Translations under genes and position numbers: made by a program
The notes under the pieces: generated by a model
Seen by the model: the letters and a program-made list of their open reading frames with translations, nothing else
The model's database searches: none
Told to the model about the DNA's origin: nothing
Shown here: piece by piece, positions 1 through 64,000 of the stretch
Position numbering within the stretch: position 1 is the first letter of the stretch
Layout of the letters: each line of letters begins with the position of its first letter
Source: Morganella psychrotolerans
GTDB lineage: Bacteria > Pseudomonadota > Gammaproteobacteria > Enterobacterales > Enterobacteriaceae
Length of the DNA stretch: 64,000 bases
Assembly (NCBI RefSeq): GCF_001676055.1
Contig: NZ_LZEX01000006.1
Coordinates: forward strand, 1-64,000
Reading direction: 5' to 3'

Positions 1-405
1 CGGTTATGACCGATAAGCCTGCCTGAGTTAATTCCTGAGCGCAGGTCTTTTTCTCGGTCATCACCAGCCCTTTTTTGCGAAAAGCTCCTTCATAGCATGA
101 TTTTCCAGACTAACTTCCGCAAACAACCGCTTAAGCCTGGTATTTTCATCCTCAAGTTCTTTAAGCCTTTTAATATCAGCCGCTTCCATACCGCCATATT
201 TTGATTTCCAGTTATAATATGTGGCGTTACTGATCCCGTTCTGACGGCAAATTTCGTCGACCTTCATACCAGAGTCAGCCAGCTTTAAAATACTGACGAT
301 CTGCGTTTCGGTAAAACGTGCTTTTTTCATTATGACCTCTGCTGTTTTCAGGGCAGAAAATCTAATTATAGTTGTTTCATTTTAGGGGAAGTGGACAGAT
401 CGACA
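1..405 (-). mobile_element. IS3-family insertion sequence, partial (runs off the window start). orfA is at 61-330, the A6G slippery heptamer for -1 frameshifting lies at about 73-79, and the start of orfB is at <1-75. The terminal inverted repeat ends near 405 (TG...)
   Basis: OrfA has the HTH/leucine-zipper architecture typical of IS3/IS407-group OrfA proteins (MKKARFTETQIVSIL...YYNWKSKYGG...ENTRLKRL). An AAAAAAG motif sits at the orfA 3' end. The element interrupts an integrase reading frame. Confidence 0.8.
61..330 (-). CDS. IS3 family transposase OrfA (HTH DNA-binding subunit)
   Basis: The 89-aa ORF has strong similarity by eye to IS3/IS407-group OrfA proteins. Confidence 0.85.
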   Translation of the reverse strand: MKKARFTETQIVSILKLADSGMKVDEICRQNGISNATYYNWKSKYGGMEAADIKRLKELEDENTRLKRLFAEVSLENHAMKELFAKKGW

Positions 406-638
406 CCATTAGCTAACAGCTTACGGGCTTCATCTCGGCGTGCCCGGGCATCTGCCAGCGAGACTTCAGGGTATTTCCCCAGCGCCAGCATCTTCTCTTT
501 GCCGCCGAAGCGATAACGAAGTCGCCAGTATTTAGAACCGTTAGGGTGAACCAGCAATACCATACCGTCACTATCAGTGAGCTTATAGGCTTTTGCTTCC
601 GGCTTAGCCGAACGAACTTTCACATCACTCAGAGCCAT
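406..638 (-). pseudogene. P4-type tyrosine integrase, N-terminal ~78-aa fragment truncated by the IS insertion
   Basis: MALSDVKVRSAKPEAKAYKLTDSDG...YWRLRYRFGGKEKMLALGKYPEVSLADARARRDEARKLLANGVD is the canonical P4-integrase arm-binding N-terminus. The frame reads straight into the IS terminal sequence and stops. Confidence 0.8.
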
Positions 639-805
639 GATGAGTATCCTTTCAAGGGTTCTGTGTGGGTACAAACATTATCGAACCGGGATATACCCGC
701 AGATGTACCCACATCAGTAAGTTGATATAGATTGAATCAGGTTGACTTAGGTTGAGTGAAAAAGCGAGGTAAGCCTTGCAGATACTGGATTTTAGATACA
801 AAAAA

Positions 806-829
806 AGACGTCGATTGACGTCTCTTGAT
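806..829 (-). terminator. relic rho-independent terminator of the ancestral leuX copy (7-bp stem AGACGTC/GACGTCT followed by a T-run on the minus strand)
   Basis: A perfect hairpin plus T6 lies immediately 3' of the displaced tRNA 3'-end fragment. Confidence 0.5.
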
Positions 830-836
830 GTTCTTA

Positions 837-857
837 TGGTGCCGAAGGCCGGACTCG
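837..857 (-). repeat. 21-bp tRNA-Leu 3'-end fragment (CGAGTCCGGCCTTCGGCACCA, including the CCA). This is the distal att direct repeat of the leuX island and the proximal att of the next element.
   Basis: It matches the T-arm/acceptor 3' end of tRNA-Leu(CAA). It shares an 18-bp core (17/18 identical) with the intact tRNA at 12414-12431. Confidence 0.75.
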
Positions 858-1139
858 CAAGTGCTGATATCTAATTGATTTAATAGAATATAACTATAAG
901 TCACGTAAAAACGACCAAGATATTGACCTTTCAGATAAAATATTTATGTATCCCTTTTCTATACAAGATAACTCTACTTTCTCTATGATAACTATCTATC
1001 GACACTACAGTTATTTTTTGTAAAAAGTCTTTAAATTAGTTGTTTATACCAAAATAGGGACCTAATTCATTAGACTACTTACAAAAAAAATCAAGATATA
1101 CTATAATAGTATAAGATTATTATATTAAAGGTAGCTAAT

Positions 1140-2629
1140 ATGAACTGGGAACAATTATTATCACCAAAAAGGTTACGTAATCCAACTACAAGCGCTAAAT
1201 TCGATTTAGATTGCAATAGAAATCAATATGAAAGTGATTTTGGTCGAGTAATCTTTAGTCCTGCATTACGCAGAATGCATGATAAAACACAAGTTTTTCC
1301 ATTAAATACAAATGATAATATTCATACAAGGCTGACTCATTCAATGGAAGTTATGTCTGTTGGATATTCACTAGGAATTGGGATCTGCAATCATGCTGAT
1401 TTCTTAAAAAGAATCAGCTCTCTAAAAGGGTCTTTTAATAAGAATATCTATAGAACCATTCCTGTAATATTAAAAAGCAGCTGTTTATTACACGATATTG
1501 GGAATCCCCCTTTTGGTCACTTTGGCGAAACTATAATACAAAATTACTTTCGAGAACTATTTGAAAAAAATAAAACAATATCTAGCGATATGACTTCGGA
1601 AGAAAGAAATGATTTTATAAATTTTGACGGTAATGCACAAGGCTTCCGAGTCATAACTAAGCTCCAAGCCTTAAATGATTTACATGGACTAAATTTAACC
1701 TCAGCAAGTTTAGCCTCATATTTAAAGTATCCAAATACAAATCCTCCAGATAAAAAAAGAATTGAGACAAAGAAAACAGGTGTTTTTTATTCAGAAAAAA
1801 AATACTTAGAGAAAGTATGTAAGGAATGCGGCCTGATAAATGAAGCAGACTTATTTTTGCGTCATCCATTAAGTTATTTAATGGAAGCAGCCGATTCAAT
1901 TTGCTATTCTGTAATTGATATTGAAGATGCTTTCAAAAAAGGAATAATAACTTTAAATGACATTCTAGAAGAGTTTAATAAAACCAAGTGTAAATTTGAA
2001 AAAGAAAACTTTGATTTATCAAACAACTCATTGGAATTAATAAACGAAGCTATTAACTATATAGATAATACAATTAAAAACACAGATGGTGAAAATAAAA
2101 AAAATTGTTGACATTAGAACTTATTTAATTGCTATTCTAGTTGACGACGCACTCAATAACTTCGCTAATAACTTAGATCAAATCGAAGCTGGTAATTATA
2201 ATAAAGAACTACTTGAGGATGGTAGATTAGCACCCTTAACAAAAGCACTACAAAATATAACTTGCTCTATAATCTTCCCATATAGAGAAATTGTTTCTTT
2301 GGAACTCGCTGGAGATTCTATATTAAAAGGAATATTCAATTATTATATTGGTTTGTTATTTTATGAACCTAAAGGGTTCGAAGAAGAAGATACCGAAATT
2401 GAAAAAATGAAAAGGAAGTATGCAAGCAAGGCCGAATCCATGATATCATCAAGCCTTGTACGTGTTGTAAAAAAAAGAACATGCAGAGGAATATGATTGC
2501 AACGAAAATATTCATATCGTTGAATTATCTACATATTTTAAGATAAAGTTAATTGTAGACTATGTTTCTGGAATGACTGATTTATTTGCAATTAATCATT
2601 ATCAAAAATTAAGTGGGCAGAAAATTTAA
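1140..2629 (+). pseudogene. dGTPase-family HD phosphohydrolase (Dgt-like dNTP triphosphohydrolase), read in three frames. It is interrupted twice, each time by a +1 shift inside an A8 run (~2096-2103 and ~2468-2475).
   Basis: The N-terminal part carries FSPALRRMHDKTQVFPL, HTRLTHSMEV, LLHDIGNPPFGHFGE, FDGNAQGFRV and LMEAADSICYSVIDIEDA, near-identical to E. coli Dgt motifs. The downstream frames continue the Dgt alignment through to YVSGMTDLFAINHYQKL (Dgt C-terminus). GC is about 28%. Confidence 0.8.
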
Positions 2630-2634
2630 ATATC

Positions 2635-3368
2635 ATGAAGAAAAACATTATAAAAGCTCATGAAAATGCATTCCATAAATATTTGGTGGATCGATTCCCT
2701 GACTTCACCAGCGAAATTATTGATGTATTATTAGAGGAAAAAAATGATGTTTTTCTTTTTAGTGGAATCATTAGAGATTACTTTTTACATAGAGATACGA
2801 AACTAGACTTCGATGTAAGAGATCTCGATATTGTAGTGCTTGATATTAACAAGTTCCAAAAAACCATTGGAAATAAAATAGAACATAAAAAAAAATTCAT
2901 TTGGTGGTTTGAAATTATATTTCAATGAAATTACTATCGATGTTTGGCAAACAAACTCAACATGGGGATTGAATCCTATAAAGGCGAATAAAATGGATTC
3001 TAATATAATCAACACTCTACCAGAAACGGTTTTTTTTTAATTGCTCATCTATTTTGTTTGACTTTCAAAATAAAACATTTATAGAGGATAATAATAATTA
3101 CTTCCAGTCTTTCATTGAAAGTAAAATATTAGATATCGTTCTAGAAGAAAACCCACTTCCAGAACTATGTATTTTGAATGCCATTTATTATACAAATACA
3201 TATGACTTAAAAATCAGTAAAAAACTAGCTAATTATGTAATGTCTACATTTTCAAAAATAAATAACGAACGATTTATAAAAGCTCAGCACAATCATTTTA
3301 ATAAAGTTATTTATGAAATAAATCAACTACAGAGAGAAATAGACAAATTGCTTACCAAAATAATTTAA
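2635..3368 (+). pseudogene. small Pol-beta superfamily nucleotidyltransferase of the CCA-adding/poly(A)-polymerase head-domain type, ~245 aa when three frames are joined. The frame shifts by +1 at an A9 run (2887-2895) and at a T9 run (3030-3038).
   Basis: The motif SGIIRDYFL...DFDVRDLDIVVLD resembles the GG.VRD...D.DIVT signature of PcnB/Cca head domains. Its start codon lies 5 nt after the dGTPase stop, so the two genes are probably translationally coupled. The call is tentative. Confidence 0.5.
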
Positions 3369-3523
3369 TTTATTATTAAAAGAACACATTAAACCGTACT
3401 ACATAAAATATATCTATATTTAAACACCGTTCTCATAGCTTTATTGATAGAATAAATAATAACATGTCTTTCACTAAAGTATCATTACAGTAAACCATAT
3501 TGCCTTTACCCCCCATAGCGGCT

Positions 3524-3568
3524 ATTCTAATGTTATCCCCCACAGGGGATATCATTGCAATATCCGCC
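3524..3568 (+). promoter_or_regulatory. two perfect HipB operator palindromes TATCC-N8-GGATA (3524-3541 and 3551-3568) just upstream of hipB
   Basis: They match the E. coli hipBA operator consensus exactly and overlap the predicted promoter. Confidence 0.8.
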
Positions 3569-3581
3569 ATAGGGGATAAAA

Positions 3582-3833
3582 ATGAAAGTCACATCACCGG
3601 CCGCACTGGCTAATGCAGTCAGAGATCAGCGAAAAATCAGTAAGATGAGTCAGACTCAGACTGCTGAGCTGATTGGTATCAAACAGACAACCGTTTCTGA
3701 TTTCGAGAACAAACCGGAATCCACTAAGCTGGAAACGTTGTTCAAAATCCTTGCTGCTCTGGACCTAGAGCTTCATGTTACGAAACGAGGCTCAACTCCG
3801 GATGAGAAAAAAACATGGAATAAGGAGTGGTAA
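3582..3833 (+). CDS. hipB: HipB antitoxin (Xre-family HTH)
   Basis: The 83-aa protein has the conserved ELIGIKQTTVSDFENKPE...LETLFKILAALDLEL stretch seen in E. coli HipB. It overlaps or abuts hipA. Confidence 0.9.
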   Translation: MKVTSPAALANAVRDQRKISKMSQTQTAELIGIKQTTVSDFENKPESTKLETLFKILAALDLELHVTKRGSTPDEKKTWNKEW

Positions 3834-3836
3834 GGG

Positions 3837-5147
3837 ATGAAAACACAGGCACTGACAGTCGCCATGAACGGCGATGTGGTAGGCACACTGTATCGGGATG
3901 GTACGGGTGCTATGTCATTCGAATACACGCCGGAATGGCTGTCTGAGCCCGGTTCCCGAGCTATTTCATTATCATTGCCCCTTCAGCACAACAGAATCAG
4001 GGGTAAGGAAGTATTTAATTTCTTCAGTAACCTGCTGCCGGATTCAGAGGTGATTATTGCCAGGATGCAGGCACGGTTCCATGTTGATACAACTCACCCG
4101 TTTGATCTGCTGGCAAGTGTCGGGCGTGACTGCGTGGGCGCAATTCAGTTGTATCCGTCGGGCAGTGACATTCCGTCTGTCATGGAAACACGGGCTGAGC
4201 CGCTGGATGATCATCAGATTGAAACACTGCTTGATGGCTATCAGACGGCACCTTTAGGGATGGAAGAAGGCGCTGATTTCCGGATTTCTTTAGCCGGAGC
4301 TCAGGAAAAAACAGCACTGCTCTGGTATCAGAACTGCTGGCAGCGACCACAAGGCAGTACACCTACCAGTCATATTTTTAAGCTCCCGATTGGGCGGATA
4401 GAACAGAATAATATCGACCTGCGGGAAAGCTGCGAAAATGAATGGCTGTGTTTGCGTATAGCCAAAGCATTTGGATTCCCGGCGGCTGATGCTGAATTAG
4501 CCGTATTTGGTCAGAAAAAGGTACTGATCGTCAGGCGCTTTGATCGGAAGTGGTCAGAGAATGGCTGGCTGATGCGGTTGCCTCAAGAGGATTTTTGCCA
4601 GGCTCTGGGAGTATCTCCGGCACTGAAATATGAGTCACATGGCGGTCCGGGAATAGCGGATGCAATGAATCTGTTGTTGGGCTCCCGCCTTGCCACACAA
4701 GACCGTGAATTATTTTTTAAATCACAGATTCTGTTCTGGATGCTGGCTGCAATTGATGGTCACGGGAAGAATTTCAGCCTGTTTATCGAGCCCGAAACAT
4801 CGTTCCGGATGACACCGCTTTATGATGTGATGTCTGCATTTCCTATTTTTGGCAGCAGGAGTATTCCGCTTAAAAAAGCCAAAATGGCAATGGCGTTATA
4901 CGGGAAAAATAAGCAGTATAATTTTGCGATGATACAGCCCCGGCATTTTATCAGTACCGCCGCACAAGTCGGATTTCCTCAGGATATTGCCCGTAAACTT
5001 ATGCTGGAAATGGCCTCTTACACAGGCACGGTGATCTCCACTGTAGCCACAGAGTTACCGGCTGATTTTCCGCAACACATCAGTGGCGCCATTTTCAAAG
5101 GGTTATCCGGGCAGGCTGCTAAAATCGTTAAATGGGTGCAAAATTAA
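3837..5147 (+). CDS. hipA: HipA serine/threonine-protein kinase toxin
   Basis: The 436-aa protein aligns along its full length with E. coli HipA (FNFFSNLLPDS, GAQEKTALL, RLPQEDFCQA, KYESHGGPGIA, DGHGKNFSLF). Confidence 0.95.
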   Translation: MKTQALTVAMNGDVVGTLYRDGTGAMSFEYTPEWLSEPGSRAISLSLPLQHNRIRGKEVFNFFSNLLPDSEVIIARMQARFHVDTTHPFDLLASVGRDCVGAIQLYPSGSDIPSVMETRAEPLDDHQIETLLDGYQTAPLGMEEGADFRISLAGAQEKTALLWYQNCWQRPQGSTPTSHIFKLPIGRIEQNNIDLRESCENEWLCLRIAKAFGFPAADAELAVFGQKKVLIVRRFDRKWSENGWLMRLPQEDFCQALGVSPALKYESHGGPGIADAMNLLLGSRLATQDRELFFKSQILFWMLAAIDGHGKNFSLFIEPETSFRMTPLYDVMSAFPIFGSRSIPLKKAKMAMALYGKNKQYNFAMIQPRHFISTAAQVGFPQDIARKLMLEMASYTGTVISTVATELPADFPQHISGAIFKGLSGQAAKIVKWVQN

Positions 5148-5254
5148 TCTCGGAGGGTATTGAAATGGGCTACATCGATGAAACGAATATAATTGATTGG
5201 GATAAGACCACCATTATTCAGAAACATTTCGTATATTTCTGAGGAGAAATAGCC

Positions 5255-5656
5255 ATGGTTAAAATAGCCCCTATCAAATTACTCCTTTCGTCTGCATTTT
5301 TATTTCTTTTGGCGGGCTATGGGATATATGTTTCAATAACTCATTATCTGGACTATTTTTTGATGAAGGATAAAATCGAATTTTCATTCTTAACCGGCCT
5401 GTTTGGTTTTGGTTCTCCCCTGATTATCTACTTTGTATATTTTGGATTTATTTTATCACGCGATATAAAACCAACAAAAAGAACAGTAAGCACTGCAAAA
5501 TATCTGGCAGGAATAGCAATATTCGGCATGATTTTTAGTTTGTTTTTTTTAGCCTACGTCAACGTTAACCTGACATCAAAAGGTTATCTGACTTGTGACA
5601 AAAAATCCATATTCGCTCCTAATAAATATGTCCTATCAAAAAATATGTGTAAATAA
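5255..5656 (+). CDS. hypothetical small membrane protein (3-4 predicted TM helices), low-GC island cargo
   Basis: The 133-aa ORF has hydrophobic segments and an RBS (GAGGAGAAATAGCC ATG). There is no recognisable family. Confidence 0.4.
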   Translation: MVKIAPIKLLLSSAFLFLLAGYGIYVSITHYLDYFLMKDKIEFSFLTGLFGFGSPLIIYFVYFGFILSRDIKPTKRTVSTAKYLAGIAIFGMIFSLFFLAYVNVNLTSKGYLTCDKKSIFAPNKYVLSKNMCK

Positions 5657-6146
5657 AGAGTACATGGTTTAATTATTAACCACTTGGCAGTAAAGCAATA
5701 TCACCTCCGGATAGTCCGGCTATTATATCCACTATGAATATAGTGCATAAAATATACTGATGAAGAATGAATATAATGAAAACAGGCAGATTGTTCATAT
5801 CGTTATTGATGCTATATCCGAAGATACTACCCTTTAAATAATTTCTCGGTATAGATACAGATTCCATCTGAATACGCTAATTCTGAATTCTTAATACAAA
5901 TCCCCATCCCAAAAAACTCAATCACCCGATCTACTCCGGAAACCTTCAAAACCCCAAATACAGTTGCTGATACAAATCATTAGCCACCTAATTCCGGGTA
6001 TTTCCTGGCTTTGCGGCAACGTTGCCTTTTTTAGCCATTTTCATGAAACGTAAACCCGCTTGAACCCGTCATCCGTTACCCCTACGTTTATACGCGTAAA
6101 ACCTGCTGTCAGTGACAGCCGCCAATGTTTCAATATCAATAAGATA

Positions 6147-6270
6147 TATACCCAACGTCATTCAAGTTGCAGGCAGGCGGCAAGCTCCGACCGCCGGGGA
6201 GCATACTGGTATGTGACCCGGCGGGTATCGTTCCGCCAACGAACCTGCTGTTTGAATGAATAAGGGTATA
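6147..6270. repeat. MITE-like repeat, copy 1 (~124 bp). It has imperfect terminal inverted repeats TATACCCAACGTCATTCAAG...CTGNTGTTTGAATGAATAAGGGTATA.
   Basis: It is about 85% identical to the copy at 47650-47775. A partial 5' end is also present at 41382-41408. Confidence 0.6.
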
Positions 6271-6772
6271 AGTGACCTGCAAGAAACGCCTTCGGGTGGC
6301 CGCAATACTCTTCCGTAATCCGGAAGAAACACCGTTAAAACCGAATCTCAGTGTCTGATATGTGCAGTTGACTGCGCTTTGCTATGCCTCAAGGGCATCT
6401 GCAAGCGCCTGTCCTGCTGCGCAGTGTTTAAGGCGTCACTTTTACGCCGCCGCACAGACTACTCTCAGCCCCTGAGATACACCGCTTACACAATCCGTCA
6501 TGCCTCTGACACCACAGTCAGCGTCTGATAAATCACCGGAAAGGAGACCACAACCACACTGAACCGATACCGGGAACGGGCTGCTCAGCCCGTGGGGATA
6601 TCCGCTCACGGACAGCCAAAGGCGAAAGCTGCACCCGTGCGGTACTGCGTGACGATATGAAAGCAATGGGATTTGATGTCTCCAAAAAGTTTTCCCGCTG
6701 GCTGGATAAGCTGGAAAAAGACAATCTGATCACATTGCGTGGCGAGGAAATTATCCCGCTGCCGTATCAGAC

Positions 6773-6990
6773 CAAAGTGGGGGACTAAACGGGGGAATGG
6801 TGGGGGAAGCCATCCGGAGCACCATAAAAACCGGTGTTTTCCCCACTTCGCAGTTATATATAGAACCTAAGTGGGGGCGATGCTGTAATTTCATAATAAA
6901 CATGCAGTTACGTTAAATTCCAAAAATGAGGTGGGGGAAGAAGTGGCACCCAGCTATGTGGGGGGCGAAGTGGGGGACGTTCTCACGTTT
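6773..6990. repeat. iteron-like array. It has at least 7 copies of RRGTGGGGG(A/C), one of them inverted, within ~220 bp, followed by an AT-rich tract (7080-7400).
   Basis: Copies are AAGTGGGGGA (6774), GGTGGGGGAAG (6799), inverted CCCCACTTCG (6843), AAGTGGGGGCG (6871), GGTGGGGGAAGAAGTGG (6929) and TGTGGGGGGCGAAGTGGGGGAC (6957-6978). The spacing and the neighbouring AT-rich DNA resemble a replication origin. Confidence 0.55.
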
Positions 6991-7558
6991 TTTCCCTGGC
7001 AGGCGCAGTTAAAACCTCGCTGATTTACAGACAACGCGTCAGTGCCGGTCATCTCAAATTTATAGTTGAGCCAGATATTTTTGATTGAAATTTTTCAGTG
7101 CCTGGGTATTTTATATTAGATTCGTAACGTAGCCGTACTAATCACCATGGATGAGATAATATTGATCGATACCATTTTTTTTTATTTATAAGCGCATTGA
7201 TTTTCTGGCAATTATTGTTTTTTCTCTGCTTGCACTTTGGCTTTCATCCATTTCATCAGGACGAATTTTAAGGCTTGCATTATTTTTGTTAGCGATACTA
7301 ATTATTACCCCTTATATTTTTGCCGCTGCTTATGTATTACTTATAATGTCCGTAAGCCTGATGTTTGCATATAACTAAAAATATACACACATCAATATTG
7401 CGCTTCTGATAGTTTATCTGCCGCTCTACCGCATCCCGTAACCACATAGCTACTTAGTCGTGCTGTATCCAATCTATCTACCCACACTAACAAATTTGCG
7501 CTCAGTCAGGTACCTGACAAAAACGATCACATCCGAAGGTTGTTTTTTATGCATGCAT

Positions 7559-7599
7559 TTGACGATTTATAAATCATGATTTACTATAAACGTAAATCA
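7559..7599 (+). promoter_or_regulatory. sigma70-like promoter (TTGACG-17-TACTAT) overlapped by a perfect 8-bp inverted repeat TGATTTAC-N7-GTAAATCA. This is a probable autoregulatory operator of the Xre-type antitoxin gene.
   Basis: Sequence inspection; it sits about 40 bp upstream of the ATG at 7637. Confidence 0.45.
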
Positions 7600-7636
7600 C
7601 CCCGCTTTGTCACATGCGGAAAAATGGGAGGATCGT

Positions 7637-8278
7637 ATGCATACGCACAGTGCTGAAAGAGAAAGAAAAAAACCGGCTGTTTCATTTCATGCAAATGAGG
7701 TGCTGGCAAGCCGCGTCAGTCATCTTGTTTCATCCCTTTTTGCTGATTTTGACGATAAATCTCTGGTATCTGAAATCATGGTACTGGAAGACCTTGAGTT
7801 GCTGGTTTACGTTGTAAATGCTTATCTGCAAAAGAAAACGCGGATGAATGATCGCGAAATGGAGATGTTCAAAGCCAGAATTCAGGCTACAGTCAGATTT
7901 TATCAGAAGCTGGATAAGCTGGGCGGTACTGTAAAAGCGAAAGAGGTCAGTGAGTTGCTGGGAGTGACACGGCAAACCGTTAATAATCATGTTAACAAAG
8001 GCAAGCTGATTGCAGTACGTCGTGGCGGTGATTATCTGTTCCCTGTCTTTCAGTTTAAGGGGTCAGAAATGCTCCCTCATCTGGACGATATTCTGCTGTG
8101 TCTGCCGCCGGAAACGGATGCAACGGCACGGGTTTCATTCCTGACCAACCCGGTTCGAGTTGATAATAAAAATCCTGTAAAAACACCGCTTGAGATCCTC
8201 AGTGACAATCCTTCCGATGAAAAAATAGCACTGTTACGCCGCGAGGCTACACTTTTCGCCAATCAGATGGCATCATAA
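7637..8278 (+). CDS. Xre/MbcA/ParS-like antitoxin with an HTH plus a C-terminal DUF2384 toxin-binding domain, and an unusually long N-terminal region
   Basis: The HTH is VSELLGVTRQTVNNHVNKGKLIAVRRGGDYLFP. The C-terminal FLTNPVRVDNKNPVKTPLEILSDNPSDEKIALLRREATLFA matches the DUF2384 consensus. The ORF-track start at 7607 uses TTG; the ATG at 7637 has a GGGAGGA RBS. Confidence 0.7.
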   Translation: MHTHSAERERKKPAVSFHANEVLASRVSHLVSSLFADFDDKSLVSEIMVLEDLELLVYVVNAYLQKKTRMNDREMEMFKARIQATVRFYQKLDKLGGTVKAKEVSELLGVTRQTVNNHVNKGKLIAVRRGGDYLFPVFQFKGSEMLPHLDDILLCLPPETDATARVSFLTNPVRVDNKNPVKTPLEILSDNPSDEKIALLRREATLFANQMAS

Positions 8279-8320
8279 AAGGGTTCACCGGCCCAGACAG
8301 ACCGGTGAACCATAACAGCA

Positions 8321-8968
8321 TTAAAGCGTCACATCGAAGTGCAGTATTTTCACCAGCATCTCCTCTGCCGTGATGTCCTTATAAGGCCAGCCGACAGGCA
8401 GAAACTGATGCTCTGTATACTTACTGAGTGATTCACACGCCAGGGTTTTAAACAACTTTCCCTCTTCCGGTTCAAACACTGCGAGGCACATCCCCGCAAG
8501 ATAGTGGCGGCTTGCATAACGGATACCATGGAAATCCCGCTCCGGATCATTTGCCAGACAACCCGTGATAGCCTGCGTCAGTGTGTAGTCAACACCGGTC
8601 AGTTGATCCGCTGTCAAATGCAACATAGACGCAAGAGTCGCCATATCAACCAATCGCAGCGGGAATACCGGATGCAACGTGTACATCTGAGCAATCTCCA
8701 GACTGCTGCCGGATATCGCAAAATGCCCGCGACCATGGTGATACATCCTGCCATAACTTTCTGCCAGTGCTGTCAGGCTGTTCTCTGCGAAATAGCATAC
8801 CCCGGTATTACCGGACAGATCGTTATAGCGCCCCATATCATCCGGTTTTGTTGGTTTCCCGTAATGTTCCGCTGACGGATAGTGTTTTCCCTGAAAGCGC
8901 TTCACATCCAGATCAAAACCTAAAACAGGTAATTTCCCATTATGGCAAAGCTGGGTCAGTTGTTCCAA
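8321..8968 (-). CDS. RES-domain toxin (NAD+-targeting Res/MbcT/ParT family)
   Basis: The protein carries GRYNDLSGNTGVCYFAENSLTALAE and FHGIRYASRH motifs with the conserved R, E and S positions. It is convergent with the DUF2384 gene, 42 bp apart. Confidence 0.75.
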   Translation of the reverse strand: MEQLTQLCHNGKLPVLGFDLDVKRFQGKHYPSAEHYGKPTKPDDMGRYNDLSGNTGVCYFAENSLTALAESYGRMYHHGRGHFAISGSSLEIAQMYTLHPVFPLRLVDMATLASMLHLTADQLTGVDYTLTQAITGCLANDPERDFHGIRYASRHYLAGMCLAVFEPEEGKLFKTLACESLSKYTEHQFLPVGWPYKDITAEEMLVKILHFDVTL

Positions 8969-9209
8969 AACGACGAGATATCTTCCATCACAAATAATTC
9001 CTATATATTTAATATCCTTACTAAATAACGAATGATAGCGATATGCTTCACCCTTCCTGAAAGTTCAGTTCATATTTCTGTATGTGAACTGCCGATCCTG
9101 CCCATAAGCAGGAGCGGCAATCGTTGCACATTTGTTAAATCAGGTTAAGGTTTTTATTGTTATTCTTTGAATTGGATATGAAAAATAGTCTGAACAGAGT
9201 CAAAACTAA

Positions 9210-9243
9210 AAGATGATATACAGTACCGGCCATCTAAAAACAG
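9210..9243 (-). terminator. hairpin with a perfect 11-bp stem (ACAGTACCGGC...GCCGGTACTGT) immediately 3' of the integrase
   Basis: Stem-loop followed by a T-rich tract on the minus strand. Confidence 0.45.
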
Positions 9244-9261
9244 CCGGTACTGTGTTAAATA

Positions 9262-10521
9262 TTATCCGATCTCAAACTCATACGGCACCACAAACTCCCG
9301 GCTGACTGCATCCAGGTAATCACCCCACCATTGCATTATCAGTTTTCGTTCCACAATGTGTTCGGCTTTGTGAATATAGGCGGCGCGGACGGCATTGCGC
9401 TCCTGGTGGCTCATCTGCCGCTCTATCGCATCCCGTGACCATTTTCCTGATTCAATCAGTGCGCTGCACGCCATGGTGCGAAAACCATGACCGCACAGCT
9501 CCTTAGCAGTGTCGTATCCCATCGTCCGCAGGGCATTGTTCACCGTGTTCTCACTCATCGGTTTTATCAGGCTATGGTCGCCCGGGAAGAGCAGCTCGCC
9601 CTCTCCGCTTATTGTCCTGATTTCTGCCAGAACGGCCAGTGTCTGGCGCGACAGCGGCACAATATGCTCTGACTGCATTTTTGCACCACGATAGGAGAAT
9701 TTCACACCGGGAATCGGCGTACGCTCTGCCGGAATTATCCAGATGGCGCGTTCTGTGTCGAATTCAGACCAGCGGGCAAGACGGATTTCACTGGAGCGCG
9801 AAAACGTCAGCAGCGTAAACTGTATCGCCAGTTTGGTTAACCGGCGGCCGTTGTAATAATCCAGCTTTGTCAGCAGCTCCGGCAGCCGTTCCAGCCGCAG
9901 CGCCGGGCGGTGGGTCACACGCGGCGGCATCAGTGCTCCGGCCATGTCCTTCGCAGGATTGCGATCAATCACGCCGCACTGAACCGCATATCCCATGATA
10001 TCCGTGATCCGCTGCTTCAGCCGCGAGGCCAGCTCCAGACGATCATTCGCCTCTACAATCCGCAGCGGTACCAGTAAATCTTTGGTTTTCAGTTCCGCAA
10101 CATGCCGCTGACCTATCGCCGGGAGAATATGCTTTTCCATATCGCGCCAGATACGGTTAGCGTGCGTCTCTGACCAGCGCCGCCGTCTGAGCATCTGCTG
10201 CGACCATTCTCGCGCCATTTTCTCAAAGGTATTCAGCGCATCCTCTTCGGCTTCCTTCTCCGCGATACGCTTCTGCTTCGGGTGAATACCATCCAGTATC
10301 ATCAGACGGGCTTCATCGCGTTTATCACGGGCGCGTGACAGTGAAACCAGCGGATATGCGCCGAATGCTATCCGGCTCTCTTTGCCGTTGTATGCAAACT
10401 TAAAATACCAGCGCTTTGTACCAACCGGATTTACCTGAAGATAAAGGCCGTACTCGTCGGCCAGTTTGTACATCTTTTTACCAGGTTTTGCGTTCCTTGC
10501 TGCCATGTCACTTAATGCCAT
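9262..10521 (-). CDS. int: P4-type tyrosine integrase/recombinase, full length
   Basis: The 419-aa protein has a DUF4102 arm-binding N-terminus (MALSDMAARNAKPGKKMYKLAD...) and a catalytic C-terminal domain. It lies 1.9 kb from tRNA-Leu on the same strand. Confidence 0.95.
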   Translation of the reverse strand: MALSDMAARNAKPGKKMYKLADEYGLYLQVNPVGTKRWYFKFAYNGKESRIAFGAYPLVSLSRARDKRDEARLMILDGIHPKQKRIAEKEAEEDALNTFEKMAREWSQQMLRRRRWSETHANRIWRDMEKHILPAIGQRHVAELKTKDLLVPLRIVEANDRLELASRLKQRITDIMGYAVQCGVIDRNPAKDMAGALMPPRVTHRPALRLERLPELLTKLDYYNGRRLTKLAIQFTLLTFSRSSEIRLARWSEFDTERAIWIIPAERTPIPGVKFSYRGAKMQSEHIVPLSRQTLAVLAEIRTISGEGELLFPGDHSLIKPMSENTVNNALRTMGYDTAKELCGHGFRTMACSALIESGKWSRDAIERQMSHQERNAVRAAYIHKAEHIVERKLIMQWWGDYLDAVSREFVVPYEFEIG

Positions 10522-10971
10522 AAGTCCGGGTCACTCCTTTGTCGAATTGGTTTATCGCATCGTGACTTTTACGTACTCCGGGAACAACAAAGAAATATAT
10601 TCACAAAGTTGAACATTTTAATAAGCAGGTGACATAGGGGTTCATCACTGTGTGGACAACCAAAAACAGTGCAGAATAACGAAACAGGCTGAATTGCCGG
10701 TTGGTATAATTTGAGGGGAAAATTTAATTCGTTGTTTTTATTTGAAAAGATAAATAGTGATATTTTTTATCGGGGTATACAGGTGGCGGTATATATCTAG
10801 GTGAGATATACATGTGATTTATTGGTACTGACTTACCCCTCACTGCATTACTCTGCCATGAGGGTATAACGAGTGAACTACGATAAGAGTAATGAAAATA
10901 TGAAGTTTATTTAAAATATTTCTTTTATGAACATCACCGGAACCACCTGATACACAGGTGGCCAGCTAATA

Positions 10972-11707
10972 TTACCAATTTATATTAAAGATGTATCCTT
11001 CCAGCACAAGGGTAATAATTACAATAAATAATACAACCATTCCGCCAACTCCGAATGTCTTAAATCTACATTTCTGCCCACACTTAAATATAAAAAAGAA
11101 GAAACCAGTTTGGTTTTTATTCGCTAATGCATAGGCTAACTCAATAAAAGAAGATATGTGTATTAAAATAATGGAAATACTTATCAATATTGCAGATGAT
11201 ATTATAGAAAGAGAAAGATTCTTCCCATGTCCATTTAATTTCGCCCAGAATTTACTGGCAGAATCAACCTCCCTGGCAACATTAAGAATATCCTGAGGAA
11301 TTAGCCCATTGACTTTTCCATTTAATGAAAAAATTATCACTGCCAATACACCCATTAATAACCATCTTATAACATCAACACGTTCGGCTTCCTTGTTAGT
11401 AAATAAAATTAATAATCCAATAAATGCTAATACGGGTGACGTTACAGCTCCCCATGTTAATACAGAATATACTTGTTCATAATAACTAAAAAAAAAGCCA
11501 TGCTAAGAGACTGACTATGAATATTACTGCAACGGCACTGCCTACAACGATAGGATTGCCATCACTATCTGTTGATTTTTTGTGATTATTATTGATGGTT
11601 TTGTTAATTACTTGGGTGTTTTGAATATTGTAGCCACCACTGTTACTCTGAACAACGTTAATATTATCTGTGTTATTCTTGATGTTTATATCTGCAAATC
11701 TTCCCAT
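10972..11707 (-). pseudogene. Asn-rich membrane protein of unknown function, given as two ORFs of 73 and 127 aa. The frames fuse into ~245 aa if the A9 run at 11488-11496 were A8.
   Basis: Manual translation shows an open frame linking the two ORFs across the homopolymer. It has an Asn-rich N-terminus and at least 4 hydrophobic helices. Confidence 0.4.
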
Positions 11708-12373
11708 ATTTTTCTATTCCATCTAAGTGGATGACAATAATGAAATACATTTATGCCGTACTAATTATACGAAACACATACCTGTGATGTTACCTTCGAT
11801 ATTAAATAAACACAAAGCATGCCTATTTTTACAAAACAATCAATGAGTTAAAAATAATAAAATGATTAGAACACTAAAAAATCACTCATTAACTACCTTT
11901 ATTAGTAGTCAATCTGGTAACTCATTTTTAGTGAATATAATCTATTAAGGATATCGGAACAATAAATTAAAAGCTCATCAGAGCTAATAATCTAGCTGTA
12001 TATCTTTATGCATCCATGTAACCTGTTTTCTACTCTGAGTTCAATGTCACCAACGCTTCATGCCACTGGTTCCGGATGTTACTTGGCTAGCATGACTATA
12101 TATCCCCAAAGTTTTTAATCCGTATGGACGAAAATATCTAAAAGTAGATGGTTCTTTTTACCTGAATATTTATAACACCAACACCGGGTCAAAAAACCGC
12201 GTCGCAAAGTTGACCCCGTCAAAACCGTTTTTTTGCCCGGATGACGCCCGGACAGCAACAGACCTACCGAAGCGCGTTACACGAACCGGTAATTGGAAAT
12301 TAAAATGTTATTTTACATAAACTTACAAACAAGAAAGGCGGCTAAAAACAGCCGGATAGCGAATTTCAGGCAC

Positions 12374-12396
12374 AAAAAAAGCCACCTCGCGGTAGC
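12374..12396 (-). terminator. rho-independent terminator downstream of tRNA-Leu (stem GCTACC-GCGA-GGTGGC plus T7), supplied by the island
   Basis: Hairpin plus U-run 18 nt past the tRNA 3' end. Confidence 0.45.
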
Positions 12397-12413
12397 TTGA
12401 TTTCACTTAAGAA

Positions 12414-12495
12414 TGCCGAAGGCCGGAATCGAACCGGCACGCCCTAAAGCGGTTGATTTTGAATCAACTGCGTCTACCAATTCCGCCACTCCGGC
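12414..12495 (-). tRNA. leuX: tRNA-Leu (anticodon CAA), the leuX homologue. Its 3' end is reconstituted from island sequence and no CCA is encoded (the 3' trailer is TTC).
   Basis: It is 82 nt and matches E. coli leuX (GCCGGAGTGGCGGAATTGGTAGACGCAGTTGATTCAAAATCAACC...GTGCCGGTTCGATTCCGGCCTTCGGCA). The anticodon loop is TTCAAAA. Confidence 0.9.
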
Positions 12496-12523
12496 ACTGA
12501 AGTGTGTTCTCGATAACGGCGTT

Positions 12524-12553
12524 ATTATACGTGTGGTGCCGGGAGGTGCAAGA
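12524..12553 (-). promoter_or_regulatory. leuX promoter: -35 TTGCAC, 16-nt spacer, -10 TATAAT, and a GC-rich discriminator
   Basis: Near-consensus sigma70 elements 25-60 nt upstream of the tRNA 5' end. Confidence 0.5.
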
Positions 12554-12758
12554 ATTATCATCTCACCGGTCTGTTGAGTGATTAAAAATCCATCATTTCA
12601 GTAGGATGATACTTTATTTTACATCTGCCAAATTTCTGCCCGTTTTTAGCTCTGTGAGTTATTGTCGTTTTATTTATGGAGATTCGTCCCCGGATGAATA
12701 GACATCAATACAATTGCTTATATAATCACCCCCGGCTCCTGATAAATGTGAGGTAGGT

Positions 12759-12839
12759 ATGGGCTTTGCCGGCTGGATTGCAATGGGTATCTTTATTGGT
12801 ATCGCTATTGGTATTTTGTTACGTGTCTTCAAAAAATAA
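12759..12839 (+). CDS. candidate 26-aa hydrophobic small protein (MGFAGWIAMGIFIGIAIGILLRVFKK)
   Basis: It has a good RBS (GAGGTAGGT ATG), a single TM helix and a KK C-terminus. It is too short for the ORF track. Confidence 0.3.
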   Translation: MGFAGWIAMGIFIGIAIGILLRVFKK

Positions 12840-12904
12840 CTGACTTACATTGATTCTCATATTCTTATGTTTTTATGCTTGCACGGAAGGCTTGTTAAAT
12901 CATC

Positions 12905-14128
12905 ATGAGTAAATTACACCGTCATATTGTGCGTCTGCTGCCTTTTTCATTACTGGCCATTGCGCTCTCCGCCTGTTCCTCACAGCCTGCGAAGCAAGCC
13001 GTTTCGCCCGCAGAACGCCCGCCTCTGGACTGGTCCATTATTGATAACAGTACAACACCCCTGAAGCTGGCACCGCAACTTGTAGATGAAGCCGGAGAGA
13101 AAATTTTCTCAGAAACAGATGCCCGCGGTATGTTTATGGTGGTGATTGATAACAACGAAATTTTTCACCGCAGCTATGGTGAGACCCGTCCGGGAAATGG
13201 TGTCAAACCACGGACAGATTCGCTGATCCGTATTGCATCCGTCAGTAAACTGATGACCAGCGAAGTGCTGGTAAAAATGGCGGATGACGGGCTGGTGAAT
13301 CTGAACGATCCGCTGCAAAAATACACTTACGGGCAGACAAAAGTGCCGGCTTATAACGGCAAGCCAATCCGCCTGTTTCATCTGGCGAGTCACACCAGTA
13401 TTCTGCCGCGCGAGCAGCCCGGCGGGAAATGGGGACGTCCGGTGTTTACCTGGCCAAGCCGCGATCAGCGCTGGACATGGCTGAAAACAACAAAACTGAC
13501 TGCCCAGCCGGGAACAGAAGCTGCTTATTCCAATATTGCGTATGACTTACTGGCAGATGCACTCGAAAAAGCCGGAAAACGCCCTTATCCTGAGCTGTTC
13601 AGACAATATGTGACACAGCCTGCGGGTATGAAAGATACGACTTACAATCCGTCTTCCGCTCAGTGTAAGCGCCTGATGGTCGGTTTCAAACCAAGTGATT
13701 GTTACAGCACACTGGCAGCAGTCGGCAGTGGCGGGGTTTACTCTACACCGGCTGATATGCAGAAATGGATGCAGGGATTTCTCTCATCCGGACGTTCAGC
13801 ACGCAAAGCAACGGCTTCCAAAGAACAGACTATCTATTTCAAACGCGGCCATCTTAATGAAATAAAAGGGATGGATGTTGCAGGTAGTGCAGATGGTCTG
13901 GGGCTTGGTTGGGTGTATCTGGCACCTGTCGGGGATATCCCGGCTATTTACCAGAAAACCGGTGGCGGTGGTGGCTTTAATACCTATATGGCTATGATCC
14001 CGGAGAAAAATGTCGGTATCTTTGTGGTAATGACCCGTAAAGACGGCAGTAAATTCAGCCCGTTACCGAATGGTGTCAATGATTTGGTACGCTCTCTGGC
14101 GGATTTACATACCCGTGATTTTCTGTAA
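12905..14128 (+). CDS. ampH: AmpH-like penicillin-binding protein / class C beta-lactamase-fold serine hydrolase lipoprotein
   Basis: The 407-aa protein has a lipobox (LSAC), the SVSKLMTSE (SxxK) motif, and full-length similarity to E. coli AmpH. Confidence 0.85.
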   Translation: MSKLHRHIVRLLPFSLLAIALSACSSQPAKQAVSPAERPPLDWSIIDNSTTPLKLAPQLVDEAGEKIFSETDARGMFMVVIDNNEIFHRSYGETRPGNGVKPRTDSLIRIASVSKLMTSEVLVKMADDGLVNLNDPLQKYTYGQTKVPAYNGKPIRLFHLASHTSILPREQPGGKWGRPVFTWPSRDQRWTWLKTTKLTAQPGTEAAYSNIAYDLLADALEKAGKRPYPELFRQYVTQPAGMKDTTYNPSSAQCKRLMVGFKPSDCYSTLAAVGSGGVYSTPADMQKWMQGFLSSGRSARKATASKEQTIYFKRGHLNEIKGMDVAGSADGLGLGWVYLAPVGDIPAIYQKTGGGGGFNTYMAMIPEKNVGIFVVMTRKDGSKFSPLPNGVNDLVRSLADLHTRDFL

Positions 14129-14150
14129 TACCTGAGTAAAAATGCCCGCT

Positions 14151-14954
14151 TCAGCAGCGGGCATGTTCCAGTACCGTTTTCATTAAAAAAGCATCAAGCG
14201 GCACGCTGTCACGATGCGATGATTTACCCGGAGAGTGTTCCGCGGTTTCTGCCAGCACATCCTGTATCAGTTTATCGATAGCCGGACGCCGTGCACCATA
14301 CAAACTTTCACCGGCTGATTTCTTCAGAGTCACAAGCGCGTTAATTTCATCACGGACTGTATCGTCAGTTACTGTGCCATCCACCAGCGTTTCAAATGCC
14401 ATCGGCGGCAGCCCTTTGCCGGCGGCTATCCAGCGTAGTGCCATTACCGGTCGCAATACATAAAAATACTTTTTCAGCCGGACCTGCTCTGCCAGTAAAT
14501 GCTCTTGCGTGTTGCGTTTTGCCATCGAAAGATAGTGCCAGCGCGCTTTATGTGAGGAATAAAACTGTGCTGCCAGCTCCGTTATTTCCCTGGTGAATGT
14601 TTCATCCTGATAATATATTACCGGAGAGCTGAGCCACTCAATCAGTGCGGGGTTAGAGTTTCTCAGCAGTTTCAGTGCTTTGGATAACTCCCAGCCCGCC
14701 ACATCCAGTTCATCATCTATCGGTTTTTCTATGACATCCCGCTTGCGATCAAGTGCGAGATACCAATCCGGCTGATGCACATAGATAAAACGCACATCAT
14801 AATCACTGTCCGGTGAGGCAAATCCCCATCCGCGACTACCTGATTCACAGGCGTACAACACTTTCACATGATGTGTTTTCTCTATCTCTGCCAATGTTTT
14901 TTTTATCCGCTCCCGCATTACGGCGCAAACGGCTTCATCATCTTTATCCGTCAT
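14151..14954 (-). CDS. Pol-beta superfamily nucleotidyltransferase (GS-X9-DxD motif ESGSRGWGFASPDSDYDVRF), last gene of the rtcB operon
   Basis: The 267-aa protein has a 4-nt gap to rtcB. This NTase family is often encoded next to RNA-repair genes. Confidence 0.75.
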   Translation of the reverse strand: MTDKDDEAVCAVMRERIKKTLAEIEKTHHVKVLYACESGSRGWGFASPDSDYDVRFIYVHQPDWYLALDRKRDVIEKPIDDELDVAGWELSKALKLLRNSNPALIEWLSSPVIYYQDETFTREITELAAQFYSSHKARWHYLSMAKRNTQEHLLAEQVRLKKYFYVLRPVMALRWIAAGKGLPPMAFETLVDGTVTDDTVRDEINALVTLKKSAGESLYGARRPAIDKLIQDVLAETAEHSPGKSSHRDSVPLDAFLMKTVLEHARC

Positions 14955-14958
14955 TTTT

Positions 14959-16185
14959 CTATCCTTTCACACACACTACCTGACGCAGTGTATGAACAAT
15001 TTCAACCAGGGATGACTGTGCGGCCATCACAGCATCAATATCTTTGTAAGCCATCGGGATCTCATCGATCACATCACTGTCTTTACGGCATTCCACATGG
15101 GCGGTGGCCTGTTTCTGGTCTGCGACTGAGAAGCGTTTTTTTGCCTCGGTACGGCTCATTACACGACCCGCTCCGTGGCTGCATGAGCAGAAACTCTCTT
15201 CATTTCCCAACCCGCGCACAATATAGCTTTTGGCACCCATAGAGCCCGGGATAATTCCCATCTGCCCTTTACGGGCGGATACCGCCCCTTTACGTGTAAC
15301 CAGGATTTCCTCACCGAAATGCTGTTCTTTCTGCACATAGTTATGATGGCAATTCACCGCTTCCTGCTGTGTGGTAAAAGGCCTGGTGATTTCACGGGAC
15401 AAGGCTTCCAGCACCCGGTGCATCATCACTTCCCGGTTATGGCGGGCAAAATCCTGTGCCCAGCCGACTGCTTCCATATAATCATTAAAATACACACTTC
15501 CCTCTTCAAAATACGCAAGATCACGATCCGGCAGATTGGCAATATGTGTCTGCATATCTTTCTGTGCCAGCGAGATAAACAAGTTTCCGATAGCATTACC
15601 GACCCCGCGCGAACCGCTGTGTAACATCACCCACACGAAACTGCTTTCATCCAGGCACAGTTCAATAAAATGATTCCCTGTGCCGAGTGTTCCCAGATGC
15701 TTATAGTTATTGGTATTACGTAACGCAGGATATTTATCGCAGATACGTTTAAACCCGGCATCCAGATGCATCCAGTGGCTGTCCACAATGTCCGGTGTAT
15801 CACGCCAGCTTCCTTTATCCCGTCCGTGACGCTGAGTGGTTCGTCCGTGAGGAACCGCCGCTTCAATGGCAAAACGGATATTTTGCAGATTGTCCGGCAG
15901 ATCGGTTGCCGTCAGTGATGTTTTCACTGCAATCATTCCGCAACCGATATCCACCCCGACAGCTGCCGGGATAATCGCACCTTTGGTCGGGATCACGCTG
16001 CCGATAGTTGATCCTTTCCCGACATGCACATCCGGCATCACGGCAAGATGCTTAAAAATAAACGGCATTTTTGCGGTGTTCTGCAACTGAATAACCGCTT
16101 TCGGATCCACCGGAACACCATTGGTCCACAATTTTACCGGCGCACTGTTTTCCTGAATTAATTCATTGAAACCATTACTGAACAT
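14959..16185 (-). CDS. rtcB: RtcB RNA 3'-phosphate/2',3'-cyclic phosphate ligase
   Basis: The 408-aa protein is about 80% identical by eye to E. coli RtcB along its whole length. Confidence 0.95.
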   Translation of the reverse strand: MFSNGFNELIQENSAPVKLWTNGVPVDPKAVIQLQNTAKMPFIFKHLAVMPDVHVGKGSTIGSVIPTKGAIIPAAVGVDIGCGMIAVKTSLTATDLPDNLQNIRFAIEAAVPHGRTTQRHGRDKGSWRDTPDIVDSHWMHLDAGFKRICDKYPALRNTNNYKHLGTLGTGNHFIELCLDESSFVWVMLHSGSRGVGNAIGNLFISLAQKDMQTHIANLPDRDLAYFEEGSVYFNDYMEAVGWAQDFARHNREVMMHRVLEALSREITRPFTTQQEAVNCHHNYVQKEQHFGEEILVTRKGAVSARKGQMGIIPGSMGAKSYIVRGLGNEESFCSCSHGAGRVMSRTEAKKRFSVADQKQATAHVECRKDSDVIDEIPMAYKDIDAVMAAQSSLVEIVHTLRQVVCVKG

Positions 16186-17312
16186 TATTGAACATCCTTA
16201 ATTTTTACCAATCCGTTCATTACCTGATCCAGTCCGCCGTAAACAGAAATCTGATCGATACGATGTGCGATACTTTCCAGCATTTCCAGCTCTTTCAGCC
16301 GTAATGCCACCGGGTTATTTTCCATCACTTTCGCCGTATTGAGCAGCGAGCGTGTCGCAGCAGTCTCTTCACGACGACGGATAACATTGGCCTGAGCTGA
16401 TTTTTCAGCTTCAACGACCTGCGATAAAATAGTGCGCATTTCGCCCGGTAAAATAATATCTTTCACCCCGGCAGACGCAACTTCCAGCCCGAACGGAATG
16501 GTTGAATCTGCTATCTGTGCAAGCACCAGCTCATCAATTAACCGCTTGTTTTCCAACAATTCATCCAGAGTCCGGGTACCGACAACTTCGCGCAGCGCAA
16601 ACTGTAATTCACGATAGAGATGCTCTGCCGGCTTACTCAGCTGTGAAAATGCCTGTAAAATATCGGTATAGCGCCAGTTAGCGGATAAGTTAATCCGCAA
16701 TGTCACTTTATCGCGGGTCAGAATTTCCTGACCACCGACGTCCAGTGATTGCAAACGGGTGTCGATCACATCTGCTTCCGGCTTATGGTCCGTACACCAG
16801 TAACCGTAAGTGCCGGGTGCCAGCAATGAATCCACTTCGCCGTCAATTTTCAGTACGCCCGTATGCCATGCCGGGATCTGAACGATCAGCACAAGTTCTG
16901 ATCCCTTTACTTTCTGTTTTCCGCGGGTCAGGCGGGATAATAATGTGTCATCCACTCTAATATTTCCGGTTACCTGAGTCTCCGCCCGCAAGCTGTTACC
17001 CTTCTTCCAGTACAGACGACGACCGCCGGATGGTAAAATTTCTGTCAATGTATCATGCAGATACAAAAAGCCTGTTTCATCATCTGCCGGACAGAGATCA
17101 ACACAATATTCAGTTACCCATTGCGGATGATACTCGCGCAAGTGCTCCGCCAGTTTTGTATCGATCGGCGCGGCCCCCGGTTCAAAAGTTGTCACTGTCA
17201 GTTTATTGAACCAGTCATTAAGACGGTGCTCTCCTGCCGGTAAAATAGCCTGAAAATTCCCGTTTTTTTCAACTAATGCGATTGTTCCCTGGGCAATTGT
17301 TATTTTTTTCAT
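16185..17312 (-). CDS. SPFH/band-7 (slipin/stomatin-like) domain protein with a ~170-aa N-terminal domain and no obvious TM helix. It is the first gene of the RtcR-controlled operon.
   Basis: The C-terminal half has the SPFH signature (KDIILPGEMRTILSQVVEAEKSAQANVIRRREETAATRSLLNTAKV...LRLKELEMLE). The stop overlaps the rtcB start (ATGA). Confidence 0.8.
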   Translation of the reverse strand: MKKITIAQGTIALVEKNGNFQAILPAGEHRLNDWFNKLTVTTFEPGAAPIDTKLAEHLREYHPQWVTEYCVDLCPADDETGFLYLHDTLTEILPSGGRRLYWKKGNSLRAETQVTGNIRVDDTLLSRLTRGKQKVKGSELVLIVQIPAWHTGVLKIDGEVDSLLAPGTYGYWCTDHKPEADVIDTRLQSLDVGGQEILTRDKVTLRINLSANWRYTDILQAFSQLSKPAEHLYRELQFALREVVGTRTLDELLENKRLIDELVLAQIADSTIPFGLEVASAGVKDIILPGEMRTILSQVVEAEKSAQANVIRRREETAATRSLLNTAKVMENNPVALRLKELEMLESIAHRIDQISVYGGLDQVMNGLVKIKDVQ

Positions 17313-17490
17313 TATTTTTCCTTTTCATTTTATGAGCCACGACCGGACACAAATACAGTATCGCGGGGGAAACCACAGAGGACCGGAGGCTGTCTGTCGT
17401 TCTGCCCGCCACCCGGTATGACAGCCGGGCCGTGGTGTGCGGCTCTGCGTTCAGCCGCGTGAAAACTGCTTTATGTTTACTGCATAAGGA

Positions 17491-17528
17491 GGTGATTCAG
17501 GATTCGAACCTGATAAAGCCATATCACC
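17491..17528 (-). ncRNA. tRNA-like minihelix in the rtc operon leader: GGTGAT-ATGGCTTTA-[TCAGG TTCGAAT CCTGA]-ATCACC (acceptor-like stem plus a perfect T-arm). Possible Y-RNA-like or tRNA-like element.
   Basis: A GGTTCGAATCC T-loop consensus flanked by 5-bp and 6-bp stems, inside a 330-nt untranslated leader between the sigma54 promoter and the first ORF. Confidence 0.3.
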
Positions 17529-17639
17529 GGGAACTGCGCGGACAAAACGGAATACAGATAATGAAACGGCATTGCCGCCACCTCTGCACCGGTCGGGCGT
17601 AAAGCCCAGACAATTTCTGTCAGTGCGGTACAGGTAATA

Positions 17640-17657
17640 TTGCGATAAGCGTGCCAG
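17640..17657 (-). promoter_or_regulatory. sigma54 (-24/-12) promoter TGGCACG-CTTA-TCGCA, driving the SPFH-rtcB-NTase operon
   Basis: One mismatch to TGGCACG-N4-TTGCW. It is divergent from the rtcR start about 170 bp away. Confidence 0.6.
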
Positions 17658-17824
17658 TTTTATAAATTTCAAAAATATTTTTATAACATATTGATATTTA
17701 ACATATATTTATTTTTGTGATTTTATCCGTGCCATTGGGATATAAAATGACTTATGCTTATTACTATCCTGTAATATCGTGTTTTATCCTGAAAAATAAA
17801 TTCCGGTGATTGTGAAAATCAATA

Positions 17825-19403
17825 ATGAAAAAGAAAGTTGTGATAGGGGTTCTGGGTACGGTCTTAGACCGGCGGGGAAAAAGAGCTAACCGCTGGAATA
17901 AGTGGCGGCCGAGTGTCGGATTGTGCCAGCAGCCGGATCTGAATATTGATCGCTTTGAACTTATTTATCAGGCCGATAATTTACAGACAGCGGAACGGGT
18001 AAAAGAGGATATCGGGCAGGTATCATCACAAACAGAAGTGATGCTGCATAAGGTCAATATTGCCGACCCGTGGGACTTTGAACAGGTTTATACCGCGCTC
18101 CGGGATTTCGCCGCACACTATCCGTTCGATACAGAAAATGAAGAGTATCTGGTGCATATCACCACCGGGACGCATGTGGTTCAGATTTGCTGGTTCCTGC
18201 TGACTGAAGCCAGTTATCTGCCCGCCCGGCTTATTCAGACCGCCCCCCGCCATGAATCGGGAGATACCGGCCCCGGGGGTGTGTATACCATTATTGACCT
18301 CGACCTCCGTCGCTATACACAGATAACAGGGCGCTTTCAGAAAGAGCAACAAGCTCAGGTCGCTTTCCTGAAGTCCGGTATCGCCACCCGTAATGCCGCG
18401 TTCAACAAGACAATCGATAAAATTGAACGCGTTGCCCTGCGCTCTGCCGCACCGGTTCTGCTGACCGGACCGACAGGTGCCGGGAAATCATTTCTCGCAA
18501 AACGGATATATGAGCTGCGCCGTAACCGTCATCAGGTAAAAGGTCGCTTTGTGGAAGTCAATTGTGCCACACTGCGCGGCGACAACGCGATGTCCGCACT
18601 GTTCGGTCATGTAAAAGGGGCATTTACCGGGGCTATTCAGGCGCGCGGTGGATTACTGAAAGAGGCTGACGGCGGGATACTGTTTCTCGATGAAATAGCT
18701 GAACTGGGAGCCGATGAGCAGGCCATGCTGCTCAAAGCCATTGAAGAAAAACGTTTTTTTCCCTTACGGATCTGACTATGAGACAGAAAGTGATTTTGCC
18801 CTGATAGCAGGAACTCACCGTAATCTGGCACAAAGGGTCAGTGAAGGGCATTTCCGGGAAGATTTATACGCCCGTATCAATATGTGGACATTTACCCTGC
18901 CCGGATTGGCACATCGGCGGGAAGATATCGAGCCGAATGTCGATTATGAGCTGGCAAAATACAGCCGTGATCAGCAAACAAGCGTCCGCTTTGATAGCGA
19001 TGCCCGGCAAATTTATCTGGCTTTTTCCTGTTCACCGCAGGCTCTGTGGCGCGGTAATTTTCGTGAACTGGGAGCATCTGTCACCCGCATGGCGACCTTT
19101 GCAGAAAGCGGACGAATTACAACGGCGCTGGTGCAGGAAGAGATTGAGAGACTGGAAAGTCAGTGGGAAGGTCTTCAGGAAAACAGCAATCTGCCCGCCG
19201 GGATAGGCGACATTGATCTGTTCGACCGCCGGCAGCTGGAAACCGTGATTGCGGTCTGCCGCCGCTCCCGGACATTGTCAGATGCCGGACGCGCTCTGTT
19301 TGCTGTCTCCCGTCAGCAGAAGAAGCAACCTAATGATGCTGACCGGCTGCGTAAATACCTCGCCCGGTTTAATCTCGACTGGGAACAGATAACAAATAAC
19401 TGA
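17825..19403 (+). pseudogene. rtcR: RtcR sigma54-dependent transcriptional activator (CARF + AAA+ + HTH), split into 316-aa and 229-aa ORFs by a +1 shift in a T7 run (18754-18760)
   Basis: Both halves align with E. coli RtcR (GAFTGA-like VKGAFTGA, ...EEKRFFP | YGSD...DADRLRKYLARF). The true sequence appears to be T6. Confidence 0.85.
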
Positions 19404-19471
19404 AACAACAACGCCGGTCAGTAAATCCTGACCGGCGTTGTTTTATTGCTGTTGCGCAATGACAGATCCCG

Positions 19472-20554
19472 TTACTTACGTTTAATCAGTAAATACAGGC
19501 TGATCGCCAGGAACAGCAGGCTCGGCAGCAATGCACCGAGGAACGGCGGGAATTTATAGGTCAGGCTCAGGGAGCCGAAAATCTCGTTGGAGACATAGAA
19601 CACAAACCCGCAGGCGATCCCCGTGACAATCCGCACCCCCATCGGCACCGAACGCAGCGGCCCGAAGATAAATGACAGTGCCATCAGCATCATCACCGCC
19701 ACAGAGAGCGGCGCGAAGACTTTTTTCCACAGACTAAGCTGATAACGCCCGGCATCCTGCCCGCTCTGCTGCAAATAACTCACATACTGATATAACCCGC
19801 TGATTGACAGTGCTTCCGGGTCCAGCGCCGCCACATTGAGTTTTTCCGGGGTCAGTTTTGTCTGCCAGACCATGGATAACCGCTGCTCACCGGTAATGAC
19901 ATACGTGTCTTTCAGTACTGATTCCCGGATTTGGTTCAGTGTCCAGGTATTGGTGGCACTGTCATAGCCTGCGCTCGCGGCATTCATAACAGAGCTGAGT
20001 TTGTGTTCATCATTCATCCGGTACAGTGTGATGCCATTAAGCTGGTTTTCACTGTCCACACGCTGAATATAGATAAAATCATTACCGTCTTTTGCCCACA
20101 TTCCTTTTTTGGTTGCCAGCAATGACGCGCCGCTTGTCTTCTGAGCACGGTAGTTTCGCGCCCATTGCTCACCGGACGGAGCCAGCCATTCTCCGACCAC
20201 CATCGTGAGGATCACGAGCGGAATAGCCGTTTTCATCACTGAGCTGGCTACCTGTAAACGGCTGTAGCCGGATGCCTGCATTACGACCAGCTCACTGCGT
20301 GATGCCAGTGCGCCCAGCCCCATCAGCGCGCCCAGCAGCGCCGCCATCGGGAAGAAAATCTGAATATCCTTCGGGATACTCATAATGGTATAAAGCCCGG
20401 CATCCAGGGTAGAATACTCTCCCTGTCCGACTTTACGCAGCTGATCGACAAACTTGATTATCCCGGACAACGACACCAGCATGAACAGCGTCATCATAAT
20501 AGATTGCAGGATAGTCCGCCCGATGTAGCGGTCAAGCACAAGCACTTTAAACAT
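19472..20554 (-). CDS. lptG: LPS export ABC permease LptG
   Basis: The 360-aa protein is near-identical to E. coli LptG. Confidence 0.95.
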   Translation of the reverse strand: MFKVLVLDRYIGRTILQSIMMTLFMLVSLSGIIKFVDQLRKVGQGEYSTLDAGLYTIMSIPKDIQIFFPMAALLGALMGLGALASRSELVVMQASGYSRLQVASSVMKTAIPLVILTMVVGEWLAPSGEQWARNYRAQKTSGASLLATKKGMWAKDGNDFIYIQRVDSENQLNGITLYRMNDEHKLSSVMNAASAGYDSATNTWTLNQIRESVLKDTYVITGEQRLSMVWQTKLTPEKLNVAALDPEALSISGLYQYVSYLQQSGQDAGRYQLSLWKKVFAPLSVAVMMLMALSFIFGPLRSVPMGVRIVTGIACGFVFYVSNEIFGSLSLTYKFPPFLGALLPSLLFLAISLYLLIKRK

Positions 20555-21657
20555 CAGGCAACTCCCTGAGAACGTGTGAAGCTAAAACGCAGACGGCGTA
20601 CCGGTGTGGTGTTCCACAGGTTCAGTGCCACCGCCAGTGCCAGATAGCTGATATTCACCATCCACGGCCAGAGAGCCGGGTCCAGCTTGCCTTTCTCACC
20701 GCTTGAGCGCAGCGAACTCTGTAATAAAAAGAAAATAAGATACAGTAACATTGCGGGCAACATACTCAGTACCCGTCCCTGACGCGGGTTCACCTCAGAC
20801 AGAGGAACCACCATCAGAGCCATCACAACGACAGATACGATAAGTGTCAGACGCCAGTGAAATTCTGCGCGGGCGGCATTATCATTTTCCGACCACAGTT
20901 CAAATAAGGTCATCTGCTGATAGTTACTGTCACCCACTTTTGCACTGCGGTGGTCAACAATCGCCTGATAATCAGAAAAATCGGTGATACGGAAATCCCG
21001 CAGGAATGCCGTACCTTCATAGCGGGTGCCTTTATCGAGTGTAACCACCTGATTACCGTTGGCTTTCTCAGTCATGTGTCCGCTTTCGGCAATCACAATT
21101 GACGGGCGTTGCTCATCTTTTGCCCAGAGTTGGGCAATAAAGACATCTTTGAATTCGCTGCCGTTCACATCCCCCAGATAGAGCACCATACTGCCGTCAT
21201 TGGAGGTTTTAAATTGTCCGCCTACCATCGCGGTCACGCCGGGGTTAGCTTTTACTTCAGCCAGAACCTGTTCCTGATACTGAGATGACCACGGAATAAG
21301 CCAGACAACATTGACTGCCGCCACAACTGCGGTAAAGAATGCCAGGATCATCGCAGCTTTTATCAGCACGTTATTACCCAGTCCGCAGGCATGCATCACG
21401 GTAATTTCACTTTCGGTATACAGCTTGCTGTAGGTCATCAGCAGCCCGAGGAAAAGACTCAGCGGCAAAATAAGCTGCGCCATCTCCGGGATACCTAATC
21501 CCAGTAATGACAGCACGAGTCCGGGCGGAATGCTTCCTTCAACAGCAGCACCCAATACTTCAACCAGTTTCTGACAAAAGAAGATCAACAACAGGATAAA
21601 CAGAATCGCAATCTGTGCCTTGAGTGTTTCTCTCACTAGATATCTAATAATGATCAC
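20554..21657 (-). CDS. lptF: LPS export ABC permease LptF
   Basis: The 367-aa protein (MIIIRYLVRETLK...) is near-identical to E. coli LptF. Confidence 0.95.
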   Translation of the reverse strand: MIIIRYLVRETLKAQIAILFILLLIFFCQKLVEVLGAAVEGSIPPGLVLSLLGLGIPEMAQLILPLSLFLGLLMTYSKLYTESEITVMHACGLGNNVLIKAAMILAFFTAVVAAVNVVWLIPWSSQYQEQVLAEVKANPGVTAMVGGQFKTSNDGSMVLYLGDVNGSEFKDVFIAQLWAKDEQRPSIVIAESGHMTEKANGNQVVTLDKGTRYEGTAFLRDFRITDFSDYQAIVDHRSAKVGDSNYQQMTLFELWSENDNAARAEFHWRLTLIVSVVVMALMVVPLSEVNPRQGRVLSMLPAMLLYLIFFLLQSSLRSSGEKGKLDPALWPWMVNISYLALAVALNLWNTTPVRRLRFSFTRSQGVA

Positions 21658-21941
21658 GCTTAATACGCCTGTGAAAACTTGTGTTTTTGCATGAAAATAG
21701 CTAACTTCGTTCTGTGTTGACTATTTTTGTGCATTATTTGCCGGCCTGAGGGTAATTCTGGTATCAAACCACTCTTTTTTTCCTTCCGGTCAGGAAAGAA
21801 AGGGAATATTAGTGCTGTTCAGGACTCATAAAGTGCGCACGTAGCTTATCATAAACTGTTTATAATCGATGGTGCAGATTAGTGCGAACGCTACATTTTA
21901 GCGACAGCAGATGTCTTTGTCTTTAAGATTCAGGAGAGCGC

Positions 21942-23453
21942 ATGGAGTTTAGTGTAAAAAGCGGCAGTCCGGAAAAGCAACGCAGTGCTTGTATTGTGGT
22001 CGGCATTTTCGAACCGCGTCGTCTGTCCCCGGTTGTGGAACAGCTCGATAAAATCAGCGACGGCTACATCAGTGCTCTGCTGCGCCGCGGCGAGCTGGAG
22101 GGCAAGGTCGGGCAGTCTCTGCTTCTGCACCATGTCCCGAATGTCCTGTCCGAGCGCATCCTGTTAATCGGCTGCGGAAAAGAACGCGAGCTGGATGAGC
22201 GCCAGTACAAACAGATTATTCAGAAAACCATCAGCACCCTGAACGAAACCGGGTCGATGGAAGCGGTCTGTTTTTTGACTGAGTTGCATGTCAAAGGACG
22301 CAACAATTACTGGAAAGTAAGACAAGCTGTTGAAACAGCAAAAGAATCTCTCTATGTCTTTGATCAGCTGAAAAGCAATAAAACCGAATTACGCCGCCCG
22401 CTGCGTAAACTGGTCTTCAATGTCCCTACCCGCCGCGAACTGCCTGCCGGTGAGAAAGCGATCAGCCATGGTCTGGCCATTTCTGCCGGTATCAAAGCGG
22501 CAAAAGATCTGGCGAATATGCCGCCGAACATCTGTAACGCGGCTTACCTCGCGTCGCAGGCGCGCCAGCTGGCAGACAATCACTCATCTGTCCTCAGCAC
22601 CCGGGTTATCGGTGAAGAGCAGATGAAAGAGCTGGGAATGCTGGCGTATCTGGCGGTCGGCCAGGGGTCACGCAATGAATCACTGATGTCGGTGATTGAG
22701 TATAAAGGTAATCCGGATCCGGAAGCACGACCGATTGTATTAGTCGGAAAAGGGCTGACGTTCGACTCCGGCGGTATTTCTATCAAACCAGCCGATGGCA
22801 TGGATGAGATGAAATATGACATGTGCGGCGCGGCAACTGTCTACGGCGTAATGCGGATGGTGGCTGAACTGAGTCTGCCGCTCAATGTGGTCGGGATCCT
22901 GGCGGGATGTGAAAACATGCCGGGCAGCAATGCCTATCGTCCGGGGGATATCCTCACCACCATGTCAGGTCAGACTGTCGAAGTGCTTAATACGGATGCA
23001 GAAGGCCGCCTGGTGCTGTGTGATGCGCTGACTTACGTGGAGCGTTTCGAGCCGGAAACCGTGATTGATATCGCGACCCTGACCGGTGCCTGTATGGTCG
23101 CACTGGGTAACCATTTCAGTGGTCTGATGGCAAATCACAATCCGCTGGCGCACGAGTTGCTGAATGCGTCTGAACAAGCCGGTGACCGCGCATGGCGGCT
23201 GCCGCTGGCAGATGAGTTCTACGAGCAAATCGAGTCGAACTTTGCGGATCTTGCCAATACCGGCGGGCGTCTGGGTGGCGCGATTACCGCAGGTTGCTTC
23301 CTGTCACGCTTTACAACGCGCTATAATTGGGCGCACCTGGATATTGCCGGTACGGCATGGCGTTCAGGAAAAAATAAAGGCGCAACAGGTCGTCCGGTTG
23401 CACTGCTGGCACAATTCCTGTTAAATCGTGCGGGTATCAGCACCGACGACTGA
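21942..23453 (+). CDS. pepA: leucyl aminopeptidase / PepA (also a carAB and Xer cofactor)
   Basis: The 503-aa protein is near-identical to E. coli PepA. Confidence 0.95.
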
Positions 23454-23541
23454 CCGGTATTGCAGGACAAATCCGGATAAATAAAGGTAACGGGGATTGT
23501 GATAGTATTGTGCAATCCCCTTTTCTGCTATCAGAGATATT

Positions 23542-23991
23542 ATGAAAAACGCCACCTTCTATCAGATGGAACAGCCATCCCCCTTTGATGACCTTGAAGC
23601 CCATGAGTGGCTGACGTGTCAGTTGGCGGGAGAGGCATGGCGCAACGGGAAACGGGTGCTTATCGCCTGTGAATCGCAACAACAGGCTGAAAAACTCGAC
23701 GAAGCCCTCTGGGCGCGCGAGCCGGATGCATTTGTTCCCCATAATTTAGCAGGTGAAGGGCCGCGTTATGGTGCGCCTGTTGAACTGTGCTGGCCGCAGA
23801 AGCGCGGAAATTCGCCGCGTGATTTACTGATTACATTACTGCCGCAGTTCACAGATTTTGCGACAACCTTCCGGGAAGTGATAGACTTTGTGCCTATCGA
23901 CGAACAATTGAAACAGTTGGCGCGCGAGCGATATAAAATCTATCGCAGCGTCGGCTTTACCCTAACAATGGCCACGCCGCCAACCTACTGA
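23542..23991 (+). CDS. holC: DNA polymerase III chi subunit
   Basis: The 149-aa protein (MKNATFY...) matches HolC. Confidence 0.9.
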
Positions 23992-24007
23992 TAAACAAAG
24001 ATTAAAA

Positions 24008-26905
24008 ATGGAAAAAACAACAGACAACCAACAGACCAACGAACCGTCTCTGGATAAAACCTATAATCCGACGGAAATCGAAGGGCCACTTTACGCGCAC
24101 TGGGAAAAGAGCGGCTATTTCAAACCGAATGGTGATACAGACAAAGAAAGCTTCTGTATTGTTATTCCGCCGCCGAATGTCACCGGTAATCTGCACATGG
24201 GTCACGCGTTCCAGCAAACTATTATGGACACCATGATCCGCTACCAGCGCATGCAGGGTAAAAATACCCTCTGGCAGTCCGGGACTGACCACGCGGGTAT
24301 CGCGACACAAATGGTTGTTGAGCGCAAGATCGCCGCAGAAGAGGGCAAAACCCGCCACGATTACGGCCGTGAAGGCTTTATTGATAAAATCTGGGAATGG
24401 AAAGCGGAATCCGGCGGTAATATCTCAAACCAGATGCGCCGTCTGGGTAACTCTGTGGACTGGGAACGCGAGCGTTTCACCATGGATGAAGGTCTGTCCC
24501 GTGCGGTAAAAGAAGCGTTTGTCCGCCTGTATAAAGATAATCTGATCTATCGCGGTAAGCGCCTGGTCAACTGGGATCCGAAACTGCACACCGCGATTTC
24601 TGATCTCGAAGTGGAAAACCGCGACGTCAAAGGCTCCATGTGGCATATCCGCTATCCGCTGGCTGATGGTGCAAAAACCGCTGATGGTAAAGATTACCTG
24701 GTTGTCGCCACCACCCGTCCGGAAACCATGCTCGGTGATACCGGTGTGGCTGTGAACCCGGAAGATCCGCGTTATAAAGATCTGATCGGCAAAGAAATCA
24801 TTCTGCCGATCGTCAACCGCCGCATTCCGATCCTCGGCGACGAACACGCAGATATGGAAAAAGGCACCGGTTGTGTGAAAATCACCCCGGCGCATGACTT
24901 TAACGACTATGAAGTCGGTAAACGCCACCAGCTCACCATGATCAACATTATGGATTTCGACGGTAATATCCGTACTGAAGCCGAAGTGTTTGATACCAAT
25001 GGTGAAGTATCAACCGCATGCAGCAGCGATATTCCGCAGGCTTACCGTGGCATGGAACGTTTTGCTGCCCGTAAAGCTATCGTAAAAGAATTTGAATCAC
25101 TCGGCCTGCTCGAAGAGATCAAACCGCACGACCTGACTGTCCCTTACGGCGACCGTGGCGGCGTGGTTATCGAGCCGATGCTGACTGACCAGTGGTATGT
25201 GCGCACTGCCCCGCTGGCAAAAGAAGCGATTAAAGCAGTTGAAGACGGCGATATTCAGTTTGTGCCTAAGCAGTACGAAAACATGTACTTCTCCTGGATG
25301 CGCGATATTCAGGACTGGTGTATCTCCCGTCAGTTGTGGTGGGGTCACCGTATCCCTGCCTGGTATGATAACCAGGGCAATGTGTATGTCGGGCGTGATG
25401 AAGATGAAGTCCGCCGCGAAAATAATATCCCGGCGATGGTTGAACTGCGCCAGGATGAAGATGTGCTGGATACCTGGTTCTCCTCCGGTCTGTGGACATT
25501 CTCCACACTGGGCTGGCCGGATAACACGCCGGAACTGAAAACATTCCATCCGACCAATGTGCTGGTCAGTGGCTTTGACATCATTTTCTTCTGGATTGCC
25601 CGCATGATCATGATGACCATGCACTTCATCAAAGATGAAAACGGCAAACCGCAAATTCCGTTCAATACCATCTACATGACGGGTCTGATCCGTGATGATG
25701 AAGGTCAGAAAATGTCGAAATCGAAAGGAAACGTACTTGATCCTCTCGATATGATCGACGGTATTTCACTGCCGGAACTGCTGGAAAAACGTACCGGTAA
25801 CATGATGCAGCCGCAGATGGCAGAGAAAATCGCCAAACGCACAGAAAAACAGTTCCCGGACGGAATTGAAGCTCACGGTACAGATGCCCTGCGCTTCACC
25901 CTGGCGGCACTGGCATCAACCGGGCGTGATATCAACTGGGACATGAAACGTCTGTCCGGCTACCGTAACTTCTGTAACAAGCTGTGGAACGCCAGCCGTT
26001 TCGTGCTGATGAATACAGAAGAACAGGATTGTGGTCAGAACGGCGGTGAGATGGAATTCTCCCTGGCCGACCGCTGGATCCTCGCGGAATATAACAATAC
26101 CGTGAAAGCCTACCGCGAAGCACTGGATACTTTCCGTTTCGACCTGGCATCCAACATTCTGTATGAATTCACCTGGAACCAGTTCTGTGACTGGTATCTG
26201 GAACTGTCCAAACCGGCTGTTCACAAAGGAACGGACGCACAGAAACGTGCAGCGCGCCATACACTGATCACGGTTCTGGAATCACTGCTGCGCCTGGCGC
26301 ACCCGATTATTCCGTTTATCACTGAAACTATCTGGCAGCGTGTGAAAGTCGTGAAAGGCATTGCAGGCGATACCATCATGCTGCAACCGTTCCCTGAATT
26401 CGATGCGGCTCAGGTTGATGAAGCTGCTCTGCGTGACCTGGAATGGATCAAAGACACTATCATTGCTGTCCGTAATATTCGTGCAGAAATGAATATTGCC
26501 CCGGGCAAGCCGCTGGAAGTAATGCTGCGTGGTGCAAGTGCTGATGCACAGCGCCGTGTGGCCGAAAACAGTAACTTCCTTAAAGCAATGGCGCGTCTGG
26601 ATTCCATCCGTATTACTGAAGACGGTGAAACGGTTCCGGTTTGTGTGACCAAGCTGGTGGAAGGTGCTGAAATCCTGATCCCGATGGCTGATCTTATCAA
26701 TAAAGAGGACGAATTAGCGCGTCTGGATAAAGAGCAGGAAAAAACGGAGAAGGAAATCGCGGCTATCGAAGGCAAACTGGCGAACGAAGGCTTTGTCAGC
26801 CGTGCGCCGGAAGCGGTGGTTGCCAAGGAGCGCGAGCGCCTGGCAGCAAACTATGAAGCCAAAGAAAAACTGATTGCTCAGAAAGCCACAATTGCCGCAC
26901 TGTGA
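24008..26905 (+). CDS. valS: valyl-tRNA synthetase
   Basis: The 965-aa protein has HMGH and KMSKS motifs and is full-length ValS, with ~14 extra N-terminal residues relative to E. coli. Confidence 0.95.
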
Positions 26906-26923
26906 TCCTGTCTGAATGACCTG

Positions 26924-26951
26924 AAAACCAGCCTCCGGGCTGGTTTTTTTT
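26924..26951 (+). terminator. valS rho-independent terminator (AACCAGCC-TCCG-GGCTGGTT + T9)
   Basis: Hairpin plus T-run. Confidence 0.6.
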
Positions 26952-27042
26952 ATCCCGTATTTCGCCTGTTTACTTTGCGTGATAATTATTTATTATCATA
27001 TTTATCGTTTCATACGATATCCACAGTAATCGCCCCTCAGGT

Positions 27043-27636
27043 TTGTCCCCCGGCTTTACTTTTCACAATAAAAATAATGAGATAATGATATCCATGACAA
27101 GCAGCACAACAGAAAACTACACTCTCCGTTTGATCCGCCCGGAAGATAACCCCGGTATCGCACAAGTGATCCGCGCAGTTTCCGCAGAGCACGGACTGAC
27201 AGCCGACAAAGGCTTTGCTGTCGCAGACCCGATTTTAGATACCCTGTACGAGGTATACCACCGGCCGCGTGCCGCTTACTGGGTCATTGACGTAAACGGT
27301 GAAATTCTCGGCGGCGGCGGTGTTTCCGCGCTCACCGGGGGTGACGGAAAAACAGCTGAGTTACAAAAGATGTATATTTCTGCCCGCCTGCGCGGAAAAG
27401 GGCTGGCGAAAAAAATTGTCTTACAGGCGCTGGAATTTGCCAAAGCAGAAGGTTACAGCCAGTGTTATCTGGAAACGACCGGCGACCTTCAGGCGGCCAT
27501 TAAATTGTATGAAAAACTCGGATTTAACTTTCTCGATGCCCCGCTGGGTAATACCGGCCACGGCGACTGTGAAGTCCGCATGCTGAAAGTGCTTACAGAT
27601 TGTAAGCCAGACCGGGTCAGTACCTCTGCCCGATAA
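27043..27636 (+). CDS. GNAT family N-acetyltransferase (YjgM-like). The start codon is uncertain (27043, 27085 or 27094).
   Basis: It has the acetyl-CoA-binding motif ARLRGKGLAKK and similarity to E. coli YjgM. Confidence 0.8.
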   Translation: MSPGFTFHNKNNEIMISMTSSTTENYTLRLIRPEDNPGIAQVIRAVSAEHGLTADKGFAVADPILDTLYEVYHRPRAAYWVIDVNGEILGGGGVSALTGGDGKTAELQKMYISARLRGKGLAKKIVLQALEFAKAEGYSQCYLETTGDLQAAIKLYEKLGFNFLDAPLGNTGHGDCEVRMLKVLTDCKPDRVSTSAR

Positions 27637-27716
27637 ACGCGGGATAACAGCACAAATTCACGTCGTGAACGAAACCAGCCACCACCGGCGCTTTCTGCTG
27701 TTCCTGATGAACAGAT

Positions 27717-27745
27717 ACAAAAAAACCTGCCACGGCAGGTTTTTC
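27717..27745. terminator. bidirectional terminator between the GNAT gene and rraB (AACCTGCC-ACG-GCAGGTT flanked by A/T runs)
   Basis: Hairpin with a T-run on both strands. Confidence 0.5.
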
Positions 27746-27759
27746 AGGGGAACGGATAA

Positions 27760-28209
27760 TCAATGCAATGGTGTTTCGCCATGACGTTCGTCATCGCCTT
27801 CATCATCACCTTCGTCATATTCTTCACCGTCTTCGTCTTCACCATCAGGATCTTCGAAATACGTGCCCCAGCCGTCGTAATCCACGTCCATCTTTTCAGC
27901 CAGACGGGCGAGCTGCTCAACCTGAGCATCAATATGTTCTGCTTTCAGGCCGCACTCACTGATAATGTCGCAGCATAATACAACCTGACCGCCTTCCACT
28001 TCCAGCTCTTCAGCATCAGTCACTTCATAGCCCAGTTTAAAGGCTTCAACTGCCGCTTTTTCTAATTTGTCGTAATCTTCGCTCGAAAAATGGTGCTCAA
28101 CAGTATACTGCGCATCAGGATCGCTGCCGTCCTCTAATAACTCAGTAATAATTGCACGGGTTTCTTCGCGCTGTTCTTCTAAAAACGCATCTAATTCTGA
28201 CATGGCCAT
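27760..28209 (-). CDS. rraB: RNase E inhibitor RraB
   Basis: It carries [20 protein letters not shown] and an acidic C-terminus, matching E. coli RraB. Confidence 0.9.
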
Positions 28210-28298
28210 GCCCTCTGATAAGTGATACCCGCGCATTTTCCCACAGCAGGCGTCATTGAGCCACCCATAAAAAAAAAAGAATTTCAGTCCGGTGTTGC

Positions 28299-28339
28299 AA
28301 TTGAATTTTTATTGATTTATGTTGAATATAAATTCATCG
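28299..28339 (+). promoter_or_regulatory. tandem ARG boxes (ArgR operator: TTGAATTTTTATTGA, 3-bp gap, TTGAATATAAATTCA) overlapping the argI promoter
   Basis: They match the TNTGAATWWWWATTCANW consensus at 21-bp spacing. Confidence 0.65.
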
Positions 28340-28350
28340 GAGGAATTACT

Positions 28351-29364
28351 ATGAACCCTTTTTATCAACAATCCTTTCTGCGGTTACTTGACTATAAACC
28401 CGCCGATATTGAAAAACTGCTCAATCTTTCTGCTTATCTGAAAAAGGCGAAAAAATCCGGTACTGAAAAGCCGCTGATGACAGGTAAAAATATTGCGCTG
28501 ATTTTCGAGAAGGACTCCACCCGCACCCGCTGTGCCTTTGAAGTGGGCGCTTACGATCAGGGTGCGCGGGTAACTTACCTCGGTTCATCCGGCAGTCAGA
28601 TGGGCCATAAAGAATCCATTAAAGACACTGCCCGCGTGCTGGGACGGATGTATGACGGTATTCAGTTTCGCGGATATTCACAGAAAGCGGTTGAAGAGCT
28701 GGCAAAATATTCCGGTGTTCCGGTCTGGAACGGACTGACAGATGAGTTTCATCCGACACAACTGCTCGCCGACCTGCTGACTATTCAGGAGCATGTGAAA
28801 AAACCGCTGTCCGAGGTGAAATTTGCATATTTAGGCGATTCCCGTAATAACATGGGAAATACCATTGCAGAGATGGCAGCACTGACCGGGATGGATGTCC
28901 GGCTTGTCGCACCACAAAGTTGCTGGCCGTCTGCATCACTGATTGAAGAGTGCCGTAAAGCCGCAGAACAAACCGGCGGTAAAATTACGCTGACGGAAGA
29001 TGTCGCCGAAGGCGTAAAAGATGCCGATGTACTGTATACCGATGTCTGGGTTTCAATGGGCGAGGCGAAAGAGGTCTGGGCGGAGCGCATCAAACTGCTG
29101 ACACCGTATCAGGTGAATCAGGATGTGATTACTAAAACACAGAATCCGGATGTGATTTTCCTGCATTGCCTGCCTGCATTCCATGATACCGACACCACCA
29201 TCGGACTGGCGCTTGCAAAAGAATATGGTTTTACCAATGGTATTGAAGTCACCAATGATGTGTTTGAGTCAAAACACAGTGTGGTATTTGATCAGGCCGA
29301 AAACCGGCTGCATTCGATTAAAGCTATTATGGTGGCATCTCTTTCAAAAGAAATAGAATTTTAA
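28351..29364 (+). CDS. argI: ornithine carbamoyltransferase
   Basis: The protein has the STRTR motif and is full-length similar to E. coli ArgI/ArgF. The ORF-track 5' extension is spurious. Confidence 0.95.
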
Positions 29365-29471
29365 TTATATCGGGATAATCGCAGGTATTTTGCGTAAAAA
29401 AAAGTGATGCAAACGCTTGCGCAGAATAACAGGTTGCGTATAATCCCCCGCAATTTTGTCGGAAGGGGAAA

Positions 29472-29600
29472 ATGTACAGCGTGACTATTTACACCGCTTA
29501 CATCGCACAGTCGGTGCCGCACAACGCGGCATATCACAGACAGCCACAACGTGGCGCAGTCTGCGTTCCTCCCGTATTTTTTTTGAAAACCCCTCATTGA
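29472..29600 (+). CDS. pyrL: pyrBI operon leader peptide (42 aa)
   Basis: The ORF has an AAGGGGA RBS. It crosses a U-rich pause region and ends inside the attenuator hairpin. Confidence 0.75.
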
Positions 29601-29615
29601 GGGGTTTTTTTTTTG
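29585..29615 (+). terminator. pyrBI attenuator (AAAACCCCTCA-TT-GAGGGGTTTT + T-run), 33 nt before pyrB
   Basis: Classic UTP-sensing attenuator architecture. Confidence 0.8.
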
Positions 29616-29647
29616 CCTGGCCGAACACGAACATGAGGATACCCCCA

Positions 29648-30583
29648 ATGGCGAATCCGTTATACCTGCGCGATATTATCTCGATTAATGACCTTAACCG
29701 CGATGAACTGGAACTGGTATTAAACACAGCCGCACTGCTGAAACAGCGCCCTCGGCCGGAATTACTGAAGCATAAAGTAATTGCCAGCTGCTTCTTCGAG
29801 GCCTCGACGCGTACCCGGCTCTCTTTTGAAACGGCTATCCACCGCCTCGGCGCGTCGGTAGTCGGTTTCTCAGACAGCAGCAACACCTCACTGGGCAAAA
29901 AAGGGGAAACGCTGGCAGATACCATGAGTGTTATCAGTCAGTATGCTGATGCCATCGTGATGCGCCACCCGCAGGAAGGTGCGGCGCGCCTGGTGTCTGA
30001 ATTTTCAGGTACTGTGCCGGTTATCAATGCCGGGGACGGGGCAAACCAGCACCCGACACAGACACTGCTTGATCTCTTTACCATTCAGGAAACCCAGGGA
30101 CGCCTGGAAAACCTGCACATCGCGATGGTCGGGGATCTGAAATACGGGCGCACAGTGCATTCACTGGCACAGGCGCTGTCGAAATTCAGCGGCAACCATC
30201 TGCATTTTATTGCACCAAAGGCGCTGGCGATGCCGGATCATATCCTGCACATGCTGGATGAAAAAGGTGTGGCGTACAGCGAACATAATGCTATCGATGA
30301 TGTGCTGCCGCAGTTGGATATTCTGTACATGACCCGCGTACAGAAAGAGCGTCTTGACCCGTCAGAATACGCCAATGTCAAAGCACAGTTTGTACTGCGC
30401 GCGGCGGATCTGGTGAATGTGAAGCCAAACCTGAAAGTGCTGCACCCGCTGCCGCGCATCGATGAGATCTCTCCGGATGTGGATAAAACGCCTTACGCGT
30501 ACTACTTCCCGCAGGCCGGTAACGGGATTTTTGCCCGTCAGGCGCTGTTATCTCTGGTGTTAAACGAAACCTTCCCGGCTTAA
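29648..30583 (+). CDS. pyrB: aspartate carbamoyltransferase catalytic subunit
   Basis: The 311-aa protein (MANPLY..STRTR..HPTQ..HPLPR) matches PyrB. The 375-aa ORF in the track is a 5' artefact. Confidence 0.95.
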
Positions 30584-30593
30584 GGAGCACATC

Positions 30594-31058
30594 ATGACTC
30601 AGGATCATAAATTACTGGTTGAAGCCATCAAATGCGGTACTGTTATCGACCACATCCCGGCACATGTCGGGTTTAAACTGCTCTCCTTTTTCCGCCTGAC
30701 GGAAACAGACAGCCGCATTACCATCGGGCTGAATCTGCCGTCCGGTAATATGGGCCGTAAGGATTTGATTAAGCTGGAAGATACCTTTCTGACACCGGAG
30801 CAGGCAAACCAGCTCGGGTTTTATGCACCGAAAGCCACAATTAATATTATTGAAGATTATCAGGTGGTTAAAAAACTGCCAATTAATCTGCCTGAACGGA
30901 TAACCGGGGTGATTGTCTGCCCGAACGGGAACTGCATCAGTCACAATGAGCCGGTAGAAAGTAGCTTTACTGTTAAGTCCATTGCGCAGGAAATTGTGTT
31001 AACCTGTAAGTATTGTGAGAAAGAATTTGATCACCACGCCATCATTAATAACGGATAA
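30594..31058 (+). CDS. pyrI: aspartate carbamoyltransferase regulatory subunit
   Basis: The 154-aa protein has a Cys4 zinc domain. Confidence 0.95.
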
Positions 31059-31153
31059 GATAGATCCAGGTCAGTTGCCCGGAGATTTCAGACGATTATA
31101 ATGATCGCGTTTTTAAAAGCTTAACAGCAATAATAATCCTACAGGAGTCCGTA

Positions 31154-31543
31154 ATGACTAAAGTAATCGCAACAGAAAACGCACCAGCAGCAATCGGCCC
31201 ATATGTACAGGCTGTAGACCTGGGTAACATGGTTATGACTTCAGGTCAGATCCCGGTTGACCCTAAAACAGGTCTGGTTGCAGATGACGTTACTGCTCAG
31301 GCCCGCCAATCTCTGGAAAACATCAAGGCAATCATCGAGAAAGCAGGCCTGAAAGTTGCTGATATCGTGAAAACAACTGTTTTCGTTAAAGATCTGAATG
31401 ACTTCACTACTGTGAACGCAGCATACGAAGCCTTCTTCAAAGAGAACAATGCAGCGCACTTCCCTGCTCGTTCTTGCGTTGAAGTTGCCCGTCTGCCAAA
31501 AGATGTGAAATTAGAAATCGAAGCAATCGCAGTCCGTAAATAA
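31154..31543 (+). CDS. ridA: RidA/YjgF enamine-imine deaminase
   Basis: The 129-aa protein is about 85% identical to E. coli RidA. Confidence 0.95.
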   Translation: MTKVIATENAPAAIGPYVQAVDLGNMVMTSGQIPVDPKTGLVADDVTAQARQSLENIKAIIEKAGLKVADIVKTTVFVKDLNDFTTVNAAYEAFFKENNAAHFPARSCVEVARLPKDVKLEIEAIAVRK

Positions 31544-31562
31544 TTACTGCGCTTCAGTTGAT

Positions 31563-31588
31563 AAAAACCGGCGGAAGCCGGTTTTTTT
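31563..31588. terminator. bidirectional terminator (AAAAACCGGC-GGAA-GCCGGTTTTTTT)
   Basis: Hairpin with U-runs on both strands, between ridA and the TetR gene. Confidence 0.7.
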
Positions 31589-31591
31589 GTA

Positions 31592-32179
31592 TCACACCCG
31601 CAGATTCTCCAGTAACTGCTCAAATGAAACCCGCACATTTTTATACGTGATATCCGGTTCATCGCTGTGGACTATCCACATTGCGCATTCATATAACCCG
31701 CCATTAATAAACAGCGCCAGTACCTGCGGTGAAACCTGCTTTATTAAACCTTTTTCCATCAGATGAGTAAGCCGCCGGGTAATTCCCTGCACACACGCCA
31801 GTTCATTAGATTTAAGAATTGAATAATCCAGCACAGATGCCGCATCACGAAACATAATACGCTGCACTTCCGGCTCCAGACTCATTGCCAGATAACCCTG
31901 ACAGCGCGCCTTGAATGCCTGCCATTCATCTGTTGCTTCTTTTTCTGCCATATCCAGGCGCGCATCCAGTTCCTGATCCAGACTCTGCAATACCGCCAGG
32001 AATAGTCCCCGTTTGTCTCCGAAATGATGATAAAGCGCCCCGCGGGTAAGACCCGCCTGTGCGGTCAGGTCATCCATCACTGTCGCAGCATAACCTGCCG
32101 TACCAAACTGCCGGCGGGCAGCAGTAATCAGTTTTGTCCTGGTCTCTTCTATCATCTCTGCGCGTGGTTTATGAACCAT
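31592..32179 (-). CDS. TetR/AcrR family transcriptional regulator
   Basis: The N-terminal HTH is TKLITAARRQFGTAGYAATVMDDLTAQAGLTRGALYHHF. The ATG at 32209 is an alternative start. Confidence 0.8.
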   Translation of the reverse strand: MVHKPRAEMIEETRTKLITAARRQFGTAGYAATVMDDLTAQAGLTRGALYHHFGDKRGLFLAVLQSLDQELDARLDMAEKEATDEWQAFKARCQGYLAMSLEPEVQRIMFRDAASVLDYSILKSNELACVQGITRRLTHLMEKGLIKQVSPQVLALFINGGLYECAMWIVHSDEPDITYKNVRVSFEQLLENLRV

Positions 32180-32235
32180 CTTGTCACTCCGGGGGTTAAC
32201 ACATTTCATCTGCTCACTATATCACTTTTTAATTG

Positions 32236-32279
32236 ACATACATCGCGTATATCAATAGATTCACATACGCAATGTATGT
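32236..32279. promoter_or_regulatory. inverted repeat ACATACATCGCGTAT-N12-ACATACGCAATGTATGT in the TetR/MFS divergent intergenic region, a probable TetR operator
   Basis: Near-perfect dyad symmetry. Confidence 0.45.
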
Positions 32280-32384
32280 TAATTACCTATCCATTGAATC
32301 CTGTTACCTCCGGTGACGGCGGCAGTGACAAAATATATTTATCCCCCTGACGGCGAAAAAGGGCGGATATTCTGTGAGGTTGTT

Positions 32385-33584
32385 ATGTTTAGTTCCTATC
32401 GCGTCATCTTTCAGCATCCCGGCTCCCGGGCTTTCTCCGGTGCGGGTTTCATCGCACGGATGACCGTCGCCATGATGGGGATCGGGATCATTACGATGAT
32501 TGCGCAGCTGCGTGACTCTTTCTTTATGGCAGGGATCACCGCCGCTGTTTATACCTTTTCTGCTGCTTTCTGTGCACCGATGATAGCCCGCCTGGTAGAT
32601 CGCTACGGACAAAGCCGCATTCTGCCAAAAAGTATTATCATCAGTGTGCTCGGTACCACCGCACTATTGTTATGTACGGTTTATGACGCGCCGGACTGGG
32701 CTATCTGGCTTTCCGCTGTATTTGTCGGGGCTATCCCGAGCATGCCGGCCATGATCCGCGCCCGCTGGACGCACATCTATAAAGGCGATCCGCGTCTGCA
32801 AACCGCGTATTCTTTTGAGTCCGTACTGGATGAAATCAGCTTTATTATCGGCCCGCCGCTTTCCGTCACACTGAGTATTGCGCTCTTCCCGCAGGCAGGT
32901 CCGCTGGTTGCGATTATTTTTCTGGTCGTCGGCACACTCCTGGTGGTCAGCCAGAAACGCACCGAGCCGCCGGTACATAAGCGGGACGGACTGGCAAAAG
33001 GCACCGTACTGCGCCTGCCGGCGATTCAGTTGCTGATGCTGGCACTGCTCGCGCTCGGTGTGATTGTCGGAACAGTCGATGTGCTGGCGGTGGCATTCGC
33101 CAATGCGCAGGGATATCCGGAAGGTGCCAGTTATGTATTATCGGTTTACGCCGCCGGTTCCTGTATTGCCGGGTTTATCTTCGGCGCAGTCCGCCTGCCC
33201 TTCAGTTATACAAAACAATTTGTTTTCACCGCCGCGGCAACACTGTTAACCACTCTGCCGCTGCTGCTGGTCACTGATCTTACCGGGTTGGGGCTGACGA
33301 TGTTTGTCGCCGGTTTCTTCTTTTCGCCAACCATGATCCTGGCTATCGGATTTGTCGAACGGGAAGCGCCGCCTAACATGCTGACAGAAGGCTTCACCTG
33401 GCTTATCACCGGGCTGGCTGTCGGGGTTGCTCTCGGCTCTGCCGGTGTCGGGATGATCATTGATACCTATGGTATCGATACCGGTTTCTTACTTGCTATC
33501 GGTGCCGGTGTCTGTGTCCTGCTCATTGCTGTTGCCGGTTATGTTTTCGTCTTCAAAAATGATAAAAATACCAGCGATAAGTAA
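32385..33584 (+). CDS. MFS transporter (12 TM), probably an efflux pump controlled by the divergent TetR
   Basis: About 400 aa and hydrophobic. An RBS (GAGG) precedes the ATG at 32385. Confidence 0.85.
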   Translation: MFSSYRVIFQHPGSRAFSGAGFIARMTVAMMGIGIITMIAQLRDSFFMAGITAAVYTFSAAFCAPMIARLVDRYGQSRILPKSIIISVLGTTALLLCTVYDAPDWAIWLSAVFVGAIPSMPAMIRARWTHIYKGDPRLQTAYSFESVLDEISFIIGPPLSVTLSIALFPQAGPLVAIIFLVVGTLLVVSQKRTEPPVHKRDGLAKGTVLRLPAIQLLMLALLALGVIVGTVDVLAVAFANAQGYPEGASYVLSVYAAGSCIAGFIFGAVRLPFSYTKQFVFTAAATLLTTLPLLLVTDLTGLGLTMFVAGFFFSPTMILAIGFVEREAPPNMLTEGFTWLITGLAVGVALGSAGVGMIIDTYGIDTGFLLAIGAGVCVLLIAVAGYVFVFKNDKNTSDK

Positions 33585-33676
33585 CAAAAATAACTTTTAG
33601 CATAATCTTTGTCACCAGACCGCACATTTTTACACTTCACCGGAGTGTGCGGTTTCTCTGATGTCACCGAAATTCT

Positions 33677-33690
33677 TTGACACAGGTCAA
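33677..33690 (+). promoter_or_regulatory. FNR-like site TTGAC-N4-GTCAA upstream of nrdD. Possible NrdR boxes lie at 33750-33790.
   Basis: It matches 8 of 10 positions of TTGAT-N4-ATCAA. nrdDG is FNR-activated in E. coli. Confidence 0.4.
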
Positions 33691-33848
33691 TTTTAAACGC
33701 CTTATTCCGGAGGAAATCTATATCTAGTGCTATATAATACAAAGCACACAAGATATAGTATTTATTCACAGTGTTATCCACACCCCCCGAAAGTGGCATT
33801 ATTGCTGGCTTTTGCCTGTGGATAACCAAATTTCCGGAGAGAAGCAAA

Positions 33849-35987
33849 GTGCACACTATCGTGATTAAGCGTGATGGATGTCAGGTCAATTTTGATGAAT
33901 CACGCATCCGGGATGCCATTAAAAAAGCAGCTGAAGCCGCGCAAATTAATGATAATGACTACTGCTCTCAGGTTGCTTCTCATGTCACTTCATTAATGAA
34001 AAACCGGGAAAATGTTGATATCCGTGAAATCCAGGACGCGGTTGAAAACCAGTTAATGTCCGGTGATTACAAAGAGTTAGCACGAACCTATATCGAATAC
34101 CGTCATGATCGTGATGTCGAGCGTGAGCTGCGTGGCCGCCTGAATAATGAGATCCGCGGGCTGGTCGAGCAAAGTGATATGTCCATTCTCAATGAGAATG
34201 CTAATAAAGACAGCAAGGTTATTCCGACACAGCGCGACCTGCTGGCGGGCATTGTGGCTAAACACTATGCAAAACAGCATATTTTACCGCGTGATGTTGT
34301 TATTTCACATGAACGTGGTGAAATTCACTATCACGATCTGGATTACGCGCCATTCTTTCCGATGTTTAACTGTATGCTGATCGATTTGAAAGGCATGCTG
34401 ACTCATGGCTTTAAAATGGGTAATGCCGAGATAGAGCAACCTAAGTCCATCTCTACCGCGACTGCGGTAACAGCACAAATTATCGCGCAGGTTGCCAGCC
34501 ATATTTACGGCGGCACCACCATTAACCGGATAGATGAAATTCTGGCGCCGTTTGTCGCCGCCAGCTACAACAAGCATCTGAAAACCGCTGAAGAATGGCA
34601 AATTCCGGATGCGAAAGGTTATGCCGATGCCCGCACCGAAAAAGAGTGCTATGACGCATTCCAGTCACTGGAATATGAAGTCAACACCCTGCACACCGCC
34701 AACGGACAAACCCCGTTTGTCACCTTTGGTTTCGGGCTGGGAACCTCTGAAGAATCGCGGATGATCCAACAGGCAATTTTGCGTAACCGCATTGCCGGGC
34801 TGGGTAAAAATCATAAAACAGCGGTCTTCCCGAAACTGGTGTTTGCCATTAAAAAAGGGCTGAATCATCAGTACGGTGATCCGAATTATGACATCAAACG
34901 CCTCGCATTAGAGTGTGCCAGCAAACGCATGTATCCGGATATTCTGAACTACGACCAGGTCGTAAAAGTCACCGGATCGTTTAAAACGCCGATGGGCTGC
35001 CGCAGTTTCCTCGGCGTATACGAAGAGAACGGCGAGCAAATTCATGACGGGCGTAATAACCTCGGCGTTATCAGCCTGAACCTGCCGCGTATTGCGATTG
35101 AAGCACACGCTGACGAAGAGCAGTTCTGGACGCTGCTGGATGAACGCCTGGCTATCGCCAAAAAAGCGCTGATGACCCGCATTGCCCGGCTGGAAAATGT
35201 CAAAGCCCGTGTCGCGCCGATCCTATATATGGAAGGCGCCTGCGGCGTGCGGCTGAAAGCAGATGACTCCGTAACGGAGATCTTTAAAAACGGTCGCGCA
35301 TCCATTTCCCTGGGTTATATCGGCATCAACGAAACCATTAATGCGCTGGCGGGTACCGATACCCATATGTATGACGATGAACAGCAGCGCGCGCTGGGTG
35401 TGGCGATTATTGAACGTTTACGCCGTGCAACAGATGAATGGAAAGCGGAAACCGGCTACGCCTTCAGCCTGTACAGCACACCAAGTGAGAATCTGTGCGA
35501 CCGCTTCTGCCGTCTGGATACCGCCGAGTTCGGTGTGATCCCGGGCGTGACAGACAAAGGCTATTACACCAACAGCTTCCATCTGGATGTTGAGAAAAAA
35601 GTGAATCCGTACGACAAACTGGATTTCGAAGCTCCGTATCCGCCACTGGCGAACGGTGGTTTTATCTGTTACGGCGAATACCCGAATCTTCAGCATAACC
35701 TGAAAGCCCTGGAAGATGTCTGGGACTACAGTTATGACCGCGTTCCGTATTATGGCACCAACACACCGATTGATGAGTGTTATGAATGCGGCTTTAACGG
35801 GGAATTTAACTGTACCAGCAAAGGATTTGTCTGCCCGAAATGCGGCAACCATGATGCCGCCCGCGTGTCTGTGATCCGCCGTGTATGCGGTTATCTGGGC
35901 AGCCCGGATGCACGTCCGTTCAATGCCGGGAAGCAGGAAGAAGTAAAACGCCGCGTGAAACATCTGTCAAACGGGCAGCTAGGCTGA
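33849..35987 (+). CDS. nrdD: anaerobic ribonucleoside-triphosphate reductase (GTG start)
   Basis: The protein is about 85% identical to E. coli NrdD from VHTIVIKRDG onward. The upstream residues in the 738-aa track ORF are not conserved. Confidence 0.95.
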   Translation: MHTIVIKRDGCQVNFDESRIRDAIKKAAEAAQINDNDYCSQVASHVTSLMKNRENVDIREIQDAVENQLMSGDYKELARTYIEYRHDRDVERELRGRLNNEIRGLVEQSDMSILNENANKDSKVIPTQRDLLAGIVAKHYAKQHILPRDVVISHERGEIHYHDLDYAPFFPMFNCMLIDLKGMLTHGFKMGNAEIEQPKSISTATAVTAQIIAQVASHIYGGTTINRIDEILAPFVAASYNKHLKTAEEWQIPDAKGYADARTEKECYDAFQSLEYEVNTLHTANGQTPFVTFGFGLGTSEESRMIQQAILRNRIAGLGKNHKTAVFPKLVFAIKKGLNHQYGDPNYDIKRLALECASKRMYPDILNYDQVVKVTGSFKTPMGCRSFLGVYEENGEQIHDGRNNLGVISLNLPRIAIEAHADEEQFWTLLDERLAIAKKALMTRIARLENVKARVAPILYMEGACGVRLKADDSVTEIFKNGRASISLGYIGINETINALAGTDTHMYDDEQQRALGVAIIERLRRATDEWKAETGYAFSLYSTPSENLCDRFCRLDTAEFGVIPGVTDKGYYTNSFHLDVEKKVNPYDKLDFEAPYPPLANGGFICYGEYPNLQHNLKALEDVWDYSYDRVPYYGTNTPIDECYECGFNGEFNCTSKGFVCPKCGNHDAARVSVIRRVCGYLGSPDARPFNAGKQEEVKRRVKHLSNGQLG

Positions 35988-35991
35988 GTAT

Positions 35992-36459
35992 ATGAATTAT
36001 CATCAGTACTATCCCGTTGATGTCGTCAACGGGCCGGGTACACGCTGTACATTGTTTGTTTCAGGCTGCGTGCATCAGTGCCGCGGCTGCTATAACCAGA
36101 GCACCTGGCGCACCGATTCCGGTGCGCTTTATACACCGGAACTGGAAGCGCAGATTATCGCCGACCTCTGTGATGAACGGATTAAGCGTCAGGGAATTAC
36201 ACTGTCAGGCGGTGATCCGCTGCATCCGCAGAATATCCCGGTGATTTTGGCACTGGTGCAGCGCATCCGCCGGGAATGCCCGCCGGAGAAAGATATCTGG
36301 ATGTGGACCGGCTATAAGCTGGATGAGCTGAATGATGCTCAGAGGGAAGTCATTGAGCACATCAATGTATTAGTCGACGGGAAATTTGTGCAGGCGCTGC
36401 ATGACCCGATGATTATCTGGCGCGGCAGTTCAAATCAGGTTATTCACTATCTGCGCTGA
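35992..36459 (+). CDS. nrdG: anaerobic RNR activating protein (radical SAM)
   Basis: The 155-aa protein has the CxxxCxxC motif. Confidence 0.95.
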   Translation: MNYHQYYPVDVVNGPGTRCTLFVSGCVHQCRGCYNQSTWRTDSGALYTPELEAQIIADLCDERIKRQGITLSGGDPLHPQNIPVILALVQRIRRECPPEKDIWMWTGYKLDELNDAQREVIEHINVLVDGKFVQALHDPMIIWRGSSNQVIHYLR

Positions 36460-36889
36460 TCCGCGACCAGTGCAGTTTCTTACCAAAACCCAGTGTGTTA
36501 TTAACCATTTTTATCTCATCGAGCCGCAGACCCCAGACCGGGGTCTTTGCTGCAATGGCAACCGGGAACCGCCGGCAATATTGTGCCCGCGCCTGTTTTG
36601 CGGCCTCATCTGACAGAGCAATCACTTCACCACGAAATTGTATCCCGCGAATTTTTGCGACCGTGACTGTCTGCGCAGAAACGGTGCCCGCGACCTGCGG
36701 GTTCTGCTGCATCATGGTGCCGTGTTGTGTATGGGGTTCAGTGAGGAAATACAGCAGCATGGCGTCGGTATCAGCCACATAGAAGCAACTCGCGCACCAA
36801 AGCTCACTATCCGCCGTGGTACATAATGTAAAAACATGATTTTTCTTCAGATAGCGCCGGATCTCTGATAAATCGTGCTGCCCGTCCAT
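36440..36889 (-). CDS. yhbP: pyridoxamine 5'-phosphate oxidase-like FMN-binding protein YhbP
   Basis: It is similar to E. coli YhbP (HVFTLCT...LTEPHTQHG...RRFPVA). Confidence 0.8.
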   Translation of the reverse strand: MDGQHDLSEIRRYLKKNHVFTLCTTADSELWCASCFYVADTDAMLLYFLTEPHTQHGTMMQQNPQVAGTVSAQTVTVAKIRGIQFRGEVIALSDEAAKQARAQYCRRFPVAIAAKTPVWGLRLDEIKMVNNTLGFGKKLHWSRISADSE

Positions 36890-36989
36890 ATTGATCCCCA
36901 AATAAAACCACACCGGGTGATAGTATATCATCCGGTGCTGGTTCAGACAGTCCCGGATATCCGGGCTGTTTTATGGCAGATTTCAGTAA

Positions 36990-37241
36990 TTATTTATAAA
37001 TTTCCGCAGTACCACCCATCAGGTTTTCACCACCAGCGGAGATAATACGGAAGGATGCCGCACCTGATTCATCAGCTTTTTTGGATAAGGCGGCAGTCAC
37101 ATCAGCCAGGGTGTCAATATTGCTGACAGATACCACACCAGCCGGTGCCTGAGTACTGATTTGTACTTCAGTCGCAGCCATTGAACCAAATGAAACAGCA
37201 CTTAACGCTAAAACAGCAGGGATGATTGCAGACATTTTCAT
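36990..37241 (-). CDS. YdgH/BhsA/McbA (DUF1471) family stress-induced periplasmic protein
   Basis: The 83-aa protein has a signal peptide. Confidence 0.7.
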   Translation of the reverse strand: MKMSAIIPAVLALSAVSFGSMAATEVQISTQAPAGVVSVSNIDTLADVTAALSKKADESGAASFRIISAGGENLMGGTAEIYK

Positions 37242-37540
37242 AATATAGTTCCTTAGATTTTTAATAATATTGTGAGACGTTTTTGGTCTCTCTCTGTGAT
37301 GTGAGTCATACTATGCGCTTCCTGCAGAAAAGAAAATTAGCTATTTTTGCCATAGTTATTCAAAATAATTGATGATAATAAAATTAATTAATCACCGGAA
37401 AGAATTACTCTGTAGAATATCATTGATTAATTAGTTACTTGCGTGACTATAACCCGGCTAAAATCAACAAAATATTCGCCTTTCATATAAACATTAAAAC
37501 GCACGATTAAACAAAAATGACCAGTAATCCAGATATAAAA

Positions 37541-37837
37541 ATGTGGTTTCTTTACATAATCAGGACAGAATCCGGCTCGCTTTATACCGGGATCACCCGG
37601 GATGTCGCAAAACGGTTCGCCACACATCAGTCCGGGAAAGGGGCTAAATACCTGCGGGGAAAAACGGGTCTGGAGGTGGTTTATCAGGCAGCACTGGCTG
37701 ATCGCGCCTGTGCGTCAAAGGAAGAGTACAGAGTTAAGCAACTGACTAAAAAGAAAAAAGAAAGGCTGGTCACTGACCAGCCTTCTGATTTAACCGCATA
37801 TCTTAACGGCGGTGATTATTCACAACTGTCAAAGTGA
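37541..37837 (+). CDS. yhbQ: GIY-YIG nuclease superfamily protein YhbQ
   Basis: It is similar to YhbQ (WFLYIIRT...[22 protein letters not shown]...[14 protein letters not shown]). Confidence 0.85.
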
Positions 37838-38322
37838 TCTGAGTAATTGACTAAGCCATGGTAATTATCGGTGGCATCGTTATCCAGCGGATGAATGAGA
37901 AAGTATGCCTCACAGTCCGGCCATTTACAGTGCAAATCAAATTCTGCTGCCGGTTTAAAGCCCCATTTGCTGTACATTGCCGGGTCACCAAGCACCACAA
38001 CCGCGCCATAACCAAACTCATTGAGGCTGTCCAGCCCTTCGTAAACGAGCTGGCGGGCAATGCCCTGAGCGCGGTACTCTTCTGCCACGGCAAGCGGAGC
38101 AAGCCCCACCCACTGACAATCCTCACCTTCCACATCAACCGGGGTAAACCCGGCATAGCCGATTACCTGCCCGTTATCATCGGTTGCCACCACGCCTAAA
38201 GTCAGCAGTGCATCCTCACGCAGGGTATGCAGCAGATCAGCTTCATTATCACGACCAAACGCCGTGCGCAGCAATGCATCAATACCGGCGGCATCAACCG
38301 GGATCTCTGTGCGGATCAACAT
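37816..38322 (-). CDS. yhbS: GNAT acetyltransferase YhbS
   Basis: The 168-aa protein is similar to E. coli YhbS. Confidence 0.85.
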
Positions 38323-38837
38323 GACGGCACCGCGGTGTGTGATTGCGCGGCCTCCGCTTCCATACCCGCCTGAATAAATTCAGCCAGTTGCATTAATGCA
38401 CTGCGCAGCAACGCAGGCATGGCATCAAGATCAATCGAGTCCATCAGATTCTTAACATACAGCCCCAGCTCAGTATCACCTTCAATACGCAGGCGGCGCT
38501 GGAAAAACAAGGTATCCGGGTCTTCTTTACGGGCGGCAATCAGGACCAAATCATTGGCATTACCACTAAAGCTGACATCTTCCTGTTCATCCGCACTGAC
38601 CACCAGCCGGCCATTCTGATTACTGATAAACCAGCACAGCGCCATATCGCGGACTTCCACTTTCAGCCACTTGTCTTCCAGAAAATCGAGATCACCTTCT
38701 GTCATCGCCTCTTCAAACTGACGCGCCAGAACTTGCTGAAGAACCTGTTTTTGCAGGGTAAACGGCGTTAATTTCAGCGGAAACCGCAATAACGCAGGCC
38801 CGTTTTGCACGAGCGAGGAACGAATTTTGGCAAACAC
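38316..38837 (-). CDS. ubiT: SCP2-domain ubiquinone biosynthesis accessory factor UbiT (YhbT)
   Basis: The 173-aa protein is similar to YhbT. Confidence 0.85.
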   Translation of the reverse strand: MFAKIRSSLVQNGPALLRFPLKLTPFTLQKQVLQQVLARQFEEAMTEGDLDFLEDKWLKVEVRDMALCWFISNQNGRLVVSADEQEDVSFSGNANDLVLIAARKEDPDTLFFQRRLRIEGDTELGLYVKNLMDSIDLDAMPALLRSALMQLAEFIQAGMEAEAAQSHTAVPSC

Positions 38838-39123
38838 CGTACTGACTCCTTAATCTGAATTCCTGCGTCATTGTGCCAGAAGATTGCGTAATAACTCAGG
38901 CTTCCGGTCAAATTTTCGCATTATTCACTCATTATATACTCTAAATAATTTCGGATACATACAGGCAGGCGGGCGGAGCTGCAGAGAACATTCTGCCTTT
39001 ATACACAAAAACGATATTATTTTTTGCGACAAATTGTTCACTAACCTGCCTCAGGTCAATACCTTTTTTAGCCTGCCATTTACAATTTCCGATCATTTTA
39101 TTATTCAGTCTGAGAGTCTCACC

Positions 39124-40119
39124 ATGGAACTGTTGTGTCCCGCCGGTAACTTACCCGCACTGAAAGCCGCCGTCGACAACGGCGCAGATGCGGTTTATAT
39201 CGGTTTAAAAGATGATACCAATGCCCGTCATTTCGCCGGTCTGAATTTTACTGAAAAAAAACTCGAACAGGCGGTGGAGTATGTTCACCGTCATCAGCGC
39301 CATCTGCATATTGCGATTAATACCTTTGCACATCCGGATGGATTCAGCCGCTGGCAGCGTGCCGTGGATATGGCAGCCGATTTGGGTGCCGATGCGCTGA
39401 TCCTTGCAGATATTGCCATGCTCGAATATGCCGCAGAGCGCTATCCGCATATTGAGCGTCATGTCTCCGTTCAGGCGTCTGCCACGAATACCGAAGCTAT
39501 CCGCTTCTATCAGCGTAACTTTGCCGTACACCGCATTGTGCTGCCGCGTGTGCTCTCCATTCAACAGGTCAAACAACTTGCCCGCACCAGTCCGGTGCCG
39601 CTGGAAGTCTTTGCTTTCGGCAGCCTCTGCATTATGGCGGAAGGCCGCTGTTATCTCTCCTCCTACCTGACCGGCGAATCGCCGAATACCGTCGGTGCCT
39701 GTTCACCGGCACGATTTGTCCGCTGGCAGGAAACGCCGCAGGGGCTGGAATCCCGCCTCAATGATGTGTTGATTGACCGCTACGGTGCTGATGAAAATGC
39801 CGGTTATCCGACGCTGTGCAAAGGCCGCTACTGTGTGGACAGCAAGCCTTATCATGCCCTTGAGGAGCCAACCAGTCTGAATACCCTGGAATTACTGCCG
39901 GAGCTGATGGCGGCAAATATTGCTTCCGTGAAAATTGAGGGTCGTCAGCGCAGCCCGGCGTATGTTACTGATGTGGCAAAAGTCTGGCGCCAGGCGATAG
40001 ATCGCTGTAAAGCCGATCCGGAAAATTATGCTCCGGATGACGCCTGGATGCAGACACTGGGCAGTATGTCTGAAGGGCGTCAGACCACACTCGGCGCTTA
40101 TCACCGCAAATGGCAGTAA
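39124..40119 (+). CDS. ubiU: U32 peptidase-family protein UbiU (O2-independent UQ hydroxylase subunit)
   Basis: It is similar to YhbU from MELLCPAGN onward. The 5' part of the track ORF is spurious. Confidence 0.9.
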   Translation: MELLCPAGNLPALKAAVDNGADAVYIGLKDDTNARHFAGLNFTEKKLEQAVEYVHRHQRHLHIAINTFAHPDGFSRWQRAVDMAADLGADALILADIAMLEYAAERYPHIERHVSVQASATNTEAIRFYQRNFAVHRIVLPRVLSIQQVKQLARTSPVPLEVFAFGSLCIMAEGRCYLSSYLTGESPNTVGACSPARFVRWQETPQGLESRLNDVLIDRYGADENAGYPTLCKGRYCVDSKPYHALEEPTSLNTLELLPELMAANIASVKIEGRQRSPAYVTDVAKVWRQAIDRCKADPENYAPDDAWMQTLGSMSEGRQTTLGAYHRKWQ

Positions 40120-40133
40120 CGGGGAGAAAAACA

Positions 40134-41012
40134 ATGCAATTTTCATTAGGTTCAGTCCTCTATTACTGGCCGAACGCAACACTGGAACAGTTCTATCAGC
40201 AGGCGGTGCAAAGCAGTGCCGATATTATCTATCTCGGGGAAACCGTGTGCAGCAAGCGCCGGGAAATGAAACCGGATAACTGGATAGATCTCGCCAAAAC
40301 AATAGCGAAAAGCGGCAAACAAGTGGTTATCTCCACCCTGGCCATGTTACAGGCGCCTTCCGAACTGAAAGAGATAACCAAACTGGTGGATAACGGCGAA
40401 TTTATGCTGGAAGCCCATGATTTTGGTGTGATTAATATGCTGCATGAGCGCGGACTGCCTTTTGTGGCAGGACACGGGCTGAACTGTTATAACGCGCCCG
40501 CGCTGAAAATCCTGCAAAAACAAGGCATGATGCGCTGGTGTATGCCGGTTGAGCTATCCCGCGACTGGCTGGTTAATTTGCTGAAGCAATGCGAAGAGCT
40601 GGGGATCCGCGACAAATTTGAAGTGGAAGTGATGAGCTACGGGCATCTGCCGCTGGCCTATTCCGCCCGCTGCTTTACAGCTCGTTCAGAAAACCGCGGC
40701 AAAGATGAATGTGAAACCTGCTGTATTAAGTACCCGCAGGGGCGCAAAGTACTCTCACAGGAAAATCAGCAGGTCTTTGTGCTCAACGGCACACAAACCC
40801 AGAGCGGCTACTGTTATAACCTCGGTAACGATCTGCGTTCAATGCAGGGATTGGTGGATATTGTACGCATCTCCCCTGATGCTCCGGAAGATTTATCGGT
40901 TATCGATGCTTTCCGCCGCAACCGGGACGGTACACAGCCACTGGATCTGACACAGGCAAAAGACTGTAACGGTTACTGGCGCAATATTGCAGGTCTTGAA
41001 TTGGTGGAGTGA
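40134..41012 (+). CDS. ubiV: U32 peptidase-family protein UbiV
   Basis: It is similar to YhbV (MQFSLGSVLYYWP...). Confidence 0.9.
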   Translation: MQFSLGSVLYYWPNATLEQFYQQAVQSSADIIYLGETVCSKRREMKPDNWIDLAKTIAKSGKQVVISTLAMLQAPSELKEITKLVDNGEFMLEAHDFGVINMLHERGLPFVAGHGLNCYNAPALKILQKQGMMRWCMPVELSRDWLVNLLKQCEELGIRDKFEVEVMSYGHLPLAYSARCFTARSENRGKDECETCCIKYPQGRKVLSQENQQVFVLNGTQTQSGYCYNLGNDLRSMQGLVDIVRISPDAPEDLSVIDAFRRNRDGTQPLDLTQAKDCNGYWRNIAGLELVE

Positions 41013-41064
41013 TATCGCATTCATCCCGTAATGACAGTGAAGAACACATTATTCACTGTCATTT

Positions 41065-41274
41065 TCATTTCCCGAACCGGTCATTAAACCGCTGATAACT
41101 GACCCTTCTTGTCATCCTTGAATTACAATGGGGACAAAGATGTTCTTTTTTACCCTCTATCGTCCATGTATGATATTTCTTTTTAAAACCTTGTCCGCAT
41201 ACATCGCAGCGCCTTGGTTTAAAAATCGTATTAATAACAGCGAGAAAGATAATAATACCAATCACCCATTCCAT
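41065..41274 (-). CDS. small membrane-anchored zinc-ribbon protein (N-terminal TM helix followed by CxxC-X16-CxxC), in an AT-rich islet
   Basis: 69-aa ORF with no recognisable family. Confidence 0.45.
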   Translation of the reverse strand: MEWVIGIIIFLAVINTIFKPRRCDVCGQGFKKKYHTWTIEGKKEHLCPHCNSRMTRRVSYQRFNDRFGK

Positions 41275-41381
41275 GAATCTGCCCCTGAAATACCTGAAAC
41301 TGAAAATTTAACTTTAATAAAAAAAAATAATGTATTAAAGTGTTCTGTGTACCAATAATACTTAAATTATATTTAAGTTAC

Positions 41382-41408
41382 ATACCCAGCATCATTCAAG
41401 ATACAGGA
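41382..41408. repeat. partial (5'-end) copy of the MITE-like repeat
   Basis: About 25 of 30 positions match TATACCCAACGTCATTCAAGATGCAGG. Confidence 0.35.
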
Positions 41409-41416
41409 GCTTTATA

Positions 41417-41548
41417 ATGGGAATCAAACCAGGACCAAAACCTGTTGCTGATACAACAGGAAAAGAAGATAAAAGACAGCGTGTTACCCCTGAAAATAAA
41501 GGAAAACACCCTGGTCTTAAACCACATGAACATAAGAAAGGCGATTAA
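41417..41548 (+). CDS. candidate 43-aa Lys/Pro-rich small protein (MGIKPGPKPVADTTGKEDKRQRVTPENKGKHPGLKPHEHKKGD)
   Basis: It has an RBS (CAGGAGC) supplied by the repeat fragment. Low confidence. Confidence 0.25.
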   Translation: MGIKPGPKPVADTTGKEDKRQRVTPENKGKHPGLKPHEHKKGD

Positions 41549-41686
41549 TATCTGCCTGTCATTGATTAAACCATCAATGGATAATGTTTATTATTATAAA
41601 TAAATCATAAAGTTAAAATTTATTTATAAAAAAGGGCGAACCCTTATCGTTTCGCCCGTTTGTTTATTACTTTTACCTGCTTTATA

Positions 41687-42853
41687 TCATACTGATTTCT
41701 TATGCTTTCGCCGGAACATCCGCCGCAACACCTGAGTTATATGCCGCAGCTCGCCGTCGCGTAGCATGCCGATAAACACGCCGATCACTGTATAAATAAT
41801 CCCCAGCACCAGCATCATAATAATATCGCCCTGCACACTGCTGAACGGCAGATCAAGCTGGTTAATCCCCGCAATAGCTTTTGTCGCCCAGGTGGACGGC
41901 AGCGCCGAGGCAATAAAACGTACCCATTCCGGCATCGCCTGTAACGGCCAGATAGTCCCGGACATGTAAAACACCGGCGTGGTGACAAACGCCAGTGTCA
42001 GGTAAATCATCTCCACGCTGCGCAGACATTCTGTCACCAGTTTTCCCAGCCCGAGAACGGCCAGCAGGAACGGGAACGTCAGCAGCCACAATTCATACAT
42101 CGGCGCTTCCTGCCGGTAGCCCAGCACCCACGGCCAGAGCGCAAAGAAGACCGTCGAGAGAAACAGCCATATCGGCAGCAGCGCGCTCAGAGCGCCGAGA
42201 TAGACCGCCAGCGGAGGTTTCCCTTTCGGTGTGCCGCGCACCGCGATACTGACCCGCACACAGGCAATCAGCAGGGAGTGCTGCAATAACATCACCAGCA
42301 AACCCGGAAAAACAATCGCTGCAAAACTGACGCCCGGGTTATACATCGCCACTGTCTCTGCCTGAATAGGCGAGATAATCAGTGCTGCCTGCTCCGGGCT
42401 GTATCCGGCATTCTGTAAAATCCGCGTATTGTAACCCGCCAGCAATTCCTGATACGCCTTACCCAACTCCTGTTGGATCTGCCCGCTGGCAAGGCGGTTT
42501 GTCGCATCCCCGAAAACCGGTACTGTAATATTTTTACCCTGAAGGACATTCTTTTCGAAATCAGCCGGAATGATAATAATGGCGAATAGCTCACGCATTA
42601 TCATATCCTGACGCGCAGTATTGAGATTATCGTAACTGTGTAATTCTACTTTTGCGGTTGCATCAAGATTACGGATAAGCGAACGGCTGGCAGCAGAGTG
42701 ATCCTGGTCTATTACAGCAACCGGCAAATCCCACAGTACCGGGCGGACATACACCAGGCTCATCACACAGAGTGATACCACCAGCAGCATCCACATGGGT
42801 TTTGCCAACATTCCGAGCAGGACTTTCACGAAGGTCTGAAAATAGAGTTTCAC
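41687..42853 (-). CDS. ABC-2 type transporter permease (YhhJ/YbhR-like)
   Basis: The 388-aa protein has 6 TM helices and the ABC-2 family pattern. Confidence 0.85.
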   Translation of the reverse strand: MKLYFQTFVKVLLGMLAKPMWMLLVVSLCVMSLVYVRPVLWDLPVAVIDQDHSAASRSLIRNLDATAKVELHSYDNLNTARQDMIMRELFAIIIIPADFEKNVLQGKNITVPVFGDATNRLASGQIQQELGKAYQELLAGYNTRILQNAGYSPEQAALIISPIQAETVAMYNPGVSFAAIVFPGLLVMLLQHSLLIACVRVSIAVRGTPKGKPPLAVYLGALSALLPIWLFLSTVFFALWPWVLGYRQEAPMYELWLLTFPFLLAVLGLGKLVTECLRSVEMIYLTLAFVTTPVFYMSGTIWPLQAMPEWVRFIASALPSTWATKAIAGINQLDLPFSSVQGDIIMMLVLGIIYTVIGVFIGMLRDGELRHITQVLRRMFRRKHKKSV

Positions 42854-43995
42854 GCCGCACCTCCCTGCAATGCCAGCCGTTTCGGCAGCCGGTTACGGAC
42901 AAAAAACGCATTCACCACCGGATAAATCAGTAATACCGAGCAGACATACAAAATATGCGCAAATGATACTTCGCGCAGAAAGATATCAAACATCGCATTA
43001 AGGGCATGGGTCAGCGGCTCAAGATTAGAAATAATCCGTGCCGGTAAAATCATCGACAGCTCAGGCACCGCCATCCCGGAAAACGCCATCGCGATACTCA
43101 CCAGCATCCCGATCATACTGTAAGCCATAATCGCATTGCTGGTGAAGGTATACAGCAGCAGCCCGACACTCTGTGCCGCCATCACATAAAAGAAACCGAT
43201 AAGTAACATATACAGTGGGTTACCTGCCATTTTCGCACCGGAAAATGTCACCAGAGCGGCGAGTTCAATCATCAGGAGGGTGGTGAAGAAAAAAGTATAA
43301 GGTGCCAGTTTTCCGAGCACGCCGCTGAACAGCGGTTTAATGGATAACAGCATGGTTCCGCGTGACATACTGTAGATAGTGAGGGTGACCACAAATAATT
43401 GCAGCATGTGGATAGTCGCCGCAAACTGCTGATAATAAATGTAACTGCCGCTGGCATTAAACAGACTGTCATAAGTCATTGTCACCTGCGCCAGCCTTGG
43501 TACCGTTTTTCCCATCTCAGTGGCAAGTGTGGCGCGGTACTGTGCATTCAGTTCTGCAATCAGCCCGCTGAAATCCTGGATAGCATAGCTGCCGGAGGCA
43601 TAAAACAGCGCGTTGTAATACATCCTGACTGTCGGTTGTTTTCCTGATAACACATCACTTTCAAAGCGTGAAGGGATCATCAGCATGGCGTAATCTTCCG
43701 CGCTGCCTATCCGCTCCAGTGCGACAGACGGATCATCGTGCGATGTGACACTGGCATGAGAGCCCGCATTCAGATTACGCACCAGCGTGCGGGACAACGG
43801 ACTGTGATCGTAATCAACAGACGAAACCGGCAGGTTCAGCAATGTACCTTCCGAAAAGTTGGCACTGATAAGCGTAAACAGAATCAGCGGAAACAGCCAG
43901 CTCAGCCAGTGAAAAACGGGGCTGCGGACAGCCTGGCGTGTTTCTTGTGAAAAGGCGCTGCGAAAGCCGCGCCAGATTGACGGGAATCTCATCAC
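42850..43995 (-). CDS. ABC-2 type transporter permease (YbhS-like)
   Basis: 381-aa protein whose stop overlaps the start of the downstream permease. Confidence 0.85.
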   Translation of the reverse strand: MMRFPSIWRGFRSAFSQETRQAVRSPVFHWLSWLFPLILFTLISANFSEGTLLNLPVSSVDYDHSPLSRTLVRNLNAGSHASVTSHDDPSVALERIGSAEDYAMLMIPSRFESDVLSGKQPTVRMYYNALFYASGSYAIQDFSGLIAELNAQYRATLATEMGKTVPRLAQVTMTYDSLFNASGSYIYYQQFAATIHMLQLFVVTLTIYSMSRGTMLLSIKPLFSGVLGKLAPYTFFFTTLLMIELAALVTFSGAKMAGNPLYMLLIGFFYVMAAQSVGLLLYTFTSNAIMAYSMIGMLVSIAMAFSGMAVPELSMILPARIISNLEPLTHALNAMFDIFLREVSFAHILYVCSVLLIYPVVNAFFVRNRLPKRLALQGGAA

Positions 43996-44002
43996 AGCAA
44001 CC

Positions 44003-44974
44003 TTATTTATCCCAACGCCATAATGCGCTCATTCCCGGTCTTAACCCGTCAACCGGCTCCGCCGGATACAGGCGTACCTCAAAGGTTTTCAGGTCAAAAT
44101 CCCCGGTGGCACGGGTGGCGCGCTTAGTGGCGTAATCCCCCATCGGCGCGATATAGCGGATTTCAGCTTCAATTTCCTGATTATTCAGGGCAGGAACCGT
44201 CAGCGTGATTTTGTCGCCTTTCTTCACATTTGCCAGGATATCTTCGCGCAGGTTATAAACAAAATAGGCTTCCGGAAGACGGATAATCGTCACCAGCGGG
44301 CTGCCGGCGTTAAATAATTCACCAATTTCTGCCGGTATCGGGCCAATTTCTCCGGTCACCGGGGCTGTCACGGTTAATTCATCCTGCTGTACTTTCAGTT
44401 CAGTCAGCTTTTGTTCTGCCTGACGCAGTGCAGCTTCATAGCGCTGGCGCTGCTCGCTCCGGTCACCATTTTTTGCCTGATCAAGCTGCGCTTTCGCTGC
44501 CAGCACACGCTGCTGTGCCACATCACGCACACGGCGTGATTGGTCCAGCTCGGTTTTTGAGACATATCCCTTGCCGGACATACTGCTCATGCGCTGAAAA
44601 TCCCGCTGTGCATTTGCCAGCTCAGCCTGAGCCTGTGCCAGTTGTGCAGCATAGTTACGGACACTTTCTTCACGGGTGCCGTTCAGCGATTCGGTTAACT
44701 GTGCCTGTGCCTGATCACGCGCTGCGACCAGCGATGCAATTTGAGCATCAAGCTCCGGGCTGACCAGCCGGATCAGTGTCTGCCCTTGTTTCACATCATC
44801 ACCACGTTCAATCAGCCGGTCAATTACACGCCCTTTGGCTTTAGAGGCAACAATCACTTCAGGTGCATCAACTTCTCCCTGCAATAAAAGATACTGGTTA
44901 TGCGCACGGAAAAGTGCAGCCATCGCAATCAGTACCAGCATCAGAAGGATCAGGAAAATGGTTCTTTTTTTCAT
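44003..44974 (-). CDS. HlyD-family membrane fusion protein (YbhG/YhiI-like)
   Basis: The 323-aa protein has an N-terminal TM helix, coiled coils and a C-terminal beta-barrel pattern. Confidence 0.85.
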   Translation of the reverse strand: MKKRTIFLILLMLVLIAMAALFRAHNQYLLLQGEVDAPEVIVASKAKGRVIDRLIERGDDVKQGQTLIRLVSPELDAQIASLVAARDQAQAQLTESLNGTREESVRNYAAQLAQAQAELANAQRDFQRMSSMSGKGYVSKTELDQSRRVRDVAQQRVLAAKAQLDQAKNGDRSEQRQRYEAALRQAEQKLTELKVQQDELTVTAPVTGEIGPIPAEIGELFNAGSPLVTIIRLPEAYFVYNLREDILANVKKGDKITLTVPALNNQEIEAEIRYIAPMGDYATKRATRATGDFDLKTFEVRLYPAEPVDGLRPGMSALWRWDK

Positions 44975-45189
44975 TATTAATTTCGACCTTAATTATCACG
45001 CTGGAAACTATAAGACGGGGAACGCATCAGTATTACTGACTTTTCGATAAACCGTTAAGATATTTGTGCGCCGGATCACAACATATAAGCAATAATATTA
45101 ACCTTAGCCCTCAGCTGTACAACTACTTTTGATATAAAATCTCAGTTAGTTACAAATAATCTTTCCCGGACGAGCAATCTGACAGCGAA

Positions 45190-46899
45190 ATGTATGATCC
45201 TAATCTGATTTTCCTGCTACTCCAGCAGATGTGTGTGTATCTGGTCATTGCCTGGGTACTCAGTAAAACGCCCCTGGTGCTGCCTGTATTGCAGGTAACC
45301 GTCCGCCTGCCGCATAAACTGATGTGCTATCTGATTTTTTCCGTTTTCTGTGTCATGGGCACCTATTTCGGGCTGAATATCAATGACTCAATCGCCAATA
45401 CCCGGGCCATCGGATCTGTGCTCGGCGGGCTTCTGGGTGGCCCGTCAGTCGGGCTGTTAGTCGGGTTTACCGGTGGACTGCACCGTTATTCTCTCGGCGG
45501 AATGACCGCGTTCAGCTGTATGATTTCCACCATTGTGGAGGGGCTGATTGGCGGGCTGGTTCACCGCTACTATATGAAGCGCGGGCAAATTAATAAATTA
45601 TTTAATCCCTGGACTGCCGCGGGTGTCACCTTTGTCGCCGAGCTGGCGCAGATGGCCATTATTCTGTTACTCGCCCGCCCGTTTAATGAGGCACTGAACC
45701 TGGTAAAAGATATCGCCGCGCCGATGATTATCGCCAATACCATTGGTGCCGCCATGTTTATCCGTATTCTCCTGGACAGGCGTGCTATCTTTGAAAAATA
45801 CACCAGTGCGTTTTCCGCCCAGGCACTGAAACTGGCGATCAGCACTGATGGCGTGCTGCGCCAGGGGTTTAATGAAACCAACAGCCGCCAGGTGGCACAG
45901 GTTCTGTATGACGAACTGAATGTTGCCGCCGTGGCAATCACAGACAGAGAAAAACTGCTGACATTCATTGGTGTCGGTGATGATCACCATCTGCCGGGCA
46001 CGCCTATTGCTTCTCCCTACTCCCGCCGGGCTATTATCAACAATGAAGTTGTTTATGCCGATGGTAATGAAACACCTTATTGCTGCTCGATTAATCCGCA
46101 TTGTAAACTCGGATCCACCTTGGTTATCCCGCTTACAGGGGAGAACAATCAGGTGGTCGGCACCATTAAGCTGTATGAAGTTAAAAACCGTCTGTTCAGC
46201 TCCATTAACCGGACGCTGGGAGAAGGGATAGCCAGCCTGTTATCAGCACAAATTCTGGCCGGGCAGTTTGAACGGAGTAAGCAATCTCTACTGGAAACAG
46301 AGGTAAAACTGCTGCACGCGCAGGTGAATCCGCATTTCCTGTTCAATGCCCTGAATACGCTTCAGGCGGTGATCCGCAGAGATGCCGGACAAGCCGGAAA
46401 CCTGGTTCAGAATCTCTCGACATTCTTCCGTAAAAATTTAAAACGTCCGGGAGAAATTGCGACACTGGCTGCCGAGATTGAGCATGTGAATGCTTACTTA
46501 CAAATAGAGAAAGCCCGCTTCCGCGAGCAGTTATGTGTGGAGATAGCCATCCCCGATACATTGAAACACACCAGACTGCCGGTCTTTTCTTTGCAGCCTA
46601 TCGTCGAAAATGCAATAAAACACGGCACGTCACAGATATTTGAGCAGGGAAAAATTACCCTGGCAGCACACACAGAAGATAATCTTCTTATCGTCAGTAT
46701 CACTGACAACGCCGGGCTGTATTGTCCGGACGGAATAAGCGACGGACTGGGAATGGGTCTGGTCGATAAACGCATCAAAGTCCGCTATGGTAAGCAATAC
46801 GGTCTTAGTGTTCACTGTGTGCCCGAAGTACAAACAACGATTACGCTGACCTTACCTCTCGATTCATCGGCAGGTACCACTGTGCCGCCTGATAACTAA
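45190..46899 (+). CDS. btsS: LytS-type sensor histidine kinase BtsS (YehU), pyruvate-sensing
   Basis: The 569-aa protein is about 75% identical to E. coli BtsS across the 5TM-Lyt, GAF and His_kinase domains. Confidence 0.9.
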   Translation: MYDPNLIFLLLQQMCVYLVIAWVLSKTPLVLPVLQVTVRLPHKLMCYLIFSVFCVMGTYFGLNINDSIANTRAIGSVLGGLLGGPSVGLLVGFTGGLHRYSLGGMTAFSCMISTIVEGLIGGLVHRYYMKRGQINKLFNPWTAAGVTFVAELAQMAIILLLARPFNEALNLVKDIAAPMIIANTIGAAMFIRILLDRRAIFEKYTSAFSAQALKLAISTDGVLRQGFNETNSRQVAQVLYDELNVAAVAITDREKLLTFIGVGDDHHLPGTPIASPYSRRAIINNEVVYADGNETPYCCSINPHCKLGSTLVIPLTGENNQVVGTIKLYEVKNRLFSSINRTLGEGIASLLSAQILAGQFERSKQSLLETEVKLLHAQVNPHFLFNALNTLQAVIRRDAGQAGNLVQNLSTFFRKNLKRPGEIATLAAEIEHVNAYLQIEKARFREQLCVEIAIPDTLKHTRLPVFSLQPIVENAIKHGTSQIFEQGKITLAAHTEDNLLIVSITDNAGLYCPDGISDGLGMGLVDKRIKVRYGKQYGLSVHCVPEVQTTITLTLPLDSSAGTTVPPDN

Positions 46900-46917
46900 A
46901 AAAATGATAATGACACA

Positions 46918-47631
46918 ATGAATGTTTTAATTGTTGATGATGAACCGCTGGCCCGTGAAAACCTGCGCTTATTGCTTGATGCGCACCCTGACATCCATAT
47001 TTTGGGTGAATGTACCAATGCCATTGATGCGATAGGTAAAATCCATCGTCTGAAACCGGATGTGGTATTTCTGGATATTCAGATGCCGCGCGTTACCGGG
47101 CTGGAAATGGTGGGCATGCTTGATCCCGGCCACCGCCCGGCGATTGTCTTCCTGACCGCCTTTGAAGAGTATGCATTACAGGCGTTTGAGGAAGATGCAT
47201 TTGATTATCTGCTCAAACCGGTGGAAAAAGAGCGTCTGGATAAAACCCTGAACCGGCTGCGCCAGGGACAAATCCGTCCGGCAGAATTACCGGGGCAGAT
47301 GGAGCAACTGCGCTATATTCCGTGCAGCGGGCACAACCGTATCTGGCTGATGCCGGTTGAAGATGTGGTGTATGTTAATTCGCGTATCAGTGGTGTGTTT
47401 GTGATGAGCTCACAAGGCCAGGAAGGCTTTACCGAACTGACGCTGCGCACCCTTGAAACCCGTACACCGCTGCTGCGCTGCCACCGGCAGTATCTGGTTA
47501 ATCTGACCCGGCTGCGGGAAATTCTGCTGGGCGATAACAGTCTGGCAGAGCTGATTTTGAGTAACGGTGAAACTATCCCGGTCAGCCGCCGCTATCTCAA
47601 GCCGCTGAAAGAAGCACTGGGGCTGGTTTAG
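46918..47631 (+). CDS. btsR: LytTR response regulator BtsR (YehT)
   Basis: The 237-aa protein is about 75% identical to E. coli BtsR. Confidence 0.9.
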
Positions 47632-47649
47632 TATTGACTTGTCCTGATA

Positions 47650-47775
47650 TATACCCAACGTCATTCAAGATGCAGGCAGGCGGCAAGGGAAGATAGACGA
47701 GGAGCATACACAAGTATGTGACCCGGCGGGCGTAGTACCGCCAACGAACCTGCAGTTTGAATGAATAAGGGTATA
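47650..47775. repeat. MITE-like repeat, copy 2 (~126 bp)
   Basis: It is about 85% identical to 6147-6270, with identical termini. Confidence 0.6.
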
Positions 47776-47778
47776 CAT

Positions 47779-47816
47779 AAAAAAAGCCCGGCGGAGAATT
47801 TCCTGCCGGGCTTTTT
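47779..47816. terminator. bidirectional terminator (AAAAAAGCCCGGC-GGAGAATTTCCT-GCCGGGCTTTTT) serving btsR and deaD
   Basis: Stem-loop with A/T runs on both sides. Confidence 0.7.
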
Positions 47817-47833
47817 ATGATTCAGAGAATCAA

Positions 47834-49798
47834 TTATGCATTGTTACCGCTGTTGTTGCTGCTGCGACGACGCGGAGCGGCGCTGCCGCCTTCATCGCGA
47901 CGGAAGCTGCGGCGCTCGCCGTTACCACGGTCACCCGCAGGACGATCAGAACCACCTTTACCGCCACCGAAGCTACGACCACCATTTCCGCCATTACCAC
48001 CAGTGCTGCCGCCAGGGCGACGCTCACGGGTAAATGGTTTTGCATCACCGACTAATGTCATGTTCATTGGTTTGTTCATAACACGGGTACGGGTGAAATG
48101 CTGCAACATATCAGTTGGCATGCCTTTCGGCAGTTCAATCGTTGAGTGCGTATCAAACAGTTTGATGTTACCGATATAACGGCTGTTAATATCACCTTCG
48201 TTAGCAATCGCGCCCACGATATGACGAACTTCAACACCATCTGTACGGCCCACTTCAATACGATACAGTTCCATATCGCCAACGTCACGACGTTCACGAC
48301 GTGGTGCAGAAGATGCGCCACGATCAGCCGCAGAACGGTCGCTGAAACGATCACCACCACGGTCGCCACGATCATTACGATCGCCACGACGACGATCATC
48401 GCCACGGTCATTGCGATCATTACGGTCATTGAATTCACGACGCGGACGACGTGGTGCATCTGGTGGCAGAATCAGCTTGCGCTCACCTTCAGCCATTTTC
48501 AGCAGCGCTGCTGCCAGTGTTTCCATATCGATATCAACTTCAGTCTCATCACCTTCAGATGAAACCAGTTTCTTCAGCAGGCCACGGTACTGATCCAGAT
48601 CACTGCTTTCCAGCTGTGTACGGATAGTTTCAGCAAATTTAGCCTGACGGCGCTGACCAATCAGGTCTGCATTTGGTAACTCAACCTCAGGAATAGTCAG
48701 CTTCATGGTGCGTTCAATGTTGCGCAGCAGACGACGTTCGCGGTTTTCCACGAACAGCAGTGCACGACCCGCACGGCCCGCACGACCGGTACGGCCGATA
48801 CGGTGAACATAAGACTCTGCATCCATAGGGATGTCATAGTTAACAACCAGGCTGATACGCTCAACGTCCAGACCACGGGCAGCAACATCCGTTGCGATCA
48901 GGATATCCAGACGACCATCTTTCAGGCGCTCCAGAGTCTGCTCACGCAGTGACTGATTCATATCACCGTTCAGTGCTGCACTGTTGTAACCATTACGCTC
49001 TAAGCTTTCAGCTACTTCCAGGGTCGCATTTTTAGTACGGACGAAGATAATTGCCGCATCAAAATCTTCTGCTTCCAGGAAACGTACCAGTGCTTCACTT
49101 TTACGCGCACCGAATGCAGTCCAGTAGCTCTGGCTGATGTCCGGACGGGTTGTTACGCTGCTCTGAATGCGTACTTCCTGCGGATCTTTCATGAAACGAC
49201 GGGTAATACGACGAATCGCTTCCGGCATTGTTGCAGAGAACAGTGCAGTCTGGTGATCAGCAGGGATCTGACTCATGATGGTTTCAACATCTTCGATGAA
49301 GCCCATGCGCAGCATTTCATCTGCTTCGTCCAGAACCAGACCTTTCAGTTTGGATAAATCTAATGTGCCGCGTTTTAAGTGATCCAACAGACGGCCCGGT
49401 GTACCGACAACAATCTGTGGTCCCTGACGCAGGGCACGTAACTGCACGTCATAACGCTGGCCGCCATACAGGGCAACCACATTAACGTTACGCATGTGTT
49501 TTGAAAAATCAGTAAATGCTTCTGCAACCTGAACCGCTAATTCGCGGGTCGGAGCCAGCACCAGGATCTGTGGCGCTTTCAGTGATGCATCAATATTGTG
49601 CAGTAATGGCAGGCCAAATGCCGCCGTTTTACCACTCCCCGTCTGAGCCATACCCAGAACATCACGGCCGGCGAGTAAGTGTGGAATACATTGTTGCTGG
49701 ATTGGGGACGGTTTCTCGTAACCCAGATCATCCAGTGCAGTCAAAAGATCAGCTGATAAACCAATGTCAGCAAAAGAGAGTTCAGTCTCAGTAGTCAT
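47834..49798 (-). CDS. deaD: DEAD-box ATP-dependent RNA helicase DeaD/CsdA with an RGG/RD-rich C-terminal tail
   Basis: It is near-identical to E. coli DeaD over the helicase core. The probable start is [14 protein letters not shown]. Confidence 0.95.
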
Positions 49799-49968
49799 GT
49801 AAAGGTGCCTCATACAAAATGGCGGCCAGTCTACACAACCCTTTGGAACGCATGTCGGTTGTTTTCATTTAAAAGTGTGAACTGGCTCAAATAAGATTAT
49901 TAAACGAACAAATAATCCCCCCATCACATCAGCGATGGTGAAAAAAATGGGTTGAAGTTTGTTCGTAG

Positions 49969-50856
49969 CTATTGTGGATCTGAATCCGTCAGGTCCTGTT
50001 CTTCATCACCTAACAGAGCTAATTCCAACAATGCGTAGCGGTGCTCAACAAAACTGTGTGCGTTGTTGGCAACCGTCAGCTTGAATAGCGTTTCAGCGCT
50101 ATCCGTATCCCCCAGACTTAGGTAATATTTACCTAAATAGAAGTAGGTTTCACTGAGATGTTCAGCGAGCGAAGTGTTATCCGTTGAGAATTCTCTTACA
50201 CGTGCCAACAGTGTTTTTTCACTGATGTCACCCAGATAGAATTCAGCAATATTCCAGCCCCATTGTCCGCCTTTCGCCTGTTCATAGCGCTGGCGTAAAT
50301 CAACCAGTGCTTTCTTCGGATCTATCTCTTTGTCGACCAGATAGAGCCACAGCGAGCGAAACGGATCGTTTGGATCATCTTGATAAAACGCCTGCAGATC
50401 ATCCCGCGCTACCGGATACCGGCCCCCGTAATACAGAGCGATACCGCGATTCATACGCGCGTAGTTATAAGTTGGATCAAGCTCTAATACAGAATCATAC
50501 GCTTCATAGGCCGCATCAAAGTTGCCCGCCTGCGTAAAATAAATGCCCAGGTAATTAAATATCTCCGGAATATCCGGACGCATTGATAACGCAACGGTAA
50601 AATCATTACGCGCCAATGCCTGCAATCCGAGGCTGTCATACAATACACCACGCTGATAAAGCAGCTGGGCGTATTCGTCCTCAGTCAATGACCGGCTTGC
50701 CAGGATTTGCTCCATACGGGCGAGGATCACTTCCTGCTGCAAAGATGGTTGCAAGGGTACTGCAAGAGGCTCCCTGAGGTGCCAATTTTTACCGCCGCTA
50801 CATCCTGCGATAAAAAGTATAGCCGCAATGCTCCACCAACGCAGAAAAAAATTCAT
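49969..50856 (-). CDS. nlpI: TPR lipoprotein NlpI
   Basis: The 295-aa protein has a lipobox (IAGCSG) and is about 80% identical to E. coli NlpI. Confidence 0.95.
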
Positions 50857-50978
50857 TTCCTACTCCCGAAGTCAGATCCTTTTAAAGGAAAATCCTCTGA
50901 CTGACAATAACCGAGTGCATTTTTGCTTTTTTGCCGAATGGCGCCCTTTTTACAGGACGCCATGCCTTACGTCAAATT

Positions 50979-53135
50979 TTATTCAGCGTTATTCATATCA
51001 GGGGTTGCATCAGAGGCAGGTGCAGCATCTTCGCTGACCGCTTCTTTCATGCTCAGGCGAATACGACCCTGACGGTCGATTTCCAGTACTTTAACCGGAA
51101 CTTCCTGGCCCATCTGTAAATAATCTGACACTTTTTCAACGCGCTTGTCTGCGATCTGAGAGATATGCACCAGACCTTCTTTGCCGCCGCCGATAGCAAC
51201 GAACGCACCGAAATCAACGATACGTACAACTTTACCACTGTAGATACGACCGACTTCAACTTCTGCGGTAATTTCTTCAATGCGGCGGATAGCCATTTTC
51301 GCTTTGTCGCCGTCAGTTGCAGCAATTTTCACCGTACCGTCATCTTCGATTTCGATAGTTGTACCGGTTTCTTCAGTCAGCGCACGGATAACAGAACCAC
51401 CTTTACCGATCACATCCTTGATTTTGTCCGGACTGATCTTGATGGTGTGAATACGTGGAGCGAACTGAGAAATATCAGCACGTGGTGAATTGATAGCCTG
51501 TTCCATGACACCCAGGATGTGCAGACGTGCACCTTTAGCCTGGTTCAGAGCGGCCTGCATGATTTCGCTGGTGATACCTTCGATTTTGATATCCATCTGC
51601 AGAGCACTGATCCCATCGCGGCTACCTGCCACTTTGAAATCCATGTCGCCGAGGTGATCTTCATCACCGAGGATGTCAGACAGAACAACGTATTTATCAT
51701 CTTCTTTAACCAGACCCATTGCGATACCCGCAACAGCTGATTTAATCGGAACACCGGCGTCCATCAGTGCAAGAGACGCACCACAGACTGATGCCATAGA
51801 AGAAGAACCGTTGGATTCTGTAATTTCAGATACCACACGGATGGTGTACGGGAATTCTTCGGCTGATGGCATAACTGCCAGCACGCCGCGTTTTGCCAGA
51901 CGACCGTGACCAATTTCACGACGCTTAGGCGAACCGACCATACCCGTTTCACCTACGCAGTACGGAGGGAAATTGTAATGGAATAAGAAGGTATCAGTGT
52001 ACTCGCCCATAACCTGGTCGAGAGTCTGTGCATCACGCGCAGTACCCAGTGTTGCGGTAACCAGCGCCTGTGTTTCACCACGGGTGAACAGTGCGGAACC
52101 GTGGGTACGCGGCAGCAGACCGGTACGGACATCCAGTGCACGTACCATGTCTTTTTCACGACCATCGATACGTGGTTCGCCGTTCAGAACACGGGTACGG
52201 ACAACTGATTTCTCAACCGCTGCCAGGATATCAGACACTTCATGTTTCAGTTCGCTGGTCAGCTCTTCGCCGCGCGCAGCATAATCCTGCTCCAGTGCGC
52301 TGATGGTTGTATCTTTAATGATATCAACCTGAGCATAACGCTCTTGTTTTTCAGTGATACGGTAAGCATCACCCAGGGCTTTTTCAGACAGCTCAGCCAC
52401 ACGGTCGTGCAGTGCCTGATTAACAGGCTCTGCCTGCCAGTCCCATTTGTCTTTACCGACTTCAGCTGCTAATGCATTGATGTTGTCGATAACAACTTGT
52501 TGTTGTTCATGACCAAATACAACTGCGCCTAACATTTGTTCTTCAGTCAGCAGCTCAGCTTCTGACTCAACCATCAGCACAGCACCTTTGGTACCGGCAA
52601 CCATTAAGTTCAGGCGGCTTACAGCCAGCTCATCAGTTGTCGGGTTCAGCACATACTGGTCATTGATAAAACCAACGCGCGCAGCACCAATCGGGCCATT
52701 GAACGGAATACCGGACAGTGCCAGCACCGCAGATGCACCGATCATTGCCACCACATCAGGGTTAACCTGCGGGTTAACAGAAACAACGGTTGCGATGATC
52801 TGAACTTCGTTCAGGAAACCTTCCGGGAACAGAGGACGTAACGGACGGTCAATCAGACGTGCGATCAGTGTTTCGCCTTCGCCCGGACGGCCTTCACGAC
52901 GGAAGAAACTTCCCGGAATACGGCCGGCTGCGTAAGTACGCTCCTGATAGTTAACCGTCAGCGGGAAAAAGTCCTGGCCCGGTTTCATTTTTTTCTGGCC
53001 GACAACGGTAACAAATACCGCGGTGTCGTCCATGTTAACCATAACAGCAGCTGTCGCCTGGCGAGCCATCATACCGGTTTCGATAGTGACAGAGTGCTGA
53101 CCATACTGGAATTTACGAATTGTCGGATTTAACAA
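50979..53135 (-). CDS. pnp: polynucleotide phosphorylase
   Basis: The 718-aa protein is about 90% identical to E. coli PNPase. Confidence 0.95.
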
Positions 53136-53202
53136 AATAATATCCTTCTGGGTCTCTCACCCCGGCAGGGGCAAGCGATGAAATGGTCTCTTCAGATACA
53201 TC

Positions 53203-53258
53203 CTCGCGACTAATGACAGCCTTTTCCGTTTGCCGGAAAGCGCTGTCATTAGTCGCGC
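53203..53258 (-). promoter_or_regulatory. long stem-loop in the pnp leader (GCGACTAATGACAGC...GCTGTCATTAGTCGC), the RNase III autoregulatory processing site
   Basis: A 15-bp or longer perfect stem, conserved in enterobacterial rpsO-pnp intergenic regions. Confidence 0.55.
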
Positions 53259-53320
53259 GAATCGCTGTATTTAAAGAGTCGTTGTAAGCGGATAACAGCG
53301 GGATATACCGCTTTCAGAAG

Positions 53321-53347
53321 AAAAGGGGCCAACTTCGGCCCCTTTCC
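53321..53347 (-). terminator. rpsO terminator (GGGGCCGAAGTTGGCCCC + T-run)
   Basis: Hairpin plus U-run 3' of rpsO. Confidence 0.7.
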
Positions 53348-53363
53348 ACTGAAACTTGTCGAA

Positions 53364-53633
53364 TTAGCGACGCAGACCAAGACGCTGAAGAATCGAGGTG
53401 TAGCTGGCTAAATCTTTACGCTTCAGGTAGGTCAGCAGTTTACGACGCTGAGCAACCATACGCAGCAGACCACGACGGCTGTGGTGATCTTTTTTGTGCT
53501 CTGTGAAGTGACCTTGCAGATGGTTAATCTGTGCAGTCAGCAGCGCGATCTGAACTTCGCTTGAACCGGTGTCGTTTTCAGTACGACCAAAATCAGCGAT
53601 AATTTTCGCTGTTGCTTCAGTGCTTAGAGACAT
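53364..53633 (-). CDS. rpsO: 30S ribosomal protein S15
   Basis: The 89-aa protein ([12 protein letters not shown]...) matches S15. Confidence 0.95.
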
Positions 53634-53756
53634 AAAAAACTCCAATATACATTGATTGATAAACAAAATGAGTGCCGATCTCTAATTCAGCATCTCAAGG
53701 AAATTGCCGCACTATTCTACGCCGCAACGCACCCGAACGCAAGATGCGTCCGGTGC

Positions 53757-54713
53757 TTATTCTGCCTGTTCCGGCGTGTGTTCAACCACCAGACGGCGCG
53801 GTGCAACCAATCCTTCATCACTGATGACAGCAAGACCGATAAAGCAGGCATCATCACCTTGCGTTACGCGCGTTAATGTCTGTGCCGCAAGCTCATGCTG
53901 AGCCCGTACCGGCTGTCCCTGCTTAAAATAAGCCGCCGTCACATCCGTCAGATTAACCTGCGGAAAATGTGACACTGCGGTATCCATCGGCAGCAAAAGC
54001 GGATCTAACGCCATTTCAAGCGGGGTTTCTGTTTCATCAGCATTGCTGCGCAGTGCCTGTAACTGCTCCAGGGTAACCATCCGTTCTGCCGGATACGTTG
54101 CCACCTGTAAACGGCGCAGGAAAATAACATGCGCACCACAGCCGAGCATTTCACCGAGATCATCAATGATCGTGCGGATATATGTGCCTTTCGAACAATG
54201 GATTTCCAGCTCCAGTTCATTCTCTTCCCGGCGGATGAACAACAATTCATATACCGTGATCGGGCGGGCTTCGCGCTCAATGGTTATCCCCTTACGGGCA
54301 TACTCATACAGCGGGCGTCCCTGATGTTTGAGCGCCGAATACATGGACGGCACCTGTAAGGTATCGCCTCTGAATGTATCCAGAGCAACATCAAGCTGTT
54401 CCTGTGTGAAAGTCAGCGGGCGTTCGCTTATCACTTCACCATGCGCATCTGAGGTGTCTGTACGCTGCCCTAAACGGGCGATCACACGGTAACGCTTATC
54501 CGAATCGAGCAGAAACTGAGAAAATTTAGTCGCTTCGCCCAGACAGATCGGTAACATCCCGGTCGCCAGCGGATCCAGCGCCCCGGTATGCCCGGCTTTG
54601 CTGGCATTAAAAAGGCGGCGGACTTTTTGCAGCGCATCATTTGATGAAATATCCTGCGGTTTATCCAGCAGGAAGATGCCGTTGATTTCACGGCCACGAC
54701 GACGGCGCGCCAT
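53757..54713 (-). CDS. truB: tRNA pseudouridine55 synthase
   Basis: The 318-aa protein is near-identical to E. coli TruB. Confidence 0.95.
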
Positions 54714-55123
54714 CAGTTATCCTCTTTGTCGTCCGCAGATTTGCGTCGGTCTTCGTCATGTTTAATCACATCAGAAACGAGATTGGACATACGCATCCCT
54801 TCGACAAGGGAACTGTCATATTCAAATTTAAGCTCCGGGATAATGCGTAAACGCATCTCTTTCCCGAGCAAAGAGCGGATATAACCGGAAATATCATTTA
54901 AGACTCTGATACCCAATTTGACCTGTTCTGAATTATGATCTTCACCTATAAAATTCAGAAAAGTAACAAATACAGTGGCATAAGCCATATCACGGGATAA
55001 ATCAACACCGGATACTGTTGCCATGCCCACACGGGGATCTTTAATTTCGCGTTGCAGGATAATCGCAATTTCTTTCTGAATTTCCTGTGAAACGCGCTGA
55101 GACCGGCTGAATTCTCTTGCCAT
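54713..55123 (-). CDS. rbfA: ribosome-binding factor A
   Basis: The protein ([11 protein letters not shown]...) is similar to RbfA. Confidence 0.95.
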
Positions 55124-55195
55124 AGTTTCATCTCCTGAAAAGTAAGGGGGCAATAAGCCCCCTGATATATCATGTATTGTAATACCGTCAGGCGA

Positions 55196-57928
55196 TTAGA
55201 TAGTCCGTTTGACTTCAATCACCTGGAAGACTTCAATCATGTCGCCCGGGCGAACATCATTGTAGTTCTTCACACCGATACCACATTCCATCCCGTTACG
55301 GACTTCGGCAACGTCATCTTTGAAGCGGCGCAGAGATTCCAGCTCGCCTTCATAGATAACCACGTTGTCACGCAGAACACGGATTGGGTTATTACGCTTG
55401 ATGTTACCCTCTGTCACCATACAACCGGCGATTGCGCCGAATTTAGGTGAACGGAAGACATCACGGACTTCTGCCAGACCCATAATTTCTTGTCTGTACT
55501 CAGGTTCCAGCATCCCGCTCATCGCCTGTTTGATTTCATCAATCAGGCTATAGATTACAGAGTAATAACGCAGATCAACACTTTCGCTTTCAATTACGCG
55601 GCGTGCAGATGCATCAGCACGGACGTTGAAGCCAAGGATAATTGCGTTAGATGCCGCAGCAAGTGTTGCGTCAGTTTCGGTGATACCACCTACGCCGGAA
55701 CCGATAATTTTCACTTTGACTTCGTCAGTAGACAATTTCATCAGTGAGTCAGTAATCGCTTCACATGTACCCTGAACGTCAGTTTTCAGTACGATGTTCA
55801 GTTCAGAAACTTTACCGCTTTCCATGTTCGCAAACATGTTTTCCAGTTTAGATTTCTGCTGGCGAGCCAGTTTCACGTCACGGAATTTACCCTGACGATA
55901 GAGCGCCACTTCACGGGCTTTCTTCTCATCACGGACAACCGTTGCTTCATCACCGGCTGACGGTACGCTGGACAGACCCAGAATCTCGACCGGCATAGAA
56001 GGACCTGCTTCAGTCACATCCTGACCCAGTTCGTTGCGCATCGCACGAATACGGCCATATTCAAAGCCACACAGTACGATATCGCCCTTATTCAGGGTGC
56101 CGCTCTGAACCAGAATGGTCGCAACCGGACCACGACCTTTGTCGAGGTAAGATTCGATAACCACACCGCTGGCCATACCTGTACGAACCGCTTTCAGTTC
56201 CAGAACTTCAGCCTGGAGCAGAATCGCATCGAGCAGGTCATCAATACCCAGTCCCTGCTTCGCAGAAACACTGATGAACTGGTTTTCACCACCCCATTCT
56301 TCAGAAAGGATGCCGTACTGAGACAGCTCACTTCTTACGCGTTCAGGGTCTGAATCAGGTTTATCAATTTTGTTCACGGCAACCACAACCGGCACACCAG
56401 CGGCTTTCGCATGCTGGATAGCTTCGACGGTTTGCGGCATTACGCCATCGTCTGCCGCAACAACCAGAACAACGATATCCGTTGCCTGTGCACCACGTGC
56501 ACGCATTGAGGTAAACGCGGCGTGTCCCGGAGTATCCAGGAATGTAATCGCGCCTTTATCCGTTTTAACGTGATAAGCACCGATATGCTGGGTGATACCA
56601 CCCGCTTCGCCGGACGCTACTTTCGTTGAACGGATATAGTCCAGTAATGAGGTTTTACCATGGTCAACGTGACCCATGATAGTCACAACCGGTGCACGGG
56701 ACTCAGCAGATGCGCCGCCCATATCACGGTCGCTCAGAATCGCCTCTTCCAGTTCGTTTTCACGACGCAGGATAACTTTGTGACCCATTTCCTCAGCAAC
56801 CAGCTGTGCAGTTTCCTGGTCAATTACCTGATTGATAGTCGCCATGGCGCCCATCTTCATCATGGTTTTAATAACCTGGGAACCTTTTACTGCCATTTTG
56901 TTGGCTAATTCGCCGACAGAAATGGTTTCGCCGATAACCACATCACGGGTAACAGCTGCAACCGGCTTGGTAAAGCTCTGCTGCAGTGAGCTGCCTTTAC
57001 GCTGTTTCTTACCGCGTGGCTGTTGCGCACGGGCTTCTTCGCGATCGGCTTTCTCGGAATGACGGTTATTTTTCTTCTGGCGGACATTTTTAGCCGGACG
57101 GGTACGGGCGCGGTTTTCACCTTCAACTTTCGCATCACTTTCATCTTCAGCTTCACGGGCGTGAGCGGAAGTGGTGGTGTGATAGTCAGCGCTCTCGGTT
57201 TCGTCACCAGGAGTTGCAGACCATTTCTCTGCGTTTTGTTCTGCCAGAAGACGGGTTTCTTCTGCTGTACGTTTTACTTCAGCTTCCAGTTTACGTTGCA
57301 TTTCTTCTTCGGCTTTACGCTTTAACTCAGCGGCCTCAGCTTCGCGACGTACTTTCTCGCTGTGTTCCCGTGTATCAGCCGGTGCTGATTTCGTTTTATT
57401 TTCTTTCACGTTATTCTTTTCCGCTACTTCACGCTTAGCCGTATCTGCTGCTTTATCAGTTGCCTGCGCTGCTGCCACTTCGCGTTTTGCCTTTTCTTCA
57501 GCGTCACGTTTCGCTTTCGCGTCCTGTTTGGCTTTTTCTTCAGCTTCACGACGGGCCTGTTCTTCAGCTTCGCGTCTTGCCTGCTCTTCCGCTTCACGCT
57601 GCGCCTGCTCTTCCGCGGCTTTCGCCTGTTCTACGGTATCGCTGTTGACATAAGTGCGTTTTTTGCGGACTTCAATATTAACCGATTTACTCTTACCACC
57701 GGTTACCGGAACACTCAACGTACTGCGTGTTTTGCGCTGAAGTGTTAATTTACCCGACTGACTTGCACCGCCTTGTTCACGGTTCAGATGGGCCAGCAGG
57801 GCCTCTTTTTCTTGCTGAGAGACGTTATCCGACGCAGTTTTTTCAATGCCTGCATCAGCAAATTGCTGTACCAGGCGCTCTACTGAAGTCTGAATTTCAT
57901 CTGCCAGTGTTTTTACTGATTCTGTCAT
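55196..57928 (-). CDS. infB: translation initiation factor IF-2
   Basis: The 910-aa protein has a repetitive A/E/K-rich N-domain and a GTPase domain. Confidence 0.95.
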
Positions 57929-57949
57929 GCTGCTCCTTCCCGCTACAAA

Positions 57950-59482
<1,533 letters not shown>

Positions 59483-59487
59483 TTATA

Positions 59488-59940
59488 TTAAAAGTGGGGT
59501 ACCAGGTTAGCTTTCTGGATGTTGCCAAGTGCGAACACTTCGTCTTTGCCATCCACTGTAACCGTGATCATTTCGCCGTCAACAGCTTTAATAATACCCT
59601 GCCATCTGCGACGGTTCTGCATAGCGATACGTAAAGTCAGACTAGCTTCTTCACCTGTGAACCGCTGATAATGCTCTGCCGTAAATAACGGACGCTCCAT
59701 ACCCGGAGACGACACTTCAAGGTTATAAACGACGGTAATAGGATCTTCAACATCAAGAACGGCACTGACCTGATGGCTGACGTCCGCGCAATTATCAACA
59801 GTGATACCCTCATCACTATCAATATAAATACGCAGTGTTGAGACACGACCACGAATAAATTCCAGGCCGACAAGCTCAAAACCGAGTGCTTCGACAGGTG
59901 CTGTGACCATCTCTGTTAATTTCTGCTCTAATGTGGACAA
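59488..59940 (-). CDS. rimP: ribosome maturation factor RimP (TTG start)
   Basis: The 150-aa protein ([10 protein letters not shown]...) is about 85% identical to E. coli RimP. The 5' extension in the track is spurious. Confidence 0.9.
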
Positions 59941-60143
59941 GACCACCCCCAGGACATAAAAAAAGGGCATAACGCCCAGTAGTTCTGTTGTTTTATAACA
60001 AAAAACCCCGAAATTTCGGGGCTTTAAGCAACAACTGGACCCTGTATACTTCTCACTTCTTAATCGCTTTTCCAAATCAGGGGATAACTTCAAAGAGTTG
60101 TTGATTTAATCAACCTAGGAAAAAACGATTCGTTTTTAAGAAG

Positions 60144-60220
<77 letters not shown>

Positions 60221-60277
60221 TTCGAAACGTGAAAAATTCTACGCCGATCACCTGCAAAACGCAAGCTTCAAACAAAA

Positions 60278-60369
60278 ATGGTGCCGAGGACGGGACTTGA
60301 ACCCGTACGCCTGTTTTGTAGGCACTACCACCTCAAGGTAGCGTGTATACCAATTTCACCACCTCGGCA
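60278..60369 (-). tRNA. leuU: tRNA-Leu (anticodon GAG)
   Basis: The sequence (GCCGAGGTGGTGAAATTGGTA...CCTTGAGGTGGTAG...GGGTTCAAGTCCCGTCCTCGGCACCA) is similar to E. coli leuU. The exact 5' end is accurate to within ±2 nt. Confidence 0.85.
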
Positions 60370-60450
60370 CTGATTACTCTGACGGAACTGACTGATGGTG
60401 TCATATCAATCCCGTTTTTAAAACGTTACTACTTTCCGGTCCTGCAACAA

Positions 60451-60792
60451 TCAGCGTGGAATATCGCTGTTAGGTGCTGCTGGTGCTACGGGTACATCCG
60501 TTTTCTGTTCTGTCTGCGCCGGCACAGCGAGATTATCAAACTTGCTGCCTGTTCCGACTTTGTTGCTGGTCATGTTGCCCAGAACTAAACTCAGCACAAA
60601 AAACAGTGTTCCTAAAATGCCGGTGGTACGGGTCATGAAGTTACCTGAACCCGAAGAACCAAACAGAGTTGCAGAAGCGCCTGCACCGAACGAAGCACCC
60701 ATGTCCGCACCTTTACCCTGCTGCATTAATACCATGCCGACTAAGGCAATCGCAACAAGTAAGAAAACGACTAAGAGTATTGTATAATACAT
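60451..60792 (-). CDS. secG: preprotein translocase subunit SecG
   Basis: The ~113-aa protein from MYYTILLVVFLL onward is Gly-rich and similar to SecG. Confidence 0.9.
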   Translation of the reverse strand: MYYTILLVVFLLVAIALVGMVLMQQGKGADMGASFGAGASATLFGSSGSGNFMTRTTGILGTLFFVLSLVLGNMTSNKVGTGSKFDNLAVPAQTEQKTDVPVAPAAPNSDIPR

Positions 60793-61089
60793 AATATGTA
60801 CCTGTTCCTCGTACGGTATACCGACTGATTCGGTATTAATCTGCACACTCACAGATAAAATGAATTACCTTGCTGAGCGGGTCAGAATACTAACCAAACA
60901 AACGCTGACACGCAAGTCTATTTTCAGCCTGCCGCATCAGTTGCGGAAAAAAACAACAACAAGGGGCGGATTCTGACAGAGCCGGCACAAAATCTCAATA
61001 ATTTTTTCCGGCAAAACCATTCACACCCCTGATAATAATTACGGGTTTATCACATTATAAATAAGATAAGGATAAATAATGTAAGGTAA

Positions 61090-62424
61090 CTACACCCGCT
61101 TTACCGCATCGGCGATACGATTCGCCATTGCAGTAACCTGAGCTTCATCCTCACCTTCCACCATAACGCGGATCAGTGGCTCTGTACCGGATTTACGTAA
61201 CAACACGCGACCTTTGCCATTCAGTTCTTTTTCAACCTCCTGCGTCACGCGGATAACCTCGTCAGAGGATAGCGGGTCGTGTTGCCCGGTAAAGCGGACA
61301 TTGATAAGGATCTGCGGCAGCAGTTTCATGCCGCTGCACAGGTCATGCAGGCTCATATTATTACGCACCATCGCGCTGAGTACCTGCAGGCCCGCCACAA
61401 TACCGTCTCCGGTTGTGGTTTTATCCAGCAAAATAATATGTCCGGAGTTTTCCGCACCTAAACGCCAACCTTTTTCCTGTAATTTTTCCAGCACATAGCG
61501 GTCACCGACTTTCGCGCGTTCAAACGGAATACCCAGCTGTTTCAGTGCCAGTTCCAGACCCATATTACTCATCAGTGTACCTACCGCACCACCGCGCAGC
61601 TGCCCCTGACGTAACGCTTCACGCGCGATAATATAAAGGATCTGGTCGCCATCCACTTTTTCACCGAGGTGGTCGACCATGATCAGGCGGTCACCGTCAC
61701 CGTCAAACGCCAGTCCGACACTCGCACCTTCTGCGATAACGCGTTCCTGCAACTGACGGACATCCGTCGCGCCACACTCTTCGTTAATATTGATCCCGTT
61801 AGGATCACAGCCGATAGCAATAACCTCTGCACCCAGCTCGCGCAGAACATTCGGCGCAATGTGATACGTTGCACCGTGCGCGCAGTCGATCACCATTTTC
61901 AGCCCGTTCAGGCTCTGTTCGTTCGGGAAAGTACCTTTACAAAATTCGATATAGCGCCCGGCTGCATCCACGATGCGGTTTGCACGGCCTAATTCAGCGG
62001 ATTCCACACAGGTCAGCGGTTTTTCCATTTCAGCTTCAATGGCTTCTTCCACGTGATCAGGTAATTTTGTACCGTCGATCGAGAAAAATTTAATACCATT
62101 GTCATAAAACGGATTATGAGATGCAGAGATAACAATACCGGCTTCTGCACGGAAAGTACGGGTCAGATAAGCAACCGCCGGTGTCGGCATAGGGCCGGTG
62201 AATGAGGCGGATAATCCGGCTGCAGCCAGTCCGGCTTCAAGGGCGGATTCCAGCATATAACCGGAAATACGGGTATCTTTGCCGATAATAATTTTCCGCG
62301 AACCATGACGTGCCAGCACTTTCCCGGCAGCCCAGCCCAGCTTAAGCACAAAGTCAGGGGTAATCGGGCTGTCGCCCACTTTTCCGCGGATACCATCAGT
62401 ACCAAAGTATTTGCGATCACTCAT
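61090..62424 (-). CDS. glmM: phosphoglucosamine mutase
   Basis: The 444-aa protein has the active-site motif [10 protein letters not shown]. Confidence 0.95.
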
Positions 62425-63265
62425 TGTCGTTTTTTTCCTTTGCTAAACGGGTTGCTTCCACCACTTTCATGGCCTGAACAGTCTCTTTTACATCATGGAC
62501 ACGAATGATTTGTGCCCCTTTCATTGCGGCAATCACCGCACAAGCCACACTGCCGGCAACCCGTTCATCAGGGGGAAGATCCATCAGCTGACCAATCATT
62601 GATTTACGTGACATTCCGGCAAGAACCGGTAATCCCAGTTTATGAAATTCGTCTAATTTATCTAACAGCTGGTAATTATGCGCTAAAGATTTACCAAAAC
62701 CGAAGCCCGGATCGAGAATTATGTGATTTTTTTCAATACCGGCAGCCATACAGCGTGCTACCTGCGCTTCAAGGTACGCATAAACATCATGTACCACATT
62801 TTGGTAATGCGGCGCCTGCTGCATTGTACGCGGCTCGCCCTGCATGTGCATGACACAAACAGGCAAACCACTTATGGCGGCGGCCTGAAGGGCTCCCGGC
62901 TCCGTTAATGAGCGGATATCATTGATAATATGCGCACCGGCTTTCGCGGCTTCACGGATAACCAGTGCTTTCGAGGTATCGACCGAGATCCAGACATCTG
63001 ATTCACGGGCAATTGCTTCAACAACAGGTATTACGCGTTCTGCTTCCTGCTCAGGGCTGACTTCCGCCGCCCCGGGACGGGTTGATTCACCACCGATATC
63101 AATAATTACAGCACCTTCCAGGATCATCCGCCGGGCATGTGCGAGTGCTTGTACAGGGGTGTTATGTGTGCCGCCGTCAGAGAACGAATCCGGGGTTACA
63201 TTAAGTATCCCCATTACTTGCGGCGTTGCCAGGGAGAGTGTCTGACCGCGTGCGGTAAGTTTCAT
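62417..63265 (-). CDS. folP: dihydropteroate synthase
   Basis: The 282-aa protein is near-identical to E. coli FolP. Confidence 0.95.
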
Positions 63266-63340
63266 AATCCGGCCTTCTTACTATTTTTAATCAATACGTG
63301 AACTGATTGTAATGCCTGACCCCGGCGGGATAAAGACATA

Positions 63341-63375
63341 AAAAAACCCGGCTGATGTTCCCGCCGGGTTTTTGT
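63341..63375 (-). terminator. ftsH terminator (CCCGGCGGGAACATCAGCCGGG + T-run)
   Basis: Hairpin plus U-run 3' of ftsH on the minus strand. Confidence 0.6.
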
Positions 63376-63413
63376 TATAAAAATTTATACCGTTGATACA
63401 ACCATAGTGATGA

Positions 63414-64000
63414 TTAAGGCTGCTTATCGTTTTCAGGCGATTGTGCATCCGCATCATCAGAACCGGTATTTTCCTGAACCGGCACCTGGTTGCTGCTTTC
63501 CGGCGGACGGGTATCCGCTTTCGGCTTATCACCTTCCCAACCGGCAGGCTCACGCACTGGTACGCGGTTCATCAGGTCATCAATCTGTGGTGCATCAATG
63601 GTTTCATACTTCATTAATGCATCTTTCATGGTGTGCAGAACATCTAAGTTATCCATCAGGATCTGGCGGGCGCGTTTATAGTTGCGCTCGACTAACTCAC
63701 GGATTTCCTCATCGATGGTCCGGGCGGTTTCATCAGACATGTGCTGTGCTTTCGACATAGAGCGGCCTAAGAACACTTCACCTTCTTCATCCGCATACAG
63801 TAATGGTCCCAGTTTTTCTGAGAAGCCCCACTGTGTCACCATGCTGCGGGCAATGTTAGTTGCCACTTTGATATCATTTGATGCGCCTGTTGAGACATGT
63901 TCCGGCCCGTAAATGATTTCTTCAGCCAGACGACCACCGTACAGAGTCGAAATCTGACTTTCGAGTTTCTGACGGCTGGCACTGATCTGATCACCTTCCG
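63414..64000 (-). CDS. ftsH: ATP-dependent zinc metalloprotease FtsH, C-terminal part (the gene continues beyond the window)
   Basis: The C-terminal 150 aa are similar to the FtsH tail. The open frame continues to the window edge. Confidence 0.9.

What the first reader, a model, noticed from the sequence alone, without database searches (positions are those of the whole stretch)
7559..8968. RES toxin and DUF2384 antitoxin encoded tail-to-tail instead of as an operon
The 215-aa RES-domain protein and the 213-aa HTH-DUF2384 protein are an unmistakable Res/Xre (MbcTA/ParST-type) pair. They are convergent, 42 bp apart, and each has its own upstream region. The antitoxin has a consensus promoter overlapped by a perfect 8-bp dyad (7577-7599). 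All characterised RES-Xre modules I know of are antitoxin-first bicistrons. The antitoxin is also about twice the usual length, with an extra ~100-aa N-terminal region. Either this is a differently wired TA system or the pair has been rearranged.
Basis: partly seen in the sequence, partly recalled or inferred. Interest (0 to 1): 0.55.

Follow-up and report, generated by a model that had tools for sequence, protein, structure and literature searches.

The report
Convergent RES toxin and regulator pair
A predicted NAD-destroying RES toxin gene and its likely antidote/regulator gene face each other across a shared terminator; this layout is conserved in many bacteria and plasmids, so it looks like an undescribed way of wiring a toxin-antitoxin pair rather than a local accident.

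Summary
A 213-aa HTH gene (7637-8278, +) and a 215-aa RES gene (8321-8968, -) converge 42 bp apart.

The layout is not a rearrangement. Every locus I examined that holds both genes has the same tail-to-tail order: more than 20 lineages from several gammaproteobacterial genera, metagenomes, two plasmids and one viral contig. The 23-57 bp spacer always holds a GC-rich hairpin.

The partner is not an Xre/DUF2384 protein by Pfam. It is an Rv2175c-like winged HTH with a family-specific ~95-aa N-terminal helical domain. Its link to the MbcA/ParS toxin-binding domain is remote.

The conserved operator is TTGACGATTT-N18-20-AAATCGTCAA, which brackets the antitoxin promoter.

Relatives of the RES gene carry a structured leader and an overlapping upstream ORF. 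In the Morganella lineage both ATGs are lost, yet RES stays under purifying selection.

Best reading: a new wiring variant of RES toxin-antitoxin modules. Neutralisation is inferred, not shown.

The parts
7559..7587 (+). Promoter of the HTH gene: -35 TTGACG (7559-7564), 17-nt spacer, -10 TACTAT (7582-7587)
   Evidence: Consensus scan. The same hexamers at the same spacing are conserved in homologous loci (alignment A5).
7559..7596 (.). Family-conserved operator-like inverted repeat. Left arm TTGACGATTT (7559-7568) is the -35 region. Right arm TAAACGTAAA (7587-7596) lies just after the -10.
   Evidence: The arms match 7-10 of 10 positions in about 25 distinct loci, at a fixed gap of 18-20 nt. 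The arms change together: L010 ACACTT/AAGTGT and L015 ACGTTT/AAACGT. The window scores 7/10.
7577..7599 (.). It is window-specific, and its right arm overlaps the conserved right arm.
   Evidence: It is not conserved in L014, L009, L004 or L021.
7637..8278 (+). 213-aa Rv2175c-like winged-HTH protein, the putative antitoxin and autorepressor. It has an N-terminal four-helix domain (aa 1-95), a wHTH (aa ~96-146) and a C-terminal domain (aa ~147-213). The SD GGGAGGA lies at 7626-7632.
8282..8311 (.). Hairpin GGTTCACCGG-N10-CCGGTGAACC in the 42-bp spacer, a terminator-like element shared by both genes. A T-run follows it only on the RES strand.
   Evidence: z -5.0 and -4.9. A GC-rich hairpin of different sequence sits in the spacer of every homologous locus.
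8321..8968 (-). RES-domain protein, 215 aa from TTG 8968. Signature residues R47, E70 and S153 are present.
9002..9004 (-). ATA at the position of the ancestral RES start codon. Homologues have ATG here and give 227-236 aa.
9040..9054 (-). Remnant of the upstream-ORF start. GGGTGA (9049-9054) is followed by ATC (9040-9042), where relatives have GGTGA-N-ATG.
9066..9119 (-). Two leader hairpins upstream of RES: P2 at 9066-9091 and P1 at 9090-9119.
   Evidence: Inverted repeats. Fold z -4.7. Equivalent hairpins with different sequence occur in L004 and L009. They covary in the metagenome/Pseudomonas clade.
9120..9170 (-). Conserved block upstream of the leader (..CTTAACC..GCAACGATT..), presumably holding the RES promoter. 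No good sigma-70 match was found.
   Evidence: Alignment A4. The promoter scan found nothing here.
9262..10521 (-). P4-type tyrosine integrase flanking the module. This is context, not part of the module.
   Evidence: Pfam. Syntenic with L009. tRNA-Leu(CAA) lies at 12413-12496.

Best explanation
This is a conserved, mobile two-gene module of about 1.6 kb (roughly 7557-9170). It is a wiring variant of RES toxin-antitoxin systems.

Shown by computation:
- The toxin is a RES-fold enzyme with the R/E/S triad.
- Its invariable neighbour is a 208-227-aa Rv2175c-like winged-HTH protein, encoded convergently.
- The two genes share a terminator hairpin.
- The HTH gene's promoter is bracketed by a conserved 10-bp inverted repeat whose arms co-vary.
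- In most clades the RES gene has a structured leader. Helices P1 and P2 covary. P3/P4 pair with the SD and AUG of a 17-30-codon upstream ORF that overlaps the RES start out of frame.

Inferred:
- The HTH protein binds the TTGACGATTT/AAATCGTCAA arms as a dimer or higher oligomer and represses its own promoter.
- Its C-terminal Rv2175c_C/DUF2384-like segment, possibly with the N-terminal helical domain, binds RES and blocks its NAD+ site, as MbcA, ParS and NatR do.
- RES is made from a separate transcript whose translation is gated by the leader and coupled to the upstream ORF. The toxin:antitoxin ratio would then be set by two independent transcription units rather than by operon polarity.
- Loss or shut-off of antitoxin synthesis (plasmid or island loss, phage shut-off) would free RES to deplete NAD+ or a related metabolite.

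In this Morganella copy both the upstream-ORF ATG and the RES ATG are mutated. RES is probably translated weakly from TTG 8968 (or from ATA 9002-9004), but it is still selected.
For: Convergent order:
- Convergent order and a spacer hairpin are present in every locus that holds both genes.
- The partners co-diverge: RES 35-40% and HTH 28% identity, both aligned over the full length.

Asymmetry typical of TA pairs:
- HTH occurs alone, or next to a decayed RES, in L001, L002 and L003.
- No RES without HTH was seen in any RES-first look-up (76/91, 102, 103).

RES identity:
- RES fold and triad.

Partner's link to RES antitoxins:
- PF09722 and PF23125 give weak hits in distant members. In the two members inspected the PF09722 hits are sub-threshold and fall in the C-terminal segment.
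- hhalign against MbcA is collinear, E=4e-4.

Regulatory elements:
- Operator.
- Leader and upstream ORF.

Selection and mobility:
- Purifying selection on both genes.
- Mobility: 139 PLSDB plasmids, ICEs, a satellite and a viral contig.
Against: - No experiment or complex model shows toxicity, binding or neutralisation.
- The window protein itself has no PF09722 hit. The profile found no solved RES antitoxin by sequence, and Foldseek found only Rv2175c.
- One HTH subclade (P0100; L020 and L036) is not next to RES but next to parDE.
- The operator half-site is not enriched upstream of RES, so no transcriptional coupling is visible.
- P3/P4 are invariant within the clade used for covariation. 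Cross-clade support rests on a few sequences.
- The RES model has low mean confidence (pLDDT 62.8).
- GndRX shows that RES pairs need not behave as classical TA systems (PMC12457610).
Confidence: 0.6

Rival explanations
1. The pair is an abortive-infection or anti-phage module rather than an addiction module. The HTH protein holds RES in check and senses infection, or is lost on host shut-off. RES then collapses NAD+ and kills the infected cell. This is a rival about biological role and is mechanistically compatible with the best explanation.
For: - The module sits among TA and defence-type genes: P4-like satellite next to the integrase; ICE cargo next to Fic, AbiEi-like and M78/HTH genes; next to an AAA_13/SMC-like ATPase, VapBC and Mrr/nSTAND genes.
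- The window island also carries hipBA and an HD-domain protein.
- NAD+ depletion is a known abortive-infection effector strategy (general knowledge).
Against: - PADLOC gives no hit for RES, and only a generic HTH (mad1) hit for the partner.
- Only one of 2.9 million viral contigs carries the module.
- No phage data exist.
Confidence: 0.2
2. The HTH protein is only a transcription factor, or serves the mobile element, and does not neutralise RES. RES is kept harmless by its leader and upstream ORF, by an unseen antisense RNA, or because it is not toxic (GndR-like). The adjacency would reflect co-regulation or hitch-hiking.
For: - The closest solved relative, Rv2175c, is a DNA-binding protein with no toxin partner.
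- There is no direct PF09722 match.
- RES has elaborate post-transcriptional control of its own.
- An HTH subclade exists without RES.
- GndR is non-toxic.
Against: - Strict adjacency with co-divergence across more than 20 lineages and many unrelated contexts is hard to explain without a direct functional dependency.
- HTH survives when RES decays, but the reverse was not seen.
- The operator is absent from the RES upstream region, so the HTH protein is not evidently the RES transcriptional regulator.
- The C-terminal segment resembles the toxin-binding domain.
Confidence: 0.15
3. The tail-to-tail order is a local rearrangement or decay product of an ordinary antitoxin-first Xre-RES operon in a degraded island.
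For: - The island is degraded: primase remnant at 6600-6788 and a truncated second integrase at 366-674.
- The RES start codon and the upstream-ORF start codon are mutated.
Against: - The same order, spacing and hairpin occur in all homologous loci.
- Both genes are under purifying selection, dN/dS about 0.1.
- No same-strand version of this pair was found.
Confidence: 0.03

Closest known systems
RES-Xre type II toxin-antitoxin systems: MbcTA, ParST, Xre-RES of P. putida, NatRT, VPA0770/0769, KnaAT, SlvTA, GndRX
   Same: - The toxin has the RES fold and the R/E/S triad.
[quoted passage not shown]
- The module is mobile and plasmid-enriched.
- The RES protein has an N-terminal extension before the GRYND motif. 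NatT and GndR have an N-terminal 'flap' (PMC12457610), but I did not test whether the two are equivalent.
   Different: - The genes are convergent, with separate promoters and a shared terminator. The characterised systems I checked in papers (KnaAT, NatRT, the Makarova 2009 survey, and the operon assumed for the Legionella systems) are operons or predicted operons. That the remaining characterised systems are antitoxin-first operons rests on my own knowledge.
- The HTH is of the HTH_17/Rv2175c winged type, not Xre.
- The partner has an extra ~95-aa N-terminal helical domain and is 208-227 aa, against 113 aa for MbcA and 129 aa for the solved NatR chain.
- The RES gene has its own structured leader and overlapping upstream ORF.
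- The RES profile finds no solved RES toxin by sequence.
Rv2175c of Mycobacterium tuberculosis (PDB 2KFS; Pfam PF21531 + PF18367)
   Different: - Rv2175c lacks the N-terminal four-helix domain.
- To my knowledge it is not encoded next to a RES gene. It is described as a DNA-binding substrate of kinase PknL (my knowledge, not tested here).
hok/mok/sok-type translational control of a toxin (type I TA)
   Same: - The toxin reading frame is preceded by an overlapping, out-of-frame upstream ORF with a strong SD.
- The leader folds so that the upstream ORF's SD and AUG are paired.
- In L022 the RES SD is also in a hairpin within the upstream ORF.
   Different: - No antisense RNA was identified.
- The toxin is a 215-236-aa enzyme, not a small membrane peptide.
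- A protein partner is present.
- The resemblance is functional and inferred from sequence only.
Restriction-modification systems with convergent R and M genes
   Same: A 'poison' gene and an 'antidote' gene sit on separate, convergent transcription units, which allows independent timing (general knowledge).
   Different: The proteins are unrelated. No C-protein-type activator is evident. This is an analogy only.

Membership tests
RES domain toxins (Pfam PF08808 / COG5654) | Significant match to the RES profile above the curated cut-off | tested here: met
   E=7.8e-15, 55.7 bits against a 23.2 cut-off, residues 24-169.
RES domain toxins (Pfam PF08808 / COG5654) | Conserved Arg, Glu and Ser signature residues | tested here: met
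   R47 (MGRYND), E70 (ALAES) and S153 (YASRH) are invariant in all intact homologues.
RES domain toxins (Pfam PF08808 / COG5654) | RES / ADP-ribosyltransferase-like fold | tested here: met
RES domain toxins (Pfam PF08808 / COG5654) | NAD+ degradation/phosphorolysis or ADP-ribosylation, and growth arrest | not testable with these tools
   Needs expression and enzyme assays.
Xre/MbcA/ParS antitoxins (COG5642; PF20432 / PF23125 / PF09722) | C-terminal toxin-binding domain PF09722 (DUF2384) | tested here: inconclusive
   - The window protein has no hit.
- 9 of 80 distant family members hit at E<=0.01, best 8e-6.
- The two hits inspected are sub-threshold and lie at residues ~175-207.
- hhalign of the family against MbcA gives probability 34%, E=4e-4.
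Xre/MbcA/ParS antitoxins (COG5642; PF20432 / PF23125 / PF09722) | Xre-type (cro/C1-like) HTH or the family's middle domain | tested here: not met
   The best hits are HTH_17 and Rv2175c_wHTH. PF23125 scores only E=0.018, 15.2 bits against a 27.8 cut-off.
Xre/MbcA/ParS antitoxins (COG5642; PF20432 / PF23125 / PF09722) | Encoded upstream of RES in one operon | tested here: not met
   The genes are convergent in the window and in every homologous locus examined.
Rv2175c-like DNA-binding proteins (PF21531 + PF18367) | Rv2175c-type winged HTH followed by the Rv2175c C-terminal domain | tested here: met
   - PF21531 scores 28.5 bits against a 27.1 cut-off.
- The family profile against 2KFS gives E=4.4e-11 across both domains.
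- PF18367 hits 10 of 80 members.
Type II toxin-antitoxin modules (general definition) | Conserved adjacent toxin and protein-antitoxin gene pair on mobile DNA | tested here: met
   More than 20 lineages and 139 plasmids.
Type II toxin-antitoxin modules (general definition) | Bicistronic operon / co-transcription | tested here: not met
   Opposite strands, separate upstream regions and an intervening hairpin.
Type II toxin-antitoxin modules (general definition) | Autoregulation through an operator at the promoter | tested here: inconclusive
   A conserved, co-varying inverted repeat brackets the antitoxin promoter. Binding is untested, and the site is absent upstream of RES.
Type II toxin-antitoxin modules (general definition) | The antitoxin binds and neutralises the toxin | not testable with these tools
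   The tools do not allow a complex prediction. Wet-lab work is needed.

The most novel reading that the evidence does not exclude
This is a large, unannotated class of RES toxin modules. Toxin and antitoxin are deliberately uncoupled into two convergent transcription units that share a bidirectional terminator.

The antitoxin would be an autoregulated Rv2175c-like protein with a new N-terminal domain. The toxin would be held by a 'double lock': protein neutralisation, plus a previously undescribed structured leader with a mok-like overlapping upstream ORF. That is a hybrid of type II and type I control logic. It would also suggest a toxin-binding ancestry for the Rv2175c C-terminal domain.
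Probability: 0.35. Interest if true: 0.75.

Novelty: new variant of a known kind. Interest (0 to 1): 0.62.

Why it matters
Tools that predict TA systems, and the textbook definition, assume that a type II pair is one operon. A widespread RES module with convergent genes would be invisible to such tools. RefSeq indeed labels the partner only 'DNA-binding protein' or 'helix-turn-helix domain-containing protein'.

The module sits on 139 PLSDB plasmids, mostly large conjugative Klebsiella and Raoultella plasmids. It also occurs on ICEs and phage satellites. It may therefore contribute to the stability of clinically relevant elements, or to phage defence.

It offers a natural test of how the toxin:antitoxin ratio can be controlled without transcriptional coupling. 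It adds a candidate cis-regulatory RNA with no Rfam family. It also gives a functional lead for the Rv2175c family.

Tried and rejected
Searches that found nothing:
- Megablast of 7300-9300 against complete E. coli genomes: no match.
- PADLOC: no defence-system model for RES, and only a generic HTH hit for the partner.
- NCBIfam: nothing for RES, and only sub-threshold excisionase-type HTH for the partner.
- RES profile against PDB sequences: no RES toxin found, so fold comparison was needed.
- Foldseek of the HTH model against PDB: only Rv2175c was significant.
- Rfam at gathering and at permissive thresholds, on the window and on eight loci: no family for the leader or the spacer.
- Exact-pattern search for the leader motif in viral contigs: 0 hits.
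- Literature searches for a convergent RES module: nothing found. KnaAT was checked and is a canonical operon.

Hypotheses tested and rejected:
- That the HTH operator also lies upstream of RES. A PWM scan was no better than shuffles in most loci.
- That the Morganella RES is a pseudogene because it lost its ATG. dN/dS is 0.09 between two ATG-less copies.

- Alignments A6 and A7 were too divergent for locus scans.
- The covariance model from the metagenome/Pseudomonas clade finds the other clades only weakly (E about 1-3, though at the right positions) and does not find the window's diverged leader.
Full report
**1. What is in the window**

The ORF on the + strand runs 7607-8278. Its ATG at 7637 follows the SD GGGAGGA (7626-7632) and gives 213 aa. 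That length matches all close homologues, which are 209-215 aa. The ORF on the - strand runs 8321-8968 and gives 215 aa from a TTG start. The stop codons are 42 bp apart. The spacer holds a perfect 10-bp inverted repeat at 8282-8311. It folds far better than shuffled sequence on either strand, with z-scores of -5.0 and -4.9. On the RES strand it is followed by CTTTTA and scores as terminator-like.

The pair lies beside a P4-type integrase (9262-10521) in an island at tRNA-Leu(CAA) 12413-12496. The window is very probably Morganella. The HTH protein is 98% identical to one in M. psychrotolerans DSM 17886 (L014). The best RES hit, at 92%, is annotated M. morganii.

**2. The RES protein**

Diphtheria-toxin and PARP folds follow. 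The RES assignment is sound. Which chemistry it performs (NAD+ phosphorolysis, NADase, or ADP-ribosylation of Prs) cannot be told.

**3. The partner protein**

Pfam gives HTH_17 (1.3e-7) and Rv2175c_wHTH (1.5e-6) above threshold. The Xre-MbcA-ParS middle domain reaches only E=0.018. PF09722/DUF2384 does not match at all.

The AF2 model (pLDDT 84.6) shows four N-terminal helices (aa 19-94), a winged HTH (aa ~98-136) and a helical C-terminal part. The only strong structural relative is M. tuberculosis Rv2175c:
- Foldseek E=4.7e-5
- Family profile against 2KFS, E=4.4e-11, covering both the wHTH and the C-terminal domain

A full-library profile search shows the family is large and mostly full-length at 200-230 aa. 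It has 4762 representative clusters at E<=1e-3 and 1423 at E<=1e-10.

The link to RES antitoxins is real but remote:
- Among 80 distant members, 13 hit PF23125, 10 hit Rv2175c_C and 9 hit PF09722, with a best E of 8e-6.
- The two PF09722 hits I inspected are sub-threshold and fall in the C-terminal ~175-207 segment.
- hhalign of the family against MbcA gives a collinear 92-column alignment (HTH, then ..W/F-x-x-x-P-x..L..P.d.L..), probability 34%, E=4e-4. I checked that my MbcA sequence is 100% identical to 6FKG chain C.

The HTH is not Xre-type. The N-terminal ~95 aa are conserved within the family (R26, D52, L55, R73, F88, L92) and have no recognisable relative.

**4. Is the tail-to-tail order a local accident? 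No.**

I collected homologous loci by five routes:
- Exact-protein look-ups
- A species-representative genome scan
- A metagenome scan
- A viral-contig scan
- Plasmids

In every locus that holds both genes the order is HTH-> <-RES. The gap is 23-57 bp and contains a GC-rich hairpin. The hairpin sequence differs between lineages, and several copies are textbook bidirectional terminators, for example AAAAAGCCC..GGGCTTTTTT.

The hosts and sources are Morganella, Enterobacter, Salmonella, Citrobacter, Pantoea, Proteus, Aeromonas, Pseudomonas, Enterovibrio, Klebsiella, E. coli and several metagenome clades. The contexts are unrelated:
- A P4-like satellite (L009: int-RES-HTH-primase-Ash-AlpA)
- ICE cargo (L004-L008)
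- Rep3/ParA plasmids (L013, L040)
- IncF and IncI conjugative plasmids (L041, L042)

The partners co-diverge. RES at 35-40% identity goes with HTH at 28%, both aligned over the full length. Two very distant HTH members (~24% identity; P0108 and P0139) also have a convergent RES, 43 and 39 bp away.

The exceptions are informative. HTH occurs without RES after a deletion or an IS insertion (L001, L002). It also occurs beside a truncated RES remnant (L003). I saw no RES of this clade without HTH. That asymmetry is what a toxin-antitoxin relationship predicts. One HTH subclade (P0100; L020 and L036) is instead followed by parDE and lacks RES.

**5. The operator**

Such a pair is expected by chance about 0.2-0.4 times in 300 AT-rich bases (my estimate), and it is not conserved even in L014.

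What is conserved across the whole family is a 10-bp inverted repeat, TTGACGATTT-N18-20-AAATCGTCAA. Its left arm contains the -35 hexamer and its right arm starts just after the -10. It scores 7-10 of 10 in about 25 distinct loci. The two arms change together: ACACTT/AAGTGT in the Salmonella clade and ACGTTT/AAACGT in Aeromonas. In the window the arms are 7559-7568 and 7587-7596.

This is strong comparative evidence for a symmetric protein-binding site that would occlude the promoter, meaning autorepression. Binding is inferred. A PWM built from the arms finds nothing better than chance upstream of RES, so I see no sign that the two promoters share this operator.

**6. The RES upstream region**

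This was not part of the finding, but it bears on mechanism. About 200 bp upstream of RES is conserved between the satellite, ICE and Morganella copies. Across much more distant loci the same plan recurs:
- Two hairpins, P1 and P2.
- A conserved single strand.
- The motif GGTGA-N2-4-TATG. This is the SD and ATG of a 17-30-codon upstream ORF. It begins 31-44 nt before the RES ATG, is out of frame, and ends 20-49 nt inside RES. The RES SD lies inside it.

In the metagenome/Pseudomonas clade RNAalifold predicts P1, P2 and two further helices. P3 (CGUAAG/CUUAUG) pairs with the upstream-ORF AUG. P4 (ACC/GGU) pairs with its SD. P1 and P2 have 7 pairs with changes on both sides, and 0 of 500 shuffles reach that value. 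Slid controls collapse. P3 and P4 do not vary within that clade. Other clades show register-compatible variants: CCAUAA/UUAUGG in L010, L035 and L038, and CAUAAGC/GCUUAUG in L015. There is one U-A to C-G swap at the base after the AUG (my reading).

The minimum-free-energy fold of L022 reproduces P1-P4 and adds a hairpin over the RES SD. No Rfam family matches.

I read this as a translationally gated leader with coupling through the upstream ORF, functionally like mok/hok. That reading is an inference.

**7. State of this particular copy**

In the Morganella lineage (window, L014, L021, and P0012 by its length) two start codons are changed. The upstream-ORF ATG is ATC (9040-9042). The RES ATG is ATA (9002-9004). 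That leaves TTG 8968 as the first standard start codon.

RES is still under purifying selection between two ATG-less copies: dN/dS 0.094 at dS 0.49. The HTH gene gives a similar value, 0.11. So the toxin is probably still made, at a low level. The two hairpins P1 and P2 persist at 9066-9119.

L021 pairs a window-like RES with an L009-like HTH. This suggests recombination between the two genes.

**8. Comparison with what is known**

The characterised systems I checked in papers are operons or predicted operons: KnaAT (shown to be co-transcribed), NatRT, and the RES-COG5642 pairs surveyed by Makarova 2009. The GndRX study assumes a putative operon for the Legionella systems. These points come from PMC10896132, PMC11535050, PMC2701414 and PMC12457610. 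For the others (MbcTA, ParST, Xre-RES Pp, VPA0770/0769, SlvTA) the operon layout rests on my own knowledge. Full-text searches found no description of a convergent RES module.

RefSeq names the partner only 'DNA-binding protein' or 'helix-turn-helix domain-containing protein'.

The toxin is a member of the RES family. The partner is a member of the Rv2175c-like family and at most a remote relative of Xre/MbcA/ParS antitoxins. Operon organisation, a usual defining feature of type II modules, was tested and is not met. I therefore file this as a new variant of a known kind.

**9. Verdict**

The 'differently wired' reading is supported by strong comparative evidence. The 'rearranged' reading is rejected.

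The mechanism has three inferred parts: an autorepressed antitoxin that neutralises RES by binding, an independently transcribed and translationally gated toxin, and a shared terminator. I hold it at about 0.6, because nothing here shows toxicity or binding.

Noticed in passing
window 9000-9170 (- strand); L022 3836-3915, L030 3822-3902, L010 4899-4965, L004 ~4840-5000: A conserved structured leader lies upstream of RES. It has two covarying hairpins plus helices that pair with the SD and AUG of an overlapping, out-of-frame 17-30-codon upstream ORF. No Rfam family matches it. It is a candidate new cis-regulatory RNA that resembles mok/hok coupling.
   Followed up: partly
window 9002-9004 and 9040-9042 (- strand): In the Morganella lineage the RES ATG is ATA and the upstream-ORF ATG is ATC. 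RES still evolves under purifying selection (dN/dS 0.09 against L021). This implies a non-AUG or TTG start and probably very low toxin translation.
   Followed up: partly
L021 versus window and L009: The module is a mosaic. The L021 HTH gene is closest to L009 (dS 0.20), while its RES gene is closest to the window (dS 0.49, against 1.08 to L009). This suggests recombination between the two genes, possibly at the shared hairpin.
   Followed up: no
L020 300-1518; L036: One subclade of the HTH family (P0100-like) lacks RES and is followed by a convergent parDE pair. Its promoter keeps the left operator arm only.
   Followed up: no
window 3582-5147: A canonical hipB (83 aa, 3582-3833) and hipA (436 aa, 3837-5147) operon lies about 2.5 kb from the RES pair. 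It is an ordinary antitoxin-first bicistron in the same island.
   Followed up: partly
window 1140-2496: An HD-domain protein (323 aa) is followed by an overlapping 136-aa ORF in low-GC DNA (about 29-30% GC). It may be a split or frameshifted dGTPase-like gene in an older island segment.
   Followed up: no
window 366-674 and 6600-6788: Two remnants of mobile elements are present. One is a truncated second P4-type integrase with only the Arm-DNA-binding domain. The other is the last ~63 codons of a primase, 92% identical to the L009 satellite primase. The satellite that brought the RES pair has been eroded down to int plus the module.
   Followed up: partly
window 6000-6900: This GC-rich stretch (about 51% GC) has no long ORF and lies between low-GC segments. 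Only part of it, 6596-7051, is explained by homology to L009.
   Followed up: no
PLSDB plasmids (e.g. NZ_CP031818.1 348568-349957; CP098934.1 18973-20343): RES genes of this clade occur on 139 plasmids: 92 from Klebsiella, 18 from Raoultella, and 112 predicted conjugative. In both plasmids inspected the convergent partner is annotated only as 'DNA-binding protein'.
   Followed up: partly

Follow-up and report, generated by a model that had tools for sequence, protein, structure and literature searches.

The locus described here, from Morganella psychrotolerans, is a genuine RtcR/sigma-54-controlled RNA-repair operon without RtcA, situated in a 64-kb stretch of DNA that was analysed as a whole and is called the window. 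The operon runs on the minus strand from a sigma-54 promoter through the genes for an SPFH protein, RtcB and RlaP to a terminator, with rtcR divergent. With a probability of roughly 0.7, it represents the Enterobacterales form of the Band-7 (SPFH)/b7a-tRNA/RtcB/RlaP repair system, RtcR-controlled and RtcA-less, in which the tRNA-like RNA is reduced to a minihelix within a two-domain leader. The operon type is common in enterobacteria and, according to the accessible portions of the literature, had been catalogued in a comparative-genomic survey of 2016; for an operon that an initial annotation had presented as non-canonical, this is the main result.

The three open reading frames of that annotation were exact, at 16185-17312 (-) for the SPFH protein, 14959-16185 (-) for RtcB and 14151-14954 (-) for RlaP, and each is preceded by an AAGGA-type Shine-Dalgarno (SD) sequence. 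The divergent sigma-54 promoter, earlier placed at 17640-17657, was found as the -24/-12 element TGGCAC-N5-TCGCA at 17656-17641 (-), with a transcription start predicted near 17630 and approximately 325 nt between promoter and ATG. All 76 related leaders examined keep the element, equally spaced from rtcR, and promoter-like sites were at chance level (8 found, 8.2 expected). Regarding the gene junctions, the claimed 4-nt gap between RtcB and RlaP stands, whereas the SPFH stop and the RtcB start meet in TAATG, with a 1-nt overlap, and not in ATGA. The terminator scan placed the intrinsic terminator of the operon, a 9-bp GC-rich stem with a T-run, at 14142-14164 (-), where it overlaps the RlaP stop; the same segment also supplied the terminator half in a sub-threshold match to Trp_leader from Rfam. 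A bidirectional terminator hairpin with a 15-bp stem on both strands occupies the rtcR/lptG interval (19407-19442). The PADLOC defence models gave no matches.

The first gene encodes a soluble SPFH/Band-7 protein (stomatin-like, "slipin") of 375 aa, consisting of an N-terminal domain, the SPFH domain and long C-terminal helices. Pfam Band_7 covers aa 145-316 (E 4e-23), aa 183-375 match a PDB stomatin profile (E 9e-25), and the Foldseek matches of the structural model are stomatin, HflK/C, prohibitin, flotillin and erlin. The AF2 model, which is of moderate confidence (pLDDT 71.6), places helices at 290-330, 336-356 and 361-373, so that the family's succession of an alpha/beta domain and long oligomerising helices is predicted here. 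The SPFH fold proposed earlier is thus upheld by profile search and structure. The protein had also been called cytoplasmic-looking, and no transmembrane segment or membrane anchor was found in it, the best 19-residue Kyte-Doolittle mean being 1.17. An extra N-terminal domain is present as claimed, in the form of a beta-rich soluble domain, but it measures approximately 140 aa and not 170 aa. This domain is duplicated in some SPFH homologues.

It is highly improbable that the SPFH gene sits in the operon as a chance passenger, encoding for example a membrane-microdomain protein, with no role in RNA repair. The linkage is kept in Morganellaceae, Enterobacteriaceae, Erwiniaceae, Orbaceae, Neisseriaceae and Pseudomonas, in every case under control of the RtcR promoter and accompanied by RtcB, RlaP or both, the SPFH stop overlaps the RtcB start, and the protein is devoid of a membrane anchor. 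The passenger reading can point to PaFlo8, an SPFH gene published inside the Pseudomonas aeruginosa rtc locus (PMC13086221), the deletion of which left growth, virulence, motility, biofilm and oxidative stress unaffected; however, the published assays left out RNA damage.

The second gene encodes RtcB, the 3'-phosphate/5'-OH RNA ligase, with 408 aa; the assignment in the initial annotation was confirmed by Pfam RtcB (PF01139), which is matched over the full length (E 9e-133), and the protein is 72.6% identical to E. coli RtcB. The 267-aa nucleotidyltransferase, previously described only as Pol-beta-type, proved to be a full-length RlaP (PF10127, model positions 1-248 of 249, E 3.5e-94). It has the Pol-beta catalytic motif GS...DSDYD (GS...DxD), in ...CESGSRGWGFASPDSDYDVRF..., and is a predicted enzyme of Pol-beta fold; no RlaP relative was found in the PDB. 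RlaP stands for "RNA ligase-associating Pol-beta", a name that the accessible text of PMC12776372 credits to Burroughs and Aravind (2016). In 2025, it was characterised in vitro, where PaRlaP adds 1-2 NMP to RNA 3'-OH ends (PMC12776372), leaving a 3'-OH that is not directly usable by RtcB (PMC12776372, discussion). The earlier anatomy and the guess of an Rtc-type RNA damage-response module, composed of a scaffold and an end-modifying nucleotidyltransferase, were right. The reported absence of RtcA also held, since tblastn with the E. coli RtcA query found no match either in the 64 kb of the window or in any of the 80 related loci. In Salmonella, induction requires RtcA (PMC7790460). This requirement, with no RtcA seen here, was counted against the preferred reading, together with the RlaP 3'-OH product, which is not a direct RtcB substrate, and the frameshift in rtcR.

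Downstream of the promoter and ahead of the SPFH gene lies the most distinctive component of the locus, which the initial annotation did not contain: a conserved structured leader RNA of approximately 290 nt with two strongly covarying domains. The 5' domain (17481-17630, -) comprises a three-way junction (P1, a bulged P2 hairpin and a long, UU-bulged P3 hairpin) and, after it, a tRNA-like module. Its covariance model, CM R1, scores 102 bits on the window (E 3e-22) and finds a single match per locus in 73 loci and nothing elsewhere in 1.09 Mb. The 3' domain (17334-17461, -) is composed of a small hairpin and a second, long and irregular one in which GGCAGAA ... UUCCCC ... motifs are conserved, and it ends approximately 20 nt 5' of the SD. 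Although built from Enterobacteriaceae only, CM R2 gives 30.5 bits (E 8e-4) on the window and matches 46 further loci, once per locus and always directly 5' of the SPFH gene; in Pseudomonas and Gilliamella, weak matches fall where the domain is expected. The covariation counts lean towards structure because the alignments were fitted to the models, but slid-partner controls are far lower: 87.8% of cells are paired in the 5' domain against 38-48% in the controls, with both-side changes in 33 of 38 pairs, and 91.7% against 37-50% in the 3' domain, with both-side changes in 29 of 30 pairs. Neither domain has a family in Rfam 15; scans at E<=1 on 13.5-20 kb, at E<=10 on the leader alone and at gathering thresholds on the whole window returned matches at chance level only (Trp_leader terminator half, L2 leader and sul1). 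The P2 hairpin was considered as an anticodon-arm mimic and dropped because neither its loop length (4-8 nt) nor its sequence is conserved. A terminator-like match at 17584-17563 is not a terminator and corresponds to the P3 hairpin.

A tRNA-like acceptor/T-arm minihelix (GGUUCGAAUCC; 17491-17528, -), identified by its invariant T-arm, covariation and position, closes the 5' domain. Its layout is GGUGAU - AUGGCUUUA - UCAGG UUCGAAU CCUGA - AUCACC, then UCC; GGTTCGA.TCC is invariant across loci, and the T-stem and acceptor-like helices (helices 8 and 9) covary. The minihelix takes the position that cloverleaf tRNA-like genes called by ARAGORN hold in Gilliamella and Neisseria loci, and by this analogy, it may be a reduced b7a-tRNA. 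Both ARAGORN and the Rfam tRNA model called no tRNA in the leader of the window, and the RNA is not a cloverleaf; the equation with b7a-tRNA therefore rests on position and the shared T-arm.

T-boxes and RNase P dock tRNA elbows by means of T-loop motifs. The leader might act in cis as a 5'-UTR regulator and not as a trans-acting cofactor RNA. It could be an attenuator, an autoregulatory site bound by protein or a tRNA sensor of T-box type, in which the T-loop and the long hairpins would sense damaged or uncharged tRNA or the SPFH, RtcB or RlaP proteins and set translation or stability of the downstream mRNA. The RNA always lies on the same strand between the promoter and the first gene and stops shortly before the SD, and the terminator scan found no terminator that splits it from the operon genes. 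A cis-acting role is nevertheless unlikely, as the consensus structures give no alternative terminator/antiterminator or SD-sequestering pairing, and related loci have in this slot an entire tRNA-like gene, its CCA end encoded, that resembles an RNA processed to stand alone. In addition, the operon taken as precedent, rsr-yrlBA-rtcBA, gives rise to trans-acting Y RNAs (PMC4201824).

The divergent rtcR is split by a 1-nt insertion in a T7 homopolymer at 18754-18760 (+), and the +1 shift noted earlier in this run was confirmed by three-frame translation and by a conspecific T6. The 5' part (17825-18775, +) encodes the CARF/RtcR domain and the sigma-54 AAA+ domain up to two-thirds of its length (Pfam RtcR E 1e-83; Sigma54_activat E 7e-35; NCBIfam RNA_repair_RtcR positions 1-310 of 530), with 62% identity to E. 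coli RtcR aa 1-314, and its frame ends just past the T-run. The 3' part in the +1 frame (18714-19403, +) contains the end of the AAA+ domain, the lid and the HTH (NCBIfam RtcR positions 302-529 of 530, E 4e-93), with 60% identity to E. coli RtcR aa 304-525; combined, the fragments span positions 1-529 of 530. Removal of one T in silico restores ...EEKRFFPYGSD..., in agreement with the orthologues, and in another M. psychrotolerans genome (L084) the run is T6 and RtcR is intact, with 525 aa. The conspecific comparison was drawn from contigs encoding the protein; the scan of genome contigs gave no Morganella locus, with Providencia as its best locus (74%), and the contigs encoding the RlaP protein were only short ones, all without rtcR.

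Either this insertion silences the operon in the strain or it is an artefact of the assembly. The first case would make the locus a decaying, non-functional remnant with a real frameshift and a sigma-54 promoter deprived of its activator. This is conceivable but doubtful: T7 in place of T6 truncates RtcR within the AAA+ domain with loss of the HTH, and rtcR homopolymer frameshifts occur in two further assemblies (L008 and L068), but single-base homopolymer length errors are the commonest assembly artefact and rtcR is intact in the conspecific strain. Moreover, the window retains all three structural genes and the two RNA domains undamaged, and the structural proteins are identical or at least 97% identical in independent assemblies.

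Under the preferred reading as a Band-7/b7a-tRNA/RtcB/RlaP system, RtcR would respond to its ligand (PMC7790460), oligomerise and fire the sigma-54 promoter. As predicted from the sequence, a single transcript would start near 17630 and carry the structured leader and the translationally coupled SPFH, RtcB and RlaP genes up to 14142-14164. By analogy with rsr-yrlBA-rtcBA, the leader RNA would be excised, plausibly by tRNA-processing enzymes at the tRNA-like module, and would bind the SPFH protein. Judging from its fold, this protein may form a ring or cage via its C-terminal helices, as other SPFH proteins do, and because it has no membrane anchor, the assembly would be cytosolic and serve as an RNP scaffold for the enzymes. 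As established for homologues, RtcB would reseal 2',3'-cP/3'-P and 5'-OH ends, while RlaP would extend nibbled 3'-OH ends by one or two nucleotides, rendering over-trimmed tRNAs functional again. We infer that the genes are co-transcribed, that the leader is processed and that the RNA binds the SPFH protein.

A census of gene neighbourhoods covered 80 species-representative related loci. SPFH, RtcB and RlaP occur together under RtcR (RtcR|SPFH-RtcB-RlaP) in 37 of them, which makes the architecture of the window the commonest in its family; SPFH-RlaP was found in 19, SPFH-RtcB in 17 and RtcA in none. The novelty implied earlier is not supported. The available text of bioRxiv 10.1101/312249 names the 2016 survey as the source for Band-7 beside RtcB and for its predicted cognate RNA of tRNA-like kind (b7a-tRNA), and that text and the corresponding part of PMC12776372 already have Band-7/b7a-tRNA/RtcB catalogued and RlaP named, with PaFlo8 placed in the rtc locus by PMC13086221. 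The variant is therefore catalogued, but it is characterised only for RlaP in vitro and not for the SPFH protein or the RNA. The operon type is known on paper and little studied, and the locus bears on the role of a soluble SPFH protein in RNA repair, on the predicted b7a RNA and on the handover of the RlaP 3'-OH product to RtcB, a 3'-phosphate ligase. The analysis contributes two covariance models, calibrated and with precise coordinates, together with an alignment of 73 loci for a strongly covarying leader RNA missing from Rfam; it also shows the reduction of the tRNA-like part in enterobacteria and the consistent absence of RtcA from related loci, although induction in Salmonella needs it. 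Testable handles exist in tractable genera such as Klebsiella, Citrobacter, Enterobacter, Proteus and Providencia.

Among named systems, the Band-7/b7a-tRNA/RtcB and RlaP systems (Burroughs and Aravind, NAR 2016), as far as the accessible text describes them, share with the window a Band-7 gene directly upstream of RtcB, a frequent but not obligatory RlaP, RtcR/sigma-54 control and an RNA with tRNA features encoded beside the Band-7 gene. The window differs from the b7a-tRNA described there in having no cloverleaf, only an acceptor/T-arm minihelix inside an RNA of approximately 290 nt with two more covarying domains. The P. aeruginosa locus, rtcR | PA14_60630 (PaFlo8, SPFH)-rtcB-rlaP-rtcA, agrees with the window in the set and order of SPFH, RtcB and RlaP under RtcR (PMC13086221; PMC12776372) but keeps rtcA as its last gene, which is absent from the window and from all 80 related loci examined. 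E. coli rtcR | rtcBA shares the divergent RtcR, the sigma-54 promoter and RtcB; however, it has RtcA, contains neither SPFH nor RlaP, has an intergenic region of approximately 190 nt, and its locus (L081) matches neither leader RNA model.

Salmonella rsr-yrlBA-rtcBA is likewise RtcR-driven, with a putative ring scaffold, operon-derived tRNA-mimicking ncRNA(s) and RtcB (PMC4201824, PMC7790460), but its scaffold is TROVE/Ro60, whereas that of the window is SPFH, without RtcA. The RNA of the window has the normal order 5'-acceptor...T-arm...3'-acceptor, in contrast to the permuted T-AS-D order of YrlA (PMC4201824). Identity with YrlA/Y RNA was ruled out, as there is no Rsr, the helix order is different and the GNCGAA Ro-binding motif is absent; Pfam detected a TROVE domain in none of the three operon proteins, and no Rfam match pointed to a YrlA-type RNA.

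A more tentative reading, possible but held with less confidence than not, takes the leader as a distinct structured-RNA class, in which the 5' three-way junction and the 3' long hairpin would be the real partners of a cage-forming cytosolic SPFH protein. The tRNA-like part would then be an exchangeable insert, which Orbaceae and Neisseriaceae would carry as a full cloverleaf (variable anticodons of A34 type) and Enterobacterales as no more than an acceptor/T-arm minihelix, and the whole might be a bacterial vault-like RNP organising RtcB and RlaP, beyond what the accessible text attributes to the 2016 survey. In the eukaryotic vault (MVP, vault RNA and TEP1), MVP has N-terminal beta-rich repeats, an SPFH-like shoulder and a cap helix and builds a cage in the cytosol with which small RNAs associate; the full-length SPFH model, itself of moderate confidence, aligns with MVP over 431 columns (Foldseek E 2e-8).

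The operon is encoded on the minus strand, divergently from rtcR, and is composed of an SPFH/Band-7 protein of 375 aa (16185–17312; Pfam Band_7 at aa 145–316, E 4e-23), an RtcB of 408 aa (14959–16185; Pfam RtcB, E 9e-133; 72.6% identity to E. coli RtcB), and an RlaP nucleotidyltransferase of 267 aa (14151–14954; Pfam PF10127, E 3.5e-94 across the entire model). These are exactly matched by OBU09935.1 ("slipin family protein"), OBU09934.1 ("RtcB family protein"), and OBU09933.1 ("nucleotidyltransferase domain-containing protein"), respectively. ORF calling returned the same coordinates for the three genes as the initial annotation, whose 4-nt gap between RtcB and RlaP is also present, while the SPFH stop and RtcB start overlap by 1 nt in TAATG instead of the ATGA proposed there. 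The divergent sigma-54 promoter was found as a canonical −24/−12 element, TGGCAC-N5-TCGCA (17656–17641, minus strand); within the operon, the promoter scan gave promoter-like matches at chance level only, and a terminator scan placed a GC-rich hairpin followed by a T-run at 14164–14142 (minus strand). As read from the sequence, the unit runs from a single promoter through a structured leader and three coupled cistrons to a single terminator.

The operon is flanked by a class C (AmpC-like, PF00144) beta-lactamase gene (12905–14128, plus strand) and a tRNA-Leu(CAA) (12413–12496, minus strand). The 2 kb past this tRNA (10500–12500) has 30–37% GC and few long ORFs and may be an islet or remnant. 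Elsewhere in the window, Rfam Ysr276, a Yersinia antisense sRNA, matches at 22500–22694 (minus strand) with 127.8 bits, over the gathering score; it lies on the strand opposite the pepA CDS and may merely mirror pepA sequence conservation. Ordinary Rfam features at 53190–53698 and 59958–60368 are the SraG sRNA, the S15 leader (rpsO/pnp region), the rimP leader, tRNA-Met, and tRNA-Leu(GAG).

More than 7,900 proteins related to the SPFH protein were found in a large protein collection. A census of one genome per species yielded 80 loci with an SPFH homologue (51–74% identity) in Providencia, Xenorhabdus, Proteus, Erwinia, Enterobacter, Citrobacter, Klebsiella, Kluyvera, Hafnia, Brenneria, Lonsdalea, Gilliamella, Neisseria, one Pseudomonas, and others. 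The window's form, rtcR facing SPFH-RtcB-RlaP, occurs in 37 of the 80, which makes it the most frequent version of a widespread operon. SPFH-RtcB without RlaP was found in 17 loci, including Proteus, Gilliamella, and Neisseria, and SPFH-RlaP without RtcB in the operon in 19: the Kluyvera/Citrobacter/Klebsiella oxytoca group (related loci L020, L024, L033, L034, L036, L044, L049–L051, L058, and L069), Brenneria/Lonsdalea (L027, L035, L038, L040, L047, and L052), Hafnia (L043), and L065. The remainder are a few truncated or orphan cases. With E. coli RtcA as the tblastn query, no match was found in the 64-kb window, bearing out the absence of RtcA noted initially, or within 6 kb of any of the 80 loci. 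In Xenorhabdus, an ORF directly 3′ of RlaP, starting ...TSKFLSY(I/V)LRHQPE... (L012 from 9371; L064 from 9685; L067 from 9659), looks by its sequence like KptA/Tpt1 RNA 2′-phosphotransferase, another RNA-repair enzyme.

The initial annotation overlooked the structured stretch of approximately 325 nt between the promoter and the SPFH start codon, a long spacing that is conserved among related leaders. Almost all Enterobacterales leaders carry, 125–150 nt downstream of the promoter, the nearly invariant GGTTCGA(A)TCC, a tRNA T-loop signature. A covariance model of the 5′ domain (R1; 153 positions, 38 bp), built from 15 diverse leaders, matched once per locus in 73 loci, invariably between promoter and SPFH gene (17630–17481 in the window, minus strand; 102 bits), with zero further matches in 1.09 Mb and zero in the E. 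coli rtcBA locus. A model of the 3′ domain (R2; 112 positions, 30 bp), built from Enterobacteriaceae only, covers the rest of the leader in the window (17461–17334, minus strand; 30.5 bits, E about 8e-4) and 46 further loci; with filters off, the sole Pseudomonas and Gilliamella matches lay at the expected position (E 0.03–0.15). Paired cells made up 87.8% of the R1 alignment vs. 38–48% with partners slid along the alignment, with two-sided changes in 33 of 38 pairs and a covariation score of 0.459 vs. 0.07–0.13, and 91.7% of the R2 alignment vs. 37–50%, with two-sided changes in 29 of 30 pairs; such counts, from model-fitted alignments, are biased towards structure, but they still exceed the slid controls by a wide margin. 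Neither domain matched an Rfam 15 family. The leader RNA is present too in the 19 species with SPFH-RlaP loci, and the constant core of the system is the SPFH protein and the RNA, not the ligase.

The 5′ domain is a three-way junction of P1, P2 (a hairpin carrying a conserved 1-nt bulge), and P3 (a long hairpin with a conserved UU bulge flanked by CCGG...UUCCG), followed by a tRNA-like module in which an acceptor-like stem encloses a GG-containing linker and a 5-bp T-stem with a UUCGAAU loop. On the minus strand of the window, these are GGUGAU (17528–17523), the T-arm UCAGG-UUCGAAU-CCUGA (17513–17497), and AUCACC (17496–17491), followed by UCC. In Gilliamella and Neisseria leaders, ARAGORN finds a full cloverleaf with encoded CCA (L072 5624–5699; L078 177–251; L079 5638–5713; L080 5647–5722), to which R1 aligns only in the acceptor/T-arm part. 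Their anticodons vary by species (AUC, CGG, AGG, and AUU), and three of the four start with A34, unusual for genuine bacterial tRNAs. In the Neisseria locus L072, a second T-arm module lies immediately upstream of the cloverleaf gene. Neither ARAGORN nor the Rfam tRNA model called a tRNA in the leaders of the window and other Enterobacterales, and from sequence comparison it is concluded that the enterobacterial module is a probable reduced homologue of b7a-tRNA, the predicted tRNA-like RNA of Band-7/RtcB systems, retaining the acceptor/T-arm "top half" of about 11 stacked bp, often followed by ACC. It is through this half of a tRNA that RNase P, RNase Z, the CCA-adding enzyme, TruB, and TrmA recognise it. 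The main rival explanation, that the leader is a regulatory UTR acting in cis, is considered unlikely because no alternative-pairing logic was found in the leader and sister loci encode a stand-alone-looking tRNA.

The SPFH fold claimed for the 375-aa protein was recovered by both approaches: a 27-homologue profile matched archaeal and human stomatin in the PDB (E about 1e-24, aa 183–375), and Foldseek with the AlphaFold model (pLDDT 71.6) retrieved stomatin (E 6e-13), HflK/C, prohibitin, flotillin, erlin, and major vault protein. Because it is without a hydrophobic segment (top 19-residue Kyte–Doolittle mean of 1.17), the protein should be soluble, in contrast to classical family members. The extra N-terminal domain exists as claimed, but is about 140 aa rather than the ~170 aa given initially. 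In some lineages, it is tandemly duplicated, giving proteins of ~515–530 aa (L009–L011, L062, L064, L066–L068, L070, L072, L075, L077, and L079; SPFH gene at locus coordinates about 6001–7560).

The rtcR gene is read in two pieces on the plus strand (17825–18775 and 18714–19403) that jointly cover positions 1 to 529 of the NCBIfam RtcR model. The reported frameshift proved to be a single additional T in the run 18754–18760; the second M. psychrotolerans genome (GCA_965118675.1, L084) has T6 and an uninterrupted RtcR of 525 aa, with otherwise the same synteny (lptF-lptG, rtcR, SPFH-RtcB-RlaP, AmpC-like). The extra T implies a silent operon in this strain, unless it is a homopolymer error of the assembly. 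Frameshifts at homopolymer runs of rtcR occur in three independent assemblies at differing sites, the other two in or beside the Walker A region in P. stuartii NCTC11800 (L008, ~4840–4850) and X. vietnamensis (L068, ~4809–4815); these could be assembly errors, or the activator could have been inactivated repeatedly, possibly by phase variation.

In the favoured model, the leader RNA would be excised from the transcript, by analogy with YrlA and YrlB from rsr-yrlBA-rtcBA, and would bind a soluble SPFH oligomer that may scaffold RtcB and RlaP on damaged tRNA or rRNA. RtcB joins 3′-P/2′,3′-cP ends to 5′-OH ends, and the model faces the difficulty that the 3′-OH product of RlaP is not an RtcB substrate. 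SPFH-RlaP is moreover kept without adjacent RtcB in 19 species, and a locus without RtcA has no maker of the cyclic-phosphate ligand. In E. coli, the CARF domain of RtcR is bound by both RtcA and RtcB (PMC9650030), and RtcA is also required in Salmonella for RtcR-driven induction (PMC7790460).

Burroughs and Aravind in 2016 reportedly gave SPFH/Band-7 modules the role of scaffolds, together with "a novel tRNA-like molecule". The system, which our census finds to be common in Enterobacterales, was catalogued in that survey (Burroughs and Aravind, 2016), and Pseudomonas rtc loci have been published, so the arrangement is not novel as had been implied. The initial observation was accurate and its functional guess reasonable, but the "non-canonical" operon turns out to be typical of a known system; the remaining interest lies in the putative SPFH–RNA partnership and the two-domain leader RNA lacking an Rfam 15 counterpart. 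In P. aeruginosa and P. fluorescens, rtcR accompanies rtcB-rlaP-rtcA; Pseudomonas RlaP extends damaged RNAs at the 3′-OH by one or two NMPs and enables over-trimmed tRNA to be aminoacylated again (PMC12776372, December 2025 preprint). The P. aeruginosa rtc locus includes the gene for the SPFH protein PaFlo8; deleting that gene produced no phenotype in assays that did not address RNA damage (PMC13086221, 2026). These Pseudomonas loci contain rtcA, whereas the window is without it. Strictly defined, a b7a-tRNA "strongly resembles an authentic tRNA"; the acceptor/T-arm module of the window, where no tRNA is called, is a possible member by that definition. The duplicated N-terminal domain of some SPFH homologues recalls how major vault protein combines repeats with a shoulder.

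Follow-up and report, generated by a model that had tools for sequence, protein, structure and literature searches.

A tRNA-like minihelix in the structured leader of the slipin-rtcB-rlaP operon of Morganella psychrotolerans, probably a reduced variant of b7a-tRNA

The 64,000-nt stretch of contig NZ_LZEX01000006.1 of Morganella psychrotolerans analyzed in this study (hereafter, the window) carries an RNA-repair operon on its minus strand, in which a sigma54 promoter and a long structured leader precede the genes for a slipin, the RNA ligase RtcB and the nucleotidyltransferase RlaP. The neighborhood encodes LptF/G, RtcR, slipin, RtcB, RlaP and a beta-lactamase-family protein. The main features of the locus are the following:

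17825..19403, plus strand: rtcR, divergent, with a CARF-type RtcR domain and a sigma54 AAA+ activator domain (Sigma54_activat; Pfam)
17641..17656, minus strand: sigma54 (-24/-12) promoter TGGCAC-N5-TCGCA (sequence; GG-N10-GC spacing)
17313..17630, minus strand: structured leader, about 318 nt between the inferred transcription start and the slipin ATG (MFE, alignment)
16185..17312, minus strand: slipin (SPFH/Band_7), 375 aa, first gene of the operon, ATG at 17312 (Pfam Band_7, 4e-23)
14959..16185, minus strand: rtcB RNA ligase, 408 aa (Pfam RtcB, 9e-133)
14151..14954, minus strand: rlaP (PF10127) nucleotidyltransferase, 267 aa (Pfam RlaP, 3.5e-94)

A leader of 330 nt behind a sigma54 promoter had been proposed for this region in the original prediction; the promoter holds, and in most of the loci searched for it a TGGCAC-N5-YYGCW element precedes the slipin gene by 315-590 nt, but the leader measures about 318 nt when counted from a transcription start inferred near 17630. 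In this strain, a +1 frameshift breaks rtcR into two ORFs: compared with the intact 525-aa rtcR of M. psychrotolerans L086, a T run at approximately position 18754 is longer by one T. Because of this frameshift, the promoter may be silent here. The homologues of the first gene product are named 'slipin family protein'. Its AlphaFold model is poor overall (pLDDT 56), with the N-terminal ~115 residues all-beta at pLDDT 70-87; in a search for an RNA-binding N-terminal domain with AlphaFold and Foldseek, the latter returned only the stomatin, HflK/C and prohibitin fold and a weak match to the major vault protein. PADLOC identified no defense-system match for slipin, RtcB or RlaP. The reported lack of an rsr gene was borne out as far as the neighbors of the operon and ten further ORFs of at least 400 aa are concerned, none of which encodes a TROVE/Rsr protein.

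The tRNA-like minihelix starts about 100 nt into the leader and has structured domains on both of its sides. These elements are listed below in transcript order:

17536..17626, minus strand: module A, the 5' domain of the leader (RNAalifold, pair counts, MFE)
17611-17592, minus strand: bulged hairpin P2 of module A
17591-17548, minus strand: helix P3 of module A, CGG-UGC/..-CCG, topped by a long hairpin
17528-17491, minus strand: tRNA-like minihelix (sequence, folding, covariance model)
17528-17523, minus strand: acceptor 5' strand GGUGAU (sequence)
17522-17514, minus strand: GG linker AUGGCUUUA, 9 nt (sequence)
17513-17509, minus strand: T-stem 5' strand UCAGG (sequence; the whole T-arm occupies 17513-17497)
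17508-17502, minus strand: T-loop UUCGAAU (sequence)
17501-17497, minus strand: T-stem 3' strand CCUGA (sequence)
17496-17491, minus strand: acceptor 3' strand AUCACC (sequence)
17485..17490, minus strand: 3' tail UCCUUA, at the position of the N-CCA of a tRNA (sequence)
17471..17487, minus strand: putative small hairpin UUAUG-CAGUAAA-CAUAA, directly 3' of the tRNA-like unit (read by eye)
17326..17470, minus strand: module C, the 3' domain, a long irregular stem GGGCAGAA ... UUUCCCC (RNAalifold, MFE)

The acceptor-like stem of 6 bp encloses the linker and a perfect 5-bp T-arm, base for base as originally described, and the 9 nt of the linker stand in for the D-arm, the anticodon arm and the variable region. 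Folded alone, a 47-nt segment adopts exactly the proposed minihelix in 91% of the ensemble. Folding of the full leader from the inferred +1 (MFE -113.3 kcal/mol; z = -2.8 against shuffles), one of the checks that had been suggested, recovers the minihelix in both the MFE and the centroid structures, while the small hairpin at 17471..17487 is paired otherwise in the window MFE. The motif GGTTCRANYCC occurs at four sites in the 64 kb, corresponding to three real tRNAs and the minihelix; 0.47 sites are expected in shuffles, and none of 100 shuffles reached four. ARAGORN likewise called three tRNAs in the window and none at the minihelix, where the Rfam tRNA model did not match either, and the suggested comparison with the Rfam Y_RNA, YrlA and tRNA models returned nothing in the leader, given that positions 17250-17750 had no match to any family at the gathering score or at E<=10.

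To evaluate conservation, we compared homologous leaders of gamma- and beta-proteobacteria, and at least one T-loop motif lies between the promoter and the slipin gene in 88 of 91 of them. A covariance model (R1) built from seven beta-proteobacterial minihelices, with no enterobacterial sequence, matches the window at full length at 17529-17486 (26.8 bits, E=2.9e-5), its sole significant match there, and also retrieves, at the place expected within the leader, about 40 full-length matches, including those of Moellerella, Xenorhabdus, Erwinia and Franconibacter. MAFFT failed to align the 5' acceptor strands because the linkers of homologous minihelices vary from 9 to 30 nt; the alignments used were an N-padded fixed-register one and a covariance-model one. 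In the minihelix stems, 10 of the 12 pairs have changed on both sides and 91-92% of the cells are paired, a result that none of 500 shuffles matched and that compares with 36-56% in slid controls; a permutation control for the choice of the 5' strand gave a maximum of 14, against 30 of 57 observed. The T-loop, the 5-bp T-stem and an acceptor of 4-6 bp are kept with compensatory changes in Morganella, Moellerella, Xenorhabdus szentirmaii and Proteus, as well as in Erwinia, Franconibacter, Superficieibacter and Mangrovibacter. Even within the Morganellaceae the acceptor stems differ by compensatory replacements: GGUGAU/AUCACC in Morganella, AGCGAA/UUCGCU in Moellerella, UCGAAU/AUUCGA in X. szentirmaii and GGUG/CACC in Proteus. 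These data establish the existence, structure and conservation of the minihelix, and they uphold the earlier view of a conserved acceptor-like stem and canonical T-arm in an RtcR/sigma54 RNA-repair leader, including the compensatory changes in both stems for which an alignment of orthologs had been suggested.

The same comparison establishes the linkage of the tRNA-like unit to slipin rather than to RtcB, since the unit always precedes the slipin gene, even where rtcB is absent. Moellerella, for example, lacks rtcB and rlaP but has kept rtcR, the leader and slipin, and Hafnia has slipin and rlaP only. The RNA is consequently not an 'orphan', as it had been suggested to be, given that this Band-7 gene encodes its predicted protein partner. 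Conservation of the unit has exceptions. The T-arm has been lost, with modules A and C kept, in Providencia stuartii and Xenorhabdus hominickii, and the acceptor pairing has been lost in Providencia rettgeri; in a 97%-identical Morganella relative (L081), the acceptor stem has an uncompensated A.C mismatch, and two of the seven leader substitutions fall inside the 38-nt minihelix. With the leader as blastn query, none of 5,426 E. coli genomes matched.

Modules A and C, which flank the minihelix, are further RNA domains supported by covariation and have no Rfam family. Module A, which has a closing helix in addition to P2 and P3, shows compensatory changes in 14 of 19 pairs according to RNAalifold (29 gamma- and beta-proteobacterial leaders); in pair counts, 93% of it is paired and 15 of the 19 pairs have changed on both sides, with none of 500 shuffles reaching the observed pairing and 41-50% in slid controls. 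Its helices recur in the MFE of the window leader, and no Rfam family matches it in the window or in the leaders of relatives. Module C, which starts at AGCAGU and stops before the Shine-Dalgarno sequence, shows compensatory changes in 15 of 19 predicted pairs (RNAalifold, 19 Enterobacterales leaders), appears in the same MFE, and contains an anchor, GCAGUACCCG, common to Pseudomonas and beta-proteobacteria. The leader as a whole is alignable across 18 Enterobacterales loci. Counting the minihelix, this leader has at least three conserved structured parts.

The order of elements (promoter, module A, tRNA-like unit or units, hairpin, module C, slipin) is common to the window, Pseudomonas and Burkholderiales, and the tRNA-like part differs between lineages. 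Pseudomonas leaders have two abutting full cloverleafs; in beta-proteobacteria a minihelix (unit 1, often ending in NCCA) is followed by a cloverleaf (unit 2); and the Enterobacterales examined have the minihelix only, none of them with a full cloverleaf, the tail position being A-CCU in several. The units of Pseudomonas and Burkholderiales are called tRNA by both ARAGORN and Rfam, and according to model R1 the window minihelix matches the beta-proteobacterial unit 1, not the cloverleaf unit 2. After the last unit, Pseudomonas and beta-proteobacteria have a hairpin of other sequence, e.g., CUGCC-CAGUUAA-GGCAG. Among the cloverleaf-type homologues at least 29 different 'anticodons' were called, many of them in non-canonical loops of 6 or 8 nt. 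A canonical tRNA gene was discarded on the basis of the missing cloverleaf and anticodon arm and of these unconserved anticodons, which also characterize the Pseudomonas units. The tRNA-like part of slipin-operon leaders thus varies between two full cloverleafs at one extreme and a bare minihelix of acceptor and T-arm at the other, and is absent in some lineages.

A class of RNA with this genomic context has been predicted before. [quoted passage not shown] As far as those passages define the class, the Morganella minihelix is very probably a reduced variant of it, located in the RtcR/sigma54 leader of slipin-RtcB-RlaP operons: it adjoins a Band-7/SPFH gene in an RtcB repair locus under RtcR, and has a canonical T-arm without a normal CCA end. 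Its leader position is homologous, with modules A and C flanking it as they do the Pseudomonas and beta-proteobacterial copies. The differences are that it has no D-stem or anticodon arm, and so does not show the resemblance to a complete tRNA on which the quoted description insists, and that neither ARAGORN nor the Rfam tRNA model detects it. The P. aeruginosa example of the class is PA4581.1 ('tRNA-Arg4'), annotated as tRNA-Arg. It has been reported that this RNA, encoded between rtcR and the rtc cluster, lacks the CCA, is detected by qRT-PCR in about half the amount of an ordinary tRNA, and does not track rtc induction (PMC13637947).

The element had also been likened to bacterial Y RNAs. 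The analogy itself is drawn in the literature (10.1101/312249), but neither YrlA nor Y_RNA matches the window leader at E<=10. In YrlA, the T stem-loop, a closed acceptor stem-loop and the D stem-loop follow each other in permuted order, and the 5' and 3' ends form a Ro-binding, anticodon-like stem (10.1101/312249). Both RNAs are tRNA mimics of RtcR-controlled RNA-repair operons with RtcB, and in both an acceptor-like helix is stacked on a T-arm while a free canonical CCA end is missing; in contrast with YrlA, the minihelix follows the tRNA strand order and has no D stem-loop, terminal stem or rsr partner. YrlA (Rfam RF02553) is a bacterial Y RNA whose effector domain is reportedly tRNA-like (Chen et al. 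2014; Wang et al. 2018). Its gathering score of 69 bits was not reached anywhere at 17250-17750. The best match of the YrlA model in any homologous leader, in Pseudomonas, is below threshold (33 bits, E=0.001) and covers the unit 1 T-arm together with the unit 2 acceptor/D-arm; apart from it, Rfam found only tRNA matches in the leaders of relatives. That sub-threshold match, the presence of a tRNA-like module near rtcB, and the leaders of Klebsiella, Citrobacter and Phytobacter, where first a closed hairpin and then ACUGGUUG come after the T-arm, a permuted order as in YrlA, are what would be expected of a YrlA-family member whose Rsr/Ro60 partner gene was lost or lies elsewhere. The strand order, the missing long Ro-binding-type terminal stem, the absence of a YrlA match in the Citrobacter leader, the lack of a TROVE gene nearby and the consistent linkage to slipin instead make membership among the Y RNAs very improbable, and this part of the earlier interpretation was abandoned.

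Other known structures also resemble the element in form. The acceptor coaxial with the T-arm, the GG-bearing substitute for the D-loop and the missing anticodon arm are shared with tRNA minihelices and the tRNA-like domain of tmRNA, with the difference that the present element lies inside an mRNA leader and that its Morganella tail is UCCU, not NCCA; we know of no SmpB-like partner for it. [quoted passage not shown] Excision of tRNA-like structures by RNase P has been described for MALAT1 mascRNA and for sites in bacterial polycistronic mRNAs (10.1101/312249); by analogy with these tRNA-shaped modules within longer transcripts, which in contrast are complete cloverleafs or unrelated sequences, excision could set free a small RNA and, at the same time, fix where the flanking RNA ends.

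Taken together, we regard as moderately probable an explanation that combines the reduced tRNA-like unit in the leader with a cofactor or decoy role that we infer for it. In its specific form, as a mimic of tRNA shape that acts on the slipin/RtcB/RlaP module, with the processing and the protein partner inferred as well, this role, the likeliest of those considered, is put forward tentatively. The minihelix corresponds to the 'top half' of a tRNA, with the acceptor stacked on the T-arm, a GG linker and a CC-bearing tail at the CCA position, and would be made only upon transcription of the operon, within the ~318-nt leader that also holds domains A and C. Proteins that read tRNA shape would recognize it, tRNA-processing enzymes such as RNase P would perhaps excise it, and either excised or within the leader it would serve the operon's own proteins as an RNA cofactor or decoy, in a manner modeled on the supposed work of YrlA with Rsr in rsr-yrlBA-rtcBA operons. 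It has been reported that RtcR is activated by tRNA halves (PMC7790460) and that RlaP extends RNA 3' ends (PMC12776372). It cannot be a substrate mimic for anticodon nucleases, because it has no D-stem or anticodon arm. We counted against this explanation the dispensability of the unit in some lineages, the mismatch in L081, the fact that PA4581.1 does not follow rtc induction, and the rtcR frameshift.

It is important to consider that the minihelix and its CCUCCUU tail may belong to a long 5'UTR that steers the translation or stability of slipin-rtcB-rlaP in cis, through sequestration of the Shine-Dalgarno sequence or trimming of the leader by RNase P or other tRNA-processing enzymes, with no separate functional RNA. 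Structure and conservation do extend over the whole leader, loss of the T-arm in some relatives has left modules A and C in place, no terminator lies between the minihelix and the ORF, and the UCCUU after the minihelix pairs with the AAGGA of the slipin Shine-Dalgarno sequence in both MFE and centroid, with a similar 5-bp anti-SD match in Erwinia and Franconibacter. However, this pairing is short and is absent or different in most other loci, and the beta-proteobacterial minihelix, which ends in NCCA, is directly followed by a second tRNA-like unit in the manner of a tRNA operon, an arrangement that suggests the release of discrete RNAs; the level of PA4581.1, about half that of an ordinary tRNA and independent of rtc induction (PMC13637947), also argues against a purely cis-acting leader, which we consider rather unlikely. 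A terminator or attenuator was also sought, and the one weak terminator-like hairpin detected lies inside module A and is within chance expectation.

That the element of the Morganellaceae is a functionless leftover of an ancestral tRNA-like unit, on its way to being lost by drift, is quite unlikely. Such decay would be in agreement with the T-arm losses in P. stuartii and X. hominickii, the decayed acceptor pairing in Providencia, the substitutions in L081, the lack of full cloverleafs in the Enterobacterales examined and the frameshifted rtcR of this strain, but the compensatory retention of stems over such distances is unexpected for neutral sequence, and many beta-proteobacteria have the minihelix form beside an intact cloverleaf. 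An origin from a tRNA-gene fragment left by recombination or mobile-element integration, or a chance match, has next to no probability: a tRNA-Leu gene and a phage-type integrase are located 5-8 kb away and integration sites duplicate the T-arm and acceptor 3' strand, yet the minihelix has its own 5' acceptor strand, occupies the same leader place with covarying stems in dozens of genera of two classes, and exceeds chance expectation by far. On the comparative evidence, a tRNA remnant or att site was discarded.

The cofactor or decoy reading has a broader and unlikely extension, in which the leader would be the precursor of a multi-domain stable RNA of an undescribed class (module A, the tRNA top-half mimic and possibly module C) that assembles with oligomeric slipin as an RtcB/RlaP repair particle; if true, such a bacterial particle would parallel Ro60-Y RNA, or even the vault, with its SPFH-containing MVP and vault RNA. 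RNA-repair operons of the RtcB/RtcR type are widespread; broken tRNAs induce them, and they influence survival when DNA is damaged or when antibiotics target the ribosome. Our results add to this that those of the slipin type carry a large conserved structured leader. The minimal form of the unit narrows recognition by a partner, pointing to the tRNA elbow and acceptor end and not to the anticodon, and offers small, defined constructs with which binding, cleavage by RNase P and genetics can be studied. Finally, the acceptor 3' strand and tail of the Morganella minihelix read AUCACCUCCUUA, the same letters as the last 12 nt of the 16S rRNA, a likeness through which, within the same unlikely extension, the minihelix could act in Morganella as a decoy or guide for 16S 3'-end damage.

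The tRNA-like element at 17528-17491 on the minus strand is a pared-down variant of an RNA class predicted by computation and lies within a larger conserved structured leader. Its sequence was found base for base as the original prediction gave it, and the operon and its leader are organized as follows:

17825-19403 (+), RtcR, divergent
17656-17641 (-), sigma54-type promoter, TGGCAC-N5-TCGCA
~17626-17536 (-), module A, bulged hairpin and helix CGG-NGC/GCN-NN-CCG topped by a long hairpin
17528-17523 (-), acceptor 5' strand, GGUGAU
17522-17514 (-), linker, AUGGCUUUA
17513-17509 (-), T-stem 5' strand, UCAGG
17508-17502 (-), T-loop, UUCGAAU
17501-17497 (-), T-stem 3' strand, CCUGA
17496-17491 (-), acceptor 3' strand, AUCACC
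~17470-17326 (-), module C, predicted pairs and a shared anchor
17312-16185 (-), slipin (SPFH/Band_7), 375 aa
16185-14959 (-), RtcB
14954-14151 (-), RlaP nucleotidyltransferase

From the usual -24/-12 geometry, transcription would start at ~17630, which gives a leader of ~318 nt up to the ATG at 17312. The nearest relatives are Morganella psychrotolerans, and that genome shares the gene neighbourhood.

Several lines of evidence confirm that the minihelix is real. Of the four copies of the motif GGTTCRANYCC in the 64 kb, three belong to the genuine tRNA genes and the fourth is the minihelix site; shuffles predict 0.47. Folded alone, a 47-nt segment adopts the proposed minihelix in 91% of the ensemble, and folding of the leader from its inferred start, a check that had been proposed, recovers it in both the minimum-energy and the centroid structures. 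When the fold was begun 10 nt upstream of the likely start, the acceptor strand paired elsewhere, which we regard as an artefact because untranscribed bases were included. At this site ARAGORN called no tRNA, and the suggested Rfam search gave no match even at E<=10.

The stems also covary, as the search for compensatory changes in orthologous loci had been intended to establish. When 46 distinct minihelices are aligned in fixed register with N-padded linkers, 92% of cells are paired and both sides have changed in 10 of 12 pairs, values reached by none of 500 shuffles; sliding the 3' partner leaves 36-55% paired. Since the 5' strand was picked by complementarity, a permutation control was run: 30 of the 57 T-arms without a D-arm have a partner of at least 6 contiguous pairs within 6-32 nt (maximum 14 in 200 permutations). 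An independent covariance model, built from seven beta-proteobacterial minihelices only, has a sole significant match in the window, full length at 17529-17486 (26.8 bits, E=2.9e-5), and matches genuine tRNAs there by the T-arm only (E ~1). Across 90 sources, ~40 of its matches span the full length and lie in the leader where expected, among them those in Moellerella, Xenorhabdus szentirmaii, Erwinia, Franconibacter, Superficieibacter, and Mangrovibacter, and pair counts on its alignment agree with the fixed-register result.

The loci compared were 80 obtained by alignment of slipin homologues, one genome per species, plus 10 by exact protein look-up. In most of those inspected, a sigma54 promoter precedes the slipin gene by 315-590 nt, and 88 of 91 leaders (the window counted) contain at least one T-loop motif, with covarying T-stems such as UCAGG/CCUGA, CCGGG/CCCGG, GCAGG/CCUGC, AAGGG/CCCUU, and AUAGG/CCUAU. 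The tRNA-like units form a series across clades. Pseudomonas leaders carry two complete, directly abutting cloverleafs, called as tRNA by ARAGORN and partly by Rfam, with at least 29 different "anticodons", many within 6- or 8-nt loops. In beta-proteobacteria the first unit is a minihelix (6-7-bp acceptor stem, 12-30-nt linker usually with UGGUG or UGGGG, T-arm, acceptor 3' strand, often NCCA), followed by a complete cloverleaf. Enterobacterales, including the window, have the minihelix only, with a linker of the type ..GG(Y)UUWWN; acceptor stems in Morganellaceae differ in a compensatory manner (GGUGAU/AUCACC, AGCGAA/UUCGCU, UCGAAU/AUUCGA, GGUG/CACC). In Klebsiella, Citrobacter, and Phytobacter (L009, L010, L011, L012, L015, and L017, ~190-220 nt upstream of slipin), the T-arm is instead stacked with a closed hairpin that lies on its 3' side and covaries (UUCAC/GUGAA, CUCACC/GGUGA, UUCAUU/AAUGAA), and a conserved ACUGGUUG comes next; in one further locus, L014, either the tRNA or the permuted order can form. 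The leader RNA is associated with the slipin gene and not with rtcB: Moellerella wisconsensis (L084) has rtcR, a leader with the minihelix, and slipin, with ParE and TraY-like genes next in place of rtcB and rlaP, and Hafnia (L090) lacks rtcB but has slipin and rlaP.

Beyond the minihelix, the structured leader has other conserved parts. In module A (29 leaders, both classes), 93% of cells are paired and 15 of 19 pairs have changed on both sides, which no shuffle reached. Module C shows compensatory changes in 15 of its 19 predicted pairs in Enterobacterales, and its anchor GCAGUACCCG is common to other clades. No Rfam family corresponds to either module. In every group, a small hairpin can be seen by eye after the last tRNA-like unit.

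Regarding identity, the original prediction stands as to a conserved tRNA-like module and fails as to a Y RNA. Membership of YrlA, the bacterial Y RNA, was rejected on the lack of an Rfam match, the unpermuted order, and the absence of a terminal stem and of an rsr gene; as had been noted, no rsr (TROVE) gene lies beside the operon or among ten other ORFs >=400 aa in the window. The YrlA strand order, a T-arm with a closed hairpin 3' of it (10.1101/312249), is that of the Klebsiella, Citrobacter, and Phytobacter leaders and not of the window element, although the Rfam YrlA model matched neither L011 (whole locus, E<=1) nor L012 (leader, E<=10). By position and homology, the element appears to belong to the b7a-tRNA (band-7-associated tRNA) class as a secondary description defines it; that class resembles a complete tRNA and the window element does not, so we file it as a reduced variant. 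A passage of Wang et al. (10.1101/312249) describes b7a-tRNA as not validated and says that it and YrlA sometimes swap partners. The P. aeruginosa unit, which lies between rtcR and PA4582-PA4585 and has no CCA, carries the annotation tRNA-Arg4 (PA4581.1); by qRT-PCR its level is about half that of ordinary tRNAs, independent of rtc induction (PMC13637947). One observation links the two families: in L020 (Pseudomonas sp.), the YrlA model has a sub-threshold match at 2615-2666 (33 bits, E=0.001) that takes in the T-arm of unit 1 together with the acceptor and D-arm of unit 2. The permuted domain of YrlA therefore looks like the boundary between two tRNA-like units in tandem, a hint of how it may have arisen. 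The class was already known in outline; the new anatomy comprises the minimal form, two extra covarying domains, and repeated reduction and loss.

The module mimics the acceptor/T-arm half of a tRNA and is transcribed whenever the RtcR-dependent promoter is active. [quoted passage not shown] The direct contact between the NCCA end and the next unit in beta-proteobacteria suggests that tRNA-processing enzymes release the minihelix there; this is less clear in Morganella, where the tail is UCCU.

It is important to consider that the leader might act purely in cis, given that its entire length is conserved and that UCCUU pairs with the Shine-Dalgarno AAGGA in the fold, but this pairing is inconsistent across loci. 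The minihelix might also be a decaying relic: Providencia stuartii (L087) and Xenorhabdus hominickii (L089) keep modules A and C without the T-arm, acceptor pairing has decayed in Providencia, and an uncompensated A.C mismatch occurs in a relative that is 97% identical. Compensatory conservation over several genera argues against decay.

The acceptor 3' strand and tail (17485-17496, minus strand) read AUCACCUCCUUA, the same sequence as the final 12 nt of 16S rRNA in enterobacteria; related minihelices have AUCACCUCCA (L044) and AUCACCACCUA (L027). The likeness is notable because RtcB reportedly re-ligates the 16S 3' end after MazF cleavage, but tRNA-like ends of the form ..ACC-N-CC.. may produce it by coincidence.

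In the window, one extra T in the run at 18748-18754 (+), T7 against T6 in the intact 525-aa gene of M. psychrotolerans L086, breaks rtcR into two ORFs that overlap (17825-18775 and 18714-19403). The gene may be a pseudogene, the run may be prone to slippage, or the extra T may be a sequencing error; unless it is a read error, the operon may be silent in this strain, its sigma54 promoter being without an activator. The ~115 N-terminal residues of the slipin have no Pfam domain and are predicted all-beta (pLDDT 70-87), the rest of the model being poor; some homologues reach 515-524 aa against ~375. Foldseek matches the model to stomatin, HflK/C, and prohibitin, and weakly to major vault protein, in which beta repeats are likewise joined to an SPFH-like shoulder and a long helix.

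Elsewhere in the window, Rfam Ysr276 (Yersinia sRNA 276) matches 22500-22694 (-) with 128 bits, antisense within a leucyl aminopeptidase (Peptidase_M17) gene at 21942-23453 (+). Genes for a HipA-family kinase (3837-5147, +) and a phage-type integrase (9262-10521, -) adjoin tRNA-Leu(CAA) (12413-12496, -), and this region looks like a genomic island integrated at that tRNA, unrelated to the rtc locus.
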